From contig OZ244812.1 in assembly GCA_965220205.1 (NCBI GenBank), positions 1,223,588 through 1,287,587 of the forward strand: a DNA stretch of 64,000 bases, in the 5' to 3' direction. Of the stretch, positions 1 through 64,000 are shown piece by piece. Position numbers and translations under genes: made by a program. The notes beneath the pieces were generated by a model, which did no database searches, had not been told where the DNA came from, and saw only the letters and a program-made list of their open reading frames with translations. Each line of letters begins with the position of its first letter. The first letter of the stretch is position 1. Source of the stretch: Dehalococcoidia bacterium (lineage in GTDB: Bacteria > Chloroflexota > Dehalococcoidia > Lucifugimonadales > Australimonadaceae).

Positions 1-377
1 CCCTGGGCGGGTTGCTCAAGGAGTTCCCCAAGCTGCGCTTCGCATTCTTCGAAGCCGGCGGCTCGTGGCTGCCCTGGGCCATGTACACCCTCGACCGCGT
101 CTACCACATCGAACCCCAATGCGCCCGTTGTGAGGCGCCGCCCAGCGAGCACCTGCAGCAGTCCTGCTGGGTGGCCATCGAGCCCGACGAGTCGCCCATC
201 GTCGGCGCGGTGCAGTCCATCGGGAGCGAGAACTTCATCATCGGCAGCGACTACCCCCACCCGCCTTCCACCTACCCCAACACGGCGGCCGGCGTCGAGC
301 AGATGGAGGGACTCTCCGAGGAAGCGAAGGAGAACATCCTGGGCCGCAACCTCCAACGGCTGTTCCGCATCGACTGA
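1..377 (+). CDS. amidohydrolase-2 family (ACMSD-like metal-dependent hydrolase), C-terminal fragment; 5' end outside window
   Basis: The frame is open to the window edge. The C-terminal FIIGSDYPHPPS motif parallels GSDYGHQD, TTDYPHSG and ASDFPHE in the three other amidohydrolase ORFs of this window. Confidence 0.75.
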   Translation, partial: LGGLLKEFPKLRFAFFEAGGSWLPWAMYTLDRVYHIEPQCARCEAPPSEHLQQSCWVAIEPDESPIVGAVQSIGSENFIIGSDYPHPPSTYPNTAAGVEQMEGLSEEAKENILGRNLQRLFRID

Positions 378-476
378 CCTCTGCCTTGTGGCGCGCCTTG
401 CGCGGCGGCGGTAGAATCTGGACACGTCCCGGCCAGGCGGGACGCAAACGCGAGCATCGCAGATTGGAGCCTTGTC

Positions 477-1115
477 ATGGCCACTATGAAGGCCGACGTC
501 TATTTCGACTTCCGCTGACCCTTCGTCTTCAATGCAGCCGTTTGGCTGGATCAGGTGAAGGAGGCCCACGGCGGCGAAGCGCCGCTGGAGGTCAACTGGA
601 AGCCCTTCTCGCTAGAGCAGGTCAACCAGAAGGTCGGACCCGACTACAAGGCGTGGGACGAGCCGGACGAGAACCTGGGCGGCAGCCTCTGGGGGCTGCG
701 CGCAGGCGTGGCCGCCAAGCGCCAGGGCGAAGACGCCATGCGGCGTTACCTTCCGCTGCTGCTGAAGGCCAGGCACGTCGACCGTCTCGACCTCGGCGAC
801 CACGACCTGCTGAAGCGGCTCGCAGCCGAGGCGGACCTCGATGTGGCGCAGTTCGAGCAGGACCTGAACGACCGCTCGACGCTCGATGAGATTGCCGCGA
901 GCCACACCGAGGCAGTCGAGGAGCGGGGCGTCTTCGGGACGCCGACCTTCGTGTTCGAGAACGGCGCGACCGCGTTCCTCAAGCTCATCAAGCCTCAGTC
1001 GCCCGAGGACGCCGCGAAAGCGTTCGACTCCGTCGTCAATGTCATGTCGAACAACATCTTCGTTGGCGAGCTCAAGCGCCCGCAGCCGCCGTGGCCGAAA
1101 GGTGTCTTCGATTAG
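477..1115 (+). CDS. DsbA-like / HCCA-isomerase-like thioredoxin-fold protein with in-frame UGA (codon 14, nt 516-518), candidate selenocysteine
   Basis: The track ORF 555-1115 lacks the N-terminal active-site strand. The same frame upstream reads ATG477 MATMKADVYFDFR-TGA-PFVFNAAVWLDQV and joins KEAHGG with no other stop. A hairpin lies at 527-560. The product call for 555-1115 is firmer than the recoding call. Confidence 0.55.
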
Positions 1116-1833
1116 CCAGCGGCGCGAGTCCGCCGAGCCCGATTGGGCGGCGCTCGAACGGACCATCGGCATACGTTTCAAGGAGCGGTCACTGCTGCGG
1201 CAAGCGGCGGTGCACCGCTCCTTTCTCAACGAGCACTCCGGCGAAGGATGGGAGAGCTATGAACGGCTAGAGTTCCTCGGCGACGCCTTCCTCGGATGGG
1301 TCGTCGCCCACGAGCTCTACGTCATGTACCCCGGTTTCGACGAGGGCGCCCTTACCCGCGCCCGCGCCGCACTCGTAATGGGCGCGACCCTCGCCGACGT
1401 TGCCGGCGAGCTCCGGCTTGGCAGCTACCTCTACCTCGGACAGGGCGAGGAGGCCACCGGCGGACGCTCCCGCCAGACCATCCTCGCCGCTGCCCTCGAG
1501 GCGCTGATCGGCGCGGTGCTCATCGACCGCGGCGAACGGGCGGCGCGCCGTCTCGTGCTGCGGTGGCTCGGTCAGCGCATCGCCGACATGGGCCCGGTCG
1601 GCGCGGCCCGCGACGCCAAGACCGCGCTCCAAGAGCTCACGCAGAAGGCGGGACTCCCCTTGCCGGCGTACGAGCTCATCGCCGAGGAGGGCCCGCCCCA
1701 CGCGCGGCGCTACACCGTCCGCGTACTCGTCGACGACAACGCCCGCGGCGAGGGGTCGGGCCGGCGCAAGGCGGAGGCGGAGCAGACCGCGGCCGCCCAG
1801 GCCATCCGGTCGCTGGAAGCGAACCCGCCGTAA
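1102..1833 (+). CDS. rnc: ribonuclease III
   Basis: ERLEFLGDAFLG signature followed by a C-terminal dsRNA-binding-type region. There is no in-frame ATG; GTG 1102 is proposed as the start and overlaps the upstream stop, so the start is uncertain. Confidence 0.9.
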   Translation: MSSISQRRESAEPDWAALERTIGIRFKERSLLRQAAVHRSFLNEHSGEGWESYERLEFLGDAFLGWVVAHELYVMYPGFDEGALTRARAALVMGATLADVAGELRLGSYLYLGQGEEATGGRSRQTILAAALEALIGAVLIDRGERAARRLVLRWLGQRIADMGPVGAARDAKTALQELTQKAGLPLPAYELIAEEGPPHARRYTVRVLVDDNARGEGSGRRKAEAEQTAAAQAIRSLEANPP

Positions 1834-2067
1834 CCCCGGGCGTCTCGCGACGCCGCTGCGACTCCTCTCGGCTACAGTCGAGAGGCAATCGACGGACCCA
1901 TCATCCGCGTAACTCCTTGTAGGCGTTCGTTCTCGGCGGTTATCCTGCCTGCGCCCGCCCGGCGCGCTCCGGGGCCGGTTCCGGGCCCCTTCAACAAGCC
2001 CAGGACAGGCCCCGCGGCCGAGCAGAGGCGCCCACCCGGCGGGTGGATCGAGGGAGAGCCGCAACCA

Positions 2068-3030
2068 ATGGTCTTCAGACTCTTCAGGCGCAAGGACAAG
2101 ACCACACAGGCGCTCGCCAAGACGCGTAAGGGCTGGGGCGGCGGTTTCCGCGCTGTGTTCGAGGGCGCAACGCTCTCCGACGAGGCCCTGTGGGAGTCCG
2201 TCGAGGACGCCCTCATTGCCGCCGACGTCGGCGTGGAGACCTCCCTAGCGCTCGTCAACTGCGTCCGCGGCCGCGTCCGGGCGGAAGGGTCCACGGGCGC
2301 CGACGTCGTCGTCGAGATGTTCAAGGAGGAGATGGCGGTCCTGCTCGACCCCCAGGACGCGTCCATCTGGGACTGGTACGACCAGCCGGATATCCCGGCC
2401 AAGCCCTTCGTGCTGATGGTGGTTGGCGTGAACGGCGCCGGCAAGACCACGAGCATCGCGAAACTCGCCCAGCACTACCATGCGATGAACAAGCGCGTGC
2501 TGCTGGCGGCCGGAGATACGTTCCGCGCCGCTGCTGTCGACCAGCTCAAGGTGTGGGGCGACCGGCTGAACGTCGACATCGTTGCGCACCAGCACGGCTC
2601 GGACCCCGGCGCCGTGGCCTTCGACGCCTACGCAGCCGCGGTCGCCCGCGACGTCGACGTACTCATCATCGACACCGCCGGGCGCCTCCACAACAAGGCC
2701 CCGCTCATCGACGAGTTGCGCAAAGTGCGCAGGGTGCTCGAGCGGCAGGACCCGGCGTCGCCGCACCAGACGTTGCTCGTACTCGACGCCACCACCGGCC
2801 ACAACGGCGTCGAGCAAGCGCGCGTATTCCAGGAGGCCGTCGGCGTCAACGGCGTGTTCCTCGCCAAGCTCGACGGCTCCGCGAAGGGGGGCGTCACCGT
2901 GGCGGTCGCCCAGGAGCTCGGCCTTCCGGTCGTCTTCATCGGCACAGGCGAGGGTCTGGACGACCTCTCGCTGTTCGACACCGACGACTTCGTCGACGCC
3001 TTGTTCGGCGACGAGCCGGCGCTGGCCTAG
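2068..3030 (+). CDS. ftsY: signal recognition particle receptor FtsY
   Basis: [11 protein letters not shown]-loop, DTAGRLH and [14 protein letters not shown]-GTPase motifs. Confidence 0.95.
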
Positions 3031-6000
3031 TTGGCGAACATGGTCGTCACGGCGCTCTACTGGCTGCTCGTCCTCGAGCTCTTTAGCATCGCCGCCTTGC
3101 CGCTTGCCTATAGGGCCTTCTCACAGCTGCCCGACCGCGGCTGGGCGTTCAGCAAGCCGCTTGGCCTGCTCGGAGTAGGGTTCGGCGTGTGGGCGATCGG
3201 CCTGACGCACAGCCTTTCCAACTCTCGCCTCTCCGTAGCGTTCGCGCTGCTGCTGCTGGCGACGGTCTCCCTGGCGGCCGCGCGCCGCGTCCTCCCCGAG
3301 ATGCGCGATTTCGTCCGGGCCAACCGCAACCCGATCATCGCCGCCGAGCTGCTCTTCATCGCCGTGTTCGCGGGCATGGCCCTGATGCGCGCCTCCATCT
3401 CCACCATCGGACACACGGAGCAGCCCATGGACTTCATGCTGCTGAACTCCGTGGTCGCCAGCCCCCACTACCCGCCCAACGACGCCTGGCTCGCCGGTGA
3501 ACCCGTCTCCTATTACTACTTCGGCTACCTGATGATCGGCGCGGCAACGCTGCTCAGCGGCATCGCGACATCGGTCGCGTACAACTTGGGACTCGCCACT
3601 GTTGCCGCCGTCGCCGGAGTCGCGGCGTTCGGCGTCGCCTACAACCTCGTGCGGCTCGCTCGCGGCACAACGCGGGGCGCAGTCCTCGGAGGCTGCGCCG
3701 CGGTCTTCCTCCTGCTCATCGCGAGCAACCTCGGCGGCGCGCTGGAGCTAGTCCGGGCCGCGGGCGCGGGAAGCACCGGCTTCTGGGAGTTCATCGGCCT
3801 CAAAGGGTTGACTGCTCCCATTGCGCCCTCGACGGGTTGGGCGCCGACCGAGTTCAACTGGTGGTTCAAAGCGAGCCGCATCGCCGAGTCGACCGGAGCG
3901 GGCCCAACCACCATCACGGAGTTCCCATTCTTCAGCTTCCTCCTCGGCGACATGCACCCGCATGTGATGTCCATCGGCTTCGTCCTGCTGGCGGTGGGCA
4001 TCGCGATACAGATCTACCTGCAACCGGCGCTCCTTCGCGCGCCGACGCTGAGGCGAGAGTGGCCGCTGCTGCTCACGACGGTCGTCGGAATCGGGGCGTT
4101 GGGGGCGATCAACCTATGGGACCTGCCCTTGGGCTTCGCGCTGCTTGGGAGCGCCGTCATGCTGAACGCGGCGCGCAACGAGCGCTCGTTGCAGTCCGGC
4201 GCTTCGCTGGCCCTCTCAGCCGACACGCTGATAGTGGGAGCGCCCACCGATTCGCAGACCGGGCATCGTGCGGGATCGGCGACCATCTACACACAGCGGG
4301 AGTCCCGTTGGAAGCGTGTGCAGACGCTCGTCCCCGTGGCCCCCAGGCCGGACTGCGGGTTCGGGACCTCCGCCGCCGGGGCCGACGACCTGATCGTCGT
4401 AGGCGCGCCTCGCGCTACCGAGCAGGGCGCTGTGTTCGTGTTCGGCCAGCAGGGGGGCAAGTGGTTCCAGCGGACGACGCTGCGGCCCCCAGACGACACG
4501 GTCGACGACTTCGGCCTATCGGTCGCGGCCATCCCGGGCATGATCCTCGTCGGCGCTCGCAACGCCGCGTTCATCTACACGGGGTCTGACCTGCTGTGGG
4601 AGCTGCACGCCACGTTGCCGATGCCCGGCGGCGTCGCGGACTTCGGCAGCACGGTCGCGCTCGAGCCGGAGACAGCCATCGTGGGCGCCCCGCGCGGAGC
4701 CGGGGCCGTCGTCGTGTTCACACGCGACGAGGAGTCTTGGACCCTCGACGCGGTCTTGCGCGGCAACGAAAGCGACGCTGTCGTGGCGCTCGGGCGCAGT
4801 ATCGCGTTCGACGGACGGCAGATCGCGGCAGGGGCGCGCGGCGCCGCAGTCGTATTCGACCGTTGGGCCGGCGGATGGCGGACCGCGGCCACGATCACTC
4901 CTCCCCGCCCTTCGCTCGCCGATTCGTTTGGCGTCTCGGTCGCCATCGACCAGTGGTATGCAGCGGTGGGCGCCGACGGTCAGTGGCGGGGCCGGCCAAC
5001 CGCCGGCGCCGTGTTCGTCTACGAGAGCAACTACGACGGCGACGACGTCTCCTGGGACTTTCACTACGAGGTCACGCCCCGAGAACCCGACGCCGACGCC
5101 GCGTTCGGCGCAGCCGTGGCCCTCGCCGGAGACACCCTGGCGGCCGGGTCGCCCGGCAGCGGCCACGGCGCAACGTTCATCTTCGACCGCACCCTCGACA
5201 GATGGGGCCCTCGACGCAAGTTGGGCGCGCGGTGGCGGTTCGTGAGGGCTGTGGCCTTGGCCGGCGCGCTGGCAGCGGCTTCCATGGCCGCGTTCGCGCC
5301 CTTCTTCATGACGTTCGACGCAAGCGCCTCCGCCATCCAGCCCCTGCGCCAACTCTTGACGAGGCCCATCCATCTGCTGCTCATCTGGGGCATTCCGACG
5401 GCCCTCGCGCTCCCCGTCCTCTGGCGGGCCATCGGCCCTATCTTCGCCCGGGGCAACTGGAGCACGATGCGGTTCGGCATCGGCCTCTTCGTGGGATTCA
5501 CGCCGATTGCGTTCTGGCTGCAGCCGTTCTACGCCATGCCCCTCTACGCGCTTGCCCTTGCGCTATTCGGCCTGCATCAGGCCGGTTACCGGATGCCCCT
5601 GCCCGACGAGATGAACTTCGCCTTCAACCCCAGAATCACGCTCGCCGTCGGGAGCACCATCGTCATCGGAGGGTTCATCTACGACGGCGTCGTGAACAAC
5701 GAGCGCGGGATCGACGGAGAGCTCATCGCCCTCGACCGCCTGTCGATCGTCGTGCCGATAGCCCTGATCATCTCGCTGACGATCTACGGCGCGTGGACGC
5801 TGGCGCACCGCGACAGCGAGGCGCTGCGCACGGCCCGCCCCGGCGCGGGGAACCGCACGGCGAGCGACGCCACGACGCCGTTGCTCCTTTTGCTGGGCAC
5901 AGCCTGCGCCCTAATCATGGGAGTCGAGCTGTTCCATGTGGCCGACATCTTCGGGGGCGACCTGCGCCGTCTGAACACGGTCTTCAAGCTCTACTACCAG

Positions 6001-6663
6001 GCCTGGATTCTCATGGCCGTGCTCGGCGGATTCGGCCTGTGGTACGTCGCCAGCAGGTTGGACCGCACCGCGTTGATCGGCCGTGTGGGCTTCGCCGCCT
6101 GGACCGCCGTCCTCGTCGTCGCGCTAGGCGCTGTCGTCTACTACCCGCTCGCCGGGACGGCGGACCGCGCAGGCGACGCGGGTTTCGAGCTGGACGGCCT
6201 CGCGCAACTCGAGCGTTGGGCGCCAGCGGAGCTGATGGCCATCCAGTGGGTCCACGACAACGTCCCGCGCGACGCGGTTGTCGTCGAATCTCCGGTCGTC
6301 GCCTGCCCCAGCGAGCCCAGGGGCTGCAGCTCGTACACGGAGGCGGCGCGCATCTCCCAGAGTACGGGACGGCCGACGATTCTCGGCTGGTACGGCCACG
6401 AGCGCCAGTGGCGCAGCAGCGACAAGCACAGCGCCATCGACGCGCGCCTCGCGGACGTCCGGGAGCTCTACGAGACGCAGGACGTAGAGAGGGCCGGCGC
6501 CATACTCCGCAAGTACGATGCGGACTACATCGTGGTCGGCGACCGCGAGCGGGGCGCCTACGGCGCGGACGGCCTCGCCAAGTTCACCGAGCTCGGCGAG
6601 GTTGTCTTCGGCGACGAGAGCGGGGTGCTCATCTACGAACTGCCTGCGGGGGACCGACTATGA
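3031..6663 (+). CDS. polytopic YYY-motif membrane protein (DUF2298 / TIGR03662-like, GT-C-like) with an internal seven-repeat FG-GAP-like insertion
   Basis: 1210 aa with many TM segments and a PVSYYYFGYLMIG motif. The central soluble segment has 7 repeats of the type FG-x-S/A-V-A...IVGAP...GAVFVF. The start is TTG 3031 or ATG 3040 and directly abuts the ftsY stop. Confidence 0.8.
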   Translation: MANMVVTALYWLLVLELFSIAALPLAYRAFSQLPDRGWAFSKPLGLLGVGFGVWAIGLTHSLSNSRLSVAFALLLLATVSLAAARRVLPEMRDFVRANRNPIIAAELLFIAVFAGMALMRASISTIGHTEQPMDFMLLNSVVASPHYPPNDAWLAGEPVSYYYFGYLMIGAATLLSGIATSVAYNLGLATVAAVAGVAAFGVAYNLVRLARGTTRGAVLGGCAAVFLLLIASNLGGALELVRAAGAGSTGFWEFIGLKGLTAPIAPSTGWAPTEFNWWFKASRIAESTGAGPTTITEFPFFSFLLGDMHPHVMSIGFVLLAVGIAIQIYLQPALLRAPTLRREWPLLLTTVVGIGALGAINLWDLPLGFALLGSAVMLNAARNERSLQSGASLALSADTLIVGAPTDSQTGHRAGSATIYTQRESRWKRVQTLVPVAPRPDCGFGTSAAGADDLIVVGAPRATEQGAVFVFGQQGGKWFQRTTLRPPDDTVDDFGLSVAAIPGMILVGARNAAFIYTGSDLLWELHATLPMPGGVADFGSTVALEPETAIVGAPRGAGAVVVFTRDEESWTLDAVLRGNESDAVVALGRSIAFDGRQIAAGARGAAVVFDRWAGGWRTAATITPPRPSLADSFGVSVAIDQWYAAVGADGQWRGRPTAGAVFVYESNYDGDDVSWDFHYEVTPREPDADAAFGAAVALAGDTLAAGSPGSGHGATFIFDRTLDRWGPRRKLGARWRFVRAVALAGALAAASMAAFAPFFMTFDASASAIQPLRQLLTRPIHLLLIWGIPTALALPVLWRAIGPIFARGNWSTMRFGIGLFVGFTPIAFWLQPFYAMPLYALALALFGLHQAGYRMPLPDEMNFAFNPRITLAVGSTIVIGGFIYDGVVNNERGIDGELIALDRLSIVVPIALIISLTIYGAWTLAHRDSEALRTARPGAGNRTASDATTPLLLLLGTACALIMGVELFHVADIFGGDLRRLNTVFKLYYQAWILMAVLGGFGLWYVASRLDRTALIGRVGFAAWTAVLVVALGAVVYYPLAGTADRAGDAGFELDGLAQLERWAPAELMAIQWVHDNVPRDAVVVESPVVACPSEPRGCSSYTEAARISQSTGRPTILGWYGHERQWRSSDKHSAIDARLADVRELYETQDVERAGAILRKYDADYIVVGDRERGAYGADGLAKFTELGEVVFGDESGVLIYELPAGDRL

Positions 6664-8927
6664 CGCAGACGGCAGGGAGCAGCGAAACAACCTCGCCTGG
6701 GCGACTCCGGTCTTGGGCCGCGCGACAGCGGCGGCAAGTGCGCTTGCCCCGGCCGGTCATCGACTGGTCCGCCTGGCGACGGCTGGAATGGCAGACGTGG
6801 GTCTTCTTGGCGATTGTTGTTGTCGCGCTCGGAACGCGGCTCTGGGACCTGGGCGGACGGGCCCTCCACTACGACGAGATACTGCACGCTCATTACTCAT
6901 GGAGATTCGCCGAGGGATTGGGTTACAGCCACAACCCGCTGACCCACGGACCGCTGCTGTTCCACATCGCAGCGGGGAGCTTCTGGCTGCTCGGCTCGAA
7001 CGACGTCACCGCGCGGCTGGTCCCGGCCTTGTTCGGCACGGCGCTGGTCGGGTTGCCGTGGCTCCTGCGCAAGCAGCTCGGCATCTACGGCGTCCTGGCG
7101 ACCGCTTCGCTGCTCGCGCTCTCGCCGTCCATTCTCTACTTCGGCCGCTTCATACGAAACGACATCTACATGGCCGTGTGGCTCTTGTTGCTCGTGGCGA
7201 TCCTCTGCCGGCACCTCGAACGCCCTCGGACCCATCTACTCGTGGCCTGGGTCGCCGTCTGGGCTCTCGCCTACAGCACCAAGGAGTCCGCGTTCCTGCT
7301 CGCCGGCATCTTTGGCCTGTTCCTGTTCATCGTGTCCGCGCCTGCGCTGTGGAACTGGGTCCGCGGGCGGGCCCGCCTCTCCGACGTTCCGCCGGCCGGC
7401 GACCTGCTCATCTTGCTCGGCACGCTCTCGCTTCCGATGTGGGTCCCCTTCGTTAGCCTCATCCAGGAGCCGCTGGGAATCGTCCTCGTCAACCCCGACG
7501 CCCTCTCCCACCGGGTCGAGTCGGGGGAGATCGTCCGCGCCGCAGTCGAGACTGGGGCTCCGGCGGGCGGAGGCCTCTACATCGCGGCGTACATCGTCGG
7601 CGCCTTCGCCGTCCTGTCGGTCCTCATCGGCCTGCTCTGGGACAAGCGACGGTGGCCGCTGCTGGCCGCGGTGTTCGGCGGCATCTGGCTACTGCTGTTC
7701 ACGAGCGTGTTCACGAACTGGCAAGGGTTCTTCACCGGATTGTGGGGCTCCGCGGGCTACTGGATCGCCCAACAAGACGTCACACGCGCCGACCAGCCCT
7801 GGTACTACTACGTCGTCGGCCTCTCCACATACGAATTCCTCATCATCCTGCCCGGCGTCATCGGCGGCGTTTGCCTCTTGGCGAAGGGCGCCGCGTTCGA
7901 CCGGCTCATCGTGGCGTGGGCTGTCCTGACGTTCGTCATGTTCTCGTACGCCGCCGAGCGGATGCCGTGGCTGCTCGTCGGCGTCACCGTCCCGTTCGCC
8001 GTCGTCGCCGGCCGTGCTGTGGGCCTGCTCATCGAGTCTGCGCTGCGGACACGGCAGAGCCTTGTCACGCTCCTCGGCGGCGGCGGCGCAGCGCTCTTCA
8101 CGCCGCTCCTGCTGCTGCGAGTCATACGGAGCGACAACCTGCTGACCGATATCTGGCTGTGGCTCTCTGTGGCGGGACTACTCGCGACGCTAGGCGCGAT
8201 CGCGTGGACAGCCGACCGCGTGCGCACAGGGGGGCTGCCGGAGCGCCCGCCCTTCGTGTGGAGCGAGGCGTGCCGCAAGCTCATGGCCGGGCGCGGCCCG
8301 CTCTTCTCCGGGGCGGCGCTCGGCGTTCTGGCCATCCTCCTCGTGTTCACGGCGTTCGTCGCGGGCCGCGCGGTCTACTCCTACGCCGGATTCGAGCGGC
8401 CGACCGAGCTGCTCGTCTACTCGCAATCGGGTCAGGAGACCTCCTACGCCGCCGAGTGCATCGACCGCCTCGCCCACGACTCGGGCATCGGCAAGGAGAA
8501 CCTGCGCCTGTTGACGGGTGAGTCGGACAACTTCGCTTGGCAGTGGCGGTGGTACCTCCGCGACTACCCGAACTTGCAGTACCGTTACCTCAACGACAGC
8601 CCGCTCGACGCGCCGCCCGACGTCGACGTCGTCCTTATGAGCCGTTCGGTCGAAGACGCCAACGCGCGGCATCTGGGCGAGTTCACCCGCATGGGCGAGA
8701 TCAGGCACCTGTGGTGGTTCCCCAACTACGCCTACAAGGGAATCACCCCCCTGAGCGTCCTGTCCGACGCCGCCGACCGGGAGCTCGTGCGCCAGGGGGC
8801 CGACTACTTCATCGAGAGGAAGTACCCCGGAACGATGTACAGCAGCACGGGCGTAATCTACATAGCCAACGGACTGGCGCCCCTGGCCGAAGGTTGCACC
8901 GACCTCCGCGCGACCGACGAGGCGTGA
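6660..8927 (+). CDS. polytopic membrane protein, TIGR03663-like (Agl23-like / ArnT-PMT-like GT-C fold)
   Basis: The real start is ATG 6660 (MTQTAGSS), which overlaps the upstream stop as ATGA. The motif ALHYDEILHAHYSW and multiple TM helices follow. The 4596-6659 part of the track ORF is an off-frame shadow. Confidence 0.7.
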   Translation: MTQTAGSSETTSPGRLRSWAARQRRQVRLPRPVIDWSAWRRLEWQTWVFLAIVVVALGTRLWDLGGRALHYDEILHAHYSWRFAEGLGYSHNPLTHGPLLFHIAAGSFWLLGSNDVTARLVPALFGTALVGLPWLLRKQLGIYGVLATASLLALSPSILYFGRFIRNDIYMAVWLLLLVAILCRHLERPRTHLLVAWVAVWALAYSTKESAFLLAGIFGLFLFIVSAPALWNWVRGRARLSDVPPAGDLLILLGTLSLPMWVPFVSLIQEPLGIVLVNPDALSHRVESGEIVRAAVETGAPAGGGLYIAAYIVGAFAVLSVLIGLLWDKRRWPLLAAVFGGIWLLLFTSVFTNWQGFFTGLWGSAGYWIAQQDVTRADQPWYYYVVGLSTYEFLIILPGVIGGVCLLAKGAAFDRLIVAWAVLTFVMFSYAAERMPWLLVGVTVPFAVVAGRAVGLLIESALRTRQSLVTLLGGGGAALFTPLLLLRVIRSDNLLTDIWLWLSVAGLLATLGAIAWTADRVRTGGLPERPPFVWSEACRKLMAGRGPLFSGAALGVLAILLVFTAFVAGRAVYSYAGFERPTELLVYSQSGQETSYAAECIDRLAHDSGIGKENLRLLTGESDNFAWQWRWYLRDYPNLQYRYLNDSPLDAPPDVDVVLMSRSVEDANARHLGEFTRMGEIRHLWWFPNYAYKGITPLSVLSDAADRELVRQGADYFIERKYPGTMYSSTGVIYIANGLAPLAEGCTDLRATDEA

Positions 8928-8958
8928 CGGACGCGTATACTCAGACGAACTGCTGCCG

Positions 8959-10032
8959 GTGAGGATGGAGGGCCCGTTGCTGACCAGCCGCCGCCTGTGG
9001 CTGGGTTTCGCCGTCACCGGCGCGTTCCTGGCTGGGCTGTTCCTGAAGATCGATCTCGACGGGATGCGCTCGGCGTTGGCCGAAGCCAACTACCTGTACC
9101 TGCTCCCCGCGGTCCTCGTCTACTTCGCATCGTTCTACGCCCGCGCCGTGCGTTGGCGCTACGTCCTCGGCCCGTTCGCGCGCGTCGGAGCAAATCGGCT
9201 CTACCCCGTGATCATGGTCGGCTACATGGCCAACAACGTGTTGCCCATGCGCTTGGGCGAGGTCGCCCGCAGCTACTACCTCTCGACGCGGGAGCCGGTG
9301 CGGGCGTCGACGGCGCTCGCCACAGTCGTCATCGAGCGCGTATTCGACGGCCTGACGCTGCTGTTCTTCCTCGCGGCCGCCGCGTTGTTCCTCCCCGTGC
9401 CCGGCCTCGCCGACCGCATCGCCGATTCGGTAAGCGCGCCGGTTTGGCTCCTGGCGATGGCCGTCATCGCGCCGTTTGTGGGCGTCCTCTCCCTCATGGT
9501 GTCAGCGGCGGTCTACCCCGATGTGTTCCTTCGAGTCGCCCGGTGGACCACGGGCAAGTTGCCTGAGCGTTTCGGCCGGCGCGCCTACGGTCTCACGCAA
9601 CGCTTCATCGACGGCTTCGAGGGGCTGCACCGGCCAAGCAAGCTTGCCGCTGTCTTCGGCCTATCCCTTCCCGTCTGGGTCCTGGAGGGCGCGGCGTACT
9701 ACATCGTGGCCCTGGGTTTCCACCTGCAGGCCGATTTCGACAGCCTTGGCCTGATGATCGCGGCGATGCTCGTGTTGACCAGCGCAGCGAACCTGGCCAC
9801 CACCATCCCCTCGTCCCAGGGGTCCGTCGGACCGTTCGAGTTCTTCGCCGTCCTATCGCTGGAGTTCCTGGGGGTTGCCTCCGGCGTTGCCTCGGCCTAC
9901 GCCATCGTGCTGCACGTCACGCTGCTGCTGCCGCCCATCGTCGCCGGGCTGCTCCACCTCGCCGCGAGCAGCGTGACGCTGGGGCAGCTCACGCGCGCAA
10001 CGCCCGCCTCTCCGACGGAGGAACGTCCATGA
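8959..10032 (+). CDS. flippase-like membrane protein (UPF0104 / lysylphosphatidylglycerol-synthase TM-region family)
   Basis: 8-TM-like profile with an NNVLPMRLGEVARSYYL motif. An alternative start is ATG 8965. Confidence 0.7.
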   Translation: MRMEGPLLTSRRLWLGFAVTGAFLAGLFLKIDLDGMRSALAEANYLYLLPAVLVYFASFYARAVRWRYVLGPFARVGANRLYPVIMVGYMANNVLPMRLGEVARSYYLSTREPVRASTALATVVIERVFDGLTLLFFLAAAALFLPVPGLADRIADSVSAPVWLLAMAVIAPFVGVLSLMVSAAVYPDVFLRVARWTTGKLPERFGRRAYGLTQRFIDGFEGLHRPSKLAAVFGLSLPVWVLEGAAYYIVALGFHLQADFDSLGLMIAAMLVLTSAANLATTIPSSQGSVGPFEFFAVLSLEFLGVASGVASAYAIVLHVTLLLPPIVAGLLHLAASSVTLGQLTRATPASPTEERP

Positions 10033-11357
10033 GAGTCGGCATCATCGGCGGAGGCGCCGCGGGACTCGCGGCCGCGTACGAGCTGGGAGCGCGCGGCCAC
10101 ACGGCGGAGGTCTTCGAAGGCGCGCCGTTCCTGGGAGGCCAGGCCTCGACGTTCGACGTGGGCGGCGCCCCCATCGAGCGCGGGTATCACCACCTCTTCC
10201 GCAGCGACACGGCCATGGCCGAGCTCATCGACGAGCTCGGCCTCGGCCATCGGTTGAAGTGGATCGATTCGAACGTCGGCTACTTCGCCGACGGACGTCT
10301 CTGGCGTTTCACATCGCCGTCCGATCTCCTGCGCTTCCGTCCGTTGCCGCTGGTCGATCGGGTCCGCTTGGGCGTGACGACGCTGCGTCTCCAGCGCCGG
10401 ACCGAGTGGCGTTCGCTCGAACAGCAGACCGCGACCGAGTGGGTCAGGCAGCACATGGGCGAGCGCGTCTACCGGGTCATCTTCGAGCCGATGCTGCGCG
10501 GCAAGTTCGGCGCGTATCACGACCAGATCAGCATGGCGTGGCTCTGGAACAAATTCGCCTTGCGCACCGCGTCGCGGGGCGAGGGCTTGCGCGGACGGTT
10601 CAAGGAACAGCTCGGCTACCCCACCGGAAGCTTCGGCGAGATTTTCGATACGCTCGCCGAGCACATCCGGCGACAGGGCGGCAGCGTTCACCCCAGCTCG
10701 GCAGTGCGCCGCGTCATCGTGACGGACGGACGCGCGACAGGCCTCGAGGTCGCCGTCGGAGGAGGGGCGCCCGAGCAGCGGCTCTACGACGCAGTGCTCG
10801 CGACCGTGCCCTCCTACGTGTTCCCGCGTCTCGTGGAGGGCCTGCCCGCCGACTACGCCGGCATGCTCGCCGACAAGACCTACCTGGCGGCCGTCCTCGT
10901 AGTCCTCGTGCTCGACCGGCCGCTCAGCCCTCACTACTGGACCTATGTGGGCGACCGGTCGCTGCCGTTCCTCGGCATCATCGAGCACACCAATCTCATA
11001 CCCGCGGAGAACTACGGCGGCGGGCACATCGTCTACCTGGCGAACTATCTCGATCGCGACGACCGGCTGTACGCCATGAGCGCGGACGAGCTGTACCGCG
11101 AGTACATCCCGCACGTCCAGCGCATCAACCCCGCGTTCAACGAGTCGTGGGTGAAGGAGTACCACCACCACAAGGTGGACGCCGCGCAGCCGATCGTCAC
11201 GCGCGGCTACTCCGAGCGCATCCCCTCCCACCAAACGCCCATCCCCGGGCTCTGGCTCGCCAACACGACCCAGATCTACCCGGAGGACCGCGGCACCAAC
11301 TACTCGGTCCGCATGGGCCGCCAGGTGGCGGCCATGATAGCGGCCGGGCAACCCTAG
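10029..11357 (+). CDS. FAD/NAD(P)-binding oxidoreductase (amine-oxidase / phytoene-desaturase-like)
   Basis: N-terminal Rossmann motif MRVGIIGGGAAGLAAAYEL. It overlaps the upstream stop by 4 nt. Its stop TAG 11355-11357 lies in the CTAG at the MITE boundary. Confidence 0.8.
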   Translation: MRVGIIGGGAAGLAAAYELGARGHTAEVFEGAPFLGGQASTFDVGGAPIERGYHHLFRSDTAMAELIDELGLGHRLKWIDSNVGYFADGRLWRFTSPSDLLRFRPLPLVDRVRLGVTTLRLQRRTEWRSLEQQTATEWVRQHMGERVYRVIFEPMLRGKFGAYHDQISMAWLWNKFALRTASRGEGLRGRFKEQLGYPTGSFGEIFDTLAEHIRRQGGSVHPSSAVRRVIVTDGRATGLEVAVGGGAPEQRLYDAVLATVPSYVFPRLVEGLPADYAGMLADKTYLAAVLVVLVLDRPLSPHYWTYVGDRSLPFLGIIEHTNLIPAENYGGGHIVYLANYLDRDDRLYAMSADELYREYIPHVQRINPAFNESWVKEYHHHKVDAAQPIVTRGYSERIPSHQTPIPGLWLANTTQIYPEDRGTNYSVRMGRQVAAMIAAGQP

Positions 11358-11559
11358 GGAACCTCTGAATAGCTCCGTCCCATCCGTTCGCCCTGAGCCC
11401 GTCGAAGCCTGTCCTGAGCCTGTCGAAGGGGGTCCCACGAACGGACTTGCCTGCTTCCCATCCTCATCTTCCTCCCCCGTTCTGGCCTCCTCCCCCGCGG
11501 GGGAGGATTGAGGAGGGGGCCTGCTGAGAGCACCAGCTCGTTGTTCAGAGGATTCCTGG
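11354..11559. mobile_element. MITE family A copy (about 206 bp), no coding capacity
   Basis: Ends are CTAG-GGAACCTCTGAATA ... TTCAGAGGATTC-CTGG. Internal modules (G-type 11385-11445, H-type hairpin 11486-11519) recur at 63436-63651 in the inverse orientation. Confidence 0.75.
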
Positions 11560-11640
11560 CAGGCTTCCGACCTACGACGTCCGCAGCGCTGCTATCATCG
11601 CCAACTGACCCCAGAACACCTCGCGAACAGGAGCCCAGCC

Positions 11641-12219
11641 ATGACCACCGAGACCGGCGAACACGCGATGGCCCCTCGACTCTACGAGACCGCAGTCGCC
11701 CACACCCGACAGCGCCTCGCCGCCGTCTCCGCGGACCAGTGGGACGACCCCACGCCATGCACCGAGTGGGACGTCCGCCAACTTGTCTCCCATCTCGTGA
11801 CCACCTCCATGAATGCGAAGAGCATCATGGACGGCAACGGCCCTCAGCGATTCGACGGCGACGTCCTCGGCGACGACCCGCTGGCTGCCTTCGACGCTGC
11901 GGTTGCGGCCGCCGCCGCCGCGTTCAGCGCGCCGGGGGCGATGGAGCGGATAGTCGCCACACGACGCGGGGACCAGGTCGCGGGCGAGTACGCGCTCGGC
12001 CAGGTGCAAGAGGTCCTCGTGCACGGATGGGACCTCGCGAAGGCGACCGGCCAGGACGCCGAGCTGCCCGCCGACGTGATCGACGTCGCGTACGCCCGCG
12101 CGCTGCGGAACCACGACCGCATCCGCGCCACCGGCGCCTACGGCGAGGCCGAGGCCCCCGTCCCTGCCGACGCCGGCGCGCAAGCAAAGTACCTCAGCAT
12201 CCTCGGACGCGCGCCCTAG
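11641..12219 (+). CDS. DinB-fold / mycothiol maleylpyruvate isomerase N-terminal domain family (TIGR03086-like)
   Basis: Motifs QWDDPTPCTEWDVRQLVSHLV and VHGWDLAKATG are typical of this family. Confidence 0.8.
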   Translation: MTTETGEHAMAPRLYETAVAHTRQRLAAVSADQWDDPTPCTEWDVRQLVSHLVTTSMNAKSIMDGNGPQRFDGDVLGDDPLAAFDAAVAAAAAAFSAPGAMERIVATRRGDQVAGEYALGQVQEVLVHGWDLAKATGQDAELPADVIDVAYARALRNHDRIRATGAYGEAEAPVPADAGAQAKYLSILGRAP

Positions 12220-12245
12220 GGAGCAAGCGCTCGCCAATACGACCT

Positions 12246-12334
12246 AGATCTATCCTGAGGACCGCGGCGCCAACTACTCGGTGCACATGGCCCGCCAGGT
12301 GGCGGCGATGATCGCGGCCGACGCTCGGCGGTAA
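12246..12334 (+). pseudogene. orphan 3'-end fragment homologous to the end of the 10029-11357 oxidoreductase gene
   Basis: 12246-12320 aligns without gaps to 11272-11346 (67/75 identical, my count). The reading frame is preserved (IYPEDRGANYSVHMARQVAAMIAADARR-stop). There is no upstream gene body. Confidence 0.7.
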
Positions 12335-12388
12335 GGTTGGACTGGAGACTGGACAACCGCTACGTGCATACTTGGGTTGCACTGTGGT

Positions 12389-13717
12389 ATGAGTATTGCA
12401 AATCGGGGAGGACTGAGCTTGACAGGAATCATCGCTCGGCCAAACGGGATCGCGAACAAACTCGACCCCAGCGACCGTGCCGTGCATGACTGGTACCGGT
12501 TCGTCCAGTCATTCCCTCCTCACCTAGTCGCAAGCTACCTAGACCGGTTCGGTCTCGGCCAAGACGCGACTGTGCTCGACCCCTTCTGCGGAACTGGCGC
12601 CACGTTAGTAGAATCGAAGAAGCGGGGCATTTCCAACATAGGCATCGAAGCGAACCCTGTAGCATGCTTCGCCAGCACCGTCAAGACGTGTTGGGACATC
12701 GACCCTGATGCGCTAATTCGGGACGCGGAGCGCGTAGCGGACGAAGCACTTCACGAACTCGACATCCTGGGCATTGACGATGCCAAGGACTGCTCCGACA
12801 TGGCCGACAGCTTGCTCATCCAGAGGCTTGGCCCCGAAACGACTGCACTCCTCCTCAGGAACTCGATCAGCCCCATCCCTTTGCATAAGGCCTTGGTGCT
12901 GAGGGATCTAATCGGGACTAGCTCTGCCCATTCCGCCCACGAGCGCTTGGCGTTCGCCGGTGCCCTAGTCTCCTCAGCGAGCAACCTCAAGTTTGGACCC
13001 GAAGTTGGCGTAGGAGATCCTAAGCCCGACGCCCCCGTCATAGGCCCATGGCTCAATCGAATTCGAACAATGGCGTCCGACCTTGCCAGTTACCGTGGGA
13101 TGCCCACCGTTCTTAGTCAGGTTCATGCCGCAGATGCCCGTCAACCTGCTAGCGTCCTCGGCCGCGAGAGCATTGATGCGGTCATCACGTCCCCTCCATA
13201 CCCTAACGAGAAAGACTACACACGGACGACTAGGCTAGAGTCAGTTCTATTGGGCTTCCTCGCGTCGAAAGCCGACCTCCGCAGCCTAAAGAAATCGCTC
13301 ATACGCTCCAATACCCGTGGCGTATACAAGGGCGACAACGACGACGCCTGGATCACGGAACACCCTCGCATACAGGAGATCGCTAACCAAATAGAGGCTC
13401 GCCGAGTGGCTTTGGGAAAGACTTCGGGCTTCGAGCGCATGTATCCCCGAGTGGCCACCCTTTACTTCGGGGGAATGGCGCGCCACCTCACGAGTCTACG
13501 GTATACGCTCCGTCCCGGAGCGCGGCTCGCATATGTGATCGGAGACCAAGCATCTTACCTTCGTGTGATGATCAGGACAGGTGAGATACTAGCAGAGATC
13601 GCTGAACAGGTTGGCTACCAAGTGGAAGGACTAGACCTGTTCCGCACCAGGTTAGCAACCGCTACGAGAGAGCAATTGCGCGAAGAAGTGTTACTGCTCC
13701 GATGGAAGGGAGAATGA
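12389..13717 (+). CDS. DNA (N6-adenine or N4-cytosine) methyltransferase, motif I before motif IV
   Basis: VLDPFCGTGATLVE (FxGxG AdoMet motif) occurs N-terminal to DAVITSPPYPNEKDY (SPPY catalytic motif). The gene lies in a lower-GC segment. An alternative start is TTG 12377. Confidence 0.8.
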   Translation: MSIANRGGLSLTGIIARPNGIANKLDPSDRAVHDWYRFVQSFPPHLVASYLDRFGLGQDATVLDPFCGTGATLVESKKRGISNIGIEANPVACFASTVKTCWDIDPDALIRDAERVADEALHELDILGIDDAKDCSDMADSLLIQRLGPETTALLLRNSISPIPLHKALVLRDLIGTSSAHSAHERLAFAGALVSSASNLKFGPEVGVGDPKPDAPVIGPWLNRIRTMASDLASYRGMPTVLSQVHAADARQPASVLGRESIDAVITSPPYPNEKDYTRTTRLESVLLGFLASKADLRSLKKSLIRSNTRGVYKGDNDDAWITEHPRIQEIANQIEARRVALGKTSGFERMYPRVATLYFGGMARHLTSLRYTLRPGARLAYVIGDQASYLRVMIRTGEILAEIAEQVGYQVEGLDLFRTRLATATREQLREEVLLLRWKGE

Positions 13718-14514
13718 CCCTCAGGATCATGACCCAGTACGACCGCATCATTGAGCATGTGTTCTTTAGGAAGTTCCGGGCCAAGATGGTACAAGTCCCG
13801 TTCTCACGTGAAGAACTGGTGGCGGCGGCGGCGCATCTTGGTCTTGCGCGACCGAAGAACCTCGGTGACATTCCCTATTCATTCCGGTACCGAAGGGACC
13901 TACCCAAGTCGATCCGTGACAAAGCTCCGAAGGACTACGAGTGGGTTATACGAGGCGCGGGGACATCGCTCTACCGTTTCGACGCGATGCCGAGTCTTGA
14001 TTTGCGGCCCAACCCATCTCTGGCGGTAACCAAGATTCCGGACGCTACGCCACGAATAATTGTTCGATACGCTCAGACCGATGAGCAGGCATTGCTCGCC
14101 ATTCTCAGATACAACCGCCTAATCGACACGTTCGTAGGAGCCACCTGCTACTCGCTCCAGAACCATCTGTCTACGTCGGTTCAGGGAATCGGAAGTATGG
14201 AAACGGACGAAATCTACGTGGGGATCGACCGCCGAGGGGTCCACTATGTGTTTCCGGTGGAAGCGAAGGGAGCAAGGGAGCGGCTCGGCAGGGTGCAGAT
14301 TGAGCAAGATTTCGAACTGTGCAGCGTCAAGTTCCCGGGACTGGTCTGTCGTCCCATTGGAACACAATTCATGGGAGATGACGTCATCGCTCTGTTCGAA
14401 TACACGCGAAACGGCGACGTCCTGAGCATCGCAAGCGAACGGCACTACCAGCTTGTGGGCCAGAACGAGCCGTCGGCGGACGATCTCGTTGCCTACTCAA
14501 TTCTTCCGCTTTGA
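13714..14514 (+). CDS. candidate PD-(D/E)xK restriction endonuclease partner of the methyltransferase
   Basis: ATGA overlap with the methyltransferase stop. The motif ETDEIYVG...YVFPVEAKG fits D...ExK. It has the same lower-GC composition. I recognise no family beyond the motif. An alternative start is ATG 13702. Confidence 0.5.
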   Translation: MTLRIMTQYDRIIEHVFFRKFRAKMVQVPFSREELVAAAAHLGLARPKNLGDIPYSFRYRRDLPKSIRDKAPKDYEWVIRGAGTSLYRFDAMPSLDLRPNPSLAVTKIPDATPRIIVRYAQTDEQALLAILRYNRLIDTFVGATCYSLQNHLSTSVQGIGSMETDEIYVGIDRRGVHYVFPVEAKGARERLGRVQIEQDFELCSVKFPGLVCRPIGTQFMGDDVIALFEYTRNGDVLSIASERHYQLVGQNEPSADDLVAYSILPL

Positions 14515-15833
14515 GCCTTAGGCTTGACCGGCGGCGTGGCGAACGACATCGCCAGCAGCATCACGAAGAAGATCCCCGCGAACATTGTGAACGCCAGGTT
14601 GTAGCTGTTCGTCCGGTCGTGGATGAACGCCGTCAGGGTCGGACCCACGGGCGAGAAGAAGCGGAACGGGGCCGTGAACCCGCGGATCGCCCCCAGATGT
14701 GCGCGGCCAAAGTAGTCCGCCCACAGCAGGCCCGGCACGAGCGACGCGCCGCCGACGGCGAATCCAAACATCAGCCCGAACAGGATCGCGAGCGGATAGG
14801 TGTCCGCCGTGAGCAGCAGGCCCATCGCCAGCAGGAGCAGGAGGCTGATGAGCATGGCGCTATAGCGGATGTGCATCTTCTCCAGCAGGAACCCCCACAG
14901 CGGCCCCGTGAGCGCGGACGTCAACGCGAAGAGCGAGAGAATGCTGATGGCCTGAAGGTGCTCCAAGCCCTGGTCTTCGAAGTTGGCGACCATATTCAAG
15001 TTGATCGCGCCCAGCGCGAAGCGGTCGATGGAGACGAACACGACGATCATCCAGAACGCCCGCGTGCGCCTCGCCTCCTGCAGCGTCCACGAGATATCGC
15101 GGATGTCCCGCCGTATTCCACGGGGCGCCTCGCCCTCCTCGCCTTCCGGCTTCTCGCCGTCGGGGTACAGGCCGAGGTCCTCCGGCCTGCGCCGCAGGTA
15201 GAGGAACGCTGGCACGGTGATCGTCAGCGCCGTGAACAGCGCCAGAGACCGGAACGCTTCGCGCCACTCCGACGCCGCGAACAGGACTCCGATCAGCAGC
15301 GGCACCATGAACTGGCCCGCGCGCAGGCCCGAGTGGTGGAACGCCATCGCGCGCGGACGGCGCTTGATGAACCAGTTGGCTATCGAGATGCCCACGCCGA
15401 TCTGTATCCCGCCCAGCGCCGACCCTCGCCCCAACCCGAACAGGATCCAGAACTGCCACGGCGCCTGCATGAACGAGATGCCCACCATGGCCAGCATGAT
15501 GATCGTCCCGGCGATGGCCACGATTGCCCGCGAGCCGTAGCGGTCGAGCACACGCCCGAAGATGAACGTGCTCACCGAGCTTGTCGCGCTGCCTATCGTG
15601 AAGGCCAGCGCTATCTCCCAACGGGCCCACCCCATCTCGTCCTGGATGGGAATCATGAAGATGCCGAGCACCGGGCCGAACATGGGAACCATGCCGAACG
15701 AGGCGACGAACCCCGTCCCTACGATGGCCCACCCATAGAAGATTTTCTTGAACGGCCACGCCCGCGGAATCGTGGGCTGCGAGGCCTGCGGCTTCTCCGG
15801 CGCGTCCGGCGTCTCTTGCACGTGCCCTCGCAT
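14493..15833 (-). CDS. MFS transporter
   Basis: 446 aa with a 12-TM-like profile and a central charged loop. Its 3' end overlaps the convergent 13714-14514 gene by 22 nt. Confidence 0.85.
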   Translation of the reverse strand: MRGHVQETPDAPEKPQASQPTIPRAWPFKKIFYGWAIVGTGFVASFGMVPMFGPVLGIFMIPIQDEMGWARWEIALAFTIGSATSSVSTFIFGRVLDRYGSRAIVAIAGTIIMLAMVGISFMQAPWQFWILFGLGRGSALGGIQIGVGISIANWFIKRRPRAMAFHHSGLRAGQFMVPLLIGVLFAASEWREAFRSLALFTALTITVPAFLYLRRRPEDLGLYPDGEKPEGEEGEAPRGIRRDIRDISWTLQEARRTRAFWMIVVFVSIDRFALGAINLNMVANFEDQGLEHLQAISILSLFALTSALTGPLWGFLLEKMHIRYSAMLISLLLLLAMGLLLTADTYPLAILFGLMFGFAVGGASLVPGLLWADYFGRAHLGAIRGFTAPFRFFSPVGPTLTAFIHDRTNSYNLAFTMFAGIFFVMLLAMSFATPPVKPKAQSGRIE

Positions 15834-15985
15834 CCCGAGAGGCGTATTGGGCCGCTGCTGCGAGCGGGCTGGCCCGCGCCATCATACGCTCATCCGCCGG
15901 CGTCCGTTCTGCTGATATACTCGCCTCAGCTCCTCTGAGCTCCGCCCAACCCCTGCACGGTCGACGCACGCGGGACCCTCCATAG

Positions 15986-18040
<2,055 letters not shown>

Positions 18041-18095
18041 CGAACGCCCGTTTCGCGCCCGGCCCATGGCTCCTTCCTCACGGCCTCCGCTCTTG

Positions 18096-18287
18096 CCTCC
18101 TCCCCCACGGGGGGAGGATTGAGGAGGGGGCCGCCGCCCCTCCGTCATTCCCGTGCCCCGACACGGGAATCCATGCCCCTTCCCCCACCGACCGCCCGCC
18201 GCGGTCTGACCTCCTCCCCAGACCATTCCTCCTCCCCCACGGGGGGAGGATTGAGGAGGGGGGAACCTTCGTTCAGAGGTTCTCTAG
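18096..18287. repeat. truncated MITE family A copy (right end only) with two H-type hairpin modules and one P-type module
   Basis: H modules at 18096-18130 and 18228-18263, a P module at 18143-18177, and the right end TTCAGAGGTTCT-CTAG at 18272-18287. Confidence 0.7.
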
Positions 18288-18351
18288 CATGCTCGATCGG
18301 ATGTTGCATCGCGGCGGCGCCCAGACGAGGCACGACCGCTCGGCGCCGCCC

Positions 18352-18900
18352 ATGCTCATCGTGGGGCTAGGCAACCCGGGCCCGCGGTACGCCGGCACCC
18401 GGCACAACGTCGGCTTCCGCTGCATCGACATGCTCTCCGAGCGGTCTGGCGTCCGGCTCAACGACAAGCGCAAGCACGCAGTCATCGGCCAGGGCGTGAT
18501 CGCGGGCCGGCCCGTCGTCCTGGCGAAGCCGCGGACGTTCGTCAACGCCAGCGGACTCGCAGTCCAGTACGCCGCTGCGCGGTTCGGCGCCCGGCCGGCG
18601 AACATCCTCGTCGTGCTCGACGACATGGACCTGCCGCTGGGCCGGATGCGGCTCCGCGCGTCGGGCGGGTCCGGGGGACACAACGGACTGAACTCAATCA
18701 ACGCCGAGCTCGGCACGACCGAGTACCCTCGGCTGCGGATCGGCATCGGCAGGCCCGCCGGCAATGCCGTCGCGCACGTCCTCGGCCCTCTCTCCGGCGA
18801 GGAAGAGTCCGCGCTTAGCGAGACCCTGGCCCAGGCGTTGGAGCTGATCGAGGTCTGGGTGGAACACGGCGTGCAGCGCGCGATGAACCTCTTCAACTGA
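18352..18900 (+). CDS. pth: peptidyl-tRNA hydrolase
   Basis: MLIVGLGNPGPRYAGTRHNVGF N-terminus. The upstream in-frame ATGs at 18289 and 18301 are possible but begin at the MITE edge. Confidence 0.9.
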   Translation: MLIVGLGNPGPRYAGTRHNVGFRCIDMLSERSGVRLNDKRKHAVIGQGVIAGRPVVLAKPRTFVNASGLAVQYAAARFGARPANILVVLDDMDLPLGRMRLRASGGSGGHNGLNSINAELGTTEYPRLRIGIGRPAGNAVAHVLGPLSGEEESALSETLAQALELIEVWVEHGVQRAMNLFN

Positions 18901-20837
18901 TGCGGTCCCCCGCGCGCGACCTCCGCTGCGAAAACATCCCCCGTCGGCGTTCGGCGCGGGGCGCCGTCGTTCTGGCGCTGGCGATCGGACTCGCCCTCGG
19001 CGTCCCGGTGAGCTGCACGCCCGACGCCGCGCCGACGCCTACGCCTGAGCCCGCGGCGACGACCACGTTCGCGACCCCGCAAGGTTCGGCACCCGCCGTC
19101 GCGCCGGACGACGCCCCGCCTCCAGCGCCGCCCCTCGTCGACGCTCCCCGGCAGGACCGGCTCTCCCTCGTCCGCCTCTACACCGGCGTCGACGCGCAAC
19201 CGCTGCCCCTCGAAACCCTCTACCCTGACGAGCCGGTCGGGACCACGCGCCGGTTCTGGACCGTCGATGTGACGGGACCCTCGATGTTCACGATCGAAGC
19301 CGAGCTGCGCCACGTCGGCGAGCACGCGTTGTGGTACGTCGGCGTCGGCGCGAACGTCTCGGACACGCGCCTCACGGCCGCCGCCCGCGCCTTTGACGAA
19401 GAAATCTATCCGGAGGTCCTCCGCCTGTTCGCGCGCGGAGCGGAGCCGCACGGCAAGCTGACCATCGTGAACGCGCGGCTGGGCCCAGGGTTGGGCGGCT
19501 ACTTCGCCAGCGCCGACGCGTTGCCGGCGGAGGCGTGGCGATTCAGCAACGAGCGGGCAGCTATCTTCATGGCGTCGGCGAACTTCGGCGGCGACCGCTA
19601 CCTGGGCACTCTCGCCCACGAACTTCAGCACTGGGCTCACTCGCTCGTCGACCGCGACGAAACGACGTGGGTGCATGAAGGTCTCTCCGAGTTGGCTGCG
19701 ACGTCGCTGGGCCTACCGGCGCTGCCGCCGAGCGCCTACCTGCTCAATCCCGGCGTGTCGATCACCCTCTGGCCCGAGATCGGACAGAGCATTACGAACT
19801 ACGCGGGCGCCTCTCTCTTCTTCTCCTACCTCTCCGGCCGGACCGGCCTCGACAACATCCATCGCCTCGTGGCGCAGTCCGCCGACGGCGGCGAGGGCAT
19901 CCAGGCGTACTTGGACGAAGTGGCCCCCGGCGAGCAGTTCGATGAGCTCTTCGCCGACTGGCTCGCGGCCAACGTCGCGGGCGCGCCCGAGGGGCGATTC
20001 GGGTATCCCCCGCCGATGCGCGCAGTCAACATCGCAGGCGCCGTCTCGCGAGCCATCGAGGGAGAGGGCGCGGTCGCCGGCGAGGCGCCGCAGTTCGGGG
20101 CCTGGTATCTCCGCATCGTCCCCGGGGACGCCCCGCTCACCGTGACGATATCGGGAGCAGACCGCACCGCCGTCCTGCCGGTTGACCCGCCCAGCGGCGA
20201 TTCGTGCTGGTGGGGGAATCGAGGCGACAACATCGACGCTACGCTCACACGGTCAGTCGACCTCACAGGCCTCGACCAGGCGACGCTCCGGTTCTGGACC
20301 TGGTACGACATCGAGGAGGCGTGGGACAGGGCGTACGTTGCCGCGTCCGCTGACGGAGGAGCGTCGTGGACGGCGCTCGCCGGCGGCCACACGACCGCGT
20401 CCGACCCGATAGGCTCTTCGCTGGGCCACTCCTACACCGGACGCTCGGATGGCTGGGCGCCGGAGACGATCGACCTCTCGCCGTTCGCCGGGCGGCCCAT
20501 GCTGCTGCGGTTCGAGTACGTCACCGACGACGCGATCTCGAACACCGGCTGGTGCGTCGACGACATCAGCATCGAGCGGCTGGACCTCTCCAATGAAGAG
20601 TGGACCGCCAACGGTTTCATCGACCTGCCGGCCGAGGGAGTCTCACAGCGCTTCAGGGCGCGATTGGTGACCGGCGCAGGCGCCGAAGCGCGGGTGACCA
20701 ACGTCTCGTTCGATTCGAGCAACCGGGCCGAATTCACCGTTGACGCCCCTTCGATCCTGGTCGTGACCGGCCTGTCCACGAAGACGTCGCAGCCCGGCCG
20801 CTTCGAGGTGCTATCATCGTGGCGTTCAACAAACTGA
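18900..20837 (+). CDS. secreted/lipoprotein-type zinc metalloprotease (gluzincin HExxH...E motif) with C-terminal MAM/InhA-like domain
   Basis: Signal-like sequence ALAIGLALGVPVSC. The motif HELQHWAH...WVHEGLSE is followed by a C-terminal CWWGN...LRFWTWYDIEEAWD region. ATG overlaps the pth stop by 1 nt. Confidence 0.65.
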   Translation: MRSPARDLRCENIPRRRSARGAVVLALAIGLALGVPVSCTPDAAPTPTPEPAATTTFATPQGSAPAVAPDDAPPPAPPLVDAPRQDRLSLVRLYTGVDAQPLPLETLYPDEPVGTTRRFWTVDVTGPSMFTIEAELRHVGEHALWYVGVGANVSDTRLTAAARAFDEEIYPEVLRLFARGAEPHGKLTIVNARLGPGLGGYFASADALPAEAWRFSNERAAIFMASANFGGDRYLGTLAHELQHWAHSLVDRDETTWVHEGLSELAATSLGLPALPPSAYLLNPGVSITLWPEIGQSITNYAGASLFFSYLSGRTGLDNIHRLVAQSADGGEGIQAYLDEVAPGEQFDELFADWLAANVAGAPEGRFGYPPPMRAVNIAGAVSRAIEGEGAVAGEAPQFGAWYLRIVPGDAPLTVTISGADRTAVLPVDPPSGDSCWWGNRGDNIDATLTRSVDLTGLDQATLRFWTWYDIEEAWDRAYVAASADGGASWTALAGGHTTASDPIGSSLGHSYTGRSDGWAPETIDLSPFAGRPMLLRFEYVTDDAISNTGWCVDDISIERLDLSNEEWTANGFIDLPAEGVSQRFRARLVTGAGAEARVTNVSFDSSNRAEFTVDAPSILVVTGLSTKTSQPGRFEVLSSWRSTN

Positions 20838-20873
20838 CTGGGGCCGCTTCCAAACAGGCGCCCTGTAGTCCGT

Positions 20874-21125
20874 CCTCCTCCCCCGCCACGGGAAGAGGAT
20901 GCCCTCAGTGACCCGGCAACGGCCCCGATGGCCCGGCCTCCTCCCCCGCCACGGGAAGAGGATGCCCTCAGTGACCCGGCAACGGCCCCGATGGCCCGGC
21001 CTCCTCCCCCGCCACGGGAAGAGGATGCCCTCAGTGACCCGGCAACGGCCCCGATGGCCCGGCCTCCTCCCCCGCCACGGGAAGAGGATGCCCTCAGTGA
21101 CCCGGCAAGGGCCCCGATGGCCCGG
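20874..21125. repeat. tandem repeat, 63-nt unit x4
   Basis: Units start at 20874, 20937, 21000 and 21063. Units 1-3 are identical and unit 4 has one substitution (ggcaaGggcc). Confidence 0.95.
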
Positions 21126-21183
21126 CCTCCTCCCCCACGGGGGGAGGATTGAGGAGGGGGGAGCTTGTTCAGAGTTTCCCTAG
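21126..21183. repeat. H-type hairpin module plus MITE family A right end
   Basis: CCTCCTCCCCCACGGGGGGAGGATTGAGGAGGGGGG followed by TTCAGAGTTTCC-CTAG. The CTAGGAGG at the end provides the AGGAGG preceding ATG 21197. Confidence 0.7.
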
Positions 21184-21196
21184 GAGGTCGAACGCG

Positions 21197-21736
21197 ATGA
21201 TGCCGAAGACCACATCCGCGAGGTGGCTCGCCGCCATCTCCGTGGTTGCCGTCGCAGTTGCAGCCGTCAGCGTTATCGTCACGATCGCCACGGGAACGGG
21301 CCGGGCGGACCCCCTTCCCGAGGGCTCTCCCGAGCGAGTCGCCCAGCTCTACATCCTCGCCATCGAGGACGAAGACGTCGAGGCTGCCTACGCGCTCCTC
21401 CACGAGTCGGTCGCCGAAGGGTGCGCGCTATCCGAATTCCAACGCGATGTGCGCTCCAACGCAGACCGCGACTACCGCGTCACGCTCGACACGGTGGACA
21501 TCCTCCCCGACGGGGCGAACGTGTTCGTCGAGACGGTCAGAATCTCCGCGCCGAGTCCGTTCGAGGTCTCGACCCACAAGTCGAGCGCTGCGTTCTTCTT
21601 GCAACAGAGTGCGGGCGAGTGGCGGATCGTCAGGACGCCCTATCCTTTCCGGGGTTGTCCAAACCGTCCCCCGACAGCGACTCCCCTTCCCACCGAAACG
21701 GAATCGCTCAGCAAACCAGCCGAGTCGGAAGGCTGA
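21197..21736 (+). CDS. hypothetical N-terminally membrane-anchored protein
   Basis: AGGAGG lies 9 nt upstream. There is one N-terminal TM helix (WLAAISVVAVAVAAVSVIVTIA). No recognised family. Confidence 0.55.
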   Translation: MMPKTTSARWLAAISVVAVAVAAVSVIVTIATGTGRADPLPEGSPERVAQLYILAIEDEDVEAAYALLHESVAEGCALSEFQRDVRSNADRDYRVTLDTVDILPDGANVFVETVRISAPSPFEVSTHKSSAAFFLQQSAGEWRIVRTPYPFRGCPNRPPTATPLPTETESLSKPAESEG

Positions 21737-21744
21737 GGGCGGGC

Positions 21745-23562
21745 ATGGATACCCTCGGCATCCTATTCGGCGTGTTCATAGCGGGCATCTTCCCGTTCGT
21801 CGTCATCGGCGCCGTGATTGCCTTCATCTTCTCGCGCAGATCGCCGTCTGGTGAGCACGGCCCCGGCATCGGCATCGGCACTACGCGGCGCGTGTTCCTG
21901 TACGGCCTCTCCTTCGTCGCCCTCATGATCGGCGCCATCGGCGCAACGCTCCTCGTTTCCGGCTTTCTCGACCTCGTCGCCCCCGGCGCAGTGCTCGCGT
22001 ACGACTCGACGAGCGTCGCGTTCGGCATCGCGTCCTCCACCGTCGGGCTCGGCACCTGGGGAGTGCTCACGTGGGCGGCCCGGCGCTCGCTCGGCCGGTA
22101 CCCGGCAGAGGCCGGAACCCTCGGCCGGAAGCTGTACGTCTACGCAGTCCTGGCCGTCTCGGCGATTGTCGTGGCCGTCTGGTTCGTGCAGTTCATCGCT
22201 CAACTGTTCCGGCCATCCGACTTCGACCCCACCGTGCTGGCGCCGATGCTGGTCTGGGGCCTCGTTTGGGGATGGCACTGGGTCAACGAGCAGGCGGAGG
22301 GGCAACCCTCGGCAACCGCCCAGACGGTCCGCCGGCTCTACGTCTACGGGGTGTCGGTCTACGCGATCATCGTGCTGGTCTCCGGCGTCAATACCCTGCT
22401 GACCTTCTTCTTCACCGCCGCGTACGCCGCCGCGTTCGGCGACGACGCGGTCCTATATCAGTCGTTCGGGTTCTGGAGCGCCTTGACCCACTCCGGCCTT
22501 GCGCTCGGGGTCGTAGGCAGCGTCTGGTGGTGGTTCCACTGGCACAAAGTCGCGCGCCACGATCAACGGTCGGACCTCCGGCGGGCCGTCATCTATGTGC
22601 TCGGCCTGCTCGGCGGCTCCGTGTCCCTCGTCGTAGCCGTGTCCGTAGGCATATTCCTCGTGCTTTGGTGGCTTCTTGACCCCCCTCGTGATACCTCCGC
22701 TTTCGGTCATTTCGACGTGCTCCCGCGCACGCTCGGCGCGGCGCTCATCGCCGCCGGCGTCTGGGGCTACCACGCCTCGGTCGCGCTCGCCGAGGCCCCC
22801 GCCGGACCCGGCGGCGCCCGGTCCGGCCTGCGTGTCTACCGCTACGTCTCAGCGCTCGTGGGCCTCGGTACGCTCTGGGCGGGCCTGATCATCGTTCTCG
22901 GCGTCGCAATCGGCCTCGCGACCTCGCAGCAGGGGGTCGCCTTGAACGAGCGCGGACTGGGCACGCAGCTGGCGTCGGCGCTCACCTTGATGATCGTGGG
23001 AGCTCCCCTGTGGACCTGGCACTGGCAGCGGATGCAAGCGCTGGTCCGGACCGAGGACGACGAGCGCGGGACGCTCGCGCGGCGCGCCTATGTGTTCGGC
23101 GTCCTGGGGATTTCTTTGCTCGTGGTGCTCGTCGCGCTGAGCATCGTGCTCTTCAGGGTGCTCGACGCCCTGCTGAGCGGCGAGTTCGGCGTCGGGACGG
23201 TCGACGACTTCCGCTGGGCGTTCGCTGCCGCCGCCGTATCGGCGGCAGTCGGCGTATACCACTGGCTGGTCACCCGCGAGGACCGCACGCTGACGCCCGA
23301 GGAGGAACCGACGCCGGCGGCGCCGGAACGCGCGCCAAAGCAGATCACCGCCGCCGCCCCCGCCGGGGCCGAGTCCATCGTCAACGCCGTCGCGGAGCGC
23401 ATCGGCGCAAGCGTCGCCGTCTGGCGGCGGCAGGACGACGCCCGCCCGCCCGAGCTCACCGCACAGCAGCTCGACGATATCGCCGCGCGCGTGCAGTCCG
23501 CGTCCGGCGACCGTGTCCTCCTCGTCCTCGACGCCGACGGCGTGCAGGTCATCCCCGTCTAA
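21745..23562 (+). CDS. hypothetical polytopic membrane protein with soluble C-terminal domain
   Basis: Start MDTLGILFGVFIAG, about 12 or more TM segments with repeated W-rich helices. The 21223-21744 part of the track ORF overlaps the previous gene out of context. Confidence 0.6.
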   Translation: MDTLGILFGVFIAGIFPFVVIGAVIAFIFSRRSPSGEHGPGIGIGTTRRVFLYGLSFVALMIGAIGATLLVSGFLDLVAPGAVLAYDSTSVAFGIASSTVGLGTWGVLTWAARRSLGRYPAEAGTLGRKLYVYAVLAVSAIVVAVWFVQFIAQLFRPSDFDPTVLAPMLVWGLVWGWHWVNEQAEGQPSATAQTVRRLYVYGVSVYAIIVLVSGVNTLLTFFFTAAYAAAFGDDAVLYQSFGFWSALTHSGLALGVVGSVWWWFHWHKVARHDQRSDLRRAVIYVLGLLGGSVSLVVAVSVGIFLVLWWLLDPPRDTSAFGHFDVLPRTLGAALIAAGVWGYHASVALAEAPAGPGGARSGLRVYRYVSALVGLGTLWAGLIIVLGVAIGLATSQQGVALNERGLGTQLASALTLMIVGAPLWTWHWQRMQALVRTEDDERGTLARRAYVFGVLGISLLVVLVALSIVLFRVLDALLSGEFGVGTVDDFRWAFAAAAVSAAVGVYHWLVTREDRTLTPEEEPTPAAPERAPKQITAAAPAGAESIVNAVAERIGASVAVWRRQDDARPPELTAQQLDDIAARVQSASGDRVLLVLDADGVQVIPV

Positions 23563-23565
23563 CCC

Positions 23566-23826
23566 TGATCCGTTCGCCCTGAGCCCGTCGTTGACCTCCT
23601 CCCTAGTGGGGGAGGATTGAGGAGGGGGCCGCCGCCCCTATCGTCATTCTCGTGCCCGACACGGGAATCCACGCCCAGTGTCGTAACTATGACATGAACC
23701 CGTTGCGTGCACGCCATCCCATCCTCTACCCTGGTCCCAACGCCCAGCACCGACCGGGAGCCCTCCGGTCTGGCCTCCTCCCATCTGGCCTCCTCCCCAC
23801 GCTGCGGGGGGAAGATTGAGGAGGGG
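23566..23826. repeat. cluster of MITE-type modules (G fragment, H, P, second H-like)
   Basis: G fragment at 23570-23590, H at 23595-23628, P at 23641-23676, and an H-like module at 23789-23826. Confidence 0.65.
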
Positions 23827-23852
23827 AGCCGTCCAGCCCGTCCCCAGAGGAG

Positions 23853-23882
23853 AAATGTCCCCGAATGTCACCAAATGCCGCC
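23853..23882 (+). promoter_or_regulatory. three phased 10-nt units (AAATGTCCCC GAATGTCACC AAATGCCGCC) spanning the start codon of the HTH gene
   Basis: Same unit type and phase as the iteron sets of the MITE core modules. ATG 23865 lies inside unit 2 and GAGGAG lies at 23847-23852. Confidence 0.5.
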
Positions 23883-24266
23883 CCTGAAAACAGCGTAGCC
23901 CTCTCGCCCCGCCAGACCGCCGCCCTTCCCTACATCGCCTCCGAGCCCAACCTCTCCGAAGGCGCGCGGGCCGCGCAGATTGATAGACGCACCCTCACGC
24001 GATGGATGCAAGAACCCGCCTTCCGCGCCGAGCTCGAACGCGTCCGCCGCAACATCAGCGACCTGGCATTCTCCGAGCTCGAAGGGTTCACCCTCAAAGG
24101 CGTCATCCGTCTTGTGCAGCTCCTCGACGACCCCGACTCCACCGTCAGACACCGCGCCGCCAAGACTGTCATCTCGATATCCATCGCCGTGCGGCAGGAC
24201 AAGGAGATCCGCCGCCAGCTCGAGACCATCGACAACGCGCTCATCATGCTGAAGGCGCAACGATGA
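23865..24266 (+). CDS. small helix-turn-helix DNA-binding protein (phage/mobile-element type N-terminal HTH)
   Basis: LSPRQTAALPYIASEPNLSEGARAAQIDRRTLTRWMQEPAFRAELERVR fits the HTH pattern seen in small terminase-like or excisionase-like mobile-element proteins. The assignment is by pattern only. Confidence 0.55.
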   Translation: MSPNAAPENSVALSPRQTAALPYIASEPNLSEGARAAQIDRRTLTRWMQEPAFRAELERVRRNISDLAFSELEGFTLKGVIRLVQLLDDPDSTVRHRAAKTVISISIAVRQDKEIRRQLETIDNALIMLKAQR

Positions 24267-24649
24267 GGAACGCCGTCCGGCTCCTCGAACGCCGCCTCGC
24301 CTGCCTCGTCGCCCAGTCCGCCCTCGAACCCATCGTCGAGGACTACCTCGACCGCTGGTGCATCGCCGTCGAGCAGGGCGATCGGCCTCCCGACGTCTTC
24401 GACCTCGTCCACGCCGCAACTGCCGAACGCGTCCCGATGCTCAACGCCGGCGGCCTCGTCTCCTACATCGAGCAGTGCGCCGACAACGACCGCGTCCCCG
24501 ACTCCCGAAATATCATCCAGACCATCGTCCACGGCCACGCCCAACGCTACTACTTCACCAACCACGCCAAGACCTGCCGCTGCCCTGCTCGTATGCCCCT
24601 CATCATCGACTACTCCCCCTACGACGATGACCATGACCATGACAACTGA
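24263..24649 (+). CDS. hypothetical protein, translationally coupled to the HTH gene
   Basis: ATGA overlap at 24263-24266. 128 aa with an acidic His/Asp tail (DDDHDHDN). No recognised family. Confidence 0.45.
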   Translation: MRNAVRLLERRLACLVAQSALEPIVEDYLDRWCIAVEQGDRPPDVFDLVHAATAERVPMLNAGGLVSYIEQCADNDRVPDSRNIIQTIVHGHAQRYYFTNHAKTCRCPARMPLIIDYSPYDDDHDHDN

Positions 24650-24812
24650 TGTCCCCTCCCGTTATCCCCCGCCCCCGTTTCGTCATTCCGGCGCCCCAGC
24701 TGGAATTCAGGGGTGGGGGGAAGGCGCCCCTCAACCCGAGGCGCGGCGCAACGAGTCGGCCCGAGCCGAGGCGTGGCCTGTCGCCGCCTTGGATTCCCGA
24801 CCGGACCACGAA

Positions 24813-24945
24813 GCAATGTCCCAAAATGTCCCAAAATGTCCCGGTTTAGAAGAATTTTGCTCCGCTCCTACTCGTAAACTCGTGCAATCTGCGAGTGGAC
24901 GCACTGCGCCATCTTGGGACAATCTCCGCCAATTCGCGGCGTTCT
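24813..24945. other. diverged copy of the iteron-inverted repeat-iteron core module
   Basis: GCAATGTCCC AAAATGTCCC AAAATGTCCC at 24813-24842; TACTCGTAAA at 24869-24878; hairpin ACTCG/CGAGT at 24878-24896; GCGCCATCTT GGGACAATCT CCGCCAATTC GCGGCGTTCT at 24906-24945. Confidence 0.6.
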
Positions 24946-25026
24946 ATAGCTGTTTACTGGTACTTTGACGGTCATGCGACAGATGGAACGCCCCCAGGTT
25001 CCCAGCACAGCGAGGTAGGCTGGTCT

Positions 25027-26253
25027 ATGCCCACAGTCCCACTCGAACGTGCGTTGGCCGCGTCTGACCTCGCTTTGCTGCGCGCGCTTGGCGTTGCGGC
25101 GAGCGCGGCGGGCGCGCGCCTCTGGCTCGTGGGCGGCGCCGTGCGCGACGCGCTCCTCGAACGGACGGTGACAGACCTCGACCTCGCGTCGGCCGCGCCC
25201 GCGCGCGAGCTTGCGCCCGTGCTCGCAGCGGCAACCGGCGCAACCGTCGCCGCCCGTTCGGCGTTCGGCACGGTGAAGCTGCGCTTGGGCCAACGCGCGG
25301 TGGACCTAGCCACGCTCCGTTCGGAGCGGTACGACCGCCCCGGCGCCCTGCCGTCGGTGGGCCCCGGCAACGTGCTCGCCGACCTCGCGCGGCGGGACTT
25401 CTCCATCAACGCCATGGCCGCATCGCTCGCCCCCAGCGATTTCGGCGAGCTGCTCGACCCCGAGGGGGGACTCCCCGACCTGCGAGCCGGGAGGATTCGT
25501 ATCCTCCACGAGCGGTCGTTTCAGGACGACGCGACTCGCATCCTTCGAGTCGTCCGGTATAGCGTGCGCCTCGGGTTCGCCGTGGACCGGGGCTCCGCTG
25601 CCTTCTTGCGGCGCGACCTCGCTTTCCTCGACGCCATCTCGTCGGCCAGGCTCCGCCGGGAGCTCGAACGCATGCTCGCCGAGCCGCTGGCCGTGCGCAT
25701 GCTGGCCGCGGCTTGGCGTTCCGGCGTGCTCGCGACCGTACACCCCGCGTTGAGCAATCCCGCCCTCCGGGGGTCGCTGCGCCGCGCGGGGCGCGCCCGG
25801 CTCACGCCGCTGGCGCTGCTCGGCGTGCTGGTGTACGCTTCGACCGTGGACAGCGCCACGGCCATGGCGAGCAGGCTGGCATTGACTCGGATGCAAGCCT
25901 CGACCGTCGCGCACACACAGCGGACCGCCGCCCTCGAACGGCGGATCGCGGGCGCCGCGCCCAGCACGGTTCACGAGTTGGTCGGCGGAGCGCCCACCGA
26001 CTCGTTGCAGGCAAGCGCCGCAGCCGCCGCCGACCCAGCGGCGCGCCGGGCGCTCGCGCGCTACTTGGGGCGCTTGCGCATCGCTCGACCTCTGCTCGAC
26101 GGCAACGATTTGAAGTCGTTGGGAGTGGAAGAAGGGCCCGGCATGGGGGCGTTGCTCGACGAATTGCGGCACCTCGCCCTCGACGGCAACCTCCGCTCGC
26201 GCGGCGGGGCCATCGCGTACGTGAAGCGGGCCCTCGCGGAAGGACGAGCGTGA
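25027..26253 (+). CDS. cca: CCA-adding enzyme / poly(A) polymerase family tRNA nucleotidyltransferase
   Basis: LWLVGGAVRDALL...DLDLA nucleotidyltransferase head motif. Start MPTVPLERAL; the upstream part of the track ORF runs through repeat sequence. Confidence 0.8.
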   Translation: MPTVPLERALAASDLALLRALGVAASAAGARLWLVGGAVRDALLERTVTDLDLASAAPARELAPVLAAATGATVAARSAFGTVKLRLGQRAVDLATLRSERYDRPGALPSVGPGNVLADLARRDFSINAMAASLAPSDFGELLDPEGGLPDLRAGRIRILHERSFQDDATRILRVVRYSVRLGFAVDRGSAAFLRRDLAFLDAISSARLRRELERMLAEPLAVRMLAAAWRSGVLATVHPALSNPALRGSLRRAGRARLTPLALLGVLVYASTVDSATAMASRLALTRMQASTVAHTQRTAALERRIAGAAPSTVHELVGGAPTDSLQASAAAAADPAARRALARYLGRLRIARPLLDGNDLKSLGVEEGPGMGALLDELRHLALDGNLRSRGGAIAYVKRALAEGRA

Positions 26254-27254
26254 AGGCAGTCTACATAGAGCGGCACGGCGACCCTTCCGTACTCGAGTAC
26301 GGCGAGATGCCTGAGCCCTCCCCAGCGCCGGACGAGGTCGTCGTGAGCGTGCGCGCCGCATCGCTGAACAGGCTCGACCTGTACACGCGGGCCGGCATTC
26401 GCGGGACGAAGATCCCCGACGCACAGATGCCGCGCATCCTCGGAGGCGACTGCGCCGGCGAGATCGCCGCCGTCGGCGCGGACGCGGCGGGCTTCAGCGT
26501 CGGTCAGCGGGTCGTCGTCAACCCGCTCATCACCACGGACCCCTCCCCCCAGATGCTCGGCACGCACCGCCACGGCTCCTACGCGGAGCTCGTCGCCGTG
26601 CCGGCGGCCAACGTCGTCCCTCTGCCGGAGTCGGTCAGCTTCGAGCTGGCGGCCTCCCTGCCCACCGTGTTCCTGCCGACATGGTCCATCATCGTCCGCG
26701 AGGCAAAGCTCCAACCCCACGAGACCGCGCTCGTGCTCTCCGCGTCGAGCGGCGTCGGCGCCGCCGCAATCCAGCTCATCAAGGGCGTGGTCGGCGGCGC
26801 ATGCATCGCGGCTACCAGCACCGGCGAGAAGATCCAGAAGGCGTACGACCTAGGCGCTGACTACGCGATCAACTACCGGACCGAAGACCTGGCGCAACGC
26901 GTCAAGGACCTCACCGCAGGCCGCGGAGTCGACCTCGTCGTCGATAGCGCGGGCGCGCTCTTCTTCGAGGCGGCCTACGCCTCACTGGCGCGCGGCGGGC
27001 GGTACGGCACGTGTGGAGTCACCAGCGGCTATCAGTCCCAGATTCACTTGGGCCAGCTGTTCAGCAAGGAGCTGCATGTGTTTGGCGTGTTCATGGGCTC
27101 CACCGCCGAGCTCCGGCAGATCGTGCAGGCCGCGGCCCGAGGCCAGCTGGCCGGAGCGATTCACCGGACCGCCCCGCTGTCCGATGCGGCCCTCCTCCAC
27201 GAGGAGATGGAGCGCTCGGAACACTTCGGCAAGTTCGTCTTGACTACCGGCTGA
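26250..27254 (+). CDS. zinc-type alcohol dehydrogenase / NADPH:quinone oxidoreductase family
   Basis: MKAVYIERHGDPSVLEYGEMPEP...ASLNRLD N-terminus, with GTG 26250 overlapping the cca stop. SASSGVGAAAIQL nucleotide-binding motif. Confidence 0.85.
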   Translation: MKAVYIERHGDPSVLEYGEMPEPSPAPDEVVVSVRAASLNRLDLYTRAGIRGTKIPDAQMPRILGGDCAGEIAAVGADAAGFSVGQRVVVNPLITTDPSPQMLGTHRHGSYAELVAVPAANVVPLPESVSFELAASLPTVFLPTWSIIVREAKLQPHETALVLSASSGVGAAAIQLIKGVVGGACIAATSTGEKIQKAYDLGADYAINYRTEDLAQRVKDLTAGRGVDLVVDSAGALFFEAAYASLARGGRYGTCGVTSGYQSQIHLGQLFSKELHVFGVFMGSTAELRQIVQAAARGQLAGAIHRTAPLSDAALLHEEMERSEHFGKFVLTTG

Positions 27255-28146
27255 GCCGCGCCGCGTCCGAGGCACGGCCGGCCCGAGACGCCCGCTCGCG
27301 CTGCCGCACATCCCAGAACAGGTACTGGTTCGCATAGCCAGCGTCGCTTCCGAAGGTCTCCCACGCCCACTGCCGCACTGCGTCGTAGCTGACGTTGGCG
27401 GCGAGCCCGTACCAGTCCGAGACCGCCCGCCGCACCCAGCGGTCGGCGGGGAAGGCCTCGGTCCGGTCGAGCGAGAAGAGCATGGCGCAGTCGGCGATCT
27501 TGTCCCCGACCCCGCGCAAGGCCGTCAGCGCGGCTTGCACGTCCGCGTAGGCTGCGCCGCGGAGCAGGCCGAGGCGGATGTCGCCGCAGGCGACAGCCTC
27601 GGCTGCCGACGCGAGGTAGGGCGCGCGGAACCCGCAACCGAGCTCCCGCAGCCGCGCCTCCCCCGCCTCCGCGACAGCCCCCGGCGTGGGGAACGTTCGC
27701 CGCGTCACGCCGTCGAGCTCGCGGTCGTCTCCCAACGTGTCGGCCAGCAGCTCCACGGTGCGCGAGATGCGCGGGATGTTCGACGTGGACGACAGGATGA
27801 AACCCGCCAACGTCTCCCAGGGCTCCTGCCGCATCACCCGCAGGCCCGGGTAGTGAGCAATCGCCTTCCCGGCGCGCGGATCTGCGCTGAGCCGGGCCTG
27901 CACGGCCGGCAAGTCGTCCTCCAGCCGGAGGTAGGACGCAACGACTATCGCGACCTGCGCAGGCGGCGTCGGCGAGCTCTCGACGGCGACGCCGTCGCGC
28001 GTGCGGCTGAGCCGCACGATGTCGCCGCCAATCACCCCCGTCCAGCGCCCACGGTCGTCCTCGCGCCAGCGGAAGCACTGGCCGCTCGCCAGCGTGCTCG
28101 GGAGGTCAAGCGGCTGATCGACCGCCAACACGACCCCGCTGCTCAT
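27244..28146 (-). CDS. ogg: 8-oxoguanine DNA glycosylase / HhH-GPD family
   Basis: N-terminal LASGQCFRW, and HhH-GPD region LRGVGDKIADCAMLFSL. Confidence 0.8.
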   Translation of the reverse strand: MSSGVVLAVDQPLDLPSTLASGQCFRWREDDRGRWTGVIGGDIVRLSRTRDGVAVESSPTPPAQVAIVVASYLRLEDDLPAVQARLSADPRAGKAIAHYPGLRVMRQEPWETLAGFILSSTSNIPRISRTVELLADTLGDDRELDGVTRRTFPTPGAVAEAGEARLRELGCGFRAPYLASAAEAVACGDIRLGLLRGAAYADVQAALTALRGVGDKIADCAMLFSLDRTEAFPADRWVRRAVSDWYGLAANVSYDAVRQWAWETFGSDAGYANQYLFWDVRQRERASRAGRASDAARLSR

Positions 28147-30869
28147 CCCCCGCCCGCCCCGGTGAGCCAGCGCTGCACGCCGGAAGCGACCTCGGCCAGC
28201 GGGGCGCGCAGCACCGATGCCGGCGGCAGGGAACTGAGGAACGTGGCGCCGTACGGCTTCGACGTGATGCGGCTGTCAAGCACCACCACGACCCCGTGGT
28301 CGCTCTTGCTCCTGATGAGCCTGCCGAACCCCTGCCGGAACCGCAGCACCGCCTGCGGGACCGCGTACTCCATGAACGGGCGGTCGTAGAGCGCGGAGCG
28401 GGCCGCGAACACCGGCTCCGTCGGCACGTTGAACGGCAGCCGCGCGACCACCAGCACCTTCATGGCATTGTCCGCAATGTCGACGCCCTCCCAGAAGCTC
28501 GACGTGCCGAGCAGCACGGCCTTCGGGTCCGTCTGGAATCGGGTGAGGAGCTGCTGCGGCGTCCCGTCCACGCCTTGGGCGAGCACCGCGATTCCCCGCG
28601 CCGCCAGCGTCCGGCGGAGCGCGGCAGCCGCGCCCCGGATCGCCGCGTGGGAGGTGAACAGCGCCAGCGTCCGCCCCCCGGCGCCGAACGCAAGCCCCCT
28701 GATCACGCCCGCGACCGCGTCCGGGTACCGCCGGGCGCCGGGCTCGGGCACATCGGTCGGCAGGCACAAGAGCACCGCCTTCCGATAATCGAACGGCGAC
28801 CCGAGCCACAGCTCCTCCGCCTCGTCGAGGCCGAGCCTGCCGCGCACATGCGCGAAACCGCCGCTGACCATCATCGTGGCGCTCGTGAGCACCACGCTGC
28901 GCTTCTCGCCGAACAGCTCCGCGTTCAGCCGCGGGCCGACGTCCAACGGCGCTCCGCTGAGGCTGAGCGGCCCCGCGGCCCGGCCCAGCCAGTACACCAT
29001 CTGCTCGTCCGGGCTCGACACGAAGCCGGCGACGTCGTCGCGCGCCTCGGCCTCGTCGCCCAGCCACTCGGCCAGGCTCCCCCGCATCTCGTCGAGCCCC
29101 GGTACTTCGTCCGGCGATAGCTCCTCGGCCTCCCGCAGCAGCGCCGCGGCGCGCTCTTCCGACTCCTCGGCGGCGCGCTGGAACGCATCGCCCGCGATCT
29201 CGATCTCCGACCAGGCGGGTTGCGCGCGCAGCCCCGGCGTGATGCGCAGCTCGCCGTCGTCGCCCGCGTCCTGCGAACGCTGACTCGCGGCGAACGCGGC
29301 AAGGTGGGCCGACAGCTCCGCCCAGGTGTCGCGCACGCGGTAGAGGGGCAACTGCGCCTCCTCAAGCCGGTTCGCCATCGTCTGCATGCGCGGCTCCTCC
29401 AACCGTCCTGCCCTCACCGCGTTGCCAAGGCTGTGGACGATGTTGCCCAACCGCTCGACCAGGTCCTCGACCGTCGATTGCAAGACGCGGAACCCGAACT
29501 GTCGTGTGGCCTCGTCCTCGAGGTTGTGGGCCTCGTCGACGATGAGGTAGTCGAAATCGGGAAGCACCGTTCCGCCGACCTGCATGTTCGACAGCAGCAG
29601 CGCGTGGTTCACCACGAGCACGTGGGCCGCGTTCGCCGTGTCGCGGGCGTGTCGATAGAAGCAAGCGCCCTCCCGAGCGCCGGGGCACATGGAGAAGTTC
29701 GTGGCCGACAGCCGGTCCCACATCGTCAGGTCCCGGCCCTTGATCGAGAGCTCGGCGCGATCGCCGGTCCGCGTCTCGCGCAGCCACGGCAGCGTCTTCG
29801 CCAGCATCTTGGCGTCGTCGGGGCCCACCAGATCGCTGTTCGCGACCGCCTGCCACCTGCGGAGACAGAGGTAGTTCGCCTTCCCCTTGAGCTGCGCGTA
29901 GCGGAAGTTGGCCACATCGAGGCCCGGGACGCCCCGCAGCGCCTCGGCAACGTCGGGAATGTCCTTCGCCACGAGCTGCTCTTGCAGGTTGATCGTATTC
30001 GTCGACACGACAACGCGGGCGTTGTTGCGGATGGCGAACAGCATCGCGGGCAGCAGATAGGCAACCGACTTGCCGATGCCGGTCCCGCCCTCGACGACGA
30101 GGTGGTGCGGCTCGCCGTCGTCCGCTCGCGACCCCAGAGCGTCCGCGACGGCGCAGGCCATCGCGATCTGCTCGTCACGCGGCTCGTAGCGCGGGAACCG
30201 CGCGGCCAGCGCTCCGCCGTCAGATAGCAGGCGTGCAATCTCGGCGGGGTCGAGCGGCTGTGGCGGCTTCGGCGAACCGACGGGCCGTGGCCGCTCCAAG
30301 CGCTGCGCGATCTCCCGTTGGTCGACTCCGTCGATAGGGCCCGCGTCGAGGGAGGTTGACGCGTCGGCAAGGGCCGCCAGGAGGACCGACAGCGGGCTGT
30401 GCGCTCGCGCGAGCAGGTCTGCCTGGCGATGGAGGACCGACGCCGGCCGTTCGCGACCGCGCCGCACCAGCTCCTCATAGACCAACCGGGTCACATCGAC
30501 AGCCGATGACGCAGGGGGCGCCTCCACTCCCACCATCGCCGCAAGCTCGGACAGCGACGCCTCCTCTCCACGAGGAAGGAGCAGACCGGCGAGCTCGCCG
30601 AGGTCCCACCACTCGCCGGACGACAGGATGTCTGCTCCGCCCAACAGATCCGCCGTCCTGCCGAGGTCGTGACCCACGATGGGCAACTCGCCGACGAACG
30701 CCGGGAACAGACTCCCGCCGGCGGCCGGGTCGTGCGTGAACGTGTCCACCACGCGGCCCGCGTGCGCTTTGACCGCGCGGACCGCGCCCTTCCCTCTGCC
30801 GGAGATCCTCGACTCCACCGCAACCGCTACGACTGGAGAGTCGAGCGGATGGACCAGCGAAAGGCGCAT
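28143..30869 (-). CDS. dinG: DinG-family ATP-dependent helicase with degenerate N-terminal exonuclease-like domain
   Basis: GTGIGKS P-loop, DEAHNLED box and TSSFWEGVD motif. The start is taken at MRLSLVH (30869); the track start 30977 is possible. Confidence 0.8.
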   Translation of the reverse strand: MRLSLVHPLDSPVVAVAVESRISGRGKGAVRAVKAHAGRVVDTFTHDPAAGGSLFPAFVGELPIVGHDLGRTADLLGGADILSSGEWWDLGELAGLLLPRGEEASLSELAAMVGVEAPPASSAVDVTRLVYEELVRRGRERPASVLHRQADLLARAHSPLSVLLAALADASTSLDAGPIDGVDQREIAQRLERPRPVGSPKPPQPLDPAEIARLLSDGGALAARFPRYEPRDEQIAMACAVADALGSRADDGEPHHLVVEGGTGIGKSVAYLLPAMLFAIRNNARVVVSTNTINLQEQLVAKDIPDVAEALRGVPGLDVANFRYAQLKGKANYLCLRRWQAVANSDLVGPDDAKMLAKTLPWLRETRTGDRAELSIKGRDLTMWDRLSATNFSMCPGAREGACFYRHARDTANAAHVLVVNHALLLSNMQVGGTVLPDFDYLIVDEAHNLEDEATRQFGFRVLQSTVEDLVERLGNIVHSLGNAVRAGRLEEPRMQTMANRLEEAQLPLYRVRDTWAELSAHLAAFAASQRSQDAGDDGELRITPGLRAQPAWSEIEIAGDAFQRAAEESEERAAALLREAEELSPDEVPGLDEMRGSLAEWLGDEAEARDDVAGFVSSPDEQMVYWLGRAAGPLSLSGAPLDVGPRLNAELFGEKRSVVLTSATMMVSGGFAHVRGRLGLDEAEELWLGSPFDYRKAVLLCLPTDVPEPGARRYPDAVAGVIRGLAFGAGGRTLALFTSHAAIRGAAAALRRTLAARGIAVLAQGVDGTPQQLLTRFQTDPKAVLLGTSSFWEGVDIADNAMKVLVVARLPFNVPTEPVFAARSALYDRPFMEYAVPQAVLRFRQGFGRLIRSKSDHGVVVVLDSRITSKPYGATFLSSLPPASVLRAPLAEVASGVQRWLTGAGGG

Positions 30870-31019
30870 CGGGATGGGGTGTTCGCTCACAGCGCCGACC
30901 ACGGTACGCGAGGGGCGCGACACGGCGCAAGCGCTCGGCGCTCCCCGCCCTTGACCCTCCCGCGAACCGGGCCGCACAATGCGGTCAACCTACGCGGCAG
31001 CAGCGCTGCCAGGGGTCGC

Positions 31020-31703
31020 ATGGCCACGACACCAGCGAAATCGGCCTTCGTCGACTCGGTCATCGCCGAGATCATCCAGCCCGGCATCGACCGGCTCATG
31101 GAGAGCCGCTACTTCACCGACCTACGCGAGGGCAAGCTGACCGTCCGTCGGATGCAGGGCTTCGCGCTTCAGCACTACATCCACAACATGGGCATATTGA
31201 AGGCGTTCGCTCTTGGCGCCGCGCAGAACGCCGCCAACGACCGCACGTTCATGGCGTACGCAACCGGCATGAGCGAGGAGTTGACGCACCCGAACATGTG
31301 CAAGACGTTCGGCTATGCCCTTGGCCTGACCGAGGCAGACTTCGACAAGGCCGCGCCCACGCTGGGGTGTCTCGCGCACACCGCGGTCTGCATACACGGC
31401 ATGTACCTGGCCAACGTCGCCGAGATGCGGGCCAACGCCCTCTCCAACGAGTCCATGGTGCAGCGCTACGCCGCCGAGTTCGACGACTGCCTCCGCAAGC
31501 CGCCCTACGGTCTATCCGACGATGCGCTCGAGTTCTTCGTCGTCCACAAGGGCGCCGACGTCGAACACACGGAGCGCGCCGCCAACGCCATCGCCGACCT
31601 GGTCACGACTGACGAGGACGCGGAGAAGGTCCGGGCCATGTGCCGGCACATGGCGCGCCTCAAGCTCGGCAAGTTCGACAGCATCTACGACGAGTACGCA
31701 TAG
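31020..31703 (+). CDS. heme-oxygenase-like fold protein (TenA/PqqC-like, iron-containing redox enzyme family)
   Basis: 228 aa, all-helical. The pattern GKLTVRRMQGFALQHYIH...VVHKGADVEHTE matches this fold. Family-level call only. Confidence 0.55.
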   Translation: MATTPAKSAFVDSVIAEIIQPGIDRLMESRYFTDLREGKLTVRRMQGFALQHYIHNMGILKAFALGAAQNAANDRTFMAYATGMSEELTHPNMCKTFGYALGLTEADFDKAAPTLGCLAHTAVCIHGMYLANVAEMRANALSNESMVQRYAAEFDDCLRKPPYGLSDDALEFFVVHKGADVEHTERAANAIADLVTTDEDAEKVRAMCRHMARLKLGKFDSIYDEYA

Positions 31704-31756
31704 GGGCCGCGCGCCAAGCAGGCGCGCAGAGGCCACGAAGCGAGAGGAGCCAACCG

Positions 31757-32866
31757 ATGCCCGGCGTTATCGACGCGGACACGCACATCATCGAGCACCC
31801 CGGCGTGTGGGAGCTGTTCGACGAGGCCATGTATGAACGCAGGCCCAAGCTGGCCAGCATGAGCGACTCGGACGATCGGCGCAGCTCCGTCTGGATGATC
31901 GACGGCGCCGCCGTCCCCAAGCGCACCGGCAAGGGGAGCGTTGCCCTCGCTGTTGGCGGATCGGAGTCCGAAGACAACCGCACCGACATCGCATCGTCCG
32001 TGCGCTACATCACTGACCCAGCCGCCCGCGTGCGCGATATGGACAAGCGCGGAGTGGAGACCGAGGTCGTGTTCCCCACGCTGCTGCTCGCCTACGTAAC
32101 GCAGGACGCCGACCTCGAAGTCGCGATCTGCAGGTCCTACAACCGCTACTTGAGCAGGGCGTGGCGCGAGGCGGGCGACCGCCTCCGTTGGGTCGTCGTG
32201 CCCCCCCTGCGCAATATCGAAGAGTCCGTCCGTGAAATCGAATCGGCGCGCGACAACGGCGCCGTCGGCGTGTTCTTCCGGGGCGTCGAGGGCGACCGCT
32301 CGCTGGCGGAGCCCTACTTTTTCCCCGTCTACGAGGCAGCGAGCCGCCTCGGTATGGCCATCTCGGTCCATACCGGAGCGGGGGCGCCTGGCGTCACGAG
32401 CGTGTTCGACCGCACTGTGAGTCACAACTTGCCCCACGTCCGGTCGCTGCCCATCTTCGCGTTCCGGGACATCGTCGCGCACAAGATCCCCGAGCGGTTC
32501 CCCGGCATGCGGATCGGGTTCATCGAAGCCTCCGCCTCGTGGGCGCCCTATGTGCTGCACCACCTCAGCCGGTCGAGCCGGTCGGGCACAGCAGGGGCCA
32601 ACCCCGACCCAACGCTCGAGTGGGGCCCCAAGCTCTTCCGTGACTACCGCCTCTACATAGCCGCCGAGGCCGACGAGGACCTCCCCTACCTTCTCCAGCA
32701 CATCGGGCCGGACAACATGATCATGGGCTCCGACTACGGCCACCAGGACCAGTCGAAAGAGGACGGCATGGTCGCGCTGATGCGCCGGCGCGAAGACATC
32801 CCGCCCGAAATCGTCGAGAAGATCCTCAGCGACAACCCCCGTCGCTACTACGGACTCGACGGGTAG
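31757..32866 (+). CDS. amidohydrolase-2 family metal-dependent hydrolase
   Basis: MPGVIDADTHIIEHP N-terminal metal motif, GSDYGHQD C-terminal motif, and GAGAGGAG upstream. Confidence 0.8.
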   Translation: MPGVIDADTHIIEHPGVWELFDEAMYERRPKLASMSDSDDRRSSVWMIDGAAVPKRTGKGSVALAVGGSESEDNRTDIASSVRYITDPAARVRDMDKRGVETEVVFPTLLLAYVTQDADLEVAICRSYNRYLSRAWREAGDRLRWVVVPPLRNIEESVREIESARDNGAVGVFFRGVEGDRSLAEPYFFPVYEAASRLGMAISVHTGAGAPGVTSVFDRTVSHNLPHVRSLPIFAFRDIVAHKIPERFPGMRIGFIEASASWAPYVLHHLSRSSRSGTAGANPDPTLEWGPKLFRDYRLYIAAEADEDLPYLLQHIGPDNMIMGSDYGHQDQSKEDGMVALMRRREDIPPEIVEKILSDNPRRYYGLDG

Positions 32867-32888
32867 CGGCGGACCGGACTGCGACGAT

Positions 32889-33602
32889 ATGAGTTTCCTC
32901 TCGAGGCTATGCGGCGTCCCTCGCTCGTCCATCAAGAGGCGCGTTGCCCAGCGCCTCGGCGGAGCAATCGTGAAGTCGCGGGAAGGCCATACCGTCGTCG
33001 TGAGCGATTTCGGGGGCTGGAACGCCATTTTCGACATCGACTCGCCGAACGACGGCCCTCCCATGATGTTCCTCGGTCCCGGGCACGCGACGCGGATTGC
33101 TATGCCCTTTCAGGCTCGGGACGAATTCTCGATCGAGGTCAGGCGACGGCGCATGATCGGCGACGCCATCTTTCGCGAGCGCTCCAGCTGGCGGAGAGAC
33201 GCCCCGATGACCTGGGACGACCGCTTCGATGAGTTGCGGTCGCAGCTCACGCCCCCCGAGACTGAGTGGGGCTTCGGCGATTTTGACTACGAGTTCGCTA
33301 TCCGCACCAACGACGAACAGCGGACGCGGGAGCTGTTCGCCGACCCGAATATCCGCGCGTCTGTCCAGCGTCAACGAACGGTGGACCTCAGGGTTGAGCG
33401 CGTAAGCCCTTGGCTCACCTCGATTGCATGGTCCCGCACGGGGGACCTCGGCGTCGTGAGCTTCCAGGACACGAAGATCGTCGACGATATCGACCGCATC
33501 GAGTCTCTCCACCTGGCGTTGGACGAGATCAGGGCGCGCCTAGTGTCCGTGGGCGCGGCGTCCATGATTGCCCCAAATCTCTTCGCAAACACGCTCGATT
33601 GA
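32889..33602 (+). CDS. hypothetical protein
   Basis: 237-aa ORF with non-repetitive composition. No recognised motif. Confidence 0.4.
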   Translation: MSFLSRLCGVPRSSIKRRVAQRLGGAIVKSREGHTVVVSDFGGWNAIFDIDSPNDGPPMMFLGPGHATRIAMPFQARDEFSIEVRRRRMIGDAIFRERSSWRRDAPMTWDDRFDELRSQLTPPETEWGFGDFDYEFAIRTNDEQRTRELFADPNIRASVQRQRTVDLRVERVSPWLTSIAWSRTGDLGVVSFQDTKIVDDIDRIESLHLALDEIRARLVSVGAASMIAPNLFANTLD

Positions 33603-33618
33603 GCGCCGGGCGTCGGTC

Positions 33619-34008
33619 TTACTCGACGTAGGCGACTGCTTCGATCTCCACGATGAACTCGGGCCTCGCCAGCCGCGAGACGACCACCAACGTGCTCGTC
33701 GGCGGCGCGTCGCCGAAGCGTCCCGCCCGGGCGGCGCGGACCGCGTCCAGGCGCCCTTCGCCCACGACGTAGGTCGTCGTCTTCACGATGTCGGCGAGCG
33801 CTCCGCCAACCGACTCGGCGGCCTTGGCGAGATTCCTGAACACCTGCTCCACCTGCGCGGCCGGGTCCCCGACGCCCACCACGTCGCCTCGCTCGTTCGA
33901 CGCTGTCTGACCCGCGATGAACACCCACGGCCCGACTTTGATCACGTGGGTGTACCGGTTCTCGTTAGGGGACATCCCCTCTGGCTGCAAGCGTTCGACG
34001 TCCGTCAC
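33619..34008 (-). CDS. ridA: RidA/YjgF/L-PSP family enamine-imine deaminase
   Basis: 129 aa. The motifs FIAGQTA...NLAKAAESVGGALADIVKTTTYV...PEFIVEIEAVA are typical of this family. Confidence 0.85.
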   Translation of the reverse strand: MTDVERLQPEGMSPNENRYTHVIKVGPWVFIAGQTASNERGDVVGVGDPAAQVEQVFRNLAKAAESVGGALADIVKTTTYVVGEGRLDAVRAARAGRFGDAPPTSTLVVVSRLARPEFIVEIEAVAYVE

Positions 34009-34051
34009 AGTCCAACTCCTTCCCGCAGACTACCCAAGATTCCCCCTCATC

Positions 34052-34924
34052 CTACGCTATCCGTCCGCCAGCCCTGCCCCCCCTGAGCAGCCGGGTGAGC
34101 CAGACCGCGTAGCCGTGTCCCGCCATCGTCGCGCGCATCCTCTCGCCGGCGTCTGCGTCGTCCGTCAATGCAAACAGCGACGGCCCTGACCCTGCGAGTA
34201 GCACGGGCCCCGGGTGCATCGACATGAGCAGCGAGCGCGCCGCCCCGTAGGAACCGAATGCCGTGGAGGCCACCTCGTCGAATACGTTCAACAGCGCGTC
34301 GCCGACCGGCTCGCCCGCGCGGATTCGGCGCGCCGTCTCTGCGGTTCGCGAGCCGTCGGAGTAGGCGCGCGAGTCGAGCAGCGCATACATCCGCGCCGTC
34401 TTGCGCTCGTACCAGCCCGTCGTGGGGGTCACGATGACCGCGAACCGTTCGACCGGCGCCGGCAGCTCCTCCAGCTGCTCGCCGCGTCCTGATGCGAGCG
34501 CCGTTGCGCCCCCTAGGAAGAACGGAACGTCGCTGCCGAGGCGGGCGGCGAGAAGGCCAAGCTGCGCCTGATCCAGGTCGAGCCCCCACAGCCGGCCAAG
34601 GCCCAGCAGCGCCGAGGCTGCGTCGCTGCTGCCGCCGCCCAGGCCAGCCGCCACTGGTATCTGCTTGCGCAGCGTGATCGCGGCCCCTCGCGTCGCTCCG
34701 GTGGCGCCACGCAAGAGCTCAGCCGCGCGCAGAACGAGGTTCCCCTCGGCAGGCGCCGCCCCCTCAGGCTCGACCCGCAGCGTCAGCGCATCGGCCTCCT
34801 CAATCTCCACCCAGTCGGCAAGGTCGACCGCTTGGAGCACCGAGCGCACCTCGTGGTAGCCGTCCGGCCTCCGGCCGAGCACTTCTAGGCTGAGGTTGAT
34901 CTTCGCCGGGGCGCGGAGCCTCAT
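34052..34924 (-). CDS. ispE: 4-diphosphocytidyl-2-C-methyl-D-erythritol kinase
   Basis: MRLRAPAKINLSLEVLGRRPDGYHEV N-terminus and GLGGGSSDAA GHMP motif. The start shares TGATG with the upstream stop. Confidence 0.9.
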   Translation of the reverse strand: MRLRAPAKINLSLEVLGRRPDGYHEVRSVLQAVDLADWVEIEEADALTLRVEPEGAAPAEGNLVLRAAELLRGATGATRGAAITLRKQIPVAAGLGGGSSDAASALLGLGRLWGLDLDQAQLGLLAARLGSDVPFFLGGATALASGRGEQLEELPAPVERFAVIVTPTTGWYERKTARMYALLDSRAYSDGSRTAETARRIRAGEPVGDALLNVFDEVASTAFGSYGAARSLLMSMHPGPVLLAGSGPSLFALTDDADAGERMRATMAGHGYAVWLTRLLRGGRAGGRIA

Positions 34925-35970
34925 CACGACCGCTGCGCCCACTCCCGCACCGCGTGCGCCGCCTGCGCCAGCACACGGGCCTTTGCGCGGGCCAGTGAGC
35001 GGCTGATCGTCATCAGTCCGCAGTCCGGGGCCAGCATGAGATGCTCAGGCGCGACGTGTTCGAGCGCCTCTTGCGCCAGGCGGGTCAACCCCTCCACGTC
35101 CTCCAGCGGCGAGTCTCCGGGGTCGACGCACCCGAACATCACCAGCCGCCCGCGACAGTGGCCCAGCACCTCGGCGGGGTCGTACCCGCTCCGCGCGAAC
35201 TCGAGCGAGAACCCCGAGACCTGCGTCTGCGTTAGCAGGTCCAACAGCTCCGGGTACGTATAGCCGTGCTGGTCCTCGGCCCCGCTGCCCGGATAGCCGT
35301 AGCACAGGTGCACAATCGTCGGCACGGACACGCCCTCGAGGCACCGGTCGAGCGCTTGCGCGCCGTAGTCTGCCGTCTTCTCGTGGTAGCGGGTCATCGC
35401 GGGCTCGTCGATCTGCACGACGTCCGCGCCCGCCGCCTGCAAGTCGAGTATCTCGGCGTTGAGCGCGCGGGCGGCGTCCATGGCCAGGGCCGCCTCGTCG
35501 CCGTAGGCTTCGTCGTAGGTCGTGTCGACGATGGTCATGGGGCCGGGCACCGCAATCTTGACCGGCTTGACGGTGTGAGCCTTGGCGAACCGCAGGTCGT
35601 CGACGGCGGCCTGCTCACGCCGCCGGACCTCTCCGACGACCGTCGGCACAGGCCGTACGCGGCCTGCCCTGCGCCTGATCGCCTTCGAGTGAGTCCTGTT
35701 GAGGTCGATGCCGTCCCAGCTTGCGAGGATGTGATTGATGAACGTCGTCCGCCGCTGCTCTCCGTCCGTCAGCAGGTCGAGCCCCGCCTCCTCCTGATCG
35801 CGGAGCGTCAGCAGCGTTGCGTCGTCCTGCGCCTCGGCGAGGTCAGAGTCGTCCACGAGGAACTGCAACCCCAGGCGCGCTTCGGACTCCGCGCGCGGAC
35901 GAGCCAGCCAGCCCGGCCGCGGGAAGCTTCCAACGGTGGTGGCTGAGACGGGCGGCAGGTCCATAGTCAC
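34924..35970 (-). CDS. cobalamin-independent methionine synthase (MetE C-terminal-like) family protein
   Basis: TTVGSFPRPGWL N-terminus and HLCYGYPG zinc-site region. Confidence 0.75.
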   Translation of the reverse strand: MTMDLPPVSATTVGSFPRPGWLARPRAESEARLGLQFLVDDSDLAEAQDDATLLTLRDQEEAGLDLLTDGEQRRTTFINHILASWDGIDLNRTHSKAIRRRAGRVRPVPTVVGEVRRREQAAVDDLRFAKAHTVKPVKIAVPGPMTIVDTTYDEAYGDEAALAMDAARALNAEILDLQAAGADVVQIDEPAMTRYHEKTADYGAQALDRCLEGVSVPTIVHLCYGYPGSGAEDQHGYTYPELLDLLTQTQVSGFSLEFARSGYDPAEVLGHCRGRLVMFGCVDPGDSPLEDVEGLTRLAQEALEHVAPEHLMLAPDCGLMTISRSLARAKARVLAQAAHAVREWAQRS

Positions 35971-36046
35971 CTCGGCATTAGCAGAGTCGCGGTCTCGGAG
36001 CGGGGGCGGCTAACCAGCATAGCGACGAAACCGGACGTGTGCTCGC

Positions 36047-36832
36047 TCATGCGTATGCGGTCGTCAGCGCCGCCCATTCCTCGATCGATAGCGACGCCGG
36101 CCGCCGCGACGGTTCGACGCCGGCGTCCGCCAACAGCCGTTCGACGACCAACGCCGGCTCGCCGAGACCCGACGCAAGCGAGTTGCGCATCTGTTTGCGC
36201 GGGGCGCTGAAGCCAGCCCGCGCCACGCGGAAGAAGGCGGCAGTGTCCCGCACTCCGGCGGCGGGCTCAGGATATACGTCGATTGCCACCACAGCCGAGG
36301 TTACTTTCGGAGGCGGGTTGAATGAGCCCGGCCGAACGACGCGAACAATCCGCGCGGCGCCGAACAACTGCACGCCCACCGACAGCAGCGATAGACGCCC
36401 GGGCGGCGCGCACATCTGGTCCGCGACCTCCCGCTGCACCAACACGACTGCGCGCTCCGGCCGGCAGCGCGACTCGAGGAAGCGGCGGAGGATCGGCAGC
36501 GCCGCATAGTACGGCAGGTTCCCCGCCATCTTGTACGGGGCGCAACCTCCCAGGAGCGCCTCCACGTCCGCCGAGCGGGCGTCCGCCAGATGGACTTCGA
36601 CATTGCCGGACATCGTGCCGCGCAGTACGTCAACGAGCGCGGCGTCGAGCTCCAACGCGACAACCCGGCGCACGCGCTCAGCGAGTAGGCGCGTGAGCGA
36701 CCCACGGCCGGCGCCAACCTCGACGACCGTGTCGCCGGCCTCCGCCGCAACCGCGTCCGCGATCGACCCGAGTATGTTGCGGTCGGTGAGGAAGTGCTGG
36801 CCGAGGCTCTTCTTGGGCGGAGGGTTGCGCAC
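36047..36832 (-). CDS. rsmA: 16S rRNA (adenine1518/1519-N6)-dimethyltransferase
   Basis: KKSLGQHFL and VVEVGAGRGSLT motifs. Confidence 0.9.
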   Translation of the reverse strand: MRNPPPKKSLGQHFLTDRNILGSIADAVAAEAGDTVVEVGAGRGSLTRLLAERVRRVVALELDAALVDVLRGTMSGNVEVHLADARSADVEALLGGCAPYKMAGNLPYYAALPILRRFLESRCRPERAVVLVQREVADQMCAPPGRLSLLSVGVQLFGAARIVRVVRPGSFNPPPKVTSAVVAIDVYPEPAAGVRDTAAFFRVARAGFSAPRKQMRNSLASGLGEPALVVERLLADAGVEPSRRPASLSIEEWAALTTAYA

Positions 36833-36992
36833 GGGAGAACGTTACGACGCGGCCAATGGCCGCCGCAAGAGAATGCCCGATGACCCTCCACCGCGCCGCC
36901 CGCGTGAGTGAACTGGGGACCGGGGGGTTTGTTCTGAATACCCATCCTGCGTAGGTTAGTCTGAGTCTCCCATCCTGCTCTTCGGCGGCCCC

Positions 36993-37649
36993 ATGCTGCG
37001 ACCCACCGACGCCCTGCCGACGTACCTCCGCGACTACCGCGAGATGCGCCATGGCCACGACCACGACCTCCTTGGCGTGTTCAGGGCGATCCGCCGCCTC
37101 ATCGGCGCCCCGCGCGCCGTCTATCCCGGCAGCTACGTACACCTCACGCCGTCGCTGGTGTTCCCCCGCGTGTGCTACGTGGACTCGGTCAAGGGGTTCG
37201 GCGCGGCCATGCAGTCCGACGACTTGATCGCGTGGCTCGAAGCGCACAAGGAGTACGCGGAGCCGACCGGGGTATCGGCGATCGAGACAGACTACGACAG
37301 GATTCCGCCCTCGTTGTTCGGGGAGTTCAGCCTGATGATCTCGCTCAACGCAGGAGCCGTCTCTCAGGAGTGCAAACGACTGCTGATTCCCGGCGCTCAC
37401 CTCCTCGCAAACGACGGCCATTAGGACGCGGCCCGCGCCCAGGTGGACGGCGACTACACGCTCGTGGCGGTCCTTGGCGTCGACGGTGCGGTCGAGACGA
37501 GCGAGGAAGACTTGCGCGAGTACTTCGTCACCAAACAGGGGCTGTCGCTGACACGCGAGAGGCTGGCTGACAACGAGCAGCGCGCGCCAAGCAGGGCGCG
37601 GCACAGGATGGCCCGCACAGCAGACGCTTTCCTGTTCCGGTTCAAGTGA
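36993..37649 (+). pseudogene. hypothetical protein gene interrupted by a single in-frame TAG (37422-37424)
   Basis: Track ORFs 36993-37424 and 37443-37649 are in the same frame. Only one stop lies between them: ...LLANDGH-TAG-DAARAQVDGDYTLVAV... Confidence 0.5.
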
Positions 37650-37707
37650 GCGAGCGCGAAAGAGGGCCCTGGGTTAGCCGGACGTTGACCGGGCGCGGGA
37701 GGAGCCT

Positions 37708-37992
37708 TAGGATGGCCGTGGCCGTGCTAGACGGGGAGCCAGCGGTGCCCTGCACCCGAAATCCGCTTCAGCGGGGTTGAATTCCTCCTCTAGGGTCGGT
37801 CCCATCACCACTGGGCCGGAAGGGGTATTGAGAGCCGGGCCCTGCGCGGCGGAGTCCTGCGAACCCCGTCAGGTCCGGAAGGAAGCAGCGGTAAGCGGAG
37901 CGCTCCGGGCGCCGCAGATCAGCCTGGTTTGAATCCCTTCCAATGGCTTACGTGATGGGTCCCCTTCTCAACAGGAGGTGCACGGCCACGCT
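37708..37992 (+). ncRNA. ffs: signal recognition particle RNA, large (Alu-domain-containing, Bacillus-type)
   Basis: Domain IV core CCCGUCAGGUCCGGAAGGAAGCAGCGGUAAG lies at about 37864-37894. The 5' Alu-type GCCGUGCUAGACGGGGAGCCAGCGGUGCCCUG is present. The terminal helix 37717-37726 CGTGGCCGTG pairs with 37981-37990 CACGGCCACG. Ends are approximate to about 10 nt. Confidence 0.85.
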
Positions 37993-38035
37993 CACGACCA
38001 TCTCGCTCGCCCGGCGCTGACGACGCGCCGGTGAG

Positions 38036-39259
38036 TCACCCGGCAGCCCGCGGCTGGGCGCTCGGGGCCGCGGCGCGGAACGGGTGACCTGCCGCGACCA
38101 GCCCGGCGGCCGCTGCCATCGCCGCCGAGAACACCAGCGCGTAGCGGAGGTCAGAGCCTCCCGCGAGGCCTGCAAGCAACCCTCCCAGGGCCCCGATGCC
38201 GTCCGTGACAGCGTAGATCAGCCCGAGCGACGCGACCTCCTTCCGGCCGACCATCTCGACAGCCGCAGCCAGTATCGCCGGGCGTACGCCGGTCATCAGG
38301 GACCCAGCCGTCACAGCGCCAAACACCAGCAGGACCGGCTCGGTCGCGAACGCGGCAAGCGCCGCCCCTCCAGCCGAGCCAAGGCTCGCCAGGACGATCA
38401 CAGGCTTGCGGCCTGTCCGGTCCGACGCTCGCCCTATGAGGGGCGCCGCGACAGCGCCGCCCAGGAGCATCCCGGCAAAGGCGGTCCCTGACCACGCGGG
38501 CGAGTAGCCATGATAGTCCTGGAGGAATAGCGGCGTCATCGCCAGCAGCGCCACCATCGACATGCTGTAGGCGATGCCCAACGCGAGCATTCCGAGACCG
38601 GCGGGACGGCGCCACACCTGGAACATGAACCGGAGGTCGCCCCGGGTGATCGACGGCTCGGGCGATGCTTGGGCCCACCGTGAAAGGTACATCATCGCCA
38701 CGCCCATGACGATGGCCGGACCGACCGCGATCTGCAGGACGGTGCGCCACTCCATCACGTTGAGCAGGAATCCGACAGCCAGCGGCGTGACGACTTCGGT
38801 GAGGATCCCCCCGGTCAGGTGGATGCCCAGCGCCTGCGCCCGCTGACGCGGCATGTACTGGATCAGCGTCCCCGTGGCGAGCGGATGCCACGCGGCGCTG
38901 CCCGTGCCGCCCAAGGCAAGCAGCGCTATGAGCGTCCAGTAGCTGGGCGCGACCGAGGCGGCGAGGTACCCCGCCGACACCCACCATATGGCGACGAGCA
39001 GCAACATGCCCCGCCGACGGCTCCGGTCGCCCAGCAGGCCGGCTGGCACGTAGCCCAGCCCACCGCCCAGCGCGTGGGCAGTGATGATGAGTCCCACCTG
39101 GGCAGGCGACAGGTCCCACGCCAGACCAATGGCCGGCGCCAACAGCCATAGCGCGGCGGTCGGCGTGTCCACAGCAAAATGCCCCATGGGAAGGGCAACA
39201 ATGTGGAACATGTGGCGAGCGCGAGTGGTTGTCAAAGCAGTCCTAGGGAGCTTGGCCAT
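38036..39259 (-). CDS. MFS transporter
   Basis: 12-TM-like profile. Start taken at MAKLPRT (39259), with ATG 39211 as an alternative. The longer track ORF overlaps the galU upstream region. Confidence 0.8.
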   Translation of the reverse strand: MAKLPRTALTTTRARHMFHIVALPMGHFAVDTPTAALWLLAPAIGLAWDLSPAQVGLIITAHALGGGLGYVPAGLLGDRSRRRGMLLLVAIWWVSAGYLAASVAPSYWTLIALLALGGTGSAAWHPLATGTLIQYMPRQRAQALGIHLTGGILTEVVTPLAVGFLLNVMEWRTVLQIAVGPAIVMGVAMMYLSRWAQASPEPSITRGDLRFMFQVWRRPAGLGMLALGIAYSMSMVALLAMTPLFLQDYHGYSPAWSGTAFAGMLLGGAVAAPLIGRASDRTGRKPVIVLASLGSAGGAALAAFATEPVLLVFGAVTAGSLMTGVRPAILAAAVEMVGRKEVASLGLIYAVTDGIGALGGLLAGLAGGSDLRYALVFSAAMAAAAGLVAAGHPFRAAAPSAQPRAAG

Positions 39260-39311
39260 GCTAACGGACTCACGAGCGGGCCGCCACCGCTTGCGGTACA
39301 CTGCACCCGCC

Positions 39312-40181
39312 ATGACCGTGCGCACCGCCGTCATAACAGCCGCCGGGTTCGGCACGCGTTTCCTTCCCATCACGAAGGCCGTCCCCAAGGTGATGCTTCC
39401 CCTCGTCGACCGGCCGGTGATCCAGTACGCGGTCGAACAGGCGGTCGACGCCGGAATCGAGCGAATCATCCTCGTCACGTCGCGCGGCAACGCTGCGATG
39501 GAGGACTACTTCGATCTGGCGCCTGAGCTGGAGCGCGTCCTCGAAGAGCGAAACAACCCCAAGCTCGACGAGGTGCGGAGAGTTTCGCGCATGGCCGACA
39601 TCGTTGCGGTCCGCCAGCGCGAGCAGTTGGGTCTCGGGCACGCCGTCCTAACCGCTCGGGAGGCAGTCGGCGGCGAGCCGTTCATCGTCTACCTCCCCGA
39701 CGAGATCCTCATCGGCGAGCCCTCGGCGACCCAACAGCTGCTGGCGGCGTACGAGCGCCAGGGGAGCACGATCGGCGTCGTCGAAGTGCCTCACGAGGAC
39801 GTCGTCCGCTACGGCATCGTCGACGGGGAGCCGGTATCGGACCGCGATTGGCGTCTGCGCCGCCTCATCGAGAAACCATCGGTGGACACGGCGCCCTCGG
39901 ACCTCGCCGTCGTCGGCCCGTACGTGTTCTCCCCGGCAATCTTCGACTGCCTCTCCGTCACCAGCCAAGGGGCGATCGGGGAGCTTCAGCTCACGGACGC
40001 GATCGACCTGCTGGCGAAGCGCGAGCCCGTCTTCGCGCACCGTTTCGACGCACGGCGCTACGACGCCGGCACCCCCCTCGGTCTGCTCAAGACGTCGGTC
40101 GAACTGGCCTTGGGCCGGCCCGAGTACGCAAACGACGTCCGCGTGTGGCTGCGGGAACTCGCAGGCAGCCTCGACGAGTGA
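39312..40181 (+). CDS. galU: UTP--glucose-1-phosphate uridylyltransferase
   Basis: AVITAAGFGTRFLPITKAVPKVMLPLVDRP motif. Confidence 0.9.
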   Translation: MTVRTAVITAAGFGTRFLPITKAVPKVMLPLVDRPVIQYAVEQAVDAGIERIILVTSRGNAAMEDYFDLAPELERVLEERNNPKLDEVRRVSRMADIVAVRQREQLGLGHAVLTAREAVGGEPFIVYLPDEILIGEPSATQQLLAAYERQGSTIGVVEVPHEDVVRYGIVDGEPVSDRDWRLRRLIEKPSVDTAPSDLAVVGPYVFSPAIFDCLSVTSQGAIGELQLTDAIDLLAKREPVFAHRFDARRYDAGTPLGLLKTSVELALGRPEYANDVRVWLRELAGSLDE

Positions 40182-40242
40182 GCCAGTCGCGCCGGGCCGG
40201 ACGGGAAGTTACAGCAATACGAGCAATACAGAGGCGCAAGGC

Positions 40243-41025
40243 ATGAACCAACCGCCATTTGACCGCAAGGACTTGAGCGTCCCACCGCTGGACGGGCCCG
40301 AGTTCATTCAGCTCCTGCACGGCCAGCGCAACGAGATGTACCCCCAGCCTCCGGCGTTCTACGAAGCGCTCATCGAGGGGAGGCTGTCGCGCGAGGTCCT
40401 CGCGTTGTGGGTCAAGAACCAGTACTACTACTGGGGCTATGGCCTGACCTTCAGCACCGGCGCGATCGTGTGCAAGACCAACGAGCCCGCCCTCCGCAGG
40501 CTGATGATCCGCAAGAGCGTCCGCGTCGAGGGCAAGAACGTCGTCAACGACCTCAACCCCGAATGGGTGGGGCCCTCCTACGAGGAGCTGTGGCTGCAAT
40601 TCGGCGAGGGGCTAGGGATCGACCGTGAGGACGTCGTCTCCTTCCACCCGTACACCCGTTCCTACTTCGCCGTCTCGACGCTCTGCCTGCTGGCCCGTTG
40701 GTGGGAATGGAGCTGGCTGGACGGCATCGCCAGCTTCTATGCCGCCGACCTCCTCGGCAGGGACTACATACCGCAGGTCCACGACGCACTCAGGCAGGAC
40801 TACGGCGTTTCCAGTGACCACTTGGTCTTCTTCCCGGCCTTCCTCGAAGACGTTACGGAGTCGGTCCCTTGGGAGGAGGAGGCGCTCGCGGAGTGGGCCT
40901 GCACGACCGAGCGGCAACTCACCGCGGCAAGGGCGTTCCGCAATCGACTGGACATCGAACACCAGCTGCTTTTGCCCCTCCATCACGTCGCGACAGGCGA
41001 ACTGGACCCGCTCCAAGTGCCATAG
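40243..41025 (+). CDS. PqqC-like / heme-oxygenase-like fold protein
   Basis: LALWVKNQYYYWGY...ELWLQFGEGLGIDREDV...TRSYFAVSTL follows the PqqC pattern (NRYYYQ...WL.L.E.LG...TRFAV). The DHDG-equivalent is replaced by VEGK. Confidence 0.6.
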   Translation: MNQPPFDRKDLSVPPLDGPEFIQLLHGQRNEMYPQPPAFYEALIEGRLSREVLALWVKNQYYYWGYGLTFSTGAIVCKTNEPALRRLMIRKSVRVEGKNVVNDLNPEWVGPSYEELWLQFGEGLGIDREDVVSFHPYTRSYFAVSTLCLLARWWEWSWLDGIASFYAADLLGRDYIPQVHDALRQDYGVSSDHLVFFPAFLEDVTESVPWEEEALAEWACTTERQLTAARAFRNRLDIEHQLLLPLHHVATGELDPLQVP

Positions 41026-41095
41026 GGCTACGAGAGACCTCGGCGAGGAACGGACGGCGCCGCCAGTGGGCGGCAGGAACCGAAGGGAGCCCACC

Positions 41096-42346
41096 ATGAG
41101 TTACAACGGCCAGCTCGTCGTCGACATGGACTGCCACATCCGGGAGTACTGGGACCTAGACCGGACGTTCAAGGGATACGTGGACCCGGAGTACCGCGAC
41201 AAGTACGACCGGTTGAGCGCTGCTGTCCGCGCGAACCAGCGCCGGCCTGGGGACACTGGGTTCGTCAATGTTATCTGGCCCCGGTCTCCAGCGCGGCCGC
41301 TTGGACTATACGACCCGTTCGAGGCGGACGCGCCTGAATCGAGGGACCGGACCCGGACGGGCCGCAGCGTCGAGATCGACCCTGCGTGCAACTGGGACCC
41401 GACGATCCGCCTGCGAGACATGGATAGAGCGGGAATCGACGTTGGCGTGATGTTCGCAAGCCAGTCCGACGGCTTCTGCACACTGCGCGACGTTGGATTC
41501 GAGAGCGCGCTCCACCGAGCGTTCCACCGGTCTATGAGCGCCTATTGCGCGGAATCGGTCCGCCGGCTGCGATGGGTCGGGGCGCCGACCATGCGGAACG
41601 TCCCCGAGACCGTTGCGCAACTGCGGTATTGGACCGAGCACGACGAGAGCTTCGCGGGCATGTCGCTGCGGCGCGCATGCCCAGATGGACGCCAGCTCGA
41701 CAATCCCGACCTCCACCCTCTGTTTGAGGCCTCGCAGGAGCTGGATATGCCGATCTGGGTCCATGGCGTGCACGCCAACCCGCCGTTGACTCCGTGGCCG
41801 GAGGGCCCGAATCCCATCTACCACAGCTGGGGAGGGCAGTACGCGTTGGCTGCTCTCATCGGCGGCGGCGTCTTCGACCTGTTTCCGCAGTTGCGAATCG
41901 GGTTGTTCGAGAGTCTTGGCGACTGGATGCCGTGGTTCATCGGGAAGCTCGACGAGGCGTACAAGCCCGGTTCGGCGCAGACGCCCAGGCTCAAGCGGTC
42001 GCCCTCCGAGATCGTGGGGAGCGGGCAGTTCTTCTGCTCGCTCGAGGCCGACGAAGAGCACGCCGAGTACGCCGTACAGGCCATGGGCGAGGACCTCTAC
42101 GTGTTCACCACCGACTATCCGCACAGCGGCTGTCCGTGGCCGGACGGCGTCCCCATGATCACCGAGCGGAAGGGGCTCGCGGAGAGCGCCAAGGTAAAGT
42201 GGCTCGGCGAGAACGCCAAGCGTTTCATGCCAAGCTTGGCCGCCGTCGCGCCTGACCAACCGACGTCACTTTCGTCGGCAGTAGTGGGGAGGGGCAACAA
42301 GAGGGCCGCTTGGGCTCGCCCATTGTGGCGTCGAACAGGCTCCTAG
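41096..42346 (+). CDS. amidohydrolase-2 family metal-dependent hydrolase
   Basis: MSYNGQLVVDMDCHIREY N-terminus and FTTDYPHSG C-terminal motif. Confidence 0.8.
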   Translation: MSYNGQLVVDMDCHIREYWDLDRTFKGYVDPEYRDKYDRLSAAVRANQRRPGDTGFVNVIWPRSPARPLGLYDPFEADAPESRDRTRTGRSVEIDPACNWDPTIRLRDMDRAGIDVGVMFASQSDGFCTLRDVGFESALHRAFHRSMSAYCAESVRRLRWVGAPTMRNVPETVAQLRYWTEHDESFAGMSLRRACPDGRQLDNPDLHPLFEASQELDMPIWVHGVHANPPLTPWPEGPNPIYHSWGGQYALAALIGGGVFDLFPQLRIGLFESLGDWMPWFIGKLDEAYKPGSAQTPRLKRSPSEIVGSGQFFCSLEADEEHAEYAVQAMGEDLYVFTTDYPHSGCPWPDGVPMITERKGLAESAKVKWLGENAKRFMPSLAAVAPDQPTSLSSAVVGRGNKRAAWARPLWRRTGS

Positions 42347-42419
42347 CACTTGACAACGGGCAGCGCCAAGCGTAGGACAGGACGAAGCGTGGGGAAGGTA
42401 TCGGGCGAGGAGTGTCCAT

Positions 42420-43142
42420 ATGGCAACTGAGACTCAAAAGGGCTTGGTTCCCGGAGACGAATTTCTTGCCGAGCTGGAGGAGATTCGCGAGCAGGTCACC
42501 GAGGGCAACCTCATCAGGCAAAGGCCTCTGCCCAAGACCTACGAAGAGGCTGCCGCGATGCGGCGCGGCCGGGGAGGCGCCGAGAGTCTGCCCAAGCGGA
42601 ACTACGAGCGCTACCTGCGCGTCCCAGACGCCGCGACCCGACGCCTGCAGTTGCGCAAGACGATCGACGAGGCCGGGCAGGACATCTTCGGCGGCGAGGT
42701 TCCAGCCCACTCCGAGCTCGACCGCATCGTGTCGCGCGAGTTCGGCGTCACCGACGAGGAGATGGACCGCTCTGCGAAGAAGGACCCGTCCGCTGAGTCG
42801 CTGATCTGCAACGGGTGGGACATGTCGGTGCTGCGCGATGGCCCTTGGCCCTTCGGCATCGGGACTGCGCTCGTCGGGGAGGGCGAGAAGCTCAACCCCA
42901 AGCGGCGTGAGATGACGCTGCGTCACATGGCCGCCCTGGAGGAGCTATACGAGATGTGGGGCATGCCTCACGTGGACCGCGCTACGCTCAGGGACGACGT
43001 GCACGCCGAGGCCGACGTCGAGCACTCCAACCTCGACGCCGACACGATCCGGAACTTCATCAACACGCCCGAGCTGCAGGAAGCGTTCCGCAAGGCCTTC
43101 ATCCTCAGGATTCAGCAGATCCAGGATCCCTCGCGCATCTAG
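42420..43142 (+). CDS. hypothetical protein
   Basis: 240-aa acidic ORF located upstream of the ABC transporter genes. No recognised motif. Confidence 0.45.
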   Translation: MATETQKGLVPGDEFLAELEEIREQVTEGNLIRQRPLPKTYEEAAAMRRGRGGAESLPKRNYERYLRVPDAATRRLQLRKTIDEAGQDIFGGEVPAHSELDRIVSREFGVTDEEMDRSAKKDPSAESLICNGWDMSVLRDGPWPFGIGTALVGEGEKLNPKRREMTLRHMAALEELYEMWGMPHVDRATLRDDVHAEADVEHSNLDADTIRNFINTPELQEAFRKAFILRIQQIQDPSRI

Positions 43143-43246
43143 GGCTGGGCCGTTGGCCCGTGAGCGTCCGTTAGGGAGAAAACGCCACTCAACGCAGGCT
43201 TGTCGACCGGACCACGCGGCGCCACGAGCAAGCAAGGAGGCTGGGT

Positions 43247-44524
43247 ATGAGGCCGAGCAACCGAACGGGACGGCTAGTACTTGTGGCGGTTCTCGCCGTG
43301 ATGACGCTCTGGCTGGCGGCTGCGTGTGGCAGCGACCCTACGCCGACGCCCAGGCCAACGCCAACCCCGACGCCGGCGCCGGAGGCAACTCCAACCGTCG
43401 ACGCCGCCGCTCAGTTCCAAGCAGAGTGGGACGCGCTGATCGCAGTGGCCAAGGACGAAGGCAAACTCGTCATCGCCGCGGGGTCCTCGGGCGCATCGAA
43501 CCTGCGGCCGGTTTGGGACCAGTTCCAAGAGAAGTTCGACATCGAGGTCATCGTGTCGACGGGCAGATCCCAAGCGGTAACGGACAAGCTCATCGCAGAG
43601 CAGTCCGCCAACGTCTTCGACGTCGATCTCTTTATGATGGATATCCTGCGGGCAGGGCAGGTCCTCGACGCGGGCGGTCTTCTGCCGCTACCTCCGTTGT
43701 TCATCCACCCAGAGGTGCTGGACAAGTCGGCCTGGTACCGCGGCGATTGGCTGTTCGCGGACGCCCAGAAGCAGTACGTCTTCACGTATTCAGCGTCGGC
43801 GCAGACGAACAACATCGTGTCGGCCGGCTACAACACCAACCTGGTGACCGAAGACGACATCGCCCGTATCGAGACCGACCGCGACTTCATCGCTCCTTGG
43901 TTCGTGGAGAAGTTCAAGGGCTCGGTCGTGATGCGCCCACCTCCTCCCTACTCAGTCGGCGGCGGGGGGTACTACGTGACGCAAAGGCACCCCGACCTCG
44001 GTCCGGAGTTCCTCGAGAGCTTGATGACGGTGCTCGACGCCGATTGGCAGGAGAACACGCGGCTGGCGGCGGACGGAGTCGCTCAGGGCAAGTACGCGTG
44101 GGCTCTGAACGCTTCGGGTGTTGCCAGCGAGCTACGTGACATGGGCAGAGAAGGGCTGCCGGTGGCGCGCTTCCGTAAGGCGATGCCGATCACGCCCTAC
44201 CTATCGGGAGGGTCGTCGGCGAACCAGGTCGCGGCGCCCATTAACCCGCCGCACCCGAACGCCGCGCAGCTCGCGCTGAACTGGTTCCTCGCCCGAGAGG
44301 GCCAGACGCTCCGCAACGAGATCGGCCGCGCCAGCGAGGATGACTTCACCAGGCCGAGTCTCCGGGACGACGTCCCCGTCGGGAACTCCGACCCAGATAC
44401 TCGTAGACAGCCCGGCGTGGTCTATGAGCTCTGCATCGAGTGCGACCCGAGCGAGCAGGAGGCGGCGAAGGAAGCCTACCAGTTCGCCCAAGACGTCTAC
44501 GAGAAGCTGGTGGGCATCCAGTAG
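43247..44524 (+). CDS. ABC transporter substrate-binding lipoprotein (family 1, iron/polyamine-type)
   Basis: Lipobox LAAACGS followed by a Pro/Thr linker, with a periplasmic binding protein-like body. Confidence 0.8.
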   Translation: MRPSNRTGRLVLVAVLAVMTLWLAAACGSDPTPTPRPTPTPTPAPEATPTVDAAAQFQAEWDALIAVAKDEGKLVIAAGSSGASNLRPVWDQFQEKFDIEVIVSTGRSQAVTDKLIAEQSANVFDVDLFMMDILRAGQVLDAGGLLPLPPLFIHPEVLDKSAWYRGDWLFADAQKQYVFTYSASAQTNNIVSAGYNTNLVTEDDIARIETDRDFIAPWFVEKFKGSVVMRPPPPYSVGGGGYYVTQRHPDLGPEFLESLMTVLDADWQENTRLAADGVAQGKYAWALNASGVASELRDMGREGLPVARFRKAMPITPYLSGGSSANQVAAPINPPHPNAAQLALNWFLAREGQTLRNEIGRASEDDFTRPSLRDDVPVGNSDPDTRRQPGVVYELCIECDPSEQEAAKEAYQFAQDVYEKLVGIQ

Positions 44525-44648
44525 CGGCCCGCCGGCAAGGTCTCAGGACTGGCGCGAAGCGGCGGGTCATGGCAGCGCACATGGCGGACGTTCCGGCGCA
44601 TCGCAGGGATCCCGGCCGGGGCGCGCTCGGGTAAGAGGACCGGCAGCG

Positions 44649-46409
44649 ATGGCCAAGCAGAGTCCGGTGCAGAGCGTATGGCAGGGAGCGTACGCGCTGC
44701 GTGTGCGAATGCGCTCGGCGAAGGGCGAGCTCATCATGGCCGCCTTGGTGCCGGTGCTCGGCTTCTTCCTCATATATCCCATCCTGCTCATCCTGATACT
44801 GAGCTTCAATGAGTCTCAGTACATCTGGTTCGGTGAGCGCGTATGGGGGTTTGAGAACTGGCGATACGCCTGGGAGCAGCCCCGCATCTTCGAGGCCCTG
44901 GGCAACACAGTGATGATCTGGGCGCTGGTGGTAGGCATCAGTTTCCCCGTCGCCACAATCATTGCCTGGGGCCTGGCCCGGACCAACATCCCTTTCAGCC
45001 ACGGGTTCGAGGTCATGTTCTGGGTGTCGTTCATGATGCCCGGTCTCGCCACCACACTGGCGTGGATGACGCTGCTAGATCCCCGCATCGGTCTGATCAA
45101 CAAGGTCTTGGAGCTGTTGCCGTTCGTCCAAGAGGGGCCCTTCAACATCTTCAGCGTGCCCGGGATCGTCTGGGCGCACCTGATGGCGAACGGCATATCG
45201 ACGAAGGTGATGCTCCTCACTCCGGCGTTCCGCAACATGGACGCGACGATGGAGGAGGCGGCGCGCGTATCGGGCGCCAGCAACTTCGCAACGCTGGTCC
45301 GCGTGACGTTGCCCGTGATGGTCTCTCCGATGGTGCTCATCTTCTCGTTGCAGATGCTCCGGATATTCTCGGGGTTTGAGATCGAATTCCTCCTAGGCAT
45401 CCCCATCGGGTTCTACGTTTACTCCACGCTGATCGTCCAGATGATCCAGCAGAACGCGCCGCCACTCTACGGTCAAGCGACGGTCCTTGCGAGCCTGACA
45501 TTGCTCGCTGTCGCGGTCGTCATTCCCTTGCAACGTTGGGTCGTATCGAGGCGCCGTTACACGACGATTACGGGATCGTTCCGGCCCGGCCTGATTGACC
45601 TGCGTCAGTGGCGGTTCGTGGCTTTTGGCGGGATGACTGCGCTCATAGCCGGACTGACCGTGCTGCCCTTCCTGACGCTGGTCGTCGGCAGCTTCATGAA
45701 CCGCGCCGGTTACTTCAACATCAATCCTGTCTTCAGCCTCGAGCATTGGCGGTTCGTGCTGGCCGACAATCTGTTCTGGGTTGGGCTGCAGACGACGCTG
45801 ACGATCTCCGTAGTGGCGGCGTTCGGCAGCCCGCTGTTGTTCGTGCTGATCGCCTACATACTCGTCCGCACGCGTTGGCGAGGACGCGTCCTACTCGACT
45901 TCATCATCTGGGGGTCAGCGGCAATCCCAGGAGTACTTTCCGGCCTAGGCCTGTTGATGATCTTCCTCGGGACGCCCGGTTTGAGCTTCCTCTACGGCAG
46001 CATATGGGCGTTGATCATTGTCGTCGTGCTCGGCGGAAACACGACAGGGGTGAACCTCAGCAAGGGAGTAATCCTGCAGGTAGGAGCGGAGATCGAAGAG
46101 GCGGCTTTCGTCTCAGGGGCGGGATGGACGAGAACGTTCTTCCGAATCATGATCCCGATCCTGATGCCGACGCTCATCTTGCTCGCGATGATGAACTTCA
46201 CCTCAGCCGCCGGGGCGACCTCCACGGTGATCCTGCTCGCGTCGCGTGAAACGATGACGCTCTCGCTGGTGGCGCTCGAGTACGTGGCCGTGAGCCCGAG
46301 CCTCTACGAAGAGGCCAACATCATGGGCATATTCATGATGACGTTCACGACCGTGCTGGTGCTGCTCGCGCGGTGGCGGGGCCTGAAGATGAGCGTCCGT
46401 CACGGATAG
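44649..46409 (+). CDS. ABC transporter permease, fused two-domain (FbpB/ThiP-like)
   Basis: About 12 TM segments and two EAA-type loops (MEEAARVSGAS and IEEAAFVSGAG). Start MAKQSPVQ. Confidence 0.85.
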   Translation: MAKQSPVQSVWQGAYALRVRMRSAKGELIMAALVPVLGFFLIYPILLILILSFNESQYIWFGERVWGFENWRYAWEQPRIFEALGNTVMIWALVVGISFPVATIIAWGLARTNIPFSHGFEVMFWVSFMMPGLATTLAWMTLLDPRIGLINKVLELLPFVQEGPFNIFSVPGIVWAHLMANGISTKVMLLTPAFRNMDATMEEAARVSGASNFATLVRVTLPVMVSPMVLIFSLQMLRIFSGFEIEFLLGIPIGFYVYSTLIVQMIQQNAPPLYGQATVLASLTLLAVAVVIPLQRWVVSRRRYTTITGSFRPGLIDLRQWRFVAFGGMTALIAGLTVLPFLTLVVGSFMNRAGYFNINPVFSLEHWRFVLADNLFWVGLQTTLTISVVAAFGSPLLFVLIAYILVRTRWRGRVLLDFIIWGSAAIPGVLSGLGLLMIFLGTPGLSFLYGSIWALIIVVVLGGNTTGVNLSKGVILQVGAEIEEAAFVSGAGWTRTFFRIMIPILMPTLILLAMMNFTSAAGATSTVILLASRETMTLSLVALEYVAVSPSLYEEANIMGIFMMTFTTVLVLLARWRGLKMSVRHG

Positions 46410-46522
46410 GACGCCACTCAGCGCAGGCCCGTCGGGGGGCGCACACGAGACGCCAGGCTCGTCGTAAGCGGGCCGACGGGCCGCCCCTCGGCGGTCGGCG
46501 GCGGCAGGGCCGCCTGGCTCGC

Positions 46523-48634
46523 CTACTTCACCACGCTATTGCGCATCGTTAGGTAGTCGGCGACTACGTAGTCTCCCAGCTGGTCGGGCGATGCGATGAA
46601 CGCCCGCCCCCGGTTGATCTTCGACATCGTCTTGACGAAGTCCAGCAGGGCCGGGTCGTGGTCGAGCATGAACGTGTTGATGGTGATGCCGTCGCGCGTG
46701 CAGCGAACGACCTCGCGCAACGTTTCCTCGACAACGCCGCTGCGACGCCGACGCCGTCCCCACAGCATATCCAGAGGGTTCTCCTCGAACCCGGTCTGCC
46801 AGTCGCCGGGCGGAGGCGTGTAGGTCGTCGGGTGACCGTCGGTGATCAGGACGATCTGCTTCGTGGTCCCGCCCTCCCGCTGCAGGTGCTGACGGGCGTA
46901 GCGCAGCACCTCTTGCAGGTTCGTGCCGCCGCCGTACTCGATCCAGTGCGTGTCGAGCAGCATCTTCGGGTCGAGCGGGAGCACGAAATAGGAGAACGCG
47001 AGAACGGTGACGTTGTCCTTCGGATACTTGGTGCGGATGAGCGTATCGAGCGCCAGGCCCACGCGCTGGCCGGCCTGGAAGTAACCCGACCACATCATCG
47101 AGTAGCTCATGTCCAGCGCGATGACCGTCGAAGACTTGGTCAAGCTAACGGTATGATTGATCTCGAAGTCCTGGGGCGTGATGCGGACGGGCGTGCCCGG
47201 CCCCTGCCGGATGACGGCGTTCGCGACCGTCTTCTGTGTGTTGAGATGGAACGGATCGCCGAACACCCACGGCTTGGTCTCGTCCATCATCTCGATGCCG
47301 ATGCCGCTCTTTTCCTGGTCGTGGTCGCCCAGCTTGCCGGCCTGCATCTTCCTGAAGATATTCTCGAGCGCCCGCTCCCCGATCCTCCGTATCGCCTTGG
47401 GCGTGAGCTCCATTCCGCGCCCGTCGCGGGTGATGAAGCCCGCGTCCTCTAGCTCCTTGATGAGCCGCTTCAACTCTTGAGCATAGGCCCGCGACTCCTC
47501 GCCCAGGAGCCGCCCGATCTGCTCCTCGTCGAGGTGCGACGGATCGTTGCTGCGGATCGCCTGGCGCAATTGCTCCTCGGTCTCGTCCATACTGCTGAGG
47601 TCGCCCATGAGGCGCAGCGCCTCCTGGAGGGACAGCGGCTCGTCGCCCGTGAGCGAGAAGCGCGAGTTGTCGAACGCCTCGGGATTGAGCCGAGCCATGT
47701 TGTAGGACAACTCGAACAGGTCCCACTGGAGACGGTTGTCCCGGAGCAGGGCGTCCATCATGTCCTGCAACTCGTTGCGCTGCTCGCTCGACATGGAGTT
47801 GAGCAGCGTCTGCATCTGGGACATCTGCCGTTCCATGTACTCCCGGAGCTGATCGAACGTCTCGATGCCCGGCGGGAAGAACTCGCCCCACTTCCGCATG
47901 AAGTCCGAGATGTCGGGGTCCTCGCCGTTGAGCGCCCGCTTGGTCAGCTCGTTGAGGTCCCGGACCATCTCCTGGACCCGCCGGAGGTCCTCCTCGGTCA
48001 TGTTCTGGATGCCCTGCTGGATCCCCTGGAAGTAGTTTTGCAGCACCTGCTTCTGCAACTCGTCAAGCAGTTCGTCGAACTTGCGCCGCGCCTCCGGATC
48101 CATGAAATCGTAGTCGCGGAGCTGCTGCACACGCCCGCCCGCATCCGGCGGGAGCGCGTTGAGCTGACTGAGGCGGCGGTCGGCCATCCCGCGGAGCAGT
48201 TCCCGCATCTCCGGGGGCACTCCGGCCCCGCCGCCCTGTGGCGCGCCTTCCGCCGACGGCTGCGCGCCGGGTTGCCCGGCCTCGCCGCCGGCCTCGTCGC
48301 CATCCGGGGCCAGTTCGTCGAGCCGGCCCTGGATGCCTGAGCGCTCGGTGTCGATGATGTCGTCGAGCCGCTGTTGGATATCGTCCATCATCGAGGAGAG
48401 GTTGTAGCGGTCCAGGCTGCGCTGCCGCTGCTCCCTGAGGCGGTCCATCAGCTCGCGCATGCCCATCATCCGGCGCCCGTTCGGGAGCTGCGTCCCGCGC
48501 TCCATCAGCCGCCGCATCGCCGAGCGAAGGCTGTCTCCATCCAGTATCTGGTCCGACAGACGATCGATGAGCTCCTGCGAGGAGAGCTCCTCCTCCTGGC
48601 TGCCGTCCCAACGCGAGTAGCGGTACAGCGTCAT
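46523..48634 (-). CDS. von Willebrand factor A domain protein
   Basis: Start MTLYRYSRWDGSQ. The C-terminal MIDAS-type motif is VIALDMSYSM...LITDGHPT. Confidence 0.75.
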   Translation of the reverse strand: MTLYRYSRWDGSQEEELSSQELIDRLSDQILDGDSLRSAMRRLMERGTQLPNGRRMMGMRELMDRLREQRQRSLDRYNLSSMMDDIQQRLDDIIDTERSGIQGRLDELAPDGDEAGGEAGQPGAQPSAEGAPQGGGAGVPPEMRELLRGMADRRLSQLNALPPDAGGRVQQLRDYDFMDPEARRKFDELLDELQKQVLQNYFQGIQQGIQNMTEEDLRRVQEMVRDLNELTKRALNGEDPDISDFMRKWGEFFPPGIETFDQLREYMERQMSQMQTLLNSMSSEQRNELQDMMDALLRDNRLQWDLFELSYNMARLNPEAFDNSRFSLTGDEPLSLQEALRLMGDLSSMDETEEQLRQAIRSNDPSHLDEEQIGRLLGEESRAYAQELKRLIKELEDAGFITRDGRGMELTPKAIRRIGERALENIFRKMQAGKLGDHDQEKSGIGIEMMDETKPWVFGDPFHLNTQKTVANAVIRQGPGTPVRITPQDFEINHTVSLTKSSTVIALDMSYSMMWSGYFQAGQRVGLALDTLIRTKYPKDNVTVLAFSYFVLPLDPKMLLDTHWIEYGGGTNLQEVLRYARQHLQREGGTTKQIVLITDGHPTTYTPPPGDWQTGFEENPLDMLWGRRRRRSGVVEETLREVVRCTRDGITINTFMLDHDPALLDFVKTMSKINRGRAFIASPDQLGDYVVADYLTMRNSVVK

Positions 48635-48831
48635 AGCGCCTCCAAGCCGGCGACGGCCGACTCCGGCAAGGGTACTCTTATTGCGGCGTCCCGTCAGCGT
48701 CGGCTCCAACGCCGGCACGATTCGCGCGCTGCGGCTTGCCCGCCGGGCCGGGCGTTGGGGTATCATCTACCCGCCAAGTACGTAGCGTTGATCGAAGGAA
48801 CGGCGAGGGTCTGACAGAGAGGAGGCAGGCA

Positions 48832-49875
48832 ATGACGAACGGCGCGCCAGCAAGCCGAGGCTACTTCGACGCGGACGGCCACGTGCTCGAGGCGGAGGCC
48901 GAAATTGCAGAGTTCATCGAGGAGCCGTTCTTCAGCGGGTCCAGGCGGGGCAACCTCCTCCCTGACTTCGACCGTTTCCACGGCCCGATATCCGCGGTGC
49001 TGAAGTCGCACCCGGGCACGTTCCTCCCAGCGCCAGCTGACCGCTGGCTCGAGTTCCTCGACATGACGGGAACCGACGGCACGGTGCTGTATCCCACGAG
49101 GGGACTGTTCTCCGGCAGGACGCTGTTCCCTCAGGTCGCCGTGGCTTACGCGAGGGCTTACAACAGCTGGCTTCACGAGAAATTCGTCAAGGTCAGCCCG
49201 CGGCTGCAAGCGGTTGGACTGCTGCCGATGCAAGACATCCCGGCGGCGGAGCAGGAGCTGCGCCGGTGCGTGAGCGAGCTCGGCATGGTGGGTGGGATGA
49301 TCCCCTCGAACGGCCTCGGCCGACACATTGCGGCCAAGGAGTTCTGGCCCGTCTACCGGGCCGCAGACGAGCTCGGCTGCGTGATCGCCGTCCACGGCGG
49401 GAACTACGACAACCTGGGCTTCGACACCATGGGCAGCATGCCCACCGCGCGCGCCCTCGGCATGCCTATCCCGCTCATGAACGGCCTGGCCGGCATGATG
49501 ATCGAGGGGCTGCTCGACGAGTTCCCCAAGCTGCGCATCGGGTTCATGGAGGGCGGAACCGCCTGGGTGCCGCTACTCCTAGATCGCATGACGCGCGAAG
49601 TCGAGTACAGCGGCATGCCGCTCAAACGCCTCCCTGTCGAGTACTTCCAAGACGACCGCCTGTTCGTGACCTGCGAGGGAAACGAGCAGACGCTCGCCTA
49701 CAGCATCGAACGCGTGGGTCCGCGCCCCTTCATGTTCGCGTCGGACTTCCCGCACGAGATCTCGATGGACAACGCCATGGAAGAGATCGACGAGATACGC
49801 GAGCGCGACGACATCCGCGAGGAGCACAAGATGATGATTCTCGGCGAGAACGCGCGGCGTTTCTACGCCCGCTAG
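48832..49875 (+). CDS. amidohydrolase-2 family metal-dependent hydrolase
   Basis: GYFDADGHVLE N-terminal motif, FASDFPHE C-terminal motif, and FPKLRIGFMEGGTAW as in the 1-377 fragment. Confidence 0.8.
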   Translation: MTNGAPASRGYFDADGHVLEAEAEIAEFIEEPFFSGSRRGNLLPDFDRFHGPISAVLKSHPGTFLPAPADRWLEFLDMTGTDGTVLYPTRGLFSGRTLFPQVAVAYARAYNSWLHEKFVKVSPRLQAVGLLPMQDIPAAEQELRRCVSELGMVGGMIPSNGLGRHIAAKEFWPVYRAADELGCVIAVHGGNYDNLGFDTMGSMPTARALGMPIPLMNGLAGMMIEGLLDEFPKLRIGFMEGGTAWVPLLLDRMTREVEYSGMPLKRLPVEYFQDDRLFVTCEGNEQTLAYSIERVGPRPFMFASDFPHEISMDNAMEEIDEIRERDDIREEHKMMILGENARRFYAR

Positions 49876-49899
49876 GCGACTGCGAACGGCGAATAACGC

Positions 49900-51744
49900 T
49901 CAGCGGTCCATCCTGAGCACGGCGAGGAACGCTTCCTGGGGCACCTCGACACGCCCGATGCGCTTCATGCGCTTCTTTCCCTCGGCCTGCTTCTCGAGGA
50001 GCTTGCGCTTGCGGGTGACGTCGCCGCCGTAGCACTTCGCGAGCACGTTCTTCCGGAGAGCGTGCACCGTCTCCCGGGCGATGATTTTGCTGCCGACCGC
50101 CGCTTGAATCGGCACCTCGAACAGCTGCCGGGGTATGAGCTTCCTCAGCTGCGCCACGAGCGCCTTGCCCTGATAGTAGGCGCGGTCGCGGTGGGTAATC
50201 AACGAGAGCGCGTCGACCGGTTGGGCGTTCACCAGGATGTCGAGGCGCACCAGGGGGGCCGGGCGATAGCCCGCGAACTGATAGTCCAGCGACGCGTACC
50301 CCCGGCTGCGGGTCTTGACCTGGTCGTAGAAATCAACGAGGACCTCGGCCATGGGGACCGCCGCCTCAAGCACCACCCGCGCGTCGGACGAGGGCATATC
50401 GTCGCCGAGACTCTGACGCGCGGCGCTCTCGAGGTATTCGGTGCGCTTGAATACGCCGCGGCGTGCGTTGATCAGCTCCATCATCGGACCGATGAAACGC
50501 GACGGCGTCAGCAAGCTGATGTCCAGCCACGGCTCCTCGATCTCCTCATACTGTCCGCCGGACGGCAGGTCCGTAGGGCGCGACACTTCGCGTATCGAGC
50601 CGTCGTTCATGCGGAGCTGGTACAGCACGCTGGGCGCCGTCACGACGAGGTCCATCGCGTACTCGCGCTCCAGCCGCTCCTGGACAATCTCCATGTGCAG
50701 CAGGCCGAGGAACCCGCAGCGGAAGCCCGGTCCGAGCGCTTCGCTGTGCTCCGGTTCGTACACCAACGCGGCGTCGTTCATCTGGAGACGTTCGAGCGCC
50801 TCGCGCAGATCGTGATACTCGACGCCCTCGGACGGATAGAGCCCGGCGAAGACCATCGGCTTGCGCCCGCCGTATCCCGGCAGCGGCTCTGCCGCGCCGT
50901 TCCTCGCCATCGTGACCGTATCGCCCACACGGCACTCGCCAACGCTCTTGAGGCCCGTGGCCACGTAGCCGACCTCGCCGGCCGCGAGCTCGGGGACCCG
51001 GCCCATCGCGGGCGTAAACGCGCCCACCTCCAACACGTCCGCCTCCACGCCTGTCGCCATCATGCGCACGCGCTCCGCCCCGCGCACAGACCCATCGAGC
51101 ACGCGGACGTAGGCGAGCACTCCCTTGTAGGAGTCGTACTTGGAATCGAACACCAGCGCCCGCAGCGGACGGTCCGGGTGGGCCTCTGGCGGAGGAAGGC
51201 GGTCGACAATCGCCTCGAGGAGGCCGGCCACGCCCGTGCCCTCCTTCGCCGAGACGGCGAGCACCTCCCCCGGCTCGAACCCAAAGGCCGTCTGCAACTC
51301 ACCGAGGACTCGGTCCGGGTCGGCCTGGGGCAGGTCAATCTTGTTGATCACCGGAATGATGGCCAGGTCGTGCTCGAGCGCCATGTACACATTCGCGAGC
51401 GTCTGCGCCTGGATGCCCTGGGTCGCGTCTACGACGAGGACCGCGCCCTCGCAGGCGGCGAGACTCCGCGACACCTCGTAGGCGAAGTCCACGTGTCCTG
51501 GCGTATCGATGAGATTCAGCTGGTACTCGCCTGCGGCGCCGTTCCGGAACAGCATCCGCACCGCCTGCGCCTTGATCGTGATTCCACGCTCGCGCTCGAT
51601 GTCCATCGAGTCGAGCACTTGCGCCTGCATCGCGCGCGCGCTCACCGTGCCGGTGACTTCGAGCATGCGATCGGCGAGCGTGGACTTGCCGTGGTCGATG
51701 TGGGCGATGATGCAGAAGTTGCGGATGTGGGAGGGGTCCATCAC
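49900..51744 (-). CDS. lepA: elongation factor 4
   Basis: [28 protein letters not shown] and NKID GTPase motifs, plus the LepA C-terminal domain. Confidence 0.95.
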
Positions 51745-51839
51745 GGTTCATGATACCAGGCGCAGCGCGAGACCATGCGCGCGGGCCGCCGCCGGGCGGT
51801 GCCGCTTGAGCATTCGAAGGGGAGTGACGCTGGCGAGAG

Positions 51840-52886
51840 CTACGGGGCCGGAGTCGGGGCCGGCGACGAATCCGGGGCGGCGGCGATGGGAGTCTGGCGC
51901 ACGCACTCCGGCGGCAGCGGGTCGTCCAAGACAGGCGCGTCAGTACCGGCCCCGGCGCCGTTGGGGTCCTGCAAGAACTGCAGCAGCGGGCTATCGGCCG
52001 GCAGCACGAGGGTGCTGTTCGACTGCAGGAAGCTCGCGTACGCCTCGAGGCTGCGGCGGAACGAGAACAGGTCCGGGTCGCACCCCAGCGCCAAGCCCAG
52101 CACCCTGATGGCTTCGGCTTCACCTTCACCACGGAGGACGTTCGAGTCCCGGTCGGCTTCAGCGGCGATGACCTGAACGCGCCGGTTTACGTCCGCAGTC
52201 TTGGTGAGGAACTCCTCCTCACCCTCGGCGCGCAGACGCTGGGCCTGCACCTCGCGCTCGCTCCTCATGCGGATGTAGATGGACTCGACGATCGAGTCGG
52301 GGAAGTCCGCGCGCTTGATGCGGACGTCCTGCACGTCGATTCCGAATCCCTGCTGATCGGCCCGCTGTTGCACGGACGCGGTCACGATGCGGGTCAGCTC
52401 TTCCCGCGCCGGCACGCCGTTACTCTGTATGGGGGCGACGGTCTGGGTCCCGTCCTCGTTGACCGAGATCTGTCCGCCGATGATCTGCTCGCGCCGACGC
52501 CCGCCGACCTCTTCACGGAGAGCAGCCACGACAATCTGACCGATCGGGGCCGCCGCGCCCGTCTCGTTGATGAGGGCTGTGCGGAATCTCCTGATGTCGG
52601 CGTCGTTCGGCCTGATGCGGTACCGCACGTAGGCGTCGATGTCGAGGAACTGGTTCTCGATGTCAGGGAAGGCCGCCGGCTGGACGTCCACGCGGAGGAG
52701 GCGTTTGTCGAGCCGGGTCACCGCCTCAATGAACGGCGCCTTGAACCTGAGACCAGGGGCAGTATGCGTCTGTCGAATCTCGCCGAACCGGGTGAGGACG
52801 ACAAGCTCGGTCTGGTCGACCTTGTAGGCGGACTGCCAGAGGACGATGGCGCCGATGGCAAGCACGACGAGGATGATGGCTTTCAT
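51840..52886 (-). CDS. hflC: SPFH/band-7 protease modulator HflC
   Basis: N-terminal TM helix followed by an SPFH domain. It lies immediately downstream of hflK. Confidence 0.8.
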   Translation of the reverse strand: MKAIILVVLAIGAIVLWQSAYKVDQTELVVLTRFGEIRQTHTAPGLRFKAPFIEAVTRLDKRLLRVDVQPAAFPDIENQFLDIDAYVRYRIRPNDADIRRFRTALINETGAAAPIGQIVVAALREEVGGRRREQIIGGQISVNEDGTQTVAPIQSNGVPAREELTRIVTASVQQRADQQGFGIDVQDVRIKRADFPDSIVESIYIRMRSEREVQAQRLRAEGEEEFLTKTADVNRRVQVIAAEADRDSNVLRGEGEAEAIRVLGLALGCDPDLFSFRRSLEAYASFLQSNSTLVLPADSPLLQFLQDPNGAGAGTDAPVLDDPLPPECVRQTPIAAAPDSSPAPTPAP

Positions 52887-52889
52887 CGG

Positions 52890-54014
52890 CTATTGCCCCC
52901 CGCCGGTTACGCCTGGAACGTTGGGCGTTCCGCCGGTTAGCGGCAGGAACGGCAGCACGCCGCTTCCCGCTTCCTCGTCGATGATGAATATGCTAACGGA
53001 GGGCAGTATGGCCTCGATCGCCTCGAGGAAGAGCCGCTGGCGCGTCACGTCGGGCGCGACGCGGTACTCGGCCAGAATCGAGAGGAACTGGTCTGCCTCA
53101 CCGGAAGCGCGCTCAATGCGGGCCTGCTTGAAGGCGGTCGCCGACTGAATCGTCTGCTGCGCCGCGCCGAGTGCTCTCGGTATCTGGTCCTGCTCGAAGG
53201 CCGCCGCCTGGTTGACGCGCGTCTCCTTGTCGGACCGCGCGGCGACGACGTCGTCAAACGCGGCGCGCACAGCGTCGGGCGGCGTCACCTCCTGGAGCTG
53301 TACGGACAGGACGTTGATGCCGGTCTCGTAGTCGTTCATGAGCCTCTGGATGAGCGCGGCGGTGTCGAACTGCACCTCCTCCTTGCCACGGGTGAGCACG
53401 TCGTCGATGCTGCGCTGGCCGATCACTTGGCGCAGCGACGCTTCGGTGACGTCCCGCAGCGTCCGGCCGTCAGGGCGACCGGGACGGATATCTCCGTCGG
53501 GGTCGCCGGGGTCGTCGACGCGGAAGAGGAACGCGGCGAGGTCGCCGATGCGGTACTGCACGGCGAGCTTGACGTCGGCGATGTTGAGGTCGCCGGTAAT
53601 CATCAGGGACTCGACCGGCACATCGCGCTCCGGGTCGGACCTGAAGCCGACGGTCATGGTCTTGGTCTCGGTGACGCTTTCCTTCTGCACCCGGCCCACG
53701 GGCGCCGGCCACCACCACTTCAGCCCGGGTTCCTCAATCGTCTGGAACTCCCCGAAGAGCTGCGTCGCTGCTTGCTCGTTGGGCTCAACCTGATAAACCC
53801 CTGAGCCCACCCATATCACGGCGATGACGAGCGCGACGCCGGCAAAGATGGCCGTGTTGCCGCCGCCGCCGGGCAGGCGGTTGCGGATGCCGCTCCAGCC
53901 GGAGCGCATATTCCTGACGAGTCGGTCGGGGTCGAATTCGGGACGGCGTTCGCCGTACATAGAGCCTCGTTGGTTTAGAGCGTGCCCACACCAGGAGCTA
54001 TCCTGCGGGAGCAT
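52890..54014 (-). CDS. hflK: SPFH/band-7 protease modulator HflK
   Basis: TM helix followed by an SPFH domain (YQVEPNEQAATQLFGEF). An alternative start is ATG 53960. Confidence 0.8.
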   Translation of the reverse strand: MLPQDSSWCGHALNQRGSMYGERRPEFDPDRLVRNMRSGWSGIRNRLPGGGGNTAIFAGVALVIAVIWVGSGVYQVEPNEQAATQLFGEFQTIEEPGLKWWWPAPVGRVQKESVTETKTMTVGFRSDPERDVPVESLMITGDLNIADVKLAVQYRIGDLAAFLFRVDDPGDPDGDIRPGRPDGRTLRDVTEASLRQVIGQRSIDDVLTRGKEEVQFDTAALIQRLMNDYETGINVLSVQLQEVTPPDAVRAAFDDVVAARSDKETRVNQAAAFEQDQIPRALGAAQQTIQSATAFKQARIERASGEADQFLSILAEYRVAPDVTRQRLFLEAIEAILPSVSIFIIDEEAGSGVLPFLPLTGGTPNVPGVTGGGQ

Positions 54015-54152
54015 GGGTCAGTGTATAGACCGCTTCTCCAAGTGTCAAACGATAGGAAACGGACTCGCCGTGCCCTCTCTTGTCGACCGTCTCAACACCT
54101 GAGCCGTTAGCGGGGCGCCCGTCCGGTACACCGGCTCAGCAGCGGCGCTCGG

Positions 54153-54712
54153 CTGGGTGTGGCTCCAACAGAGGTTGTTGGCCATTCGGGCATCTCCTCT
54201 CTCGTGCTCGCTGGCGCACGGGCGGGCTGGCGCACGGGCGGGCTGGCGCACGGGCGGGCTGGCGGGGTTACAGGCAAGGGTAGCGAGGTGGGCGCCGCCG
54301 ACGCGGCGCGATAGGGCGTGGATTCCCGTGTCGGGGCACGAGAATGACGGCGGGTGAGACGGAATTGAACGGAAATGGGCCAAAATGGCCGGGAATCGGC
54401 CCAAATCGTGAGGTTTTTCACTCGTAAATGTAGGGGGTTTACGAGTGGACGGGCGAAATAGTGGGACATTCTGGGACATTTTGGGACATTTACTCGTAAA
54501 TCGGGCCAGCGCCCGGCGCGCCAAGCCCTGTGGGTTCGAGTGCCCCCCTTCGACGGGCTCAGGGCAGGCTTCAACAGGCATGGTAGAGGTTGGGAGGCGT
54601 TGGGGGGAGGGGCAGATGTCGCGCGCTGGGCTGGAATACCCCTCGTCCAGGTGGGGGAGGAGGCAGGGCCGGCCTCCCGGTTGTAAACAACGTGTCTGGG
54701 AACTACACCTGG
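54153..54712. mobile_element. MITE family B copy with CTGG/CTGG flanks
   Basis: CTGG at 54153-54156 and 54709-54712. Terminal inverted repeats are GTGTGGCTCC and GGGAACTACAC. It is colinear with 60093-600 and carries the core module 54361-54500 and a 16-nt tandem repeat at 54210-54267. Confidence 0.8.
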
Positions 54713-54783
54713 GAAGCGCCGCCCATTGCCCCGACCCCCTTCCGCGCCGTACCGTATGCGCAGCCACTATCAGGTTGCCGCGC

Positions 54784-55803
54784 ATGGATCACAGGTACGA
54801 CGTCTACGGAATCGGCAGCGCCCTCGTCGACACGGAGGTTGAGGTCGACGGGGCTCTCCTGTCCGACCTCGGCCTGGAGAAGGGCGTCATGACGCTCGTT
54901 TCCGCTGAGCGGCAAACCGCGCTTCTCGACAGCCTCGCAGGCCATGCACGGCACAGCGCGGCAGGCGGATCGGCGGCGAACACCGTGGTGGGCGTCGCGC
55001 AGTTCGGGGGAAGAGCGTTCTTCACCGCCAAGGTTGGCAGCGACGTGTCCGGTGCGCTCTACCGTGAGAGCATGGCGGAGGCGGGCGTGGAATTCGACGT
55101 CGACGGGGCCGACGGGACCCCGACGGGGACGTGCCTTGTCCTCGTGACCCCCGACGGCGAGCGCACCATGCAGACGGCGCTCGGCGCGTCGTCCGGACTC
55201 GGCCCGGCGGACGTGAACGTGGAGCGCATCGCGCAGAGTCAGGTCGTTTACATCGAGGGCTACCTATTCGGCTCGCCCACAGCCGCGCAGGCGGCCGTAC
55301 GAGCGATGGAGGCAGCTCGCGACGCTGGGGTAAGCGTATCGCTCAGCCTATCGGACCCGAGCATGGCCCATCACTTCGCTGACGACTTCAAGCGGGCTAC
55401 CCAGGAGTACGTGGACGTGCTGTTCTGCAATGAGCACGAGGCCCGCATCTACGCCGGAGGCGGAACCCGCGACGAGGCGCTCCGCGCGATCGGGGAGGAC
55501 TGCTCGCGGGTGTTCATGACGTGCGGCGCCGACGGCTCGTTGGTCTACGACCACGGCCGTCTCATCCAGGTGGACGGCTTCAGCGTCCCCGTGGTCGACA
55601 CGACCGGCGCCGGAGACATCTACGCCGCGGGCGTGCTGCACGGGCTCACGCACGGGATGGACGCGGCGGCGGCGGGCAAGCTCGGCTCGTTTGCCTCGGC
55701 CAGGGTGGTGACGCAGTGGGGCCCCCGGCTGCGGGAGGCGCTCGCCGGTCACGTACCATCGATCCTGCGAGGCGCTCACCCTGTAGGCGGGGCGGCGACG
55801 TGA
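54784..55803 (+). CDS. PfkB-family carbohydrate/adenosine kinase
   Basis: DVYGIGSALVD N-terminus and DTTGAGDIYAAG motif. The upstream part of the track ORF is MITE sequence. Confidence 0.85.
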   Translation: MDHRYDVYGIGSALVDTEVEVDGALLSDLGLEKGVMTLVSAERQTALLDSLAGHARHSAAGGSAANTVVGVAQFGGRAFFTAKVGSDVSGALYRESMAEAGVEFDVDGADGTPTGTCLVLVTPDGERTMQTALGASSGLGPADVNVERIAQSQVVYIEGYLFGSPTAAQAAVRAMEAARDAGVSVSLSLSDPSMAHHFADDFKRATQEYVDVLFCNEHEARIYAGGGTRDEALRAIGEDCSRVFMTCGADGSLVYDHGRLIQVDGFSVPVVDTTGAGDIYAAGVLHGLTHGMDAAAAGKLGSFASARVVTQWGPRLREALAGHVPSILRGAHPVGGAAT

Positions 55804-55864
55804 CGGCGGCGCGCGTGGCCGCCCGCGACAGAATCATTGAGACCATCGGAGAGGAGCGGACCTG

Positions 55865-56494
55865 ATGACCAACCAACCGCAGGGCCCCGGCCCTGGCGCC
55901 GCGCGTCACGACGAGGGCGACGCCTGGCAAGAGCAAGAGTTCGTCGACAAGTGGGTAACGCGCGACGGAGGCCGGCTTGACGAGCGGATTCCCATGATCC
56001 GCGAGTTCCTCGAGCTCGCTCCGTTCGAGCCCAGCGCAAGAATCCGCGTGCTCGACGTCGGGGCCGGCTACGGCCTCATCTCATCGCAGGTGCTCGATTG
56101 CTACGCTGAGGCCGAGGCAACGCTGCAGGACATCTCCGAGCCAATGTTCGAGTACGCGCGCAAACAGTTGTCCGCATATGCGGACAGGGTCACGTTCGTG
56201 AACAGCGACTTCAGCGACCGCGATTGGAGCGCTGAGGTGGGCGGCCCGTTCGACCTCGTCGTGTCCGCGTACGCCATCCACAACTTGTACGACGACGGGA
56301 AGATCTCGGGCGTGTACGCCGACATCTACCGTCTGCTCAAGCCGGGCGGCGCGTTCCTGAACCTCGACTACGCGCCACAGGCCGGGGGCAACGACGCGCA
56401 TGTCCAGTGGCTGCGGGAGGCCGGGTTCGACCGGGTCGAGTGCACCCCGGCGACCGAGCGCATATCGAAGCTCGCCGCCTATCGCTCCGCCTGA
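55865..56494 (+). CDS. class I SAM-dependent methyltransferase
   Basis: VLDVGAGYGLIS motif I. Confidence 0.8.
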   Translation: MTNQPQGPGPGAARHDEGDAWQEQEFVDKWVTRDGGRLDERIPMIREFLELAPFEPSARIRVLDVGAGYGLISSQVLDCYAEAEATLQDISEPMFEYARKQLSAYADRVTFVNSDFSDRDWSAEVGGPFDLVVSAYAIHNLYDDGKISGVYADIYRLLKPGGAFLNLDYAPQAGGNDAHVQWLREAGFDRVECTPATERISKLAAYRSA

Positions 56495-56518
56495 GGCCGA
56501 GCTGATCGGTCCGATCGC

Positions 56519-57667
56519 CTACCGCGCCCACAGGCGTGCGCTGGCAATGGCGGCGCCCTCTGCTTGGGCGCGCAGCTTCGCGTAGACGATGCCCGGGTCC
56601 ATCTTGCCGTAGCCGGCGAAGGTGCCGAAGCCGCAGTCGCTGCCGGCCAGCACCCGCTCGCGCCCGACGATTGCCGCGAACTGCTCGATGCGCTGGGCTA
56701 CCAGCTCGGGGTGTTCGACGAAGTTCGTGGTCGAGTCCACGACGCCGGGGAGCAGCACCTTGTCTCCGGGAATGGCCGCGTCACGCCACACCGTCCACTC
56801 GTGCGCGTGGCGTGGGTTGGAGGCCTCGAACGACACGGCCATGGGTTTGGCCCCCAGTACGATTCCCAGTATCTTCTCGAGGGCTATGTCGTGGTCGTGA
56901 GGGCCCTCGTAGTTTCCCCAACAGATGTGCATGCGCGCCGACTCCGCGGGCACTCCGCTCAGCGCATGGTTGAGCGCCTCGACCTGCTGATGGGCGCGCT
57001 CGAGGAACTCGGCCTCGTCGAGGTCCTGGAACGCCGTATGCCGGGCCATCGCCAGGTCGGGGCAGTCGACTTGCAGCACGAACCCTGCCGCCACGATCGC
57101 CTCGTACTCCTCGCGCATGGCGTCGGCGAGAGCGAAGACGTAGGCCTCGTGCGTCGGGTAGTACTGGTTCGGTTGGAACGCCGAGATGACGCCGGGCGAC
57201 GCCGCCGTGACGAATACGTCCTCGACCTTCGCATCGGCGACGGCGGCGCGCAGGTTGTCGAGGTCCGCCCGCAGCAAATCTCTGTCCTTGACGGCGATGG
57301 GCCCGGTGCAGAAGGCGCGGGGCATGGGCTGGCCGCCGGTGATGCGCGCCATCTTCTCCCGGAACTCCGGGTATGGCGCGACATCGAGATTGACCTTGCG
57401 CGGGCTGTCCCCCTCGAACCCCGTGAGCCTGTCGGTGATGTAGGTGGAGTAGCTGATCTTGCTCATCTCCCCGTCGCTGACGACATCTACGCCGGCCTCC
57501 GCCTGCTTGGCCACAGCGTCGGCCACGGCACGCCGGACCGTCGCCGCGAAGGCGTCCGGCTCCATCGGCTCGCCGCGTTGCCGCGCGAGCAGCGCTTCGG
57601 CCATGTCGTTCGGCCGTGGCAAGCTGCCGACGTGCGTCGTAAGGATCCGGTCCGTGCTCAGTTTCAT
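56519..57667 (-). CDS. cobalamin-independent methionine synthase (MetE-like) family protein
   Basis: THVGSLPRP N-terminus and the motif HICWGNYEGPH. Confidence 0.75.
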   Translation of the reverse strand: MKLSTDRILTTHVGSLPRPNDMAEALLARQRGEPMEPDAFAATVRRAVADAVAKQAEAGVDVVSDGEMSKISYSTYITDRLTGFEGDSPRKVNLDVAPYPEFREKMARITGGQPMPRAFCTGPIAVKDRDLLRADLDNLRAAVADAKVEDVFVTAASPGVISAFQPNQYYPTHEAYVFALADAMREEYEAIVAAGFVLQVDCPDLAMARHTAFQDLDEAEFLERAHQQVEALNHALSGVPAESARMHICWGNYEGPHDHDIALEKILGIVLGAKPMAVSFEASNPRHAHEWTVWRDAAIPGDKVLLPGVVDSTTNFVEHPELVAQRIEQFAAIVGRERVLAGSDCGFGTFAGYGKMDPGIVYAKLRAQAEGAAIASARLWAR

Positions 57668-57734
57668 ATCGACCTCTCTGTCGTAAGGATGCGGCCCAAG
57701 CGGGACGCGCCACCCTGTATCCGCGTCTCGCGGC

Positions 57735-58703
57735 CTACGTCTCGAAGAGCAGGCGCCTGGCCAGCTGACGCAGGTTGCGCACCGCAGCGACAGGCTTGAA
57801 CGCGGCCGAGGCGTCGTCGAGCGCCGCTGCCTCGTCCGGACGGAGCATGATGTCGGCGGCCTCCGCGTTCTCCTCGAGCTGCCTCAGGCTCTTCGCGCCG
57901 GGGATCGCGACGACGTTCGACCGGCGCACCACCCACGCCAGAGCGGCCTGGGCGGGCGTGACGCGATGCGCTTGCGCGACTTCCCGCAGCGTCTCGATGA
58001 CCGGCGCGGCGCGCTTCATGTTCTCGACGGTGAACAGGCCGTTGAAGCGCCGGAAACCGCCCGGCGCGTTCTCCGGCCCGTAGCGGCCTGACAGGAGACC
58101 TTGGGCCAGCGGGCTATAGGCGATGATGGTCCGCTCGTTGCGCTCGGCGAAGGGCAACAGCTCTCGCTCCGCCCTCCGGTCCAACAGGTTGTAGGGGACC
58201 TGGTCCGAGACGACGGCGCGCCCAAGCATCGCTTCGGCCCTGCGCCACCGCGCCATGCTGAAGTTGCTGACGCCCGCGGCGCCGATCTTCCCGGCGTCCA
58301 GCAGATCGCGCATGCCTGCCATGGTCCACGACAACGGCGCCGCCGGGTTCGGCCAGTGCGCCTGGTACAGCTCCATCCGGTCGGTGGCGAGGCGTGCGAG
58401 GCTCCGCCGGGCGGCGCCGCGGACCTGACCTGGAAGGAGGCGCAGCGGCCAGACCTTCGAGGCGATGAAGGCTTCGTCGCGCCGCCCGTCCAGCGACGCC
58501 GCGAGCAGCGTCTCCGAACGGCCCTTCGCGTATATCTCCGCCGTGTCGAACAGGTTGACGCCCATGTCGAGCGCCCGCTGAACGATTGCGCGGGCGTCGG
58601 CCGGGCCGAACTCGGAGCCCCAGCCCCAGCTGCGGGAGCCGAACTGCCACACCCCCACGCCGATGACGGAGACTCGCTTGTCCGCAAGGGTCAGGTAGCG
58701 CAT
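57735..58703 (-). CDS. aldo/keto reductase
   Basis: MRYLTLADKRVSVIGVGVWQFG N-terminus and NLFDTAEIYAKGRSE motif. The start is taken at 58703. Confidence 0.85.
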   Translation of the reverse strand: MRYLTLADKRVSVIGVGVWQFGSRSWGWGSEFGPADARAIVQRALDMGVNLFDTAEIYAKGRSETLLAASLDGRRDEAFIASKVWPLRLLPGQVRGAARRSLARLATDRMELYQAHWPNPAAPLSWTMAGMRDLLDAGKIGAAGVSNFSMARWRRAEAMLGRAVVSDQVPYNLLDRRAERELLPFAERNERTIIAYSPLAQGLLSGRYGPENAPGGFRRFNGLFTVENMKRAAPVIETLREVAQAHRVTPAQAALAWVVRRSNVVAIPGAKSLRQLEENAEAADIMLRPDEAAALDDASAAFKPVAAVRNLRQLARRLLFET

Positions 58704-58734
58704 GGAGGTGGAGCGGGCGGCGGCACAACGCCGA

Positions 58735-59265
58735 CTACGAGCGCACCGCGACGGGAAGTGGCTTCGGCGATCGCACGATGAACGAGCCTGCGACGTCACG
58801 TACATCAGCGGCGCCGCTCTCGATCATCGCGCCGCGGGCAAACGGCCGGTCGGCGCCCCGAACACTGGCGGCGAGGATGTACAACCCCTCGGCCAGATAG
58901 CTCTCGTGCTCGTCGGCCGTCTCCGCGTCAAGACCCTGTTCGGAGACGAGCGCCCCGCCCAGCCAGGCGCCGAAAGCCGCGCCGATCTTCCACACCGTCG
59001 AACCCATGAACACTCTGACGTTTATGTCGACCGGCAGGATGAACAGAACGATCAGCGTTGGCACCTCGACGATGAGCGACCCGTAGACGGCCCATCGCAC
59101 CGCCGACCGCAACATGACGTCCCCGCGGTGGCGCAAGCGCGTCCGCGGCCCGGTGGAAGGCGATAAGAGGGTCAACGCCGTCCCGCGGCAACCGGCGCCG
59201 GCGATCAGGTCGCGGGCCTCCTCCGCCTCGCGCGGGCCGTTGAAGATGCCAACGACTTGGCTCAT
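58735..59265 (-). CDS. hypothetical membrane protein
   Basis: Start MSQVVGIF lies immediately after the upstream stop. Two or three TM helices. No recognised family. Confidence 0.45.
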   Translation of the reverse strand: MSQVVGIFNGPREAEEARDLIAGAGCRGTALTLLSPSTGPRTRLRHRGDVMLRSAVRWAVYGSLIVEVPTLIVLFILPVDINVRVFMGSTVWKIGAAFGAWLGGALVSEQGLDAETADEHESYLAEGLYILAASVRGADRPFARGAMIESGAADVRDVAGSFIVRSPKPLPVAVRS

Positions 59266-60017
59266 GCCGCCTTCAGCCGCTCCTCGAATAGCTCCATCAG
59301 CTTCTGCCATGCGTCCCTTGCAGGCGCCTCGCGGTAGCTGCGAGTGTCCGGGTTCATGAACCCGTGGCCCGTGCCGTCGTAGCAGTGGAACGAGTGATCG
59401 ACGCCGAGCCGAACCAACTCCGCGTCGATCCTGGCAACGTTGGCCGGCGTGGGATTGGCATCGTCGTTGCCGAAGAAGCCGGCGACGTGCGTGGTTATCC
59501 TGTCGGACGCGGCGAACGGCGAGGGGCCGCCGCCGTTGGACTCGAAGATGTTGCCGGGGTAGAAGCAGGCCGCCGCCCGCACGGAGACGCTGCGCGTGGC
59601 CATAAGGTAGGACATCCGGCCGCCCATGCAGAACCCCGTGACGCCCACCGGACGGTCGGCGACGTCCATTGCGGCGCGCATATGGGCGATCGCGGCGTTG
59701 ACGTCGCGGACCACCTCATCGTCGGCAATCCTCCCCCGCATGGGCATGACGATCTCGTCCCATCGAGGGTCGTCGCGCGGCAGCGCGAGGAGGTCTTCGA
59801 GGGAGCAGCGCTCCTCCTGCCGGTGGTACAGGTTCGGGGAGACAGCCGCGTATCCCTCCAGAGCGAGCCAATCGCAGACGGAGGTGATGAAGCTGTCGAC
59901 GCCGGAGATATGCTGGATGACGACGACGCCCGGACGCGGCCCAGCGCCGTCGGGGGCGGCTGCGTACGTCCACATCGGCGAGCCGTCGACCGTCAGAGTG
60001 GTCCACTCAGATCCCAT
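59262..60017 (-). CDS. dienelactone hydrolase family protein
   Basis: GVVVIQHISGVD motif, nucleophile elbow GFCMGG and C-terminal GTGHGF. Confidence 0.85.
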   Translation of the reverse strand: MGSEWTTLTVDGSPMWTYAAAPDGAGPRPGVVVIQHISGVDSFITSVCDWLALEGYAAVSPNLYHRQEERCSLEDLLALPRDDPRWDEIVMPMRGRIADDEVVRDVNAAIAHMRAAMDVADRPVGVTGFCMGGRMSYLMATRSVSVRAAACFYPGNIFESNGGGPSPFAASDRITTHVAGFFGNDDANPTPANVARIDAELVRLGVDHSFHCYDGTGHGFMNPDTRSYREAPARDAWQKLMELFEERLKAA

Positions 60018-60092
60018 ACGCGCCTCCCGGGCCGCCTCTGCCTCGCACGGTAGCATGGCCCAGCGCCGCGGGCAACGCGGGCGTGCGCCGCT

Positions 60093-60600
60093 CTAGGTGT
60101 AGTTCCAGAGAGGTTGTTGGCGATTGGGCGTCCCCTTTCTCATGCTTGGCCGACGAATGGACGGGCAGCTGGGGTTGTAGACAAGAGCGGCGAGGTCCGC
60201 CGACGCAACGCGAGGGGGCGTGGATTCCCGTGTCGGGGCACGAGAATGACGGAATTCGGGGCATGGGGATGACGGCAGGTGAGACGGAATTGAACGGAAA
60301 TGGGCCAAAATGGCCGGAAATCGGCCCAAAACGTGAGGTTTTCCACTCGTAAATTGCAGGGTTTACGAGTGGAGGGGTCGAAATAGTGCGACATTCTGCG
60401 ACATTTTGCGACATTTACTCGTAAATCGAGCGGGCGGCCCAGCACGCCAGGCCACGTGGGTTCGAGTGCCTCCCTTCGACGGGCACAGGACAGGCTTCAA
60501 CAGGCATGGTAGGGGTTGGGAGGCGTTGGGGCGAGGGGCGGATGTCGCGGCGGGGCCGGCCTCCCGGCCGTACACAACGCGCCTAGGAAACTACATCTAG
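60093..60600. mobile_element. MITE family B copy with CTAG/CTAG flanks
   Basis: CTAG at 60093-60096 and 60597-60600. Terminal inverted repeats are GTGTAGTTCC and GGAAACTACAT. It carries the core module 60286-60425. The right-hand CTAG contains the stop codon of the minus-strand gene 60597-61556. Confidence 0.85.
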
Positions 60601-61556
60601 GACACGGTCAGCGCGACCTTGCCCTTGACACGGCGCTCTTCGATGCTGCGGTGCGCCTGCGCGGCCTCCGCCAACGGGTAGGCGCGCTCCACCGTGGGCC
60701 GCAGCGTCCCGTCCGCGAAGAGGCCGAGGATGTCTTCGAACTGTGTGCGGGACGCGCCGGTCCCGCCTGAACCCCTGAAGGTGAGCCGCTGGCCAAAGAG
60801 CCGCGCCAGATTGAGCGTGACCTCGCGGCCAGCGGCGGCGCCGTACATGGCGATGCGGCCGTTGGGCGCGATGCATTCGAGCGATTGCACGAAGATGTCG
60901 CCTCCGACGCCGTCGATGACGGCGTCGACGCCCTTCCCGTCCGTCAGATCCCTGACGCGCCGCGGATAGTCGGCGACGCTGTAGTTCACCCCATGGTCCG
61001 CGCCCTGGTCAGCGGCCCAAGCGAGCTTCTCGTCGCTTCCCGCTGTGCCGATGACGGTCGCGCCAAGGTGCTTGGCGATCTGCACCGCCGCGACGCCGAC
61101 GCCGCCGGCTGCGCCTTGGACCAGCACCGTCTCGCCCGGCTGCACGCCGGCCTTGTTGACGACGGCGTCCCACGCCGTCGTGTAGGTGATGACCACCGTC
61201 GACGCGTCGATGTCGCTCAGCCCCTCGGGGAGCTTGAATGCGTTCTGCTCCGGCGCGGCCACGTACTGCGCGTAGGAATAGGGGGGATCGCGCACGACCA
61301 CGTGGTCGCCGACCGATAGGCCGGACGCGCCAGCGCCAACTTCGACGACGACGCCGGCGGCCTCCCGGCCCAGCATCGCGGGAAACGCGAATCCCGGCCC
61401 CGACGCCCTCCCGGCGCGCCTCGAGATGTCCGCGGGGTTGACGCCGGAGCTCGCGACGCGGACCAGCACCTCGCCGTCTTTCGGCCGCGGGTCAGGCACG
61501 TCGTCGAGGGAGAGCACCTCGGGGCCGCCAAACTCATGGAACCGAATCGCCTTCAT
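60597..61556 (-). CDS. NADPH:quinone oxidoreductase (zinc-type ADH family)
   Basis: MKAIRFHEFGGPEVL N-terminus and GAAGGVGVAAVQIAK motif. Confidence 0.85.
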   Translation of the reverse strand: MKAIRFHEFGGPEVLSLDDVPDPRPKDGEVLVRVASSGVNPADISRRAGRASGPGFAFPAMLGREAAGVVVEVGAGASGLSVGDHVVVRDPPYSYAQYVAAPEQNAFKLPEGLSDIDASTVVITYTTAWDAVVNKAGVQPGETVLVQGAAGGVGVAAVQIAKHLGATVIGTAGSDEKLAWAADQGADHGVNYSVADYPRRVRDLTDGKGVDAVIDGVGGDIFVQSLECIAPNGRIAMYGAAAGREVTLNLARLFGQRLTFRGSGGTGASRTQFEDILGLFADGTLRPTVERAYPLAEAAQAHRSIEERRVKGKVALTVS

Positions 61557-61582
61557 CTACTACTCCTGACAGAACGGCCGGG

Positions 61583-62830
61583 CTACAGCCCCTGGGGCAG
61601 GCTCGCCTTCCAGTCGGCGCCCCTGGGCTGGAAGTTGGTGATCATGTAGCAGTAGTCGTGCACCTGGTTCTCCTCGTCGGTGTACGCGACGCCGGGGGGT
61701 TCGATGCCTTCCTGCAGATCGCGGGCGGCCTGGAGCAGGAACCGGCGCACCTCGATGACGTGAAGGTCGCTCGCGGCGAGGTTCTCCTGTGTGCGGTCGG
61801 TGATGGCGCCCATGCTCTCGGTGACCATCTTGTCCTGGGTGTGGTTGCGCGCGTCCACGCCCGAGTACACCTCTCCCGACTTCTGCTTGGCGCGGTCGAT
61901 CAGGTAGTCGTTGCCCCGGTTGTAGAGACTCATGAAGCCTGGGCCGACCTCTGAGCGGTCGCCCTCTTGGTAGGTCCCGTCCACGGTGTCGTTCCACCAC
62001 GTCTCCAAGTCATACCGCCAGTTGGTGTAGTCGTCGGCCGGCACCTGGTAGATCGTATGCACAGCCGTGTTGAGACCGTCGATGGACTCGCCCCTGGGCG
62101 TGTTCCCCATGCACGGCATGAGGAACGTGTTCGTCCGCACCATCTCCTGGCCGTCGTCCACTGGGTAGATCGTCGCAGCCCTGACGCCCCAGGGCAGTCG
62201 GTCGATCTTGACGGACGCCGTGTTCCTCCTCGCCATGGCCGCGCGGCCTCCGCTCTGACTGGCCCGCCGGTGCAGGTACGGCGTATGGATCGAGTCGTTG
62301 TCGCCTTCCAGCGCCTGGAGCCAGTTGCACTCGAGAAAGACCTTGCTGCCAACGCTAATGTGGTCCTGGGACATCGTGTGCCACGGGAAGGCGGGGAGCA
62401 GCGGCATCAGGGCCGGGGGGCCCATGTAGGTGAGGACCAGGCCGTTCGCTTCCCGGCACGGGTACGCCTTGTGCTTGACGATGTTCTTGAGCTGACTCTG
62501 CTCGGGCTCGGCCGGCATGTCGACGACGTTCCCGTCGGCGTCGTACTTCCAGCCGTGGTAGACACAGGTGAGACCGCACTCCTCGTTCCGTCCGTAGAAG
62601 AGCGACGCCCGGCGGTGGGAGCAGTACTCGCCGAGCAGCCCTACCCTGCCGGTCGTGTCGCGGAAGGCTACGAGGTCTTCGCCCAGCAGCCGGACGCGCA
62701 CAGGCGTGCAGTCGGGCTCGGGCAGCTCCTCTGAGAGCAGGGCGGGAATCCAGTAGCGGCGGAAGAGCTCCCCCATAGGGGTCCCCGCGCCGACACGGGT
62801 CAGAATCTCGTTGTCTTCTTTTGTAAACAC
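61583..62830 (-). CDS. Rieske [2Fe-2S] aromatic-ring-hydroxylating oxygenase alpha subunit
   Basis: CSHRRASL...CVYHGWKY Rieske motif, followed by a catalytic domain with DNDSIHTPYLH. Confidence 0.9.
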   Translation of the reverse strand: MFTKEDNEILTRVGAGTPMGELFRRYWIPALLSEELPEPDCTPVRVRLLGEDLVAFRDTTGRVGLLGEYCSHRRASLFYGRNEECGLTCVYHGWKYDADGNVVDMPAEPEQSQLKNIVKHKAYPCREANGLVLTYMGPPALMPLLPAFPWHTMSQDHISVGSKVFLECNWLQALEGDNDSIHTPYLHRRASQSGGRAAMARRNTASVKIDRLPWGVRAATIYPVDDGQEMVRTNTFLMPCMGNTPRGESIDGLNTAVHTIYQVPADDYTNWRYDLETWWNDTVDGTYQEGDRSEVGPGFMSLYNRGNDYLIDRAKQKSGEVYSGVDARNHTQDKMVTESMGAITDRTQENLAASDLHVIEVRRFLLQAARDLQEGIEPPGVAYTDEENQVHDYCYMITNFQPRGADWKASLPQGL

Positions 62831-62909
62831 GTGTCGCCTCCCTTGCCTAGCTGGCCTCGATCAGACGCCGTGAGTATAGCGCGGCGCGCTGGGTCTGGCT
62901 GTCGCTCCC

Positions 62910-63056
62910 CATGGGGAGCCTCTGAACAAGTCGCTGATGCCCTCAGCAGTGGCGGAAGGGAGAGACCGGGAGCCCCCTCAATCCGTTCGTGGAACCCCCT
63001 TCGACGAGCTCAGGGCGAACGGATGGGGACGGAGTTATTCAGAGGTTCCCCGTAGG
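62910..63056. mobile_element. short MITE family A copy, degenerate ends
   Basis: GGGAGCCTCTGAACA ... TTCAGAGGTTCCCC with an internal G module at 62985-63025. The flanks (CATG/GTAG) do not match each other. Confidence 0.55.
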
Positions 63057-63435
63057 TTGTTCGACAGACGAGGGGCCTCATCCCTGTGTACCCGTGTTTG
63101 GCGCGGGCACGACGACGGGGCAGAGGGGCGTGACGTGAGATTCGGCGGAAACGGACCGGAATGACACGGCGAATCACTCGTAGATTGCATCGGTTTACGA
63201 GTGGCCGGCGAGAGATATTTCTTCCAAGCGGTCTCATTTGGTCTCTTTTGGTCTCATTTCTCCTTCGGGTCGAGCCGGACGCCCGCGTGCCGGGCTGCCG
63301 CGCAGAGTTGGGCCATTGGGGACAGTGTAGGAGGCGAGGGGACGTTCGAGGAAGGGGCGGGTGTCATAGGGGGCGGGGCGAAGTCCCCCTTCTCCGCGGT
63401 GGTAGAAGGCCAGAGGGAAAAGGAGACGGTTGCAC
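63057..63435. repeat. degenerate MITE family B-like body lacking its left terminus
   Basis: It starts at AGGTTGTT, which matches 60111-60118 of the 60 kb copy. It carries the core module 63140-63259 and is bounded on both sides by family A copies. Confidence 0.55.
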
Positions 63436-63651
63436 CTAGGAAACCTCTGAGCAACATGCTGATGCTCTCAGCAGAGCGGAGGTTCCCCCCTCCTCAATCC
63501 TCCCCCCGTAGGGGAGGAGGCCAGAACGGGGAGGAGAGTGAGGACGGGAAGCAGCCAAGTCCGTTCGCGGGACCCCCTTCGAAAGGCTCAGGACAGGCTT
63601 TGACGGGCTCAGGGCGAACGAATGGGGCGGAGCCATTCAGAGGTTCCCTAG
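63436..63651. mobile_element. MITE family A copy with CTAG/CTAG flanks
   Basis: CTAG-GAAACCTCTGAG ... TTCAGAGGTTCC-CTAG. It is colinear with 11354-11559 in the inverse orientation. The right-hand CTAG contains the stop codon of the minus-strand acyl-CoA dehydrogenase gene. Confidence 0.8.
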
Positions 63652-64000
63652 TCTGCGATGGCGTCGATGCCGGTGAGGTGGCGGCCCAAGACGAGCTGGT
63701 GCATGTGCTGGGTGCCCTCGTAGGTGTTGACCGTTTCGAGGTTCATCGCGTGCCGCATGGGCGGGAGGTCGTCGGTGATGCCGGCGGCGCCGAGGAGGTC
63801 GCGGCACGTGCGGGCGACGTCCAGCGCCATCTGCGTGTTGCTGAACTTGGCCATACTCACGTGCGACCAGTGGAGCCTCCCCTCCGCCCGGAGCCGGCCG
63901 AGCTGGTAGGCGAGCAACTGGGCCTTGGAGAGCTCCGCCGCCATGTGGGCCAGCTTCTGCTGGACGAGCTGGAAACCCGCGAGCGGCCTGCCGAACTGGC
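63648..64000 (-). CDS. acyl-CoA dehydrogenase (glutaryl-CoA dehydrogenase-like), C-terminal part; 5' end outside window
   Basis: RHAMNLETVNTYEGTQHMHQLVLGRHLTGIDA C-terminal signature. The frame stays open to the window edge. Confidence 0.85.
   Translation of the reverse strand, partial: QFGRPLAGFQLVQQKLAHMAAELSKAQLLAYQLGRLRAEGRLHWSHVSMAKFSNTQMALDVARTCRDLLGAAGITDDLPPMRHAMNLETVNTYEGTQHMHQLVLGRHLTGIDAIAD

Follow-up and report, generated by a model that had tools for sequence, protein, structure and literature searches.

The present analysis indicates that positions 477-1115 of the window, that is, the whole stretch of 64,000 nucleotides analysed here, very probably constitute one gene for a 212-residue cytoplasmic DsbA-like selenoprotein, in which selenocysteine (Sec) is predicted at the active-site position, encoded by the UGA codon at 516-518. 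A selenoprotein with a locally recoded UGA had been proposed in the first-pass annotation of this DNA, and the proposal is supported by the conservation of the UGA column, the Sec machinery of the genome and a downstream hairpin that fits the bacterial SECIS model.

Reading frame and gene call

The reading frame is described by the following features.

466..469, plus strand: Shine-Dalgarno-like GGAG, 7 nt upstream of ATG 477, from direct reading of the sequence
477..1115, plus strand: full candidate selenoprotein gene, 212 codons plus the TAG stop, open once the TGA is read through
516..518, plus strand: predicted UGA selenocysteine codon, residue 14, in the motif F-D-F-R-U-P-F-V, from column conservation and the upstream coding signature
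555..1115, plus strand: truncated 186-aa gene call with a GTG start, from the list of open reading frames (ORFs); a mis-annotation

ATG 477, TGA 516-518, GTG 555 and TAG 1113-1115 lie in one frame that contains no other stop. Codons 1-13 read M-A-T-M-K-A-D-V-Y-F-D-F-R and are followed by the TGA, and translation confirmed the earlier statement that this upstream segment joins the called ORF without a further stop. The called ORF (GTG 555-1115) has neither strand beta-1 nor the active site. It is represented in the public protein collection by a 186-residue cluster, and nearly all public gene calls of the orthologs are truncated alike, to 182-192 aa, with the aligned Met being the start of the orthologs at the DNA level. 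The start of many database homologs thus corresponds to codon 555, yet the conserved upstream segment and the TGA are retained in their DNA, which points to the same mis-call and not to a genuine start at this site. The NCBIfam collection holds no model that would rescue the full-length call; the best match, the Rcas_1661 selenoprotein family, was far below its threshold (21 bits vs 190). Such truncated ortholog records lose the catalytic residue, and functional or structural inference from them would be wrong. Elsewhere in the window TGA had been described as an ordinary stop, and this was confirmed directly upstream, where TGA 375-377 ends an amidohydrolase gene; TGA is therefore an ordinary stop here.

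Conservation of the in-frame UGA

In a class sample of 301 genomes, the gene was present in 49 genomes as 50 copies, 43 of which contain exactly one in-frame TGA and 7 of which contain Cys. When 30 of the class-sample loci were read as DNA, the TGA was in the identical column in 28 and was replaced by Cys in the other 2, the column pattern being [FYI]-D-[FY]-x-U-P-[FYWH]-V; the remaining 5 TGA-less copies of the sample also have Cys in this column, as do 4 full-length proteins from the homolog search. Moreover, a scan with one genome per species found 467 relatives, and the best 79 usable loci, all from Dehalococcoidia, SAR202 or Chloroflexota MAGs, had TGA in the UGA column without exception (79/79). 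Taken together, the two sets comprise 109 orthologous loci, 107 of which have TGA in this column, counts that are not independent events since the orthologs are mutually related. Cys at the UGA column was read in P0033, P0075, P0110, P0120, L034, L041, L129-L133 and DR2335. The first-pass annotation had placed the UGA in the catalytic-residue column of the DsbA-like motif, and the alignment to PF01323-type homologs agrees with this placement, with Cys or Sec found in that column and Cys in the homologs and DR2335.

The segment upstream of the UGA carries the signature of a coding sequence. Over the 10 codons that precede it, the residue at -3 is always Asp, encoded by either GAC or GAT, the residues at -5, -4 and -2 are aromatic and their codons vary synonymously, and entropy is 1.31 at third positions vs 0.85 at first positions. 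Of 86 distinct sequences, 24-29 have stops in the other two frames. Column conservation and this upstream coding pattern together mean that a pseudogene, a sequencing error and a separate leader peptide all fail as explanations. It is also very unlikely that the UGA is a true stop, with a 186-residue protein made from GTG 555 and with 477-518 as a chance or leader mini-ORF. Such a short product would be missing strand beta-1 as well as the nucleophile of the fold, in more than 100 genomes the 13 codons before the TGA are protein-conserved in frame with the TGA always in the Cys column, and full-length Cys forms exist; these observations stand against the gene callers, which give 182-192 aa here and in nearly all orthologs, and against the normal use of TGA as a stop in the genome (e.g. 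375-377).

Several loci showed individual features. Genome G083 has two copies of the gene (C1:1706735-1707343 and C1:2385152-2385751), both with an in-frame TGA. In L036 and L037, an upstream ThiS/MoaD-like frame (...DGDLITVVPFIRGG) enters the selenoprotein gene in frame with no stop, which may reflect a gene fusion or the overlapping end of an upstream gene. In L121 (L121:3013-3096), a premature TAA or TAG lies approximately 27 codons past the Sec codon, reflecting either a pseudogene or an assembly error.

Selenocysteine machinery and Sec/Cys switching

The host genome is a single 2.93-Mb contig, and a search for the Sec machinery, named earlier as a check on the proposal, recovered tRNA-Sec (72.8 bits; called SeC with anticodon TCA by ARAGORN), selA (515 bits vs a cut-off of 268), selB (345 bits vs 242) and selD (382 bits vs 125), all above the curated cut-offs. 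The selD gene lies on the minus strand at C1:1178452-1179369, approximately 44 kb ahead of the window. It has a single in-frame TGA of its own, and SelD is therefore probably a selenoprotein too in this organism.

Within the class sample, SelA was detected in 220 of 301 genomes, and the selenocysteine trait is therefore widespread in the lineage. All 43 TGA-form genomes have machinery, with SelA in 40 and SelB in 3 without detected SelA, and neither SelA nor SelB was found in 4 of the 7 Cys-form genomes of the class sample. Thus, the TGA form was never seen without machinery, and machinery loss accompanies Cys. In a maximum-likelihood tree, the 11 Cys forms occupy at least 8 separate positions among the Sec forms, at least 6 of which are forced by well-supported branches, indicating that Sec/Cys switching has been repeated.

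Hairpin downstream of the UGA

Two nested features describe the RNA structure that follows the UGA.

520..561, plus strand: whole minimum-energy hairpin, with a lower stem 520-528/553-561
532..551, plus strand: conserved SECIS-like core, from folding, pair conservation, synonymous bias, enrichment and model fit

The apical stem pairs CAGCC (535-539) with GGCUG (544-548) in 5 bp around a GUUU loop (540-543), 21 nt after the UGA, and the core is extended by the pairs A532-U551 and U533-A550 across a G534/G549 mismatch. The 60-nt fold has an energy of -22.4 kcal/mol with z = -0.99 vs shuffles, and from this single sequence alone the hairpin is therefore within chance. Among 93 distinct orthologs, the five apical pairs are preserved in 82, 91, 100, 95 and 73%, compared with 15-47% for a slid partner. 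In 28 class-wide sequences, the covariation score is 0.230 vs 0.150 in shuffles, none of 500 of which reaches it, and changes on both sides were observed in 4 of 7 upper-helix pairs. RNAalifold returned no consensus structure for the 28-sequence alignment, and the pair counts were made on the structure given above in place of such a consensus. Divergent clades carry replacement hairpins at the same place, e.g. CUGGGAU...AUCCCGG and CGCCGC...GCGGCG. The outer stem CUUC/GAAG (527-530/557-560), proposed in the first-pass annotation around the same apical stem, did not hold. While the apical stem 535-548 is present and conserved, the proposed outer pairs are not conserved (53% paired vs 35-59% slid), and the minimum-energy fold has the register 520-528/553-561 instead, a lower stem that is weakly conserved itself (68% paired vs 37-51% slid).

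The core stem overlaps the conserved peptide A-A-V-W-L, and its conservation is therefore partly driven by the protein; of the Cys forms, three with this peptide were available for contrast, and they retain 3-4 of the five apical pairs. Judged by codon choice, the hairpin evidently constrains synonymous sites: GCA accounts for 85% of the 5'-arm Ala codons in Sec forms vs 12% of the Ala codons in the rest of these genes, and CUG for 82% of the 3'-arm Leu codons vs 43% elsewhere. In addition, a perfect mini-hairpin, defined by loop, G and spacing rules and an energy of -6 kcal/mol or better, was found at 78% of true UGA sites vs 12.6% of the remaining codon positions of these genes, a roughly six-fold enrichment. 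The bacterial SECIS model specifies a loop of 3-9 nt, an upper stem of 4-16 bp, a minimum free energy of -7.5 kcal/mol or lower, a G in the first two loop positions and a distance of 16-37 nt after the UGA (PMC13188914). With its 4-nt GUUU loop, 5 bp, distance of 21 nt and energy of -22.4 kcal/mol for the whole hairpin, the element agrees with these published rules, as the first reading of a bacterial SECIS had anticipated. The Rfam search yielded no matching family, the sole match being a chance fragment of a group-II intron (E = 0.33). A bulged-U variant of the stem occurs in the clade of L104, L105, L116, L118, L119 and L122, which has an extra U in the 3' arm (GGCUUGCG opposite CGCAGCC).

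The machinery and the hairpin bear together on whether the UGA might be read as a standard amino acid, with Trp, Cys or Arg inserted by a near-cognate tRNA or through a locally reassigned code. The residue inserted at a conserved site is undecidable by sequence alone, which leaves some room for such readthrough; however, the genome holds a complete Sec system, the TGA form is restricted to genomes with selA or selB while Cys is found in lineages lacking these genes, a SECIS-type hairpin follows the UGA at the canonical distance, and neighbouring genes end at TGA, making this explanation highly improbable. A reassigned genetic code was rejected on the last of these grounds, that is, because TGA stops the neighbouring genes. 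The least probable explanation, with a negligible chance of being correct, is a pseudogene with a nonsense mutation or a TGA arising from sequencing error, for in relatives the region is neither decayed nor frameshifted, the same TGA recurring in 107 independent assemblies at approximately 40-100% protein identity with the frame intact on both sides, so that the additional premature stop of ortholog L121 weighs little against a gene conserved in more than 100 genomes, and a pseudogene was rejected.

Predicted protein

For the domain search, Cys was substituted for U in the translation. Two motifs of the protein are referred to below.

939..944, plus strand: Thr155-Pro156 of the invariant G-x-F-G-T-P-T motif, with G151, F153, G154, P156 and T157 invariant in family alignment A4
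1074..1103, plus strand: C-terminal signature K-R-P-Q-P-P-W-P-K-G, (nearly) invariant in A4

Residues 7-163 match PF01323 (DSBA) over profile positions 3-175 with 63.5 bits vs a cut-off of 25.6, and PF22234 is matched with 30.7 bits vs a cut-off of 27. Since the PF01323 match begins at profile position 3, the active-site strand is included in it, in line with the earlier suspicion that the call at GTG 555 misses this N-terminal strand. The profile search found no crotonase domain in the window protein. An AlphaFold2 model built from a 50-sequence alignment (pLDDT 93.4, pTM 0.87) shows a thioredoxin fold with a helical insertion, in the order beta-alpha-beta, helices, beta-beta-alpha. A fold search of the PDB gave 109 matches at E <= 0.001, and the 50 listed were all DsbA-like or related thioredoxin-fold proteins. 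The assignment to a DsbA-like thioredoxin-fold gene in the first-pass annotation is thus in agreement with both the domain score and the predicted fold. After DR2335, the fold matches were Rv2466c, FrnE, DsbM, HCCA isomerase and kappa GST; the matches to the last two are distant (2imd, TM 0.56; 1r4w, TM 0.58; 3fz5, E = 7e-8).

Cys is absent from the entire protein, the active-site motif is U-P-F-V, and no second Cys is conserved in alignment A4. The invariant residues are D11, U/C14, P15, W41, L46, N50, A79, Q83, G84, L96, R99 and H100, together with D132, G151, F153, G154, P156, T157, G163, K169, E198 and K200, and are followed by the invariant tail P202-Q-P-P-W-P207. Thr155-Pro156 is the putative cis-proline loop of the thioredoxin fold. 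The region of the C-terminal signature was modelled with low confidence (pLDDT 55-67). At the N-terminus, M-A-T-M-K-A-D, strand beta-1 starts from residue 4, and a signal peptide is therefore absent by inspection. The protein is predicted to be cytoplasmic and of the DR2335 single-Cys type. A classical periplasmic DsbA was considered and rejected, given U-P-F-V in place of C-x-x-C, the lack of Cys and the lack of a signal peptide by inspection.

Gene neighbourhood

Two genes follow on the same strand.

1102..1833, plus strand: rnc (RNase III), from translation, with a putative GTG start
2068..3030, plus strand: ftsY, third gene of the conserved order, from the ORF list

The rnc start at GTG 1102 probably overlaps the selenoprotein stop at TAG 1113-1115. 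Among 80 related loci, rnc is directly downstream in 78 and ftsY follows rnc in 58. No terminator-like site was found between the selenoprotein gene and rnc, the promoter and terminator scan being otherwise uninformative, and the selenoprotein gene is probably co-transcribed with rnc and ftsY as an operon. The upstream neighbour, at window positions 1-377, is an amidohydrolase-2-like gene. In 4 of the 80 related loci it is conserved upstream on the same strand, at 69-76% identity, and 3 more have weak matches on the opposite strand (25-28%); its presence upstream in just 4 loci places it outside the conserved unit.

Discussion

Herein, we propose a mechanism for the synthesis and action of this protein, drawn from bacterial Sec insertion and from the predicted fold. 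First, SelB-GTP with Sec-tRNA(Sec) would recognise the apical hairpin 535-548 while the ribosome is at the UGA, and selenocysteine would be delivered there in place of termination. Second, the Sec would be positioned at the N-terminal end of helix alpha-1, the nucleophile site of DsbA-like proteins. The lack of any Cys and the presence of U-P-F-V instead of C-x-x-C suggest a one-selenol enzyme. Third, the selenolate might attack a disulfide, a mixed disulfide or another oxidised or electrophilic sulfur substrate, and an external thiol, provided by a small thiol compound or a thioredoxin-like partner, might then resolve the resulting selenenyl-sulfide.

A more specific role may be considered, in which the DR2335-type domain would be a CoA-linked redox enzyme, upgraded to a one-selenol form in SAR202/Dehalococcoidia, where its gene would have become fixed in one operon with those of RNase III and FtsY. 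In three metagenome representatives (P0190, P0193 and P0230; 414-423 aa), a Cys-form domain is fused to the C-terminus of CoaE (dephospho-CoA kinase), and these fusions fall into three separate 50%-identity clusters. The reading is based on the CoaE fusions, on the absence of a resolving Cys, by which an outside thiol would be needed, and on the near-invariant rnc-ftsY order. As a neighbour of the gene, coaE was found in 0 of 115 loci. We regard this role as unlikely; if it were true, the enzyme might, for example, remove or exchange CoA on protein or small-molecule mixed disulfides.

The selenoprotein reading itself has several consequences. Across SAR202 and other Dehalococcoidia, a large, abundant and uncultured marine lineage, this gene family normally takes the Sec form. 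Since the Sec form occurs with the machinery and Cys occurs where the machinery has been lost, the family offers a clean natural Sec/Cys series on why selenium is kept. Current knowledge is not overturned by the finding. DsbA-like selenoproteins and the active-site motif have already been catalogued, and the novelty is therefore modest and mainly that of an annotation correction. The searched literature yielded nothing specific on SAR202 selenocysteine, HCCA-isomerase selenoproteins, 7DK9/7DKA or DR2335, the supplement of Peng et al. 2016 does not separate the DsbA-like forms, and the family is not named in the deep-Sep paper. Judged against the literature searched, the new elements are the assignment to the DR2335 subfamily, the near-universal Sec form across Dehalococcoidia/SAR202, the way in which the Sec form co-varies with the machinery, the linkage to rnc-ftsY and the systematic truncation.

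Comparison with known systems

The RNA element resembles the SECIS/SelB system of the E. coli fdhF type, in which a hairpin lies directly 3' of the UGA within the coding region, with a small apical loop beginning G-U, a spacing of 16-37 nt and an encoded SelB, all of which apply here as well; the window hairpin, a predicted SelB target, has no sequence similarity to the E. coli element. Among selenoproteins, two DsbA-like forms have been described. Form 1, reported from the Sargasso Sea with the motif UxxC (Zhang, Fomenko and Gladyshev 2005; PMC1088965), shares the DsbA-like fold, the Sec at the first active-site position and a SECIS hairpin just past the UGA. However, form 1 keeps a resolving Cys (U-x-x-C), whereas the window protein has U-P-F-V, and with Val at the fourth position and no Cys an internal selenol/thiol redox couple would be impossible. 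The "DsbA-like protein form 2" selenoprotein, with PF01323 and the motif DxxUP, was listed in a review by Zhang et al. 2026 in Appl Environ Microbiol (PMC13188914), where it is credited to Peng et al. 2016. It shares with the window protein the Pfam family, a single Sec and D-x-x-U-P (here D11-F-R-U14-P15, with D11 and P15 invariant). The form 2 representative MDP6049977.1 is labelled "crotonase", a domain not present in the window protein. The subfamily studied here is probably form 2, as matched by Pfam family and motif.

Among proteins of known structure, the mycothiol-dependent reductase Rv2466c of Mycobacterium tuberculosis and FrnE are second-tier fold matches (TM 0.63-0.69). Like the window protein, they are cytoplasmic and DsbA-like, and they work with an external thiol system, but their active site is C-P-W-C and not U-P-F-V. 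The closest relative is DR2335 of Deinococcus radiodurans R1 (PDB 7DK9, native; 7DKA, C24S), which is the best profile match (full length, E = 4e-27, profile positions 3-197) and the best fold match of the model (TM 0.79-0.81). Its motif F-D-F-L-C-P-Y-A shares F-D-F-x-C-P-[FY] with the family, Cys24 aligning to U14, and this aligned residue is the one that the depositors mutated to Ser. As in the window protein, neither a second cysteine of the x-x-C type nor a signal peptide segment is present in the alignment, and the C-terminal RRPVP of DR2335 aligns to the window tail as a related R-P-x-P motif, but without P-Q-P-P-W-P-K-G. DR2335 differs in having Cys instead of Sec, in being approximately 28% identical and in an insertion of approximately 14 residues after strand beta-2. 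In a 2022 review, DR2335 was described as DsbA-like and cytoplasmic, with one conserved Cys and, as of that date, no functional data (PMC8945050). Through the present assignment, this orphan structure would be joined to a large family whose nucleophile is under strong selection.

Follow-up and report, generated by a model that had tools for sequence, protein, structure and literature searches.

A small-terminase-like HTH protein of SAR202 bacteria whose recognition helix covaries with repeats at its own start codon

We describe an HTH protein, ORF1, encoded by a sponge-associated SAR202 bacterium, and three 10-nt repeats that cover its own start codon; across related loci, the bases of the repeats and four residues of the predicted recognition helix covary. 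By profile and modelled fold, ORF1 resembles the small subunit of phage terminase (TerS), and with the coupled gene ORF2 it forms a conserved operon; by sequence comparison, SAR202/Dehalococcoidia MAGs have several copies of it per genome. Arrays of the same kind of unit also occur in short gene-less elements. The best reading of the whole is a module derived from phage packaging that binds both its own site and sites in trans.

Results

The window analyzed here is a 64-kb stretch of the bacterial chromosome, and its features are collected in Table 1. The initial annotation had described three units spanning the start codon of the first gene, an ATGA coupling to the second, a further unit set 164 nt past the ORF2 stop with a palindrome after it, and related units in reverse complement near 54 kb, and we found every one of these in its place. 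The repeats also exceed chance: AATGTCCC occurs 7 times against 1.0 expected, with none of 100 shuffles reaching 7, and the 30-nt triplet pattern has 4 matches against 0 expected. Outside the cassette, unit triplets lie at 24.8, 54, 60 and 63 kb, those at 60387–60416 and 63229–63258 being additions to the earlier description.

The 5′ leader of the cassette carries a promoter-like motif, which lies about 118 nt 5′ of the ORF1 start in 49 of 57 related loci and occurs in the window only in the cassette leader and in the gene-less element E4. This motif would serve as the promoter of the operon; a strict sigma-70 promoter and terminator scan of 23.5–25.1 kb gave no matches. The loci of the genome collection have shorter leaders, and these lack the REP-type insert. 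When the tRNA/att-site context was checked, no tRNA gene was found in the window.

Table 1 Features of the cassette and the gene-less elements in the window
Feature	Position	Strand	Description
Promoter-like leader motif	23689–23732	+	ATGACA-N9-TTGCGT-N18-TACCCT; from motif comparison with related loci
REP-type insert	23793–23829	+	GGGGGGAAGATTGAGGAGGGG family (repeat family D2), within the cassette 5′ leader
SD-like GAGGAG	23847–52		Directly 5′ of array 1
Array 1	23853–23882	+	Three 10-nt units AAATGTCCCC GAATGTCACC AAATGCCGCC, with heads ATGTCCCC, ATGTCACC, ATGCCGCC; covers the ORF1 start codon
ORF1	23865–24266	+	133-aa HTH protein, TerS-like by profile and model; starts at the ATG of array 1 unit 2
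ORF2	24263–24649	+	128-aa helical protein; ATGA overlap with ORF1
E1 set A	24813–24842	+	Units GCAATGTCCC AAAATGTCCC AAAATGTCCC with TGTCCCA heads; 164 nt after the ORF2 stop
E1 palindrome	24868–24898		CTACTCG-N17-CGAGTGG; family consensus CCACTCGTAAAC..TACGAGTGG; from alignment of E1–E4
E1 set B	24905–24945	−	10-nt-phased units, e.g. AAGATGGCGCA, AGATTGTCCCA; read from the sequence
E2	54362–54497	−	Set A 54462–54491 (TGTCCCA three times), palindrome 54419–54447, set B 54362–54410
E3	60287–60425	−	Set A 60387–60416 (TGTCGCA three times), palindrome 60344–60371; repeat listing D6, D13
E4	63139–63367	−	Set A 63229–63258 (TGAGACC heads), palindrome 63176–63204, set B 63139–63175; front part with cassette-type promoter-like leader (63324–63367) and SD-like GGAG, then set A

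We characterized ORF1 by profile search and structure prediction. It matched the terminase small-subunit profile phrog_2538 (E = 1.5e-6) and, more weakly, two other TerS PHROGs, and all 10 distant superfamily members that we sampled matched TerS PHROGs, with E values down to 2.8e-16. Pfam returned no TerS model for ORF1, only sub-threshold HTH and HEAT matches, and a profile search of PDB sequences with ORF1 returned no TerS. In the AF2 model of the monomer (pLDDT 87), helices at residues 15–25, 30–36 and 41–48 are followed by long helices, so that an N-terminal HTH precedes a helical region, as in the oligomerization region of TerS proteins. The best PDB fold match was 2ao9 (E = 0.02, TM 0.36–0.44), with Sf6 gp1 also among the matches; the top BFVD match reached E = 4e-5 and TM 0.58, and many BFVD matches are named ‘Terminase small subunit’. 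On PHROG profiles and modelled fold, ORF1 is a TerS-like HTH protein, and the phage type proposed for its HTH is supported. An excisionase-like role, also proposed, found no support, as the modelled fold is TerS-like and not Xis-like, and no integrase was found near the cassette in 57 loci. Neither ORF1 nor ORF2 matched a replication protein, no Rep-like gene was found, and the loci are chromosomal and syntenic; these observations speak against an iteron-controlled replication origin.

Both ORFs are real, conserved genes. The 95 homologues of ORF1 are each about 133 aa long, and in 42 of the 48 genome loci ORF2 comes after ORF1; dN/dS values are 0.27–0.45 for ORF1 and about 0.45 for ORF2, with a range of 0.27–0.47 over both. 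Conserved in ORF2 are C14, W32, PD, C72, H90, TCxCPAxRPL and an acidic tail, and the gene is lost or truncated in some loci (L049, L058 and L060). Searches of ORF2 against Pfam, PHROG, NCBIfam and the PADLOC defence-system models gave no match, and its fold search gave none with E < 1.

Three ATG-headed units lie over the ribosome-binding site and start codon in about 45 of the 57 related loci. The position of the array is conserved while its head varies between loci, and all three units of a locus change together: the non-coding unit 1 tracks unit 2, with 3.69 of 5 head bases identical versus 2.30 when shuffled (0/5000). Closely related leaders are near-identical save for their heads, which read TGTCACC three times in L049 and TGAGACC three times in L050 and L058. 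The subclade with the helix ARS-T (L030, L037, L039 and L041–43) has no array at the start codon.

The predicted recognition helix of ORF1 comprises residues 41–48. Its variable residues are the N-cap and the +1, +2 and +5 positions, all inside an otherwise invariant stretch, and in the window the corresponding specificity residues are D40, R41, R42 and T45. Head and recognition helix were correlated in partial Mantel tests, with r = 0.48 when the backbone was controlled and r = 0.41 when residues 13–37 were controlled as well (0/2000 permutations each). Residue by residue, position 40 pairs with head position 3 (G40/G3 in 9/9 loci, T40/T3 in 16/16), 41 with 7 (K41/C7 in 11/11, R41/A7 in 30/33), 42 with 4 (R42/C4 in 27/27, M or I42/T4 in 8/8, S42/G4 in 6/6) and 45 with 5 (M45/A5 in 13/13), these counts being inflated by shared ancestry, with only some 6–10 clearly independent type switches behind them. 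The pairs AKS-M/TGAGACC and TKR-M/TGTCACC are reused in backbones only about 58% identical, and the type has switched at one and the same chromosomal site between the window and L058, and between L049 and L060.

The peptide MLQNVT is encoded by differing DNA heads that are paired with differing helices; because it is shared across these heads and helices, the link of the helix is to the DNA and not to the N-terminal peptide. A contact between that peptide and the helix was rejected as the source of the covariation on this evidence and because the same heads are found in the non-coding unit 1 and in the gene-less arrays. Transfer of a 5′ block is an unlikely source, since the segment from the units to the helix follows the backbone clade. 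The letter-for-letter change of the repeats and the four helix residues therefore argues, indirectly but strongly, that ORF1 would bind its repeats physically. Covariation of this kind had been put forward as a test by the initial annotation; across the homologues the outcome is strongly positive, and the proposed protein binding to three phased sites, probably with autoregulation, is on this sequence evidence well founded.

The array at the window's own start codon is degenerate, TGTCCC being matched by unit 1 only, and it misfits the code for its own helix, with C7 facing R41; autoregulation in this genome may therefore be weak. The heads of E1 set A match the specificity predicted for the window's ORF1: given its D-R-R-T helix, the TGTC(C/G)CA arrays of E1, E2 and E3 should be its preferred sites under the covariation code.

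Each gene-less element consists of an array (set A), a conserved palindrome and an inverted array (set B), and the layout of palindrome and set B recurs in E5 (in L058) and E6 of related genomes. In E2, set A reads AAATGTCCCA AAATGTCCCA GAATGTCCCA in reverse complement (54462–54491); in a 96%-identical strain, E1 is identical, set A included. The heads of sets A and B differ, the two sets are not terminal inverted repeats of one another, and the array heads of the gene-less elements are drawn from the repertoire of cassette heads. E1 set A, which had been taken as the second bracket of the cassette, belongs to a separate gene-less element and is no cassette boundary; no second set was found within 6 kb of the cassette in 48 other loci.

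Of the seven gene-less elements, six have the next gene downstream and in the same orientation. For E2, E3 and E4 these are minus-strand genes for a Band_7 protein (start 54014), a dienelactone hydrolase (start 60056) and a Rieske/LigXa protein (start 62830). The element in L037 points at a convergent gene, into its 3′ end, and not towards a gene start. E4, E5 and the L037 element carry a promoter-like leader, and E4 and E5 share the leader, SD and units of the cassette. Of the two origins suggested for the gene-less copies, dispersal of an operator next to host genes fits this placement; simple internal deletion of the cassette does not fit, as the cassette has no counterpart to the palindrome and inverted array of the copies.

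The palindrome is conserved in sequence in E1–E6 and shows no compensatory changes in the alignment of E1–E4, which speaks against an RNA hairpin. A hidden small ORF in the elements is not supported either, since the frame through the palindrome is not the same in E4 as in E5. An Rfam search with the E elements and the leader of the TerL-like genes discussed below identified no known RNA family, and when metagenome and viral contigs were scanned for the palindrome, the matches were unrelated low-GC terminators beside tRNA genes, or there were none.

Discussion

We give slightly better than even credence to the view that ORF1 is a TerS-family HTH protein that reads the repeats at its own gene and matching triplets elsewhere, with repression, action in trans and descent from a pac/TerS unit. 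ORF1 would recognize, in a base-specific manner, three 10-bp-phased direct repeats over its own ribosome-binding site and start codon, as well as matching triplets elsewhere in the genome. Residues 40, 41, 42 and 45 would read positions 3, 7, 4 and 5, respectively, giving each paralogue or orthologue a private specificity. Several subunits of an oligomer would then sit on the same face of the duplex, between about +60 and +90 of a transcript starting from the promoter-like motif, and their occupancy would down-regulate the ORF1–ORF2 operon; the location of the array well downstream of that motif is unusual for a repressor. E1–E4 would be targets in trans, offering the same kind of sites before host genes, and the window's own start-codon array would be a decayed one. 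The module itself may have originated as a phage pac/TerS unit.

DNA recognition by TerS is a long-standing puzzle, and the best-studied DNA-binding domains of this family bind almost non-specifically. Here, natural variation yields what appears to be a clean residue-to-base code for a TerS-type HTH, with about ten natural specificities and convergent reuse of pairs. A phage packaging module would have been kept for long in an uncultured marine lineage, as several insulated copies, with matching site arrays before metabolic genes. It would represent either domesticated phage parts used as a regulatory network or an unrecognized DNA-transfer system in sponge symbionts.

The binding step is common to this reading and to recognition of the packaging (pac) type; the two differ in output. 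In the latter, an array-bound ORF1 oligomer would recruit a TerL-like ATPase-nuclease to cut and translocate DNA, with capsids coming from elsewhere in the genome or from a helper phage, as in satellites, GTAs or lateral transduction, and the gene-less elements would serve as additional points of entry on the chromosome. We regard this as possible, at well below even probability. Besides the TerS homology and fold of ORF1, it draws on a TerL-like gene (phrog_2, E = 4e-35) that lies within 6 kb of the cassette in 21 of 48 loci, on either strand and with variable cargo in between; this gene is intact, 72–91% conserved and multicopy within genomes. A conserved leader with a promoter-like motif and a terminator-like hairpin precedes every TerL copy, and the motif, which the cassette leader shares, recalls a phage late operon. 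The architecture also matches that of SPP1 pac, with its repeats over promoters and the terS start. Against packaging, no portal, capsid or tail gene was found near any cassette or examined TerL copy, nor any phage structural gene beside two divergent TerL paralogues, and neither ORF1 nor the TerL-like protein has relatives in the IMG/VR viral contigs. No TerL-like gene was found in the 64-kb window or in the fetched flanks (4–10 kb) of the cassettes of the six closest relatives. Moreover, the cassettes lie within conserved host synteny across many MAGs, unlike decaying prophages, and known GTAs package DNA without sequence specificity. A ‘terminase-only’ DNA-targeting system, in which TerS-like subunits with a simple, evolvable residue-to-base code would mark private 3 × 10-bp arrays, both at their own genes and in the gene-less elements before host genes, and direct the multicopy TerL-like ATPase-nucleases there, we consider unlikely. 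If true, it would amount to dispersed, sequence-specific gene transfer or lateral transduction, or to a new mobile or defence module, and not to a prophage remnant.

The unit sets might instead be the ends of a mobile element, sites for a transposase or recombinase with ORF1–ORF2 as cargo and the gene-less copies as MITE-like deletion derivatives. Four gene-less copies in 64 kb of a genome rich in mosaic REP-like repeats would suit this idea, as would the cassette leader, SD and units in E4 and E5, the varying position of cassettes between related genomes, the greater likeness of paralogues within a genome than of orthologues, the sharp module borders and the toxin–antitoxin cargo nearby. We nevertheless consider it highly improbable: the second set is missing in the 48 loci, sets A and B are not mutual terminal inverted repeats and the cassette sets are direct, the cassette has neither palindrome nor set B, and the covariation ties the units to the ORF1 helix and not to an external recombinase. 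The co-occurrence of a recombinase, which the initial annotation had suggested looking for, did not materialize; no recombinase or transposase is shared among the cassette neighbourhoods, and no transposase or integrase lies consistently nearby, the one IS481-type gene being 3 kb off in L059 only. Similarly improbable is a device acting in the mRNA, in which the ATG-headed units, with one ATG per reading frame, would form a site for translational autorepression, or RNAs of the gene-less elements would pair with the cassette mRNA or titrate a factor for it. The units do overlap the SD and start codon inside the predicted 5′ UTR, and the leader-bearing E4, E5 and L037 elements could be transcribed. 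Yet the specificity residues are part of a classical HTH recognition helix, and in the set B arrays this unit type occurs on the other strand, which argues for recognition of duplex DNA and not of a single RNA strand; the lack of an Rfam match, of compensatory change in the palindrome and of a conserved frame through the E elements also speaks against it.

To return to ORF1 as a TerS-family reader of its own and dispersed repeats, several known systems share some of these traits. The small terminase subunit gpNu1 of lambda uses an N-terminal winged HTH to bind cosB at three R sites beside its own gene, much as three repeated sites adjoin the gene for ORF1. The R sites, however, are 16 bp long, neither contiguous nor 10-bp phased, require IHF and belong to a complete cos site with cosN cleavage, in contrast to the 10-bp, contiguous and phased units of ORF1. 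Lambda Xis, a winged-helix protein of about 72 aa, acts cooperatively on X1-X1.5-X2, together with integrase at attP/attR; it resembles ORF1 as a small protein with three phased direct repeats and differs in fold context and in the integrase partner, which the ORF1 cassette lacks in all 57 loci. In SPP1, direct repeats of the pac region extend across promoters and the start of terS, and the DNA-binding domain of SF6 TerS shows little sequence specificity in binding pac DNA (PMC4737164). Base-specific reading is therefore not the rule of the family. ORF1 and the SPP1/SF6 G1P proteins share the N-terminal HTH followed by a helical oligomerization region, the repeats at the own terS gene and, by PHROG and fold, the similarity of ORF1 to TerS families. 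Putative recognition repeats of the pac/cos kind are present at ORF1's own gene and covary with its helix, as exactly three 10-bp units with a residue-by-base code, unlike the nearly non-specific SF6 domain. ORF1 also differs in having no phage context, several chromosomal copies, an extra coupled ORF2 and, in the window, no TerL.

Phage satellites with their own TerS (SaPI/PICI, PICMI) and GTAs have in common with the cassette a chromosomal terS without a full phage and a site at or in terS; the cassette is set apart by its lack of integrase, replication or interference genes, of viral-contig relatives, and by its conserved host synteny. Type II toxin–antitoxin modules likewise pair two small ATGA-overlapping genes, the first encoding a DNA binder with repeats at its own expression signals, and occur as several insulated paralogues per genome, with the second gene sometimes lost and other such pairs near. 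Unlike them, ORF2 matches no toxin family or fold, ORF1 is TerS-like and not RHH, AbrB, Phd or HTH-Xre, and gene-less operator arrays before host genes are not a toxin–antitoxin feature. Finally, the E elements resemble MITE/REP elements: they are short and multicopy, lie between genes, contain a palindrome but no gene, and belong to a genome rich in mosaic repeats. They differ in that no terminal inverted repeats or partner transposase were found and in that their variable arrays fit the binding repertoire of a protein family.

A conserved cassette encoding a small-terminase-like protein

Annotation from sequence had described a 10-nt repeat array over the ATG at 23865, two coupled ORFs, and a downstream repeat set with a palindrome, all of which are present (see table); AATGTCCC occurs 7 times in the window, where chance would give 1.0. 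Database searches found 95 homologues of ORF1, nearly all 129-135 aa long, in Chloroflexota, Dehalococcoidia and SAR202 MAGs, of which many derive from sponges. Species-representative genomes yielded 48 ORF1 loci, with at most four copies per genome, and an ORF2 with the same overlap directly follows ORF1 in 42 of them. With dN/dS at 0.27-0.45 for ORF1 and about 0.45 for ORF2, we conclude that both genes are real, as initially proposed, and that the cassette is a conserved unit.

The best PHROG match of ORF1 was phrog_2538, terminase small subunit (TerS; E 1.5e-6), among several TerS PHROGs, while Pfam gave only sub-threshold HTH and HEAT matches. An AF2 model (pLDDT 87) is all-helical, with the HTH formed by helices 30-36 and 41-48; its best PDB fold match was 2ao9, the phBC6A51 prophage protein, and Sf6 gp1 was also among the matches. 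In a BFVD fold search the best match had E 4e-5 and TM about 0.6, and ten named matches carried the label 'Terminase small subunit'. A profile search found 11,841 cluster representatives, and TerS PHROGs were the best match for all ten distant members sampled (E down to 2.8e-16). By sequence and predicted structure, ORF1 is a small-terminase-like protein, which fits the phage-type HTH noted initially. For ORF2, family and fold searches returned no match; its conserved features are C14, W32, PD, C72, H90 and TCxCPAxRPL.

Three distant superfamily members (P0158, P0235 and P0168) have predicted N-termini made of 3-5 long tandem peptide repeats followed by the HTH, so that tandem DNA repeats of longer period overlap their gene starts or lie just 5′ of them. 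Repetition at the 5′ end may characterise this branch of TerS genes in general.

Table. Location of the cassette, gene-less elements and other features (window positions unless a locus is named)
Feature	Location	Strand	Remark
SD-like GAGGAG	23847-52		directly before first unit
Start-codon array AAATGTCCCC GAATGTCACC AAATGCCGCC	23853-82
ORF1, 133 aa	23865-24266		start codon is ATG of unit 2
ORF2, 128 aa	24263-24649		starts in ATGA overlap with ORF1
Downstream set GCAATGTCCC AAAATGTCCC AAAATGTCCC	24813-42		after ORF2
Palindrome CTACTCG...CGAGTGG	24868-98		then opposite-strand units in 10-nt phase
Promoter-like motif	23689; 63367	63367 minus	cassette; E4
Gene-less triplet E1 (the downstream set)	24.8 kb	+
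Gene-less triplet E2	54.46 kb	-
Gene-less triplet E3	60.39 kb	-	TGTCGCA heads
Gene-less triplet E4	63.23 kb	-	TGAGACC heads
E2/E3 matching stretches	54331-54429; 60256-60354		spacing 5925-5926 nt
Gene-less leader copy	L037:4500-4840	minus	divergent from cassette
147-nt non-coding element	L001:7802-7948; L017:2953-3100	L017 minus	20 loci besides L001, 5′ of TerL-like gene
Mosaic repeat modules	11354-11560, 18081-18274, 21124-21162, 23584-23639, 54282-54623, 60184-60549, 62980-63651
63-nt tandem array	20861-21175
16-nt tandem array	54203-54264
Large SRP RNA	37722-37985	+	RF01854

The repeat heads covary with the recognition helix

Of 57 loci, about 45 have three units at the same position with exact 10-nt spacing. 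The first unit is non-coding, the second provides the start codon and the third the codons of residues 4-6; in most loci the units begin with ATG, with GTG, TTG, CTG or AAG sometimes at unit 1 or 3. The five bases 3′ of the ATG are alike within a locus and different between loci, and close cassettes with near-identical leaders have unlike heads, as these locus-specific letters are called here (TGTCACC three times in L049; TGAGACC three times in L050 and L058). Unit 1 shares 3.69 of 5 bases with its own unit 2 versus 2.30 of 5 with units of other loci, an agreement reached in none of 5000 shuffles.

About 118 nt 5′ of the ORF1 start, 49 of 57 loci carry RTGACA-N9-TTGCGY-N18-TACCCT, which has only two sites in the window. 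If this motif is a promoter, the arrays of the genome-collection loci would span about +60 to +90; in the window, an inserted REP unit places the array further downstream.

The proposed test for covariation between recognition helix and head was positive. Residues around the invariant T43-L44 track the head type, with a partial Mantel r of 0.48 when the C-terminal backbone is controlled and 0.41 when residues 13-37 are controlled as well (0/2000 permutations each). The association is position-specific: over 44 loci, K41 occurs with C7 (11/11) and R41 with A7 (30/33); R42 with C4 (27/27), M or I42 with T4 (8/8) and S42 with G4 (6/6); G40 with G3 (9/9) and T40 with T3 (16/16); M45 with A5 (13/13) and T45 with a base other than A5 (23/25); C6 accompanies any residue (43/44). 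These are the variable positions within the otherwise invariant residues 33-59, and in the AF2 model they occupy the N-cap and helix positions +1, +2 and +5.

Identical pairs, named by residues 40, 41, 42 and 45 (AKS-M with TGAGACC, TKR-M with TGTCACC), recur in backbones only about 58% identical, and unlike types occupy one chromosomal site (the window and L058, after a DUF5671 gene; L049 and L060, between deacetylase and helicase genes). Different heads encode the peptide MLQNVT in L008 and in L060, whose helices also differ; the covariation is thus tied to the DNA and not to the N-terminal peptide. These patterns are strong indirect evidence that ORF1 would read the units directly. Binding of a TerS-family HTH protein to three 10-bp units in phase, with a private specificity that can evolve, is well supported. 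In the window itself, the array at the start codon resembles a degenerate form of the TKR-M type.

Gene-less arrays share the head repertoire

A period-10 scan of the window found four gene-less triplets (E1-E4) with a common layout: three units, a 15-25-nt spacer, the palindrome CCACTCGTAAAC-N9/10-TACGAGTGG, then three to five opposite-strand units with mixed heads. Related genomes supplied E5, 3′ of the L058 cassette, with a leader and two arrays (TGCTACA three times and TGGC(G/C/A)CA), and E6, divergent from the L059 cassette. E4 and E5 have the promoter-like leader and SD of the cassette, which E1-E3 and E6 lack. All six lie 5′ of the next gene in the same orientation (PolyA_pol, Band_7, dienelactone hydrolase, Rieske/LigXa, aldo-keto reductase and Rieske protein). 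A seventh, in L037 of another SAR202 lineage, is directed into a convergent gene; it reads GTGACACC..TTACGCG-N18-TACGCT and then GGAGAGAAATGAGCACGAATGAGCAGAAATGAGCCA, with inverted ATGAGCAC-type units about 110 nt beyond. No array lies at the start of the L037 cassette, which is of ARS-T type; the last unit of the divergent leader, at a distance of 1.3 kb, is TGAGCCA, as the code predicts for this helix, in what is a single case.

Gene-less and cassette arrays draw on one head repertoire. For the D-R-R-T helix of the window the code predicts a preference for TG-T-C-(not A)-C-A, which the heads of E1 and E2 (TGTCCCA) and of E3 (TGTCGCA) fit. Together with their flanking modules, E2 and E3 match over about 340 nt with 86-93% identity and a fixed offset of 5.9 kb, and the genes between them are unrelated. 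In each of the three units their heads differ by the same single position, a concerted change within elements that are otherwise almost identical.

Terminase context and possible outputs

With moderate confidence, we favour autoregulation combined with action in trans on the gene-less arrays as the output. The main rival, recruitment of a large-terminase-like (TerL-like) enzyme to pac-like sites, is possible but doubtful. In 21 of 48 loci a 556-aa TerL-like gene (phrog_2, E 4e-35) is found, on either strand, no more than 6 kb from the cassette. A conserved 147-nt element lies 5′ of every copy, with the cassette's promoter-like motif (GTGTGACAC..TTGCGC), a small hairpin (CTGCGG-ACGAG-CCGCAG) and a terminator-like hairpin (GCCCCCTC..GAGGGGGC followed by TTTCT); it recalls a late promoter of a phage and a short leader that ends in a terminator. 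The element is 88-98% identical across genomes, more conserved than the TerL protein behind it. Within one genome, cassette and TerL modules are separate duplicated units with sharp borders; two copies share 91% DNA identity from element start to stop codon. One 3.2-Mb chromosome, OY764542.1 (L036, L061, L062), has at least five paralogues of 53-100% identity. The copies examined stand alone among host genes, with no portal or capsid genes in the neighbourhoods examined, and no relatives of ORF1 or of the TerL-like protein were found in viral contigs. The gap between cassette and TerL-like gene holds toxin-antitoxin-like cargo (BrnT/BrnA-like, RHH/CopG-like and DUF2442/DUF4160 pairs and a YopA-like gene in L004, L016, L002 and L052), and this cargo varies, as is usual at a hot spot or in an island.

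The initial annotation had suggested that the gene-less MITE copies could be internal-deletion derivatives of an element whose cargo is the cassette, bracketed by unit sets. The downstream set is not general, with no second set within 6 kb of the cassette among 48 loci, no integrase or transposase family is common to the cassette neighbourhoods, and the window contains no tRNA genes. We regard this transposon/MITE origin as unlikely. A device acting at the RNA level is also unlikely. Rfam searches matched neither the gene-less elements nor the 147-nt element, which is too conserved to show covariation.

The closest known arrangement is the pac site of SPP1, in which direct repeats cover the promoters and the beginning of the terS gene (PMC4737164). 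Unlike SPP1, the present system has no phage context, and it has several insulated chromosomal copies, an explicit recognition code and gene-less arrays before host genes. Our literature search found no published description of such an arrangement.

Other repeats and features of the window

Mosaic intergenic repeat modules abound in the genome in varied order, also inside the cassette leader, for example CCTCCTCCCC..GGGGAGGATTGAGGAGGGG, GTCATTC(C/T)CGTGCCCCGACACGGGAATCC and CCGTTCGCCCTGAGCCCGTCGAAG..GTCCTGAGCC. A 63-nt unit is repeated four times in tandem, with 75-100% identity in a 126-nt register; the array ends in a GGGGAGGATTGAGGAGGGG module just 5′ of the DUF5671 membrane-protein gene and is spanned by spurious ORFs on both strands. 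Between E2 and the Band_7 gene lie three or more tandem copies of the 16-nt unit CGGGCGGGCTGGCGCA. The window also encodes a bacterial large SRP RNA (179.8 bits, E 6.5e-30).

Follow-up and report, generated by a model that had tools for sequence, protein, structure and literature searches.

What is the role of a module that recurs four times in the 64-kb stretch of Dehalococcoidia DNA analysed here (the window), and in which three tandem 10-nt units, an inverted repeat (IR) and a phased tract succeed each other? The original prediction preferred a lox/FRT/attP-type recombination site with arm-type or Xis-type repeats, and offered a rolling-circle origin, a partition array or an operator array as alternatives. 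We affirmed all four copies at their predicted coordinates (Table 1). With up to 3 mismatches allowed, the IR pattern matched 4 times in the window versus 0.00 expected, which excludes chance, and a profile HMM of the module detected exactly the same four copies. The anatomy proposed for the 140-nt module was confirmed, whereas its extent had to be revised, the functional unit being larger.

Table 1. Positions of the module copies, the ORF1-ORF2 genes and the associated promoter blocks within the window.
Feature	Position	Strand	Sequence or remark
Module copy 1	54361..54500	-	functional direction by homology to ORF1 leaders
Copy 1 third arm	54500-54491	-	TTTACGAGTA; first in order
Copy 1 three units	54492-54463	-	AATGTCCCA(A/G/C); after third arm
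Copy 1 IR	54447-54419 (arms 54419-54428 / 54438-54447)		CACTCGTAAA-N9-TTTACGAGTG; spacer tgtaggggg (plus strand)
Copy 1 phased tract	54412-54361	-	last in order
Degenerate ORF1-type promoter remnant upstream of copy 1	54579..54621	-	CGACATCTGCCC ... CTCTACCATG; weak
Module copy 2	60286..60425	-	
Copy 2 third arm	60425-60416	-	
Copy 2 units	60418-60387	-	AATGTCGCA x3
Copy 2 IR	60371-60344 (arms 60344-60353 / 60362-60371)		8-nt spacer
Copy 2 phased tract	60337-60286	-	
Degenerate ORF1-type promoter remnant upstream of copy 2	60504..60546	-	GACATCCGCCC ... CCCTACCATGC; weak
Module copy 3	63140..63268	-	without third arm
Copy 3 Shine-Dalgarno (SD)	63265-63260		AAGGAG; takes the place of the third arm
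Copy 3 units	63259-63230	-	AATGAGACCA / AAAGAGACCA / AATGAGACCG
Copy 3 IR	63203-63175 (arms 63175-63184 / 63194-63203)		one mismatch
Copy 3 phased tract	from IR to 63140	-	
ORF1-type promoter block upstream of copy 3	63312..63372	-	TATGACACCCGCCCC...CCTACACTGTCC; -10-like TACACT
Module copy 4	24813..24945	+	functional direction plus strand; inverted relative to copies 1-3
Copy 4 units	24815-24844	+	AATGTCCCAA x2 and AATGTCCCGG
Copy 4 diverged IR	24869-24897		TACTCGTAAA-N9-TCTGCGAGTG; 3 mismatches
Copy 4 tract	to 24945	+	holds inverted GGGACA unit
ORF1 promoter block	23679..23744	+	imperfect IR GTCGTAACTATGAC; -35 TTGCGT, 18-nt spacer, -10 TACCCT
ORF1 translation-initiation region	23846..23883	+	
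ORF1 SD	23846-23853	+	AGAGGAGA
ORF1 start units	23854-23863, 23864-23873, 23874-23883	+	AATGTCCCCG, AATGTCACCA, AATGCCGCCC; start codon is the ATG of unit 2
ORF1	23865..24266	+	133-aa terminase-small-subunit-like HTH protein; proposed binder of the units
ORF2	24263..24649	+	128 aa; start overlaps ORF1 stop (ATGA)

Architecture, variation and distribution of the module

The 10-nt arms of the IR enclose an 8-9 nt spacer that is semi-conserved across copies (CCTGCGCAT-like). The palindrome core ACTCG/CGAGT was unchanged in 18/18 modules with divergent flanks, and mismatches at arm position 9 occurred on either arm, resulting in A-C on one or the other strand. Period-10 arrays were reported by TRF at five unit arrays, belonging to the four modules and the start of ORF1; the only other period-10 rows were both located in the copy 2 cassette (60295-60326, the phased tract, and 60507-60530). 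As for the predicted phasing, the W/S periodicity at 10.5 nt ranked copies 1 and 2 as the top 140-nt windows of the 64 kb (0/1000 shuffles), with weaker phasing in copies 3 and 4 (9/1000 and 8/1000 shuffles).

Read on the opposite strand, the units take the form (A/T)ATG followed by a 5-6 nt head. Head identity amounted to 0.81 within an array versus 0.38 between arrays (23 arrays; 0/5000 permutations). This bears out the claimed concerted change of the heads, which is not absolute, as the unit adjoining the third arm deviates in six arrays (L007, L009, L011, L013, L015 and L019), and it supports the suggestion that the units are read as a set on one helical face. The cassettes of copies 1 and 2 are ~90% identical over ~420 nt (54282-54702 vs 60184-60589) and thus represent a single recent duplicate rather than independent instances, copy 2 being part of a ~400-nt duplicate of the copy 1 cassette (60184-60589). 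A REP-like insert (54525-54579) lies between the third arm of copy 1 and its promoter remnant, and three other interspersed repeat families surround the window modules. Copy 4, situated 165 nt past ORF2 and upstream of a CCA-adding enzyme gene, is identical in sequence in the related strain L070.

The module was confined to few Dehalococcoidia MAGs. The strict IR pattern was found in six 8-kb chunks of OZ252088.1 (3.17 Mb) and in three of OZ244741.1, and one further, looser copy was detected in L018. A metagenome scan with CACTCGYARA-N8-9-TYTACGAGTG returned 41 loci, all of which were low-GC and none of which fitted the module profile, so that we regard them as chance matches; the 6 matches of a viral scan with the IR pattern were also all due to chance. 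IR and tract were conserved in four MAG species, although the genes that these species have in common are no more than 40-80% identical. At the syntenic positions in L019 the modules were missing, and the empty-site comparison showed intergenic regions filled with other repeats. Neither TIR nor TSD was recognised at the modules.

All modules are intergenic, and in 14/17 cases a gene points away from the tract side (p 0.006). Window copy 4 and the modules of L017 and L069 lie at most ~600 nt from an ORF1 gene or ORF1-ORF2 pair, while no module was found within 5-6 kb of the ORF1 loci L062-L068. The cassettes of L013 and L016, both with strong promoter matches, precede a convergent gene and have no co-directional gene downstream. 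This implies that control of a downstream gene cannot be general.

Promoter, leader and unit array of ORF1 genes and modules

The HTH protein which the original prediction named as a candidate binder, ORF1, is encoded by a gene whose start codon lies within the same three-unit array, and this sequence correspondence argues for its candidacy. In all ORF1 genes examined, 10-11-nt units form an array at the start or just upstream of it. In eight close relatives (window, L062-L065, L067, L068 and L069) the SD is directly followed by three units, each (A/T)ATG with a 5-6-nt head, and gene calling places the start at the ATG of unit 2. Concordantly, a perfect 10-nt tandem repeat was compatible at 8/8 positions with 64/95 N-terminal hexapeptides of ORF1 sequences and at ≥7/8 positions with 85/95, compared to 0/300 at 8/8 in the null. 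The interval from the promoter to the start of ORF1 or its leader contains three to nine units at 10-11 nt. The array differs even between 99%-identical strains, which indicates fast turnover.

The ORF1 promoter block is conserved at every ORF1 locus and also precedes several modules (E ~1e-15). Upstream of modules, and in the correct direction, the promoter HMM matched in L013 (1e-16), L019 (3e-15), L015 (1.5e-13) and L016 (2.5e-11), and more weakly in L069 (4.5e-7), L008 (6.5e-4) and at copy 3 (nhmmer E 0.046), where the pairwise comparison gave a z of 7.0 with 0/200 shuffles. Moreover, copy 3 is ~88% identical to the ORF1 5'UTR, SD and units of L065 over 51 nt (z 20). The remnants upstream of copies 1 and 2 have both lost the -35 and are weak: the former, which retains a -10-like TACCAT at 54585-54580, reached a z of 3.5 (2/200 shuffles) with no nhmmer match, the latter a z of 2.7 (5/200 shuffles). 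A scan of the copy 1 region for sigma-70 and terminator consensus sequences yielded only the HflK promoter and one weak hairpin, and manual search of the module core for -35/-10 or sigma-54 boxes revealed nothing convincing.

The modules thus have a three-unit array in the same direction as ORF1, and several also have an ORF1-type promoter block, 5'UTR and SD. Instead of ORF1 coding sequence, this array leads into the CACTCGTAAA-N8-9-TTTACGAGTG palindrome and the ~10.5-nt phased tract. Judged by homology, a module is a fusion of an ORF1 promoter-leader cassette with a conserved palindrome and phased tract, and forms the core of a putatively cis-acting DNA cassette paralogous to the ORF1 promoter-leader region. 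The sharing of promoter, leader and units with the ORF1 family favours the operator array among the alternatives originally listed. Resemblances noted by eye (CCCTACAT, ACCTCACG) had suggested that IR and tract are decayed ORF1 coding sequence; this idea was rejected because an HMM of ORF1 codons 9-80 gave no match even at E<=100.

Head classes and the HTH region of ORF1

ORF1 is predicted to contain an HTH at residues 15-48 followed by long helices. It matched phrog_2538 (E 1.5e-6), and its AF2 model had a pLDDT of 86. Foldseek searches of the PDB gave 2ao9 as best match (E 0.014) with Sf6 gp1 at rank 15; in BFVD the best match (E 6.6e-5) had no name, and the named matches, from rank 6 on (E 7e-3 and weaker), were terminase small subunits. 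With TM values of 0.36-0.58 these structure matches score modestly. No Pfam match reached the cut-off, and the ORF1 profile retrieved only HEAT-like noise from PDB sequences. The model and profile scores, modest as they are, suggest a small HTH protein with a terminase-small-subunit (TerS)-like profile and predicted fold. Homologues formed 95 clusters, all from Chloroflexi/Dehalococcoidia MAGs and with several paralogues per genome. Searching 50,697 phage records by tblastn produced two weak matches only, one of them to a hypothetical protein of a Streptococcus satellite (E 3e-3).

The synteny of ORF1 is kept across genera, the gene lying between a helicase and a histone deacetylase-family gene in L017 and L067, and downstream of DUF5671 in the window, L069 and L070. 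Its sole conserved partner is ORF2, a helical protein of ~120-160 aa across loci, which follows many, not all, ORF1 genes. For ORF2 we obtained no Pfam, PHROG or fold match, the structure search was empty, and no NTPase features were recognised.

Several head classes are common to modules and ORF1 genes, namely TCCCA (copies 1 and 4; L064), AGACC (modules of copy 3 and L018; ORF1 gene of L065) and GCTCA (module of L011; ORF1 gene of L063). P0011, encoded at the locus orthologous to window ORF1 downstream of DUF5671, is 83% identical to it. Within residues 16-88 all 5 differences fall at positions 35, 40, 41, 42 and 45 (p ~3e-5), and its head is changed to GAGACC. The HTH of P0011 equals that of P0038 and P0066, both starting MR(P/L)NET, which are just 62-64% identical to window ORF1. 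In the sequences of these orthologues, head and HTH residues 35-45 switched together. The correlation is imperfect, with the exceptions P0015, P0009, P0017, P0040 and P0048, and shared descent or block recombination confounds it in part; a module adjoining an ORF1 gene may also carry a different head (L017, L069).

In L013, L015 and L019, 7-9 TGTCGCA units are inverted relative to the three units, and L072 is likewise arranged. The spacing of 10-10.5 nt and the occurrence of the same head in both orientations within one cassette indicate that the target is duplex DNA, not RNA. Since the three 10-base repeats vary together with the putative DNA-reading helix, the module is most likely a binding-site array for ORF1-family proteins and not a recombination site.

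Putative function and alternative explanations

We propose, with about even confidence, that the modules serve ring-forming TerS-like paralogues as operator or wrapping arrays in double-stranded DNA, and infer binding and regulatory outcome as follows. ORF1 proteins would assemble as TerS-like rings with neighbouring HTH motifs about one DNA turn apart, and such a ring would bind three consecutive units along one face of the DNA duplex, while phased A/T tracts may favour bending or wrapping. Because the array sits between promoter and start codon, binding at its own gene would be expected to autoregulate ORF1 expression. Orphan cassettes may set the same address-coded operator before other genes, or serve as extra or decoy sites, and a second, non-variable factor, for which ORF2 is a candidate, may read the invariant palindrome. 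Window ORF1 would be expected to prefer AATGTCCCA x3 over AATGAGACC x3, and a P0011-type protein the reverse. One type of site at the putative regulator's own gene and upstream of others, in an orientation shared by 14/17, is consistent with an operator common to a regulon.

A precedent is provided by TerS rings of SPP1 and SF6, in which adjacent HTH motifs are spaced by about one B-DNA turn and which bind intrinsically bent, repeat-bearing DNA across the terS promoter, RBS and start codon; the pac region to which the small terminase (G1P) of these Bacillus phages binds contains the short direct repeats boxA, boxB and boxC (PMC4737164). SPP1-type DNA-binding domains have little sequence specificity (PMC4737164), unlike the specificity proposed for ORF1. 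Similar to G1P and its pac, ORF1 gives modest matches to TerS profiles and folds, its putative sites span its own promoter, RBS and start, the DNA over this start is repeat-bearing, and the modules have 10.5-nt W/S phasing. In contrast to the phage system, no TerL or virion gene is found near ORF1, the family is chromosomal, syntenic and multi-paralogue, each unit is a strict decamer whose head is specific to the paralogue, an invariant 10-nt palindrome comes in addition, and orphan copies of the sites are scattered upstream of cellular genes.

That the modules are neutral debris, functionless and decaying partial duplicates of ORF1 5' regions with units homogenised by slippage or gene conversion, appears unlikely. 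Their setting among three other repeat families, their absence from the L019 syntenic positions, the recent duplication of copies 1 and 2 with a decayed promoter, the degraded IR of copy 4 and the fast turnover of ORF1 arrays would all be compatible with decay. E. coli BIME/RIP elements (REP plus IHF site) and 'mobile promoters' are short multi-copy intergenic mosaics with protein-binding sites and bent DNA. The modules resemble BIME/RIP in being short, intergenic, gained or lost between related genomes and positioned beside REP-like hairpins, but differ in their low copy number (six 8-kb chunks of one 3.2-Mb genome matched the strict IR), in their location upstream of genes rather than at 3' ends, and in carrying promoter, SD and address-coded units from one specific gene family. 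Decay is difficult to reconcile with an IR and tract that lack detectable similarity to ORF1 coding sequence and yet are kept across the four MAG species, with the invariance of the palindrome core between divergent flanks, with the constant number of three units at retained 10.5-nt phasing, and with the orientation bias. Quite unlikely, in our estimation, is an RNA-level element, i.e. a cassette transcribed from the ORF1-type promoter into a leader or stand-alone RNA whose mutually exclusive hairpins around the AUG units control translation or read-through, or which acts as a decoy of the ORF1 mRNA leader. It would be in line with the ORF1-type promoter upstream in the right direction, with units inside a transcribed leader with SD and AUG, and with the L013 and L016 cassettes that have no co-directional gene downstream. 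Folding of copy 1 in silico recovered the mutually exclusive hairpins of the original prediction, in which an IR arm pairs either with the third arm or with the other IR arm, and the IR hairpins of copies 1 and 2 had z-scores of -2.8 and -4.4. However, copies 3 and 4 folded no better than shuffles, copies 3 and 4 and L069 lack the third arm, none of 10 IR pairs contained a compensatory change, RNAalifold predicted the invariant IR and no conserved structure outside it, and the position 9 mismatches fall on either arm. No U-run follows the module hairpin. Membership in a known non-coding RNA family, which had been considered, was not borne out by Rfam 15, with no match at the gathering score and none at E<=1 on the modules. 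Phasing and heads in both orientations point to duplex DNA instead.

The TerS-like profile and fold of ORF1 raise the question whether the modules are pac-like packaging or transfer sites, at which these proteins mark host DNA for the large terminase of a prophage, satellite helper or gene-transfer agent encoded elsewhere. Direct repeats and bent DNA across the start of a TerS-like gene, as in SPP1 pac (PMC4737164), the tripartite layout of units, palindrome and phased tract, and head/HTH pairs that look orthogonal, as expected of packaging specificity, would fit this explanation. We nevertheless judge it very unlikely, given that TerL, portal, capsid or any other phage gene was absent within 5-8 kb of ORF1 at 13 loci and from the 64-kb window, and that the chromosomal synteny of ORF1 is conserved between genera and genomes have several paralogues. 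A related 'address code', which we rate as quite doubtful, would have the recognition helix of each TerS-like paralogue read its own 5-6-nt head across three phased decamers, head and helix being swapped jointly as one cassette, and the orphan arrays of units, palindrome and wrapping tract around the chromosome serve as a new kind of nucleoprotein switch or as chromosomal pac-like entry points through which a phage or GTA packaging motor takes up chosen host regions. Highly improbable are centromere-like partition or nucleoid-organising sites of the parC/tubC type, site-specific recombination and a rolling-circle origin. In the ParR-parC (R1) and TubR-tubC systems, the adaptor operon has at its promoter helically phased arrays of 10-12-bp direct repeats that wrap round a protein oligomer, and sequence specificity differs between related systems. 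ORF1 likewise has a helically spaced direct-repeat array beside or within its own promoter-leader. Unlike ParR and TubR, it has a TerS-like HTH instead of a ribbon-helix-helix or winged helix and no partner NTPase, and unlike parC and tubC its sites are chromosomal and dispersed in many copies, most arrays comprising three units. ParA, ParM or TubZ-type NTPase genes adjoined no module or ORF1, and ORF2 has neither NTPase features nor a fold match, so the partition alternative lacks its partner gene. The same applies to the rolling-circle origin, as no Rep or relaxase (HUH) gene was found in the window or the examined loci. The recombination site draws on the IR with its 8-9 nt spacer, and the modules share with lambda attP/attR plus Xis and with lox/FRT the inverted arms round a short spacer, three head-to-tail sites about one turn apart and bent DNA. 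But tyrosine or serine recombinases (Phage_integrase, Resolvase and Recombinase families) were absent from the window and from the vicinity of all 18 modules; the originally stated lack of recombinase, Rep and Par genes in the window held for ~50 ORFs scanned against Pfam. The only transposases, at some ORF1 loci, were unrelated IS enzymes (DDE (rve) in L062 and L068; IS110-type in L064). The associated protein is TerS-like and has no integrase or Xis fold, the arms of 10 nt and the spacer of 8-9 nt, conserved between copies, compare with arms of 11-13 bp and spacers of 6-8 in recombinase sites, the tandem units, unlike lambda Xis sites, are homologous to the translation-initiation region of a gene, and recombination between same-spacer copies would rearrange the chromosome. 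We also considered whether ORF1-ORF2 had inserted as a cassette into a module, so that the unit arrays would correspond to attL and attR. The arrays of the window (23854-23883, 24815-24844) agree with this idea, which we reject as a general rule since it fails in L069, where the heads differ, in L017, and in L062, L065 and L068, where no module follows ORF2.

The usual view of small terminases is that they read the shape of DNA and have weak sequence specificity. If ORF1 proteins bind the arrays, they would constitute natural orthogonal pairs of DNA-binding protein and site on a small-terminase fold, the joint change of head and recognition helix from one orthologue to another would represent a readable specificity code, and an uncultured Dehalococcoidia lineage would have domesticated a phage packaging protein for DNA transactions of the cell. 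The relationship to ORF1 accounts for a conspicuous curved-DNA repeat and suggests that the promoter-leader-operator of a gene can be copied before other genes. Small-peptide coding by the modules was also considered: their frames differ between copies with the 8- or 9-nt spacer and the TGCGCA family has no ATG, so there is no conserved ORF. For annotation, it is of relevance that ORF1 starts and modules contain three out-of-frame ATGs, from which false ORFs are easily called.

Distribution and architecture of the modules

All four copies of the module described in the original prediction were found in the window, each in an intergenic position. The inverted repeat (IR) CACTCGTARA-N8-9-TTTACGAGTG had four matches at <=3 mismatches compared to 0.00 expected from shuffles, and a profile built on 17 related modules recovered exactly copies 1-4 in 64 kb. 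Besides the four modules, period-10 tandem arrays mark the start of the HTH-protein gene ORF1; the only remaining rows were two in the copy-2 cassette. The A+T content of the modules is ~50% at a window G+C of 68%. Copies 1 and 2 constitute the top 140-nt stretches of the window for 10.5-nt W/S periodicity (0/1000 shuffles), which is weaker in copies 3 and 4. Since copies 1 and 2 share ~90% identity across ~420 nt, they were counted as one recent duplication.

Among 185,579 species genomes scanned, the strict IR pattern was limited, two chance matches apart, to 12 loci in four Dehalococcoidia MAGs; metagenome and viral scans yielded chance matches only. All Dehalococcoidia matches keep the order of phased tract, palindrome, 12-25 nt and three units, and most include a third arm whose core is ACTCGT. 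The concerted variation of unit heads claimed originally proved real, as head identity was 0.81 within arrays vs 0.38 between them (23 arrays; 0/5000 permutations), the deviating unit often being the one closest to the third arm. At L019, a locus of another genome, the corresponding syntenic intergenic regions lacked modules, which implies that modules are gained and lost.

Coordinates of features, in the window unless a locus of another genome (L) is named
Feature	Location	Detail
Module copy 1	54361-54500	minus strand
Module copy 2	60286-60425	minus strand
Module copy 3	63140-63268	minus strand
Module copy 4	24813-24945	plus strand
Period-10 rows, copy-2 cassette	60295-60326; 60507-60530	first row: phased tract
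ORF1	23865-24266	133 aa
ORF2	24263-24649	
ORF1 unit array	23854-23883	AATGTCCCCG AATGTCACCA AATGCCGCCC
ORF1 unit array	L070 2993-3020	AATGCAC AATGTCCCAG AATGCCGCCC
Additional TGTCGCA units	L013 6480-6600; L015 5050-5170; L019 3200-3290	
Leaders of distant homologues	L072 7860-8030; L074 270-330	
L075 protein	MK448433.1 8737-9084	
Rieske oxygenase genes	61583-62830; L009 3326-4456; L065 8772-9947; L071-L073 ~8970-10250; L068 9595-10860	window gene: copy 3 upstream
37-nt hairpin repeat	11485-11521; 18096-18132; 18228-18264; 21126-21162; 23594-23630; 23793-23829; 63484-63522	last: rc
REP-like families, first set	54320-54350; 60222-60252; 18141-18182; ~23637-23668	third: rc
REP-like families, second set	54534-54565; 60460-60491; 62985-63016; 63563-63594; 11397-11449	last: rc
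16-nt tandem repeat	54210-54264	
63-nt tandem repeat	20870-21136	
92-nt direct repeat	11255-11346; 12229-12320	
Low-GC island	12377-14514	

Module cassettes and ORF1 leaders

Copy 3 (minus strand) aligned over 51 nt with the 5'UTR, Shine-Dalgarno (SD) sequence and units of the L065 ORF1 at ~88% identity (z 20). The conserved ORF1 promoter block TGTGACATCTGCCCGTTGCGC-N18-TACCCTG occurs in the correct direction 100-250 nt upstream of module unit arrays (E-values: L013, 1e-16; L019, 3e-15; L015, 1.5e-13; L016, 2.5e-11; L069, 4.5e-7; L008, 6.5e-4; window copy 3, 0.046, pairwise z 7), and is reduced to a degenerate remnant in copies 1 and 2. Between promoter and third arm, three cassettes of one genome (L013, L015 and L019) carry 7-9 additional TGTCGCA units with 10-11-nt spacing, in the orientation opposite to that of the three canonical units. 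By sequence homology to ORF1 leaders, the modules are identified as ORF1 promoter-leader cassettes.

Read on the strand opposite to that of the original prediction, module units consist of (A/T)ATG and the head. An identical-type array, three units immediately after the SD sequence, was present at each ORF1 start examined (window, L062-L065 and L067-L069), and gene calls take the unit-2 ATG as start codon. In 64 of the 95 family members vs 0/300 controls, the N-terminal hexapeptide fits a perfect 10-nt repeat at every position. More distant homologues also retain arrays, though differently placed with respect to the start codon, with 5-6 GTTGCA units located in the 5'UTR of L072 and four units directly upstream of the SD in L074. 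This implies that the ATG belongs to a site and is not present for coding. These two homologues (47% and 40% identity) retain promoter block and head arrays, and their third-arm-like CTCACGAGTGGAG serves as SD region. This suggests that the third arm is an ancestral feature of ORF1 leaders. In the L070 strain ORF1 is 99% identical to that of the window, yet the unit array differs; copy 4 shows no difference between the two. The ORF1 unit array constitutes a hot spot of mutation or conversion.

Head specificity, the ORF1 family and alternative readings

Modules and ORF1 genes have the head classes TCCCA, AGACC and GCTCA in common, and N-terminal (head) classes follow the variable HTH positions 38, 40, 42 and 45 with some exceptions. 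The strongest case of coupling is the homologue cluster P0011, at the orthologous locus (after DUF5671), which shares 83% identity with the ORF1 of the window. The five differences in residues 16-88 all lie at 35, 40, 41, 42 and 45 (p ~3e-5); the P0011 head is GAGACC, that of the window TGTC(C/A)C, and the P0011 HTH is that of distantly related MR(P/L)NET proteins. Head and recognition helix therefore move together, and their coupled variation is shown. Copy 3 has a P0011-type head; the heads of the other copies (1, 4 and 2) are similar to those in the window ORF1 array (TGTCCC, TGTCAC, TGCCGC).

ORF1, which ORF2 overlaps and follows, weakly matched terminase-small-subunit (TerS) PHROGs (best E 1.5e-6). 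Against viral models, the top-scoring match (E 6.6e-5) carries no name; terminase small subunits account for the named matches, which begin at rank 6 (E 7e-3 and weaker). In the AlphaFold model (pLDDT 86), long helices come after an N-terminal HTH; among solved structures the best match was 2ao9, shown among small-terminase rings (PMC4737164). The family comprises 95 clusters, all ~133 aa, exclusively from Chloroflexi/Dehalococcoidia MAGs, with several paralogues per genome. No description of a cellular family of such TerS-like proteins was found in the literature searched, where ORF1 proteins are thus previously undescribed. The only annotated phage-collection match, L075, comes from the Streptococcus satellite phage Javan328; this hypothetical protein shares 22% identity with ORF1 across 86% of its length (E 3e-3).

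The original prediction preferred a lox/FRT/attP-type recombinase site. This was not supported, as the partner genes of recombination, and equally of partition sites, are missing; consistent with its own statement on recombinase, Rep and Par, none of these genes, nor terminase large subunit (TerL) or virion genes, lie in the 64-kb window. Packaging at pac-like sites is disfavored by the absence of TerL and virion genes near the loci, and an RNA leader or decoy by the lack of covariation, and of structure outside the IR. Conservation of the non-ORF1 part across species argues against neutral debris. The alternative of an operator array gained support from units shared with ORF1 starts and from homology of modules to ORF1 leaders, and the accompanying pointer to the HTH gene from the same-type three-unit array at its start. 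The arrays are best grouped with repeat-operator or pac-like arrays, as a variant tied to the TerS-like ORF1 family.

For such an operator array, decamer spacing, the same head in both orientations, 10.5-nt A/T phasing (~140 nt) and the TerS-like fold suggest that double-stranded DNA would be recognized by an oligomer with HTH motifs one helical turn apart. The same one-turn geometry has been reported for rings of small terminases on pac DNA that is bent, carries repeats and spans the terS start (PMC4737164); for ORF1, we infer binding, ring assembly and a regulatory effect. Location of the array between promoter and start codon suggests autoregulation of ORF1. In 14/17 modules, a gene is oriented away from the tract side (p 0.006), compatible with control of downstream genes. 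In L013 and L016, however, the gene faced by the cassette is convergent, and some cassettes must therefore work as sites on their own. Palindrome and phased tract, the best-conserved module part, had no detectable resemblance to the coding sequence of ORF1; the palindrome, with arm cores invariant in 18/18 modules, is presumably bound by a second factor. LigXa_C-type Rieske oxygenase genes adjoin ORF1-ORF2 pairs or modules in five independent contexts and may hint at regulated genes, although such oxygenases are abundant in these genomes.

Interspersed repeats and genomic setting

Three other short repeat families occupy the same intergenic regions as the modules. A 37-nt hairpin repeat, CCTCCTCCCCCACGGGGGGAGGATTGAGGAGGGGG, is interspersed in 6-7 copies, and the ORF1 5'UTRs of the window, L065 and L067 contain inserted copies. 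Two more REP-like families, of GGATTCCCGTGTCGGGGCACGAGAATGACGG and CCCTTCGACGGGCTCAGGGC type, flank or interrupt module cassettes, making each intergenic region a repeat mosaic. Between the HflK promoter and copy 1 lies a tandem repeat of the 16-nt unit GCTGGCGCACGGGCGG (3.4 copies, 100% identical).

The window represents chromosomal DNA from a Dehalococcoidia-like bacterium of high GC content and holds a large SRP RNA, housekeeping genes (RNase III, FtsY, DNA ligase, Pth, LepA, KsgA) and numerous amidohydrolases and oxygenases. A DUF5671 gene precedes ORF1; at or just upstream of the start of this DUF5671 gene, a 63-nt unit is repeated in tandem (4.2 copies, 99% identical). An N6/N4 DNA methylase is encoded in a low-GC island (0.57-0.60 vs 0.68). 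Ahead of the island lies a 92-nt direct repeat (89% identity), a duplication of the amine-oxidase gene's 3' end; together they may represent an insertion scar.
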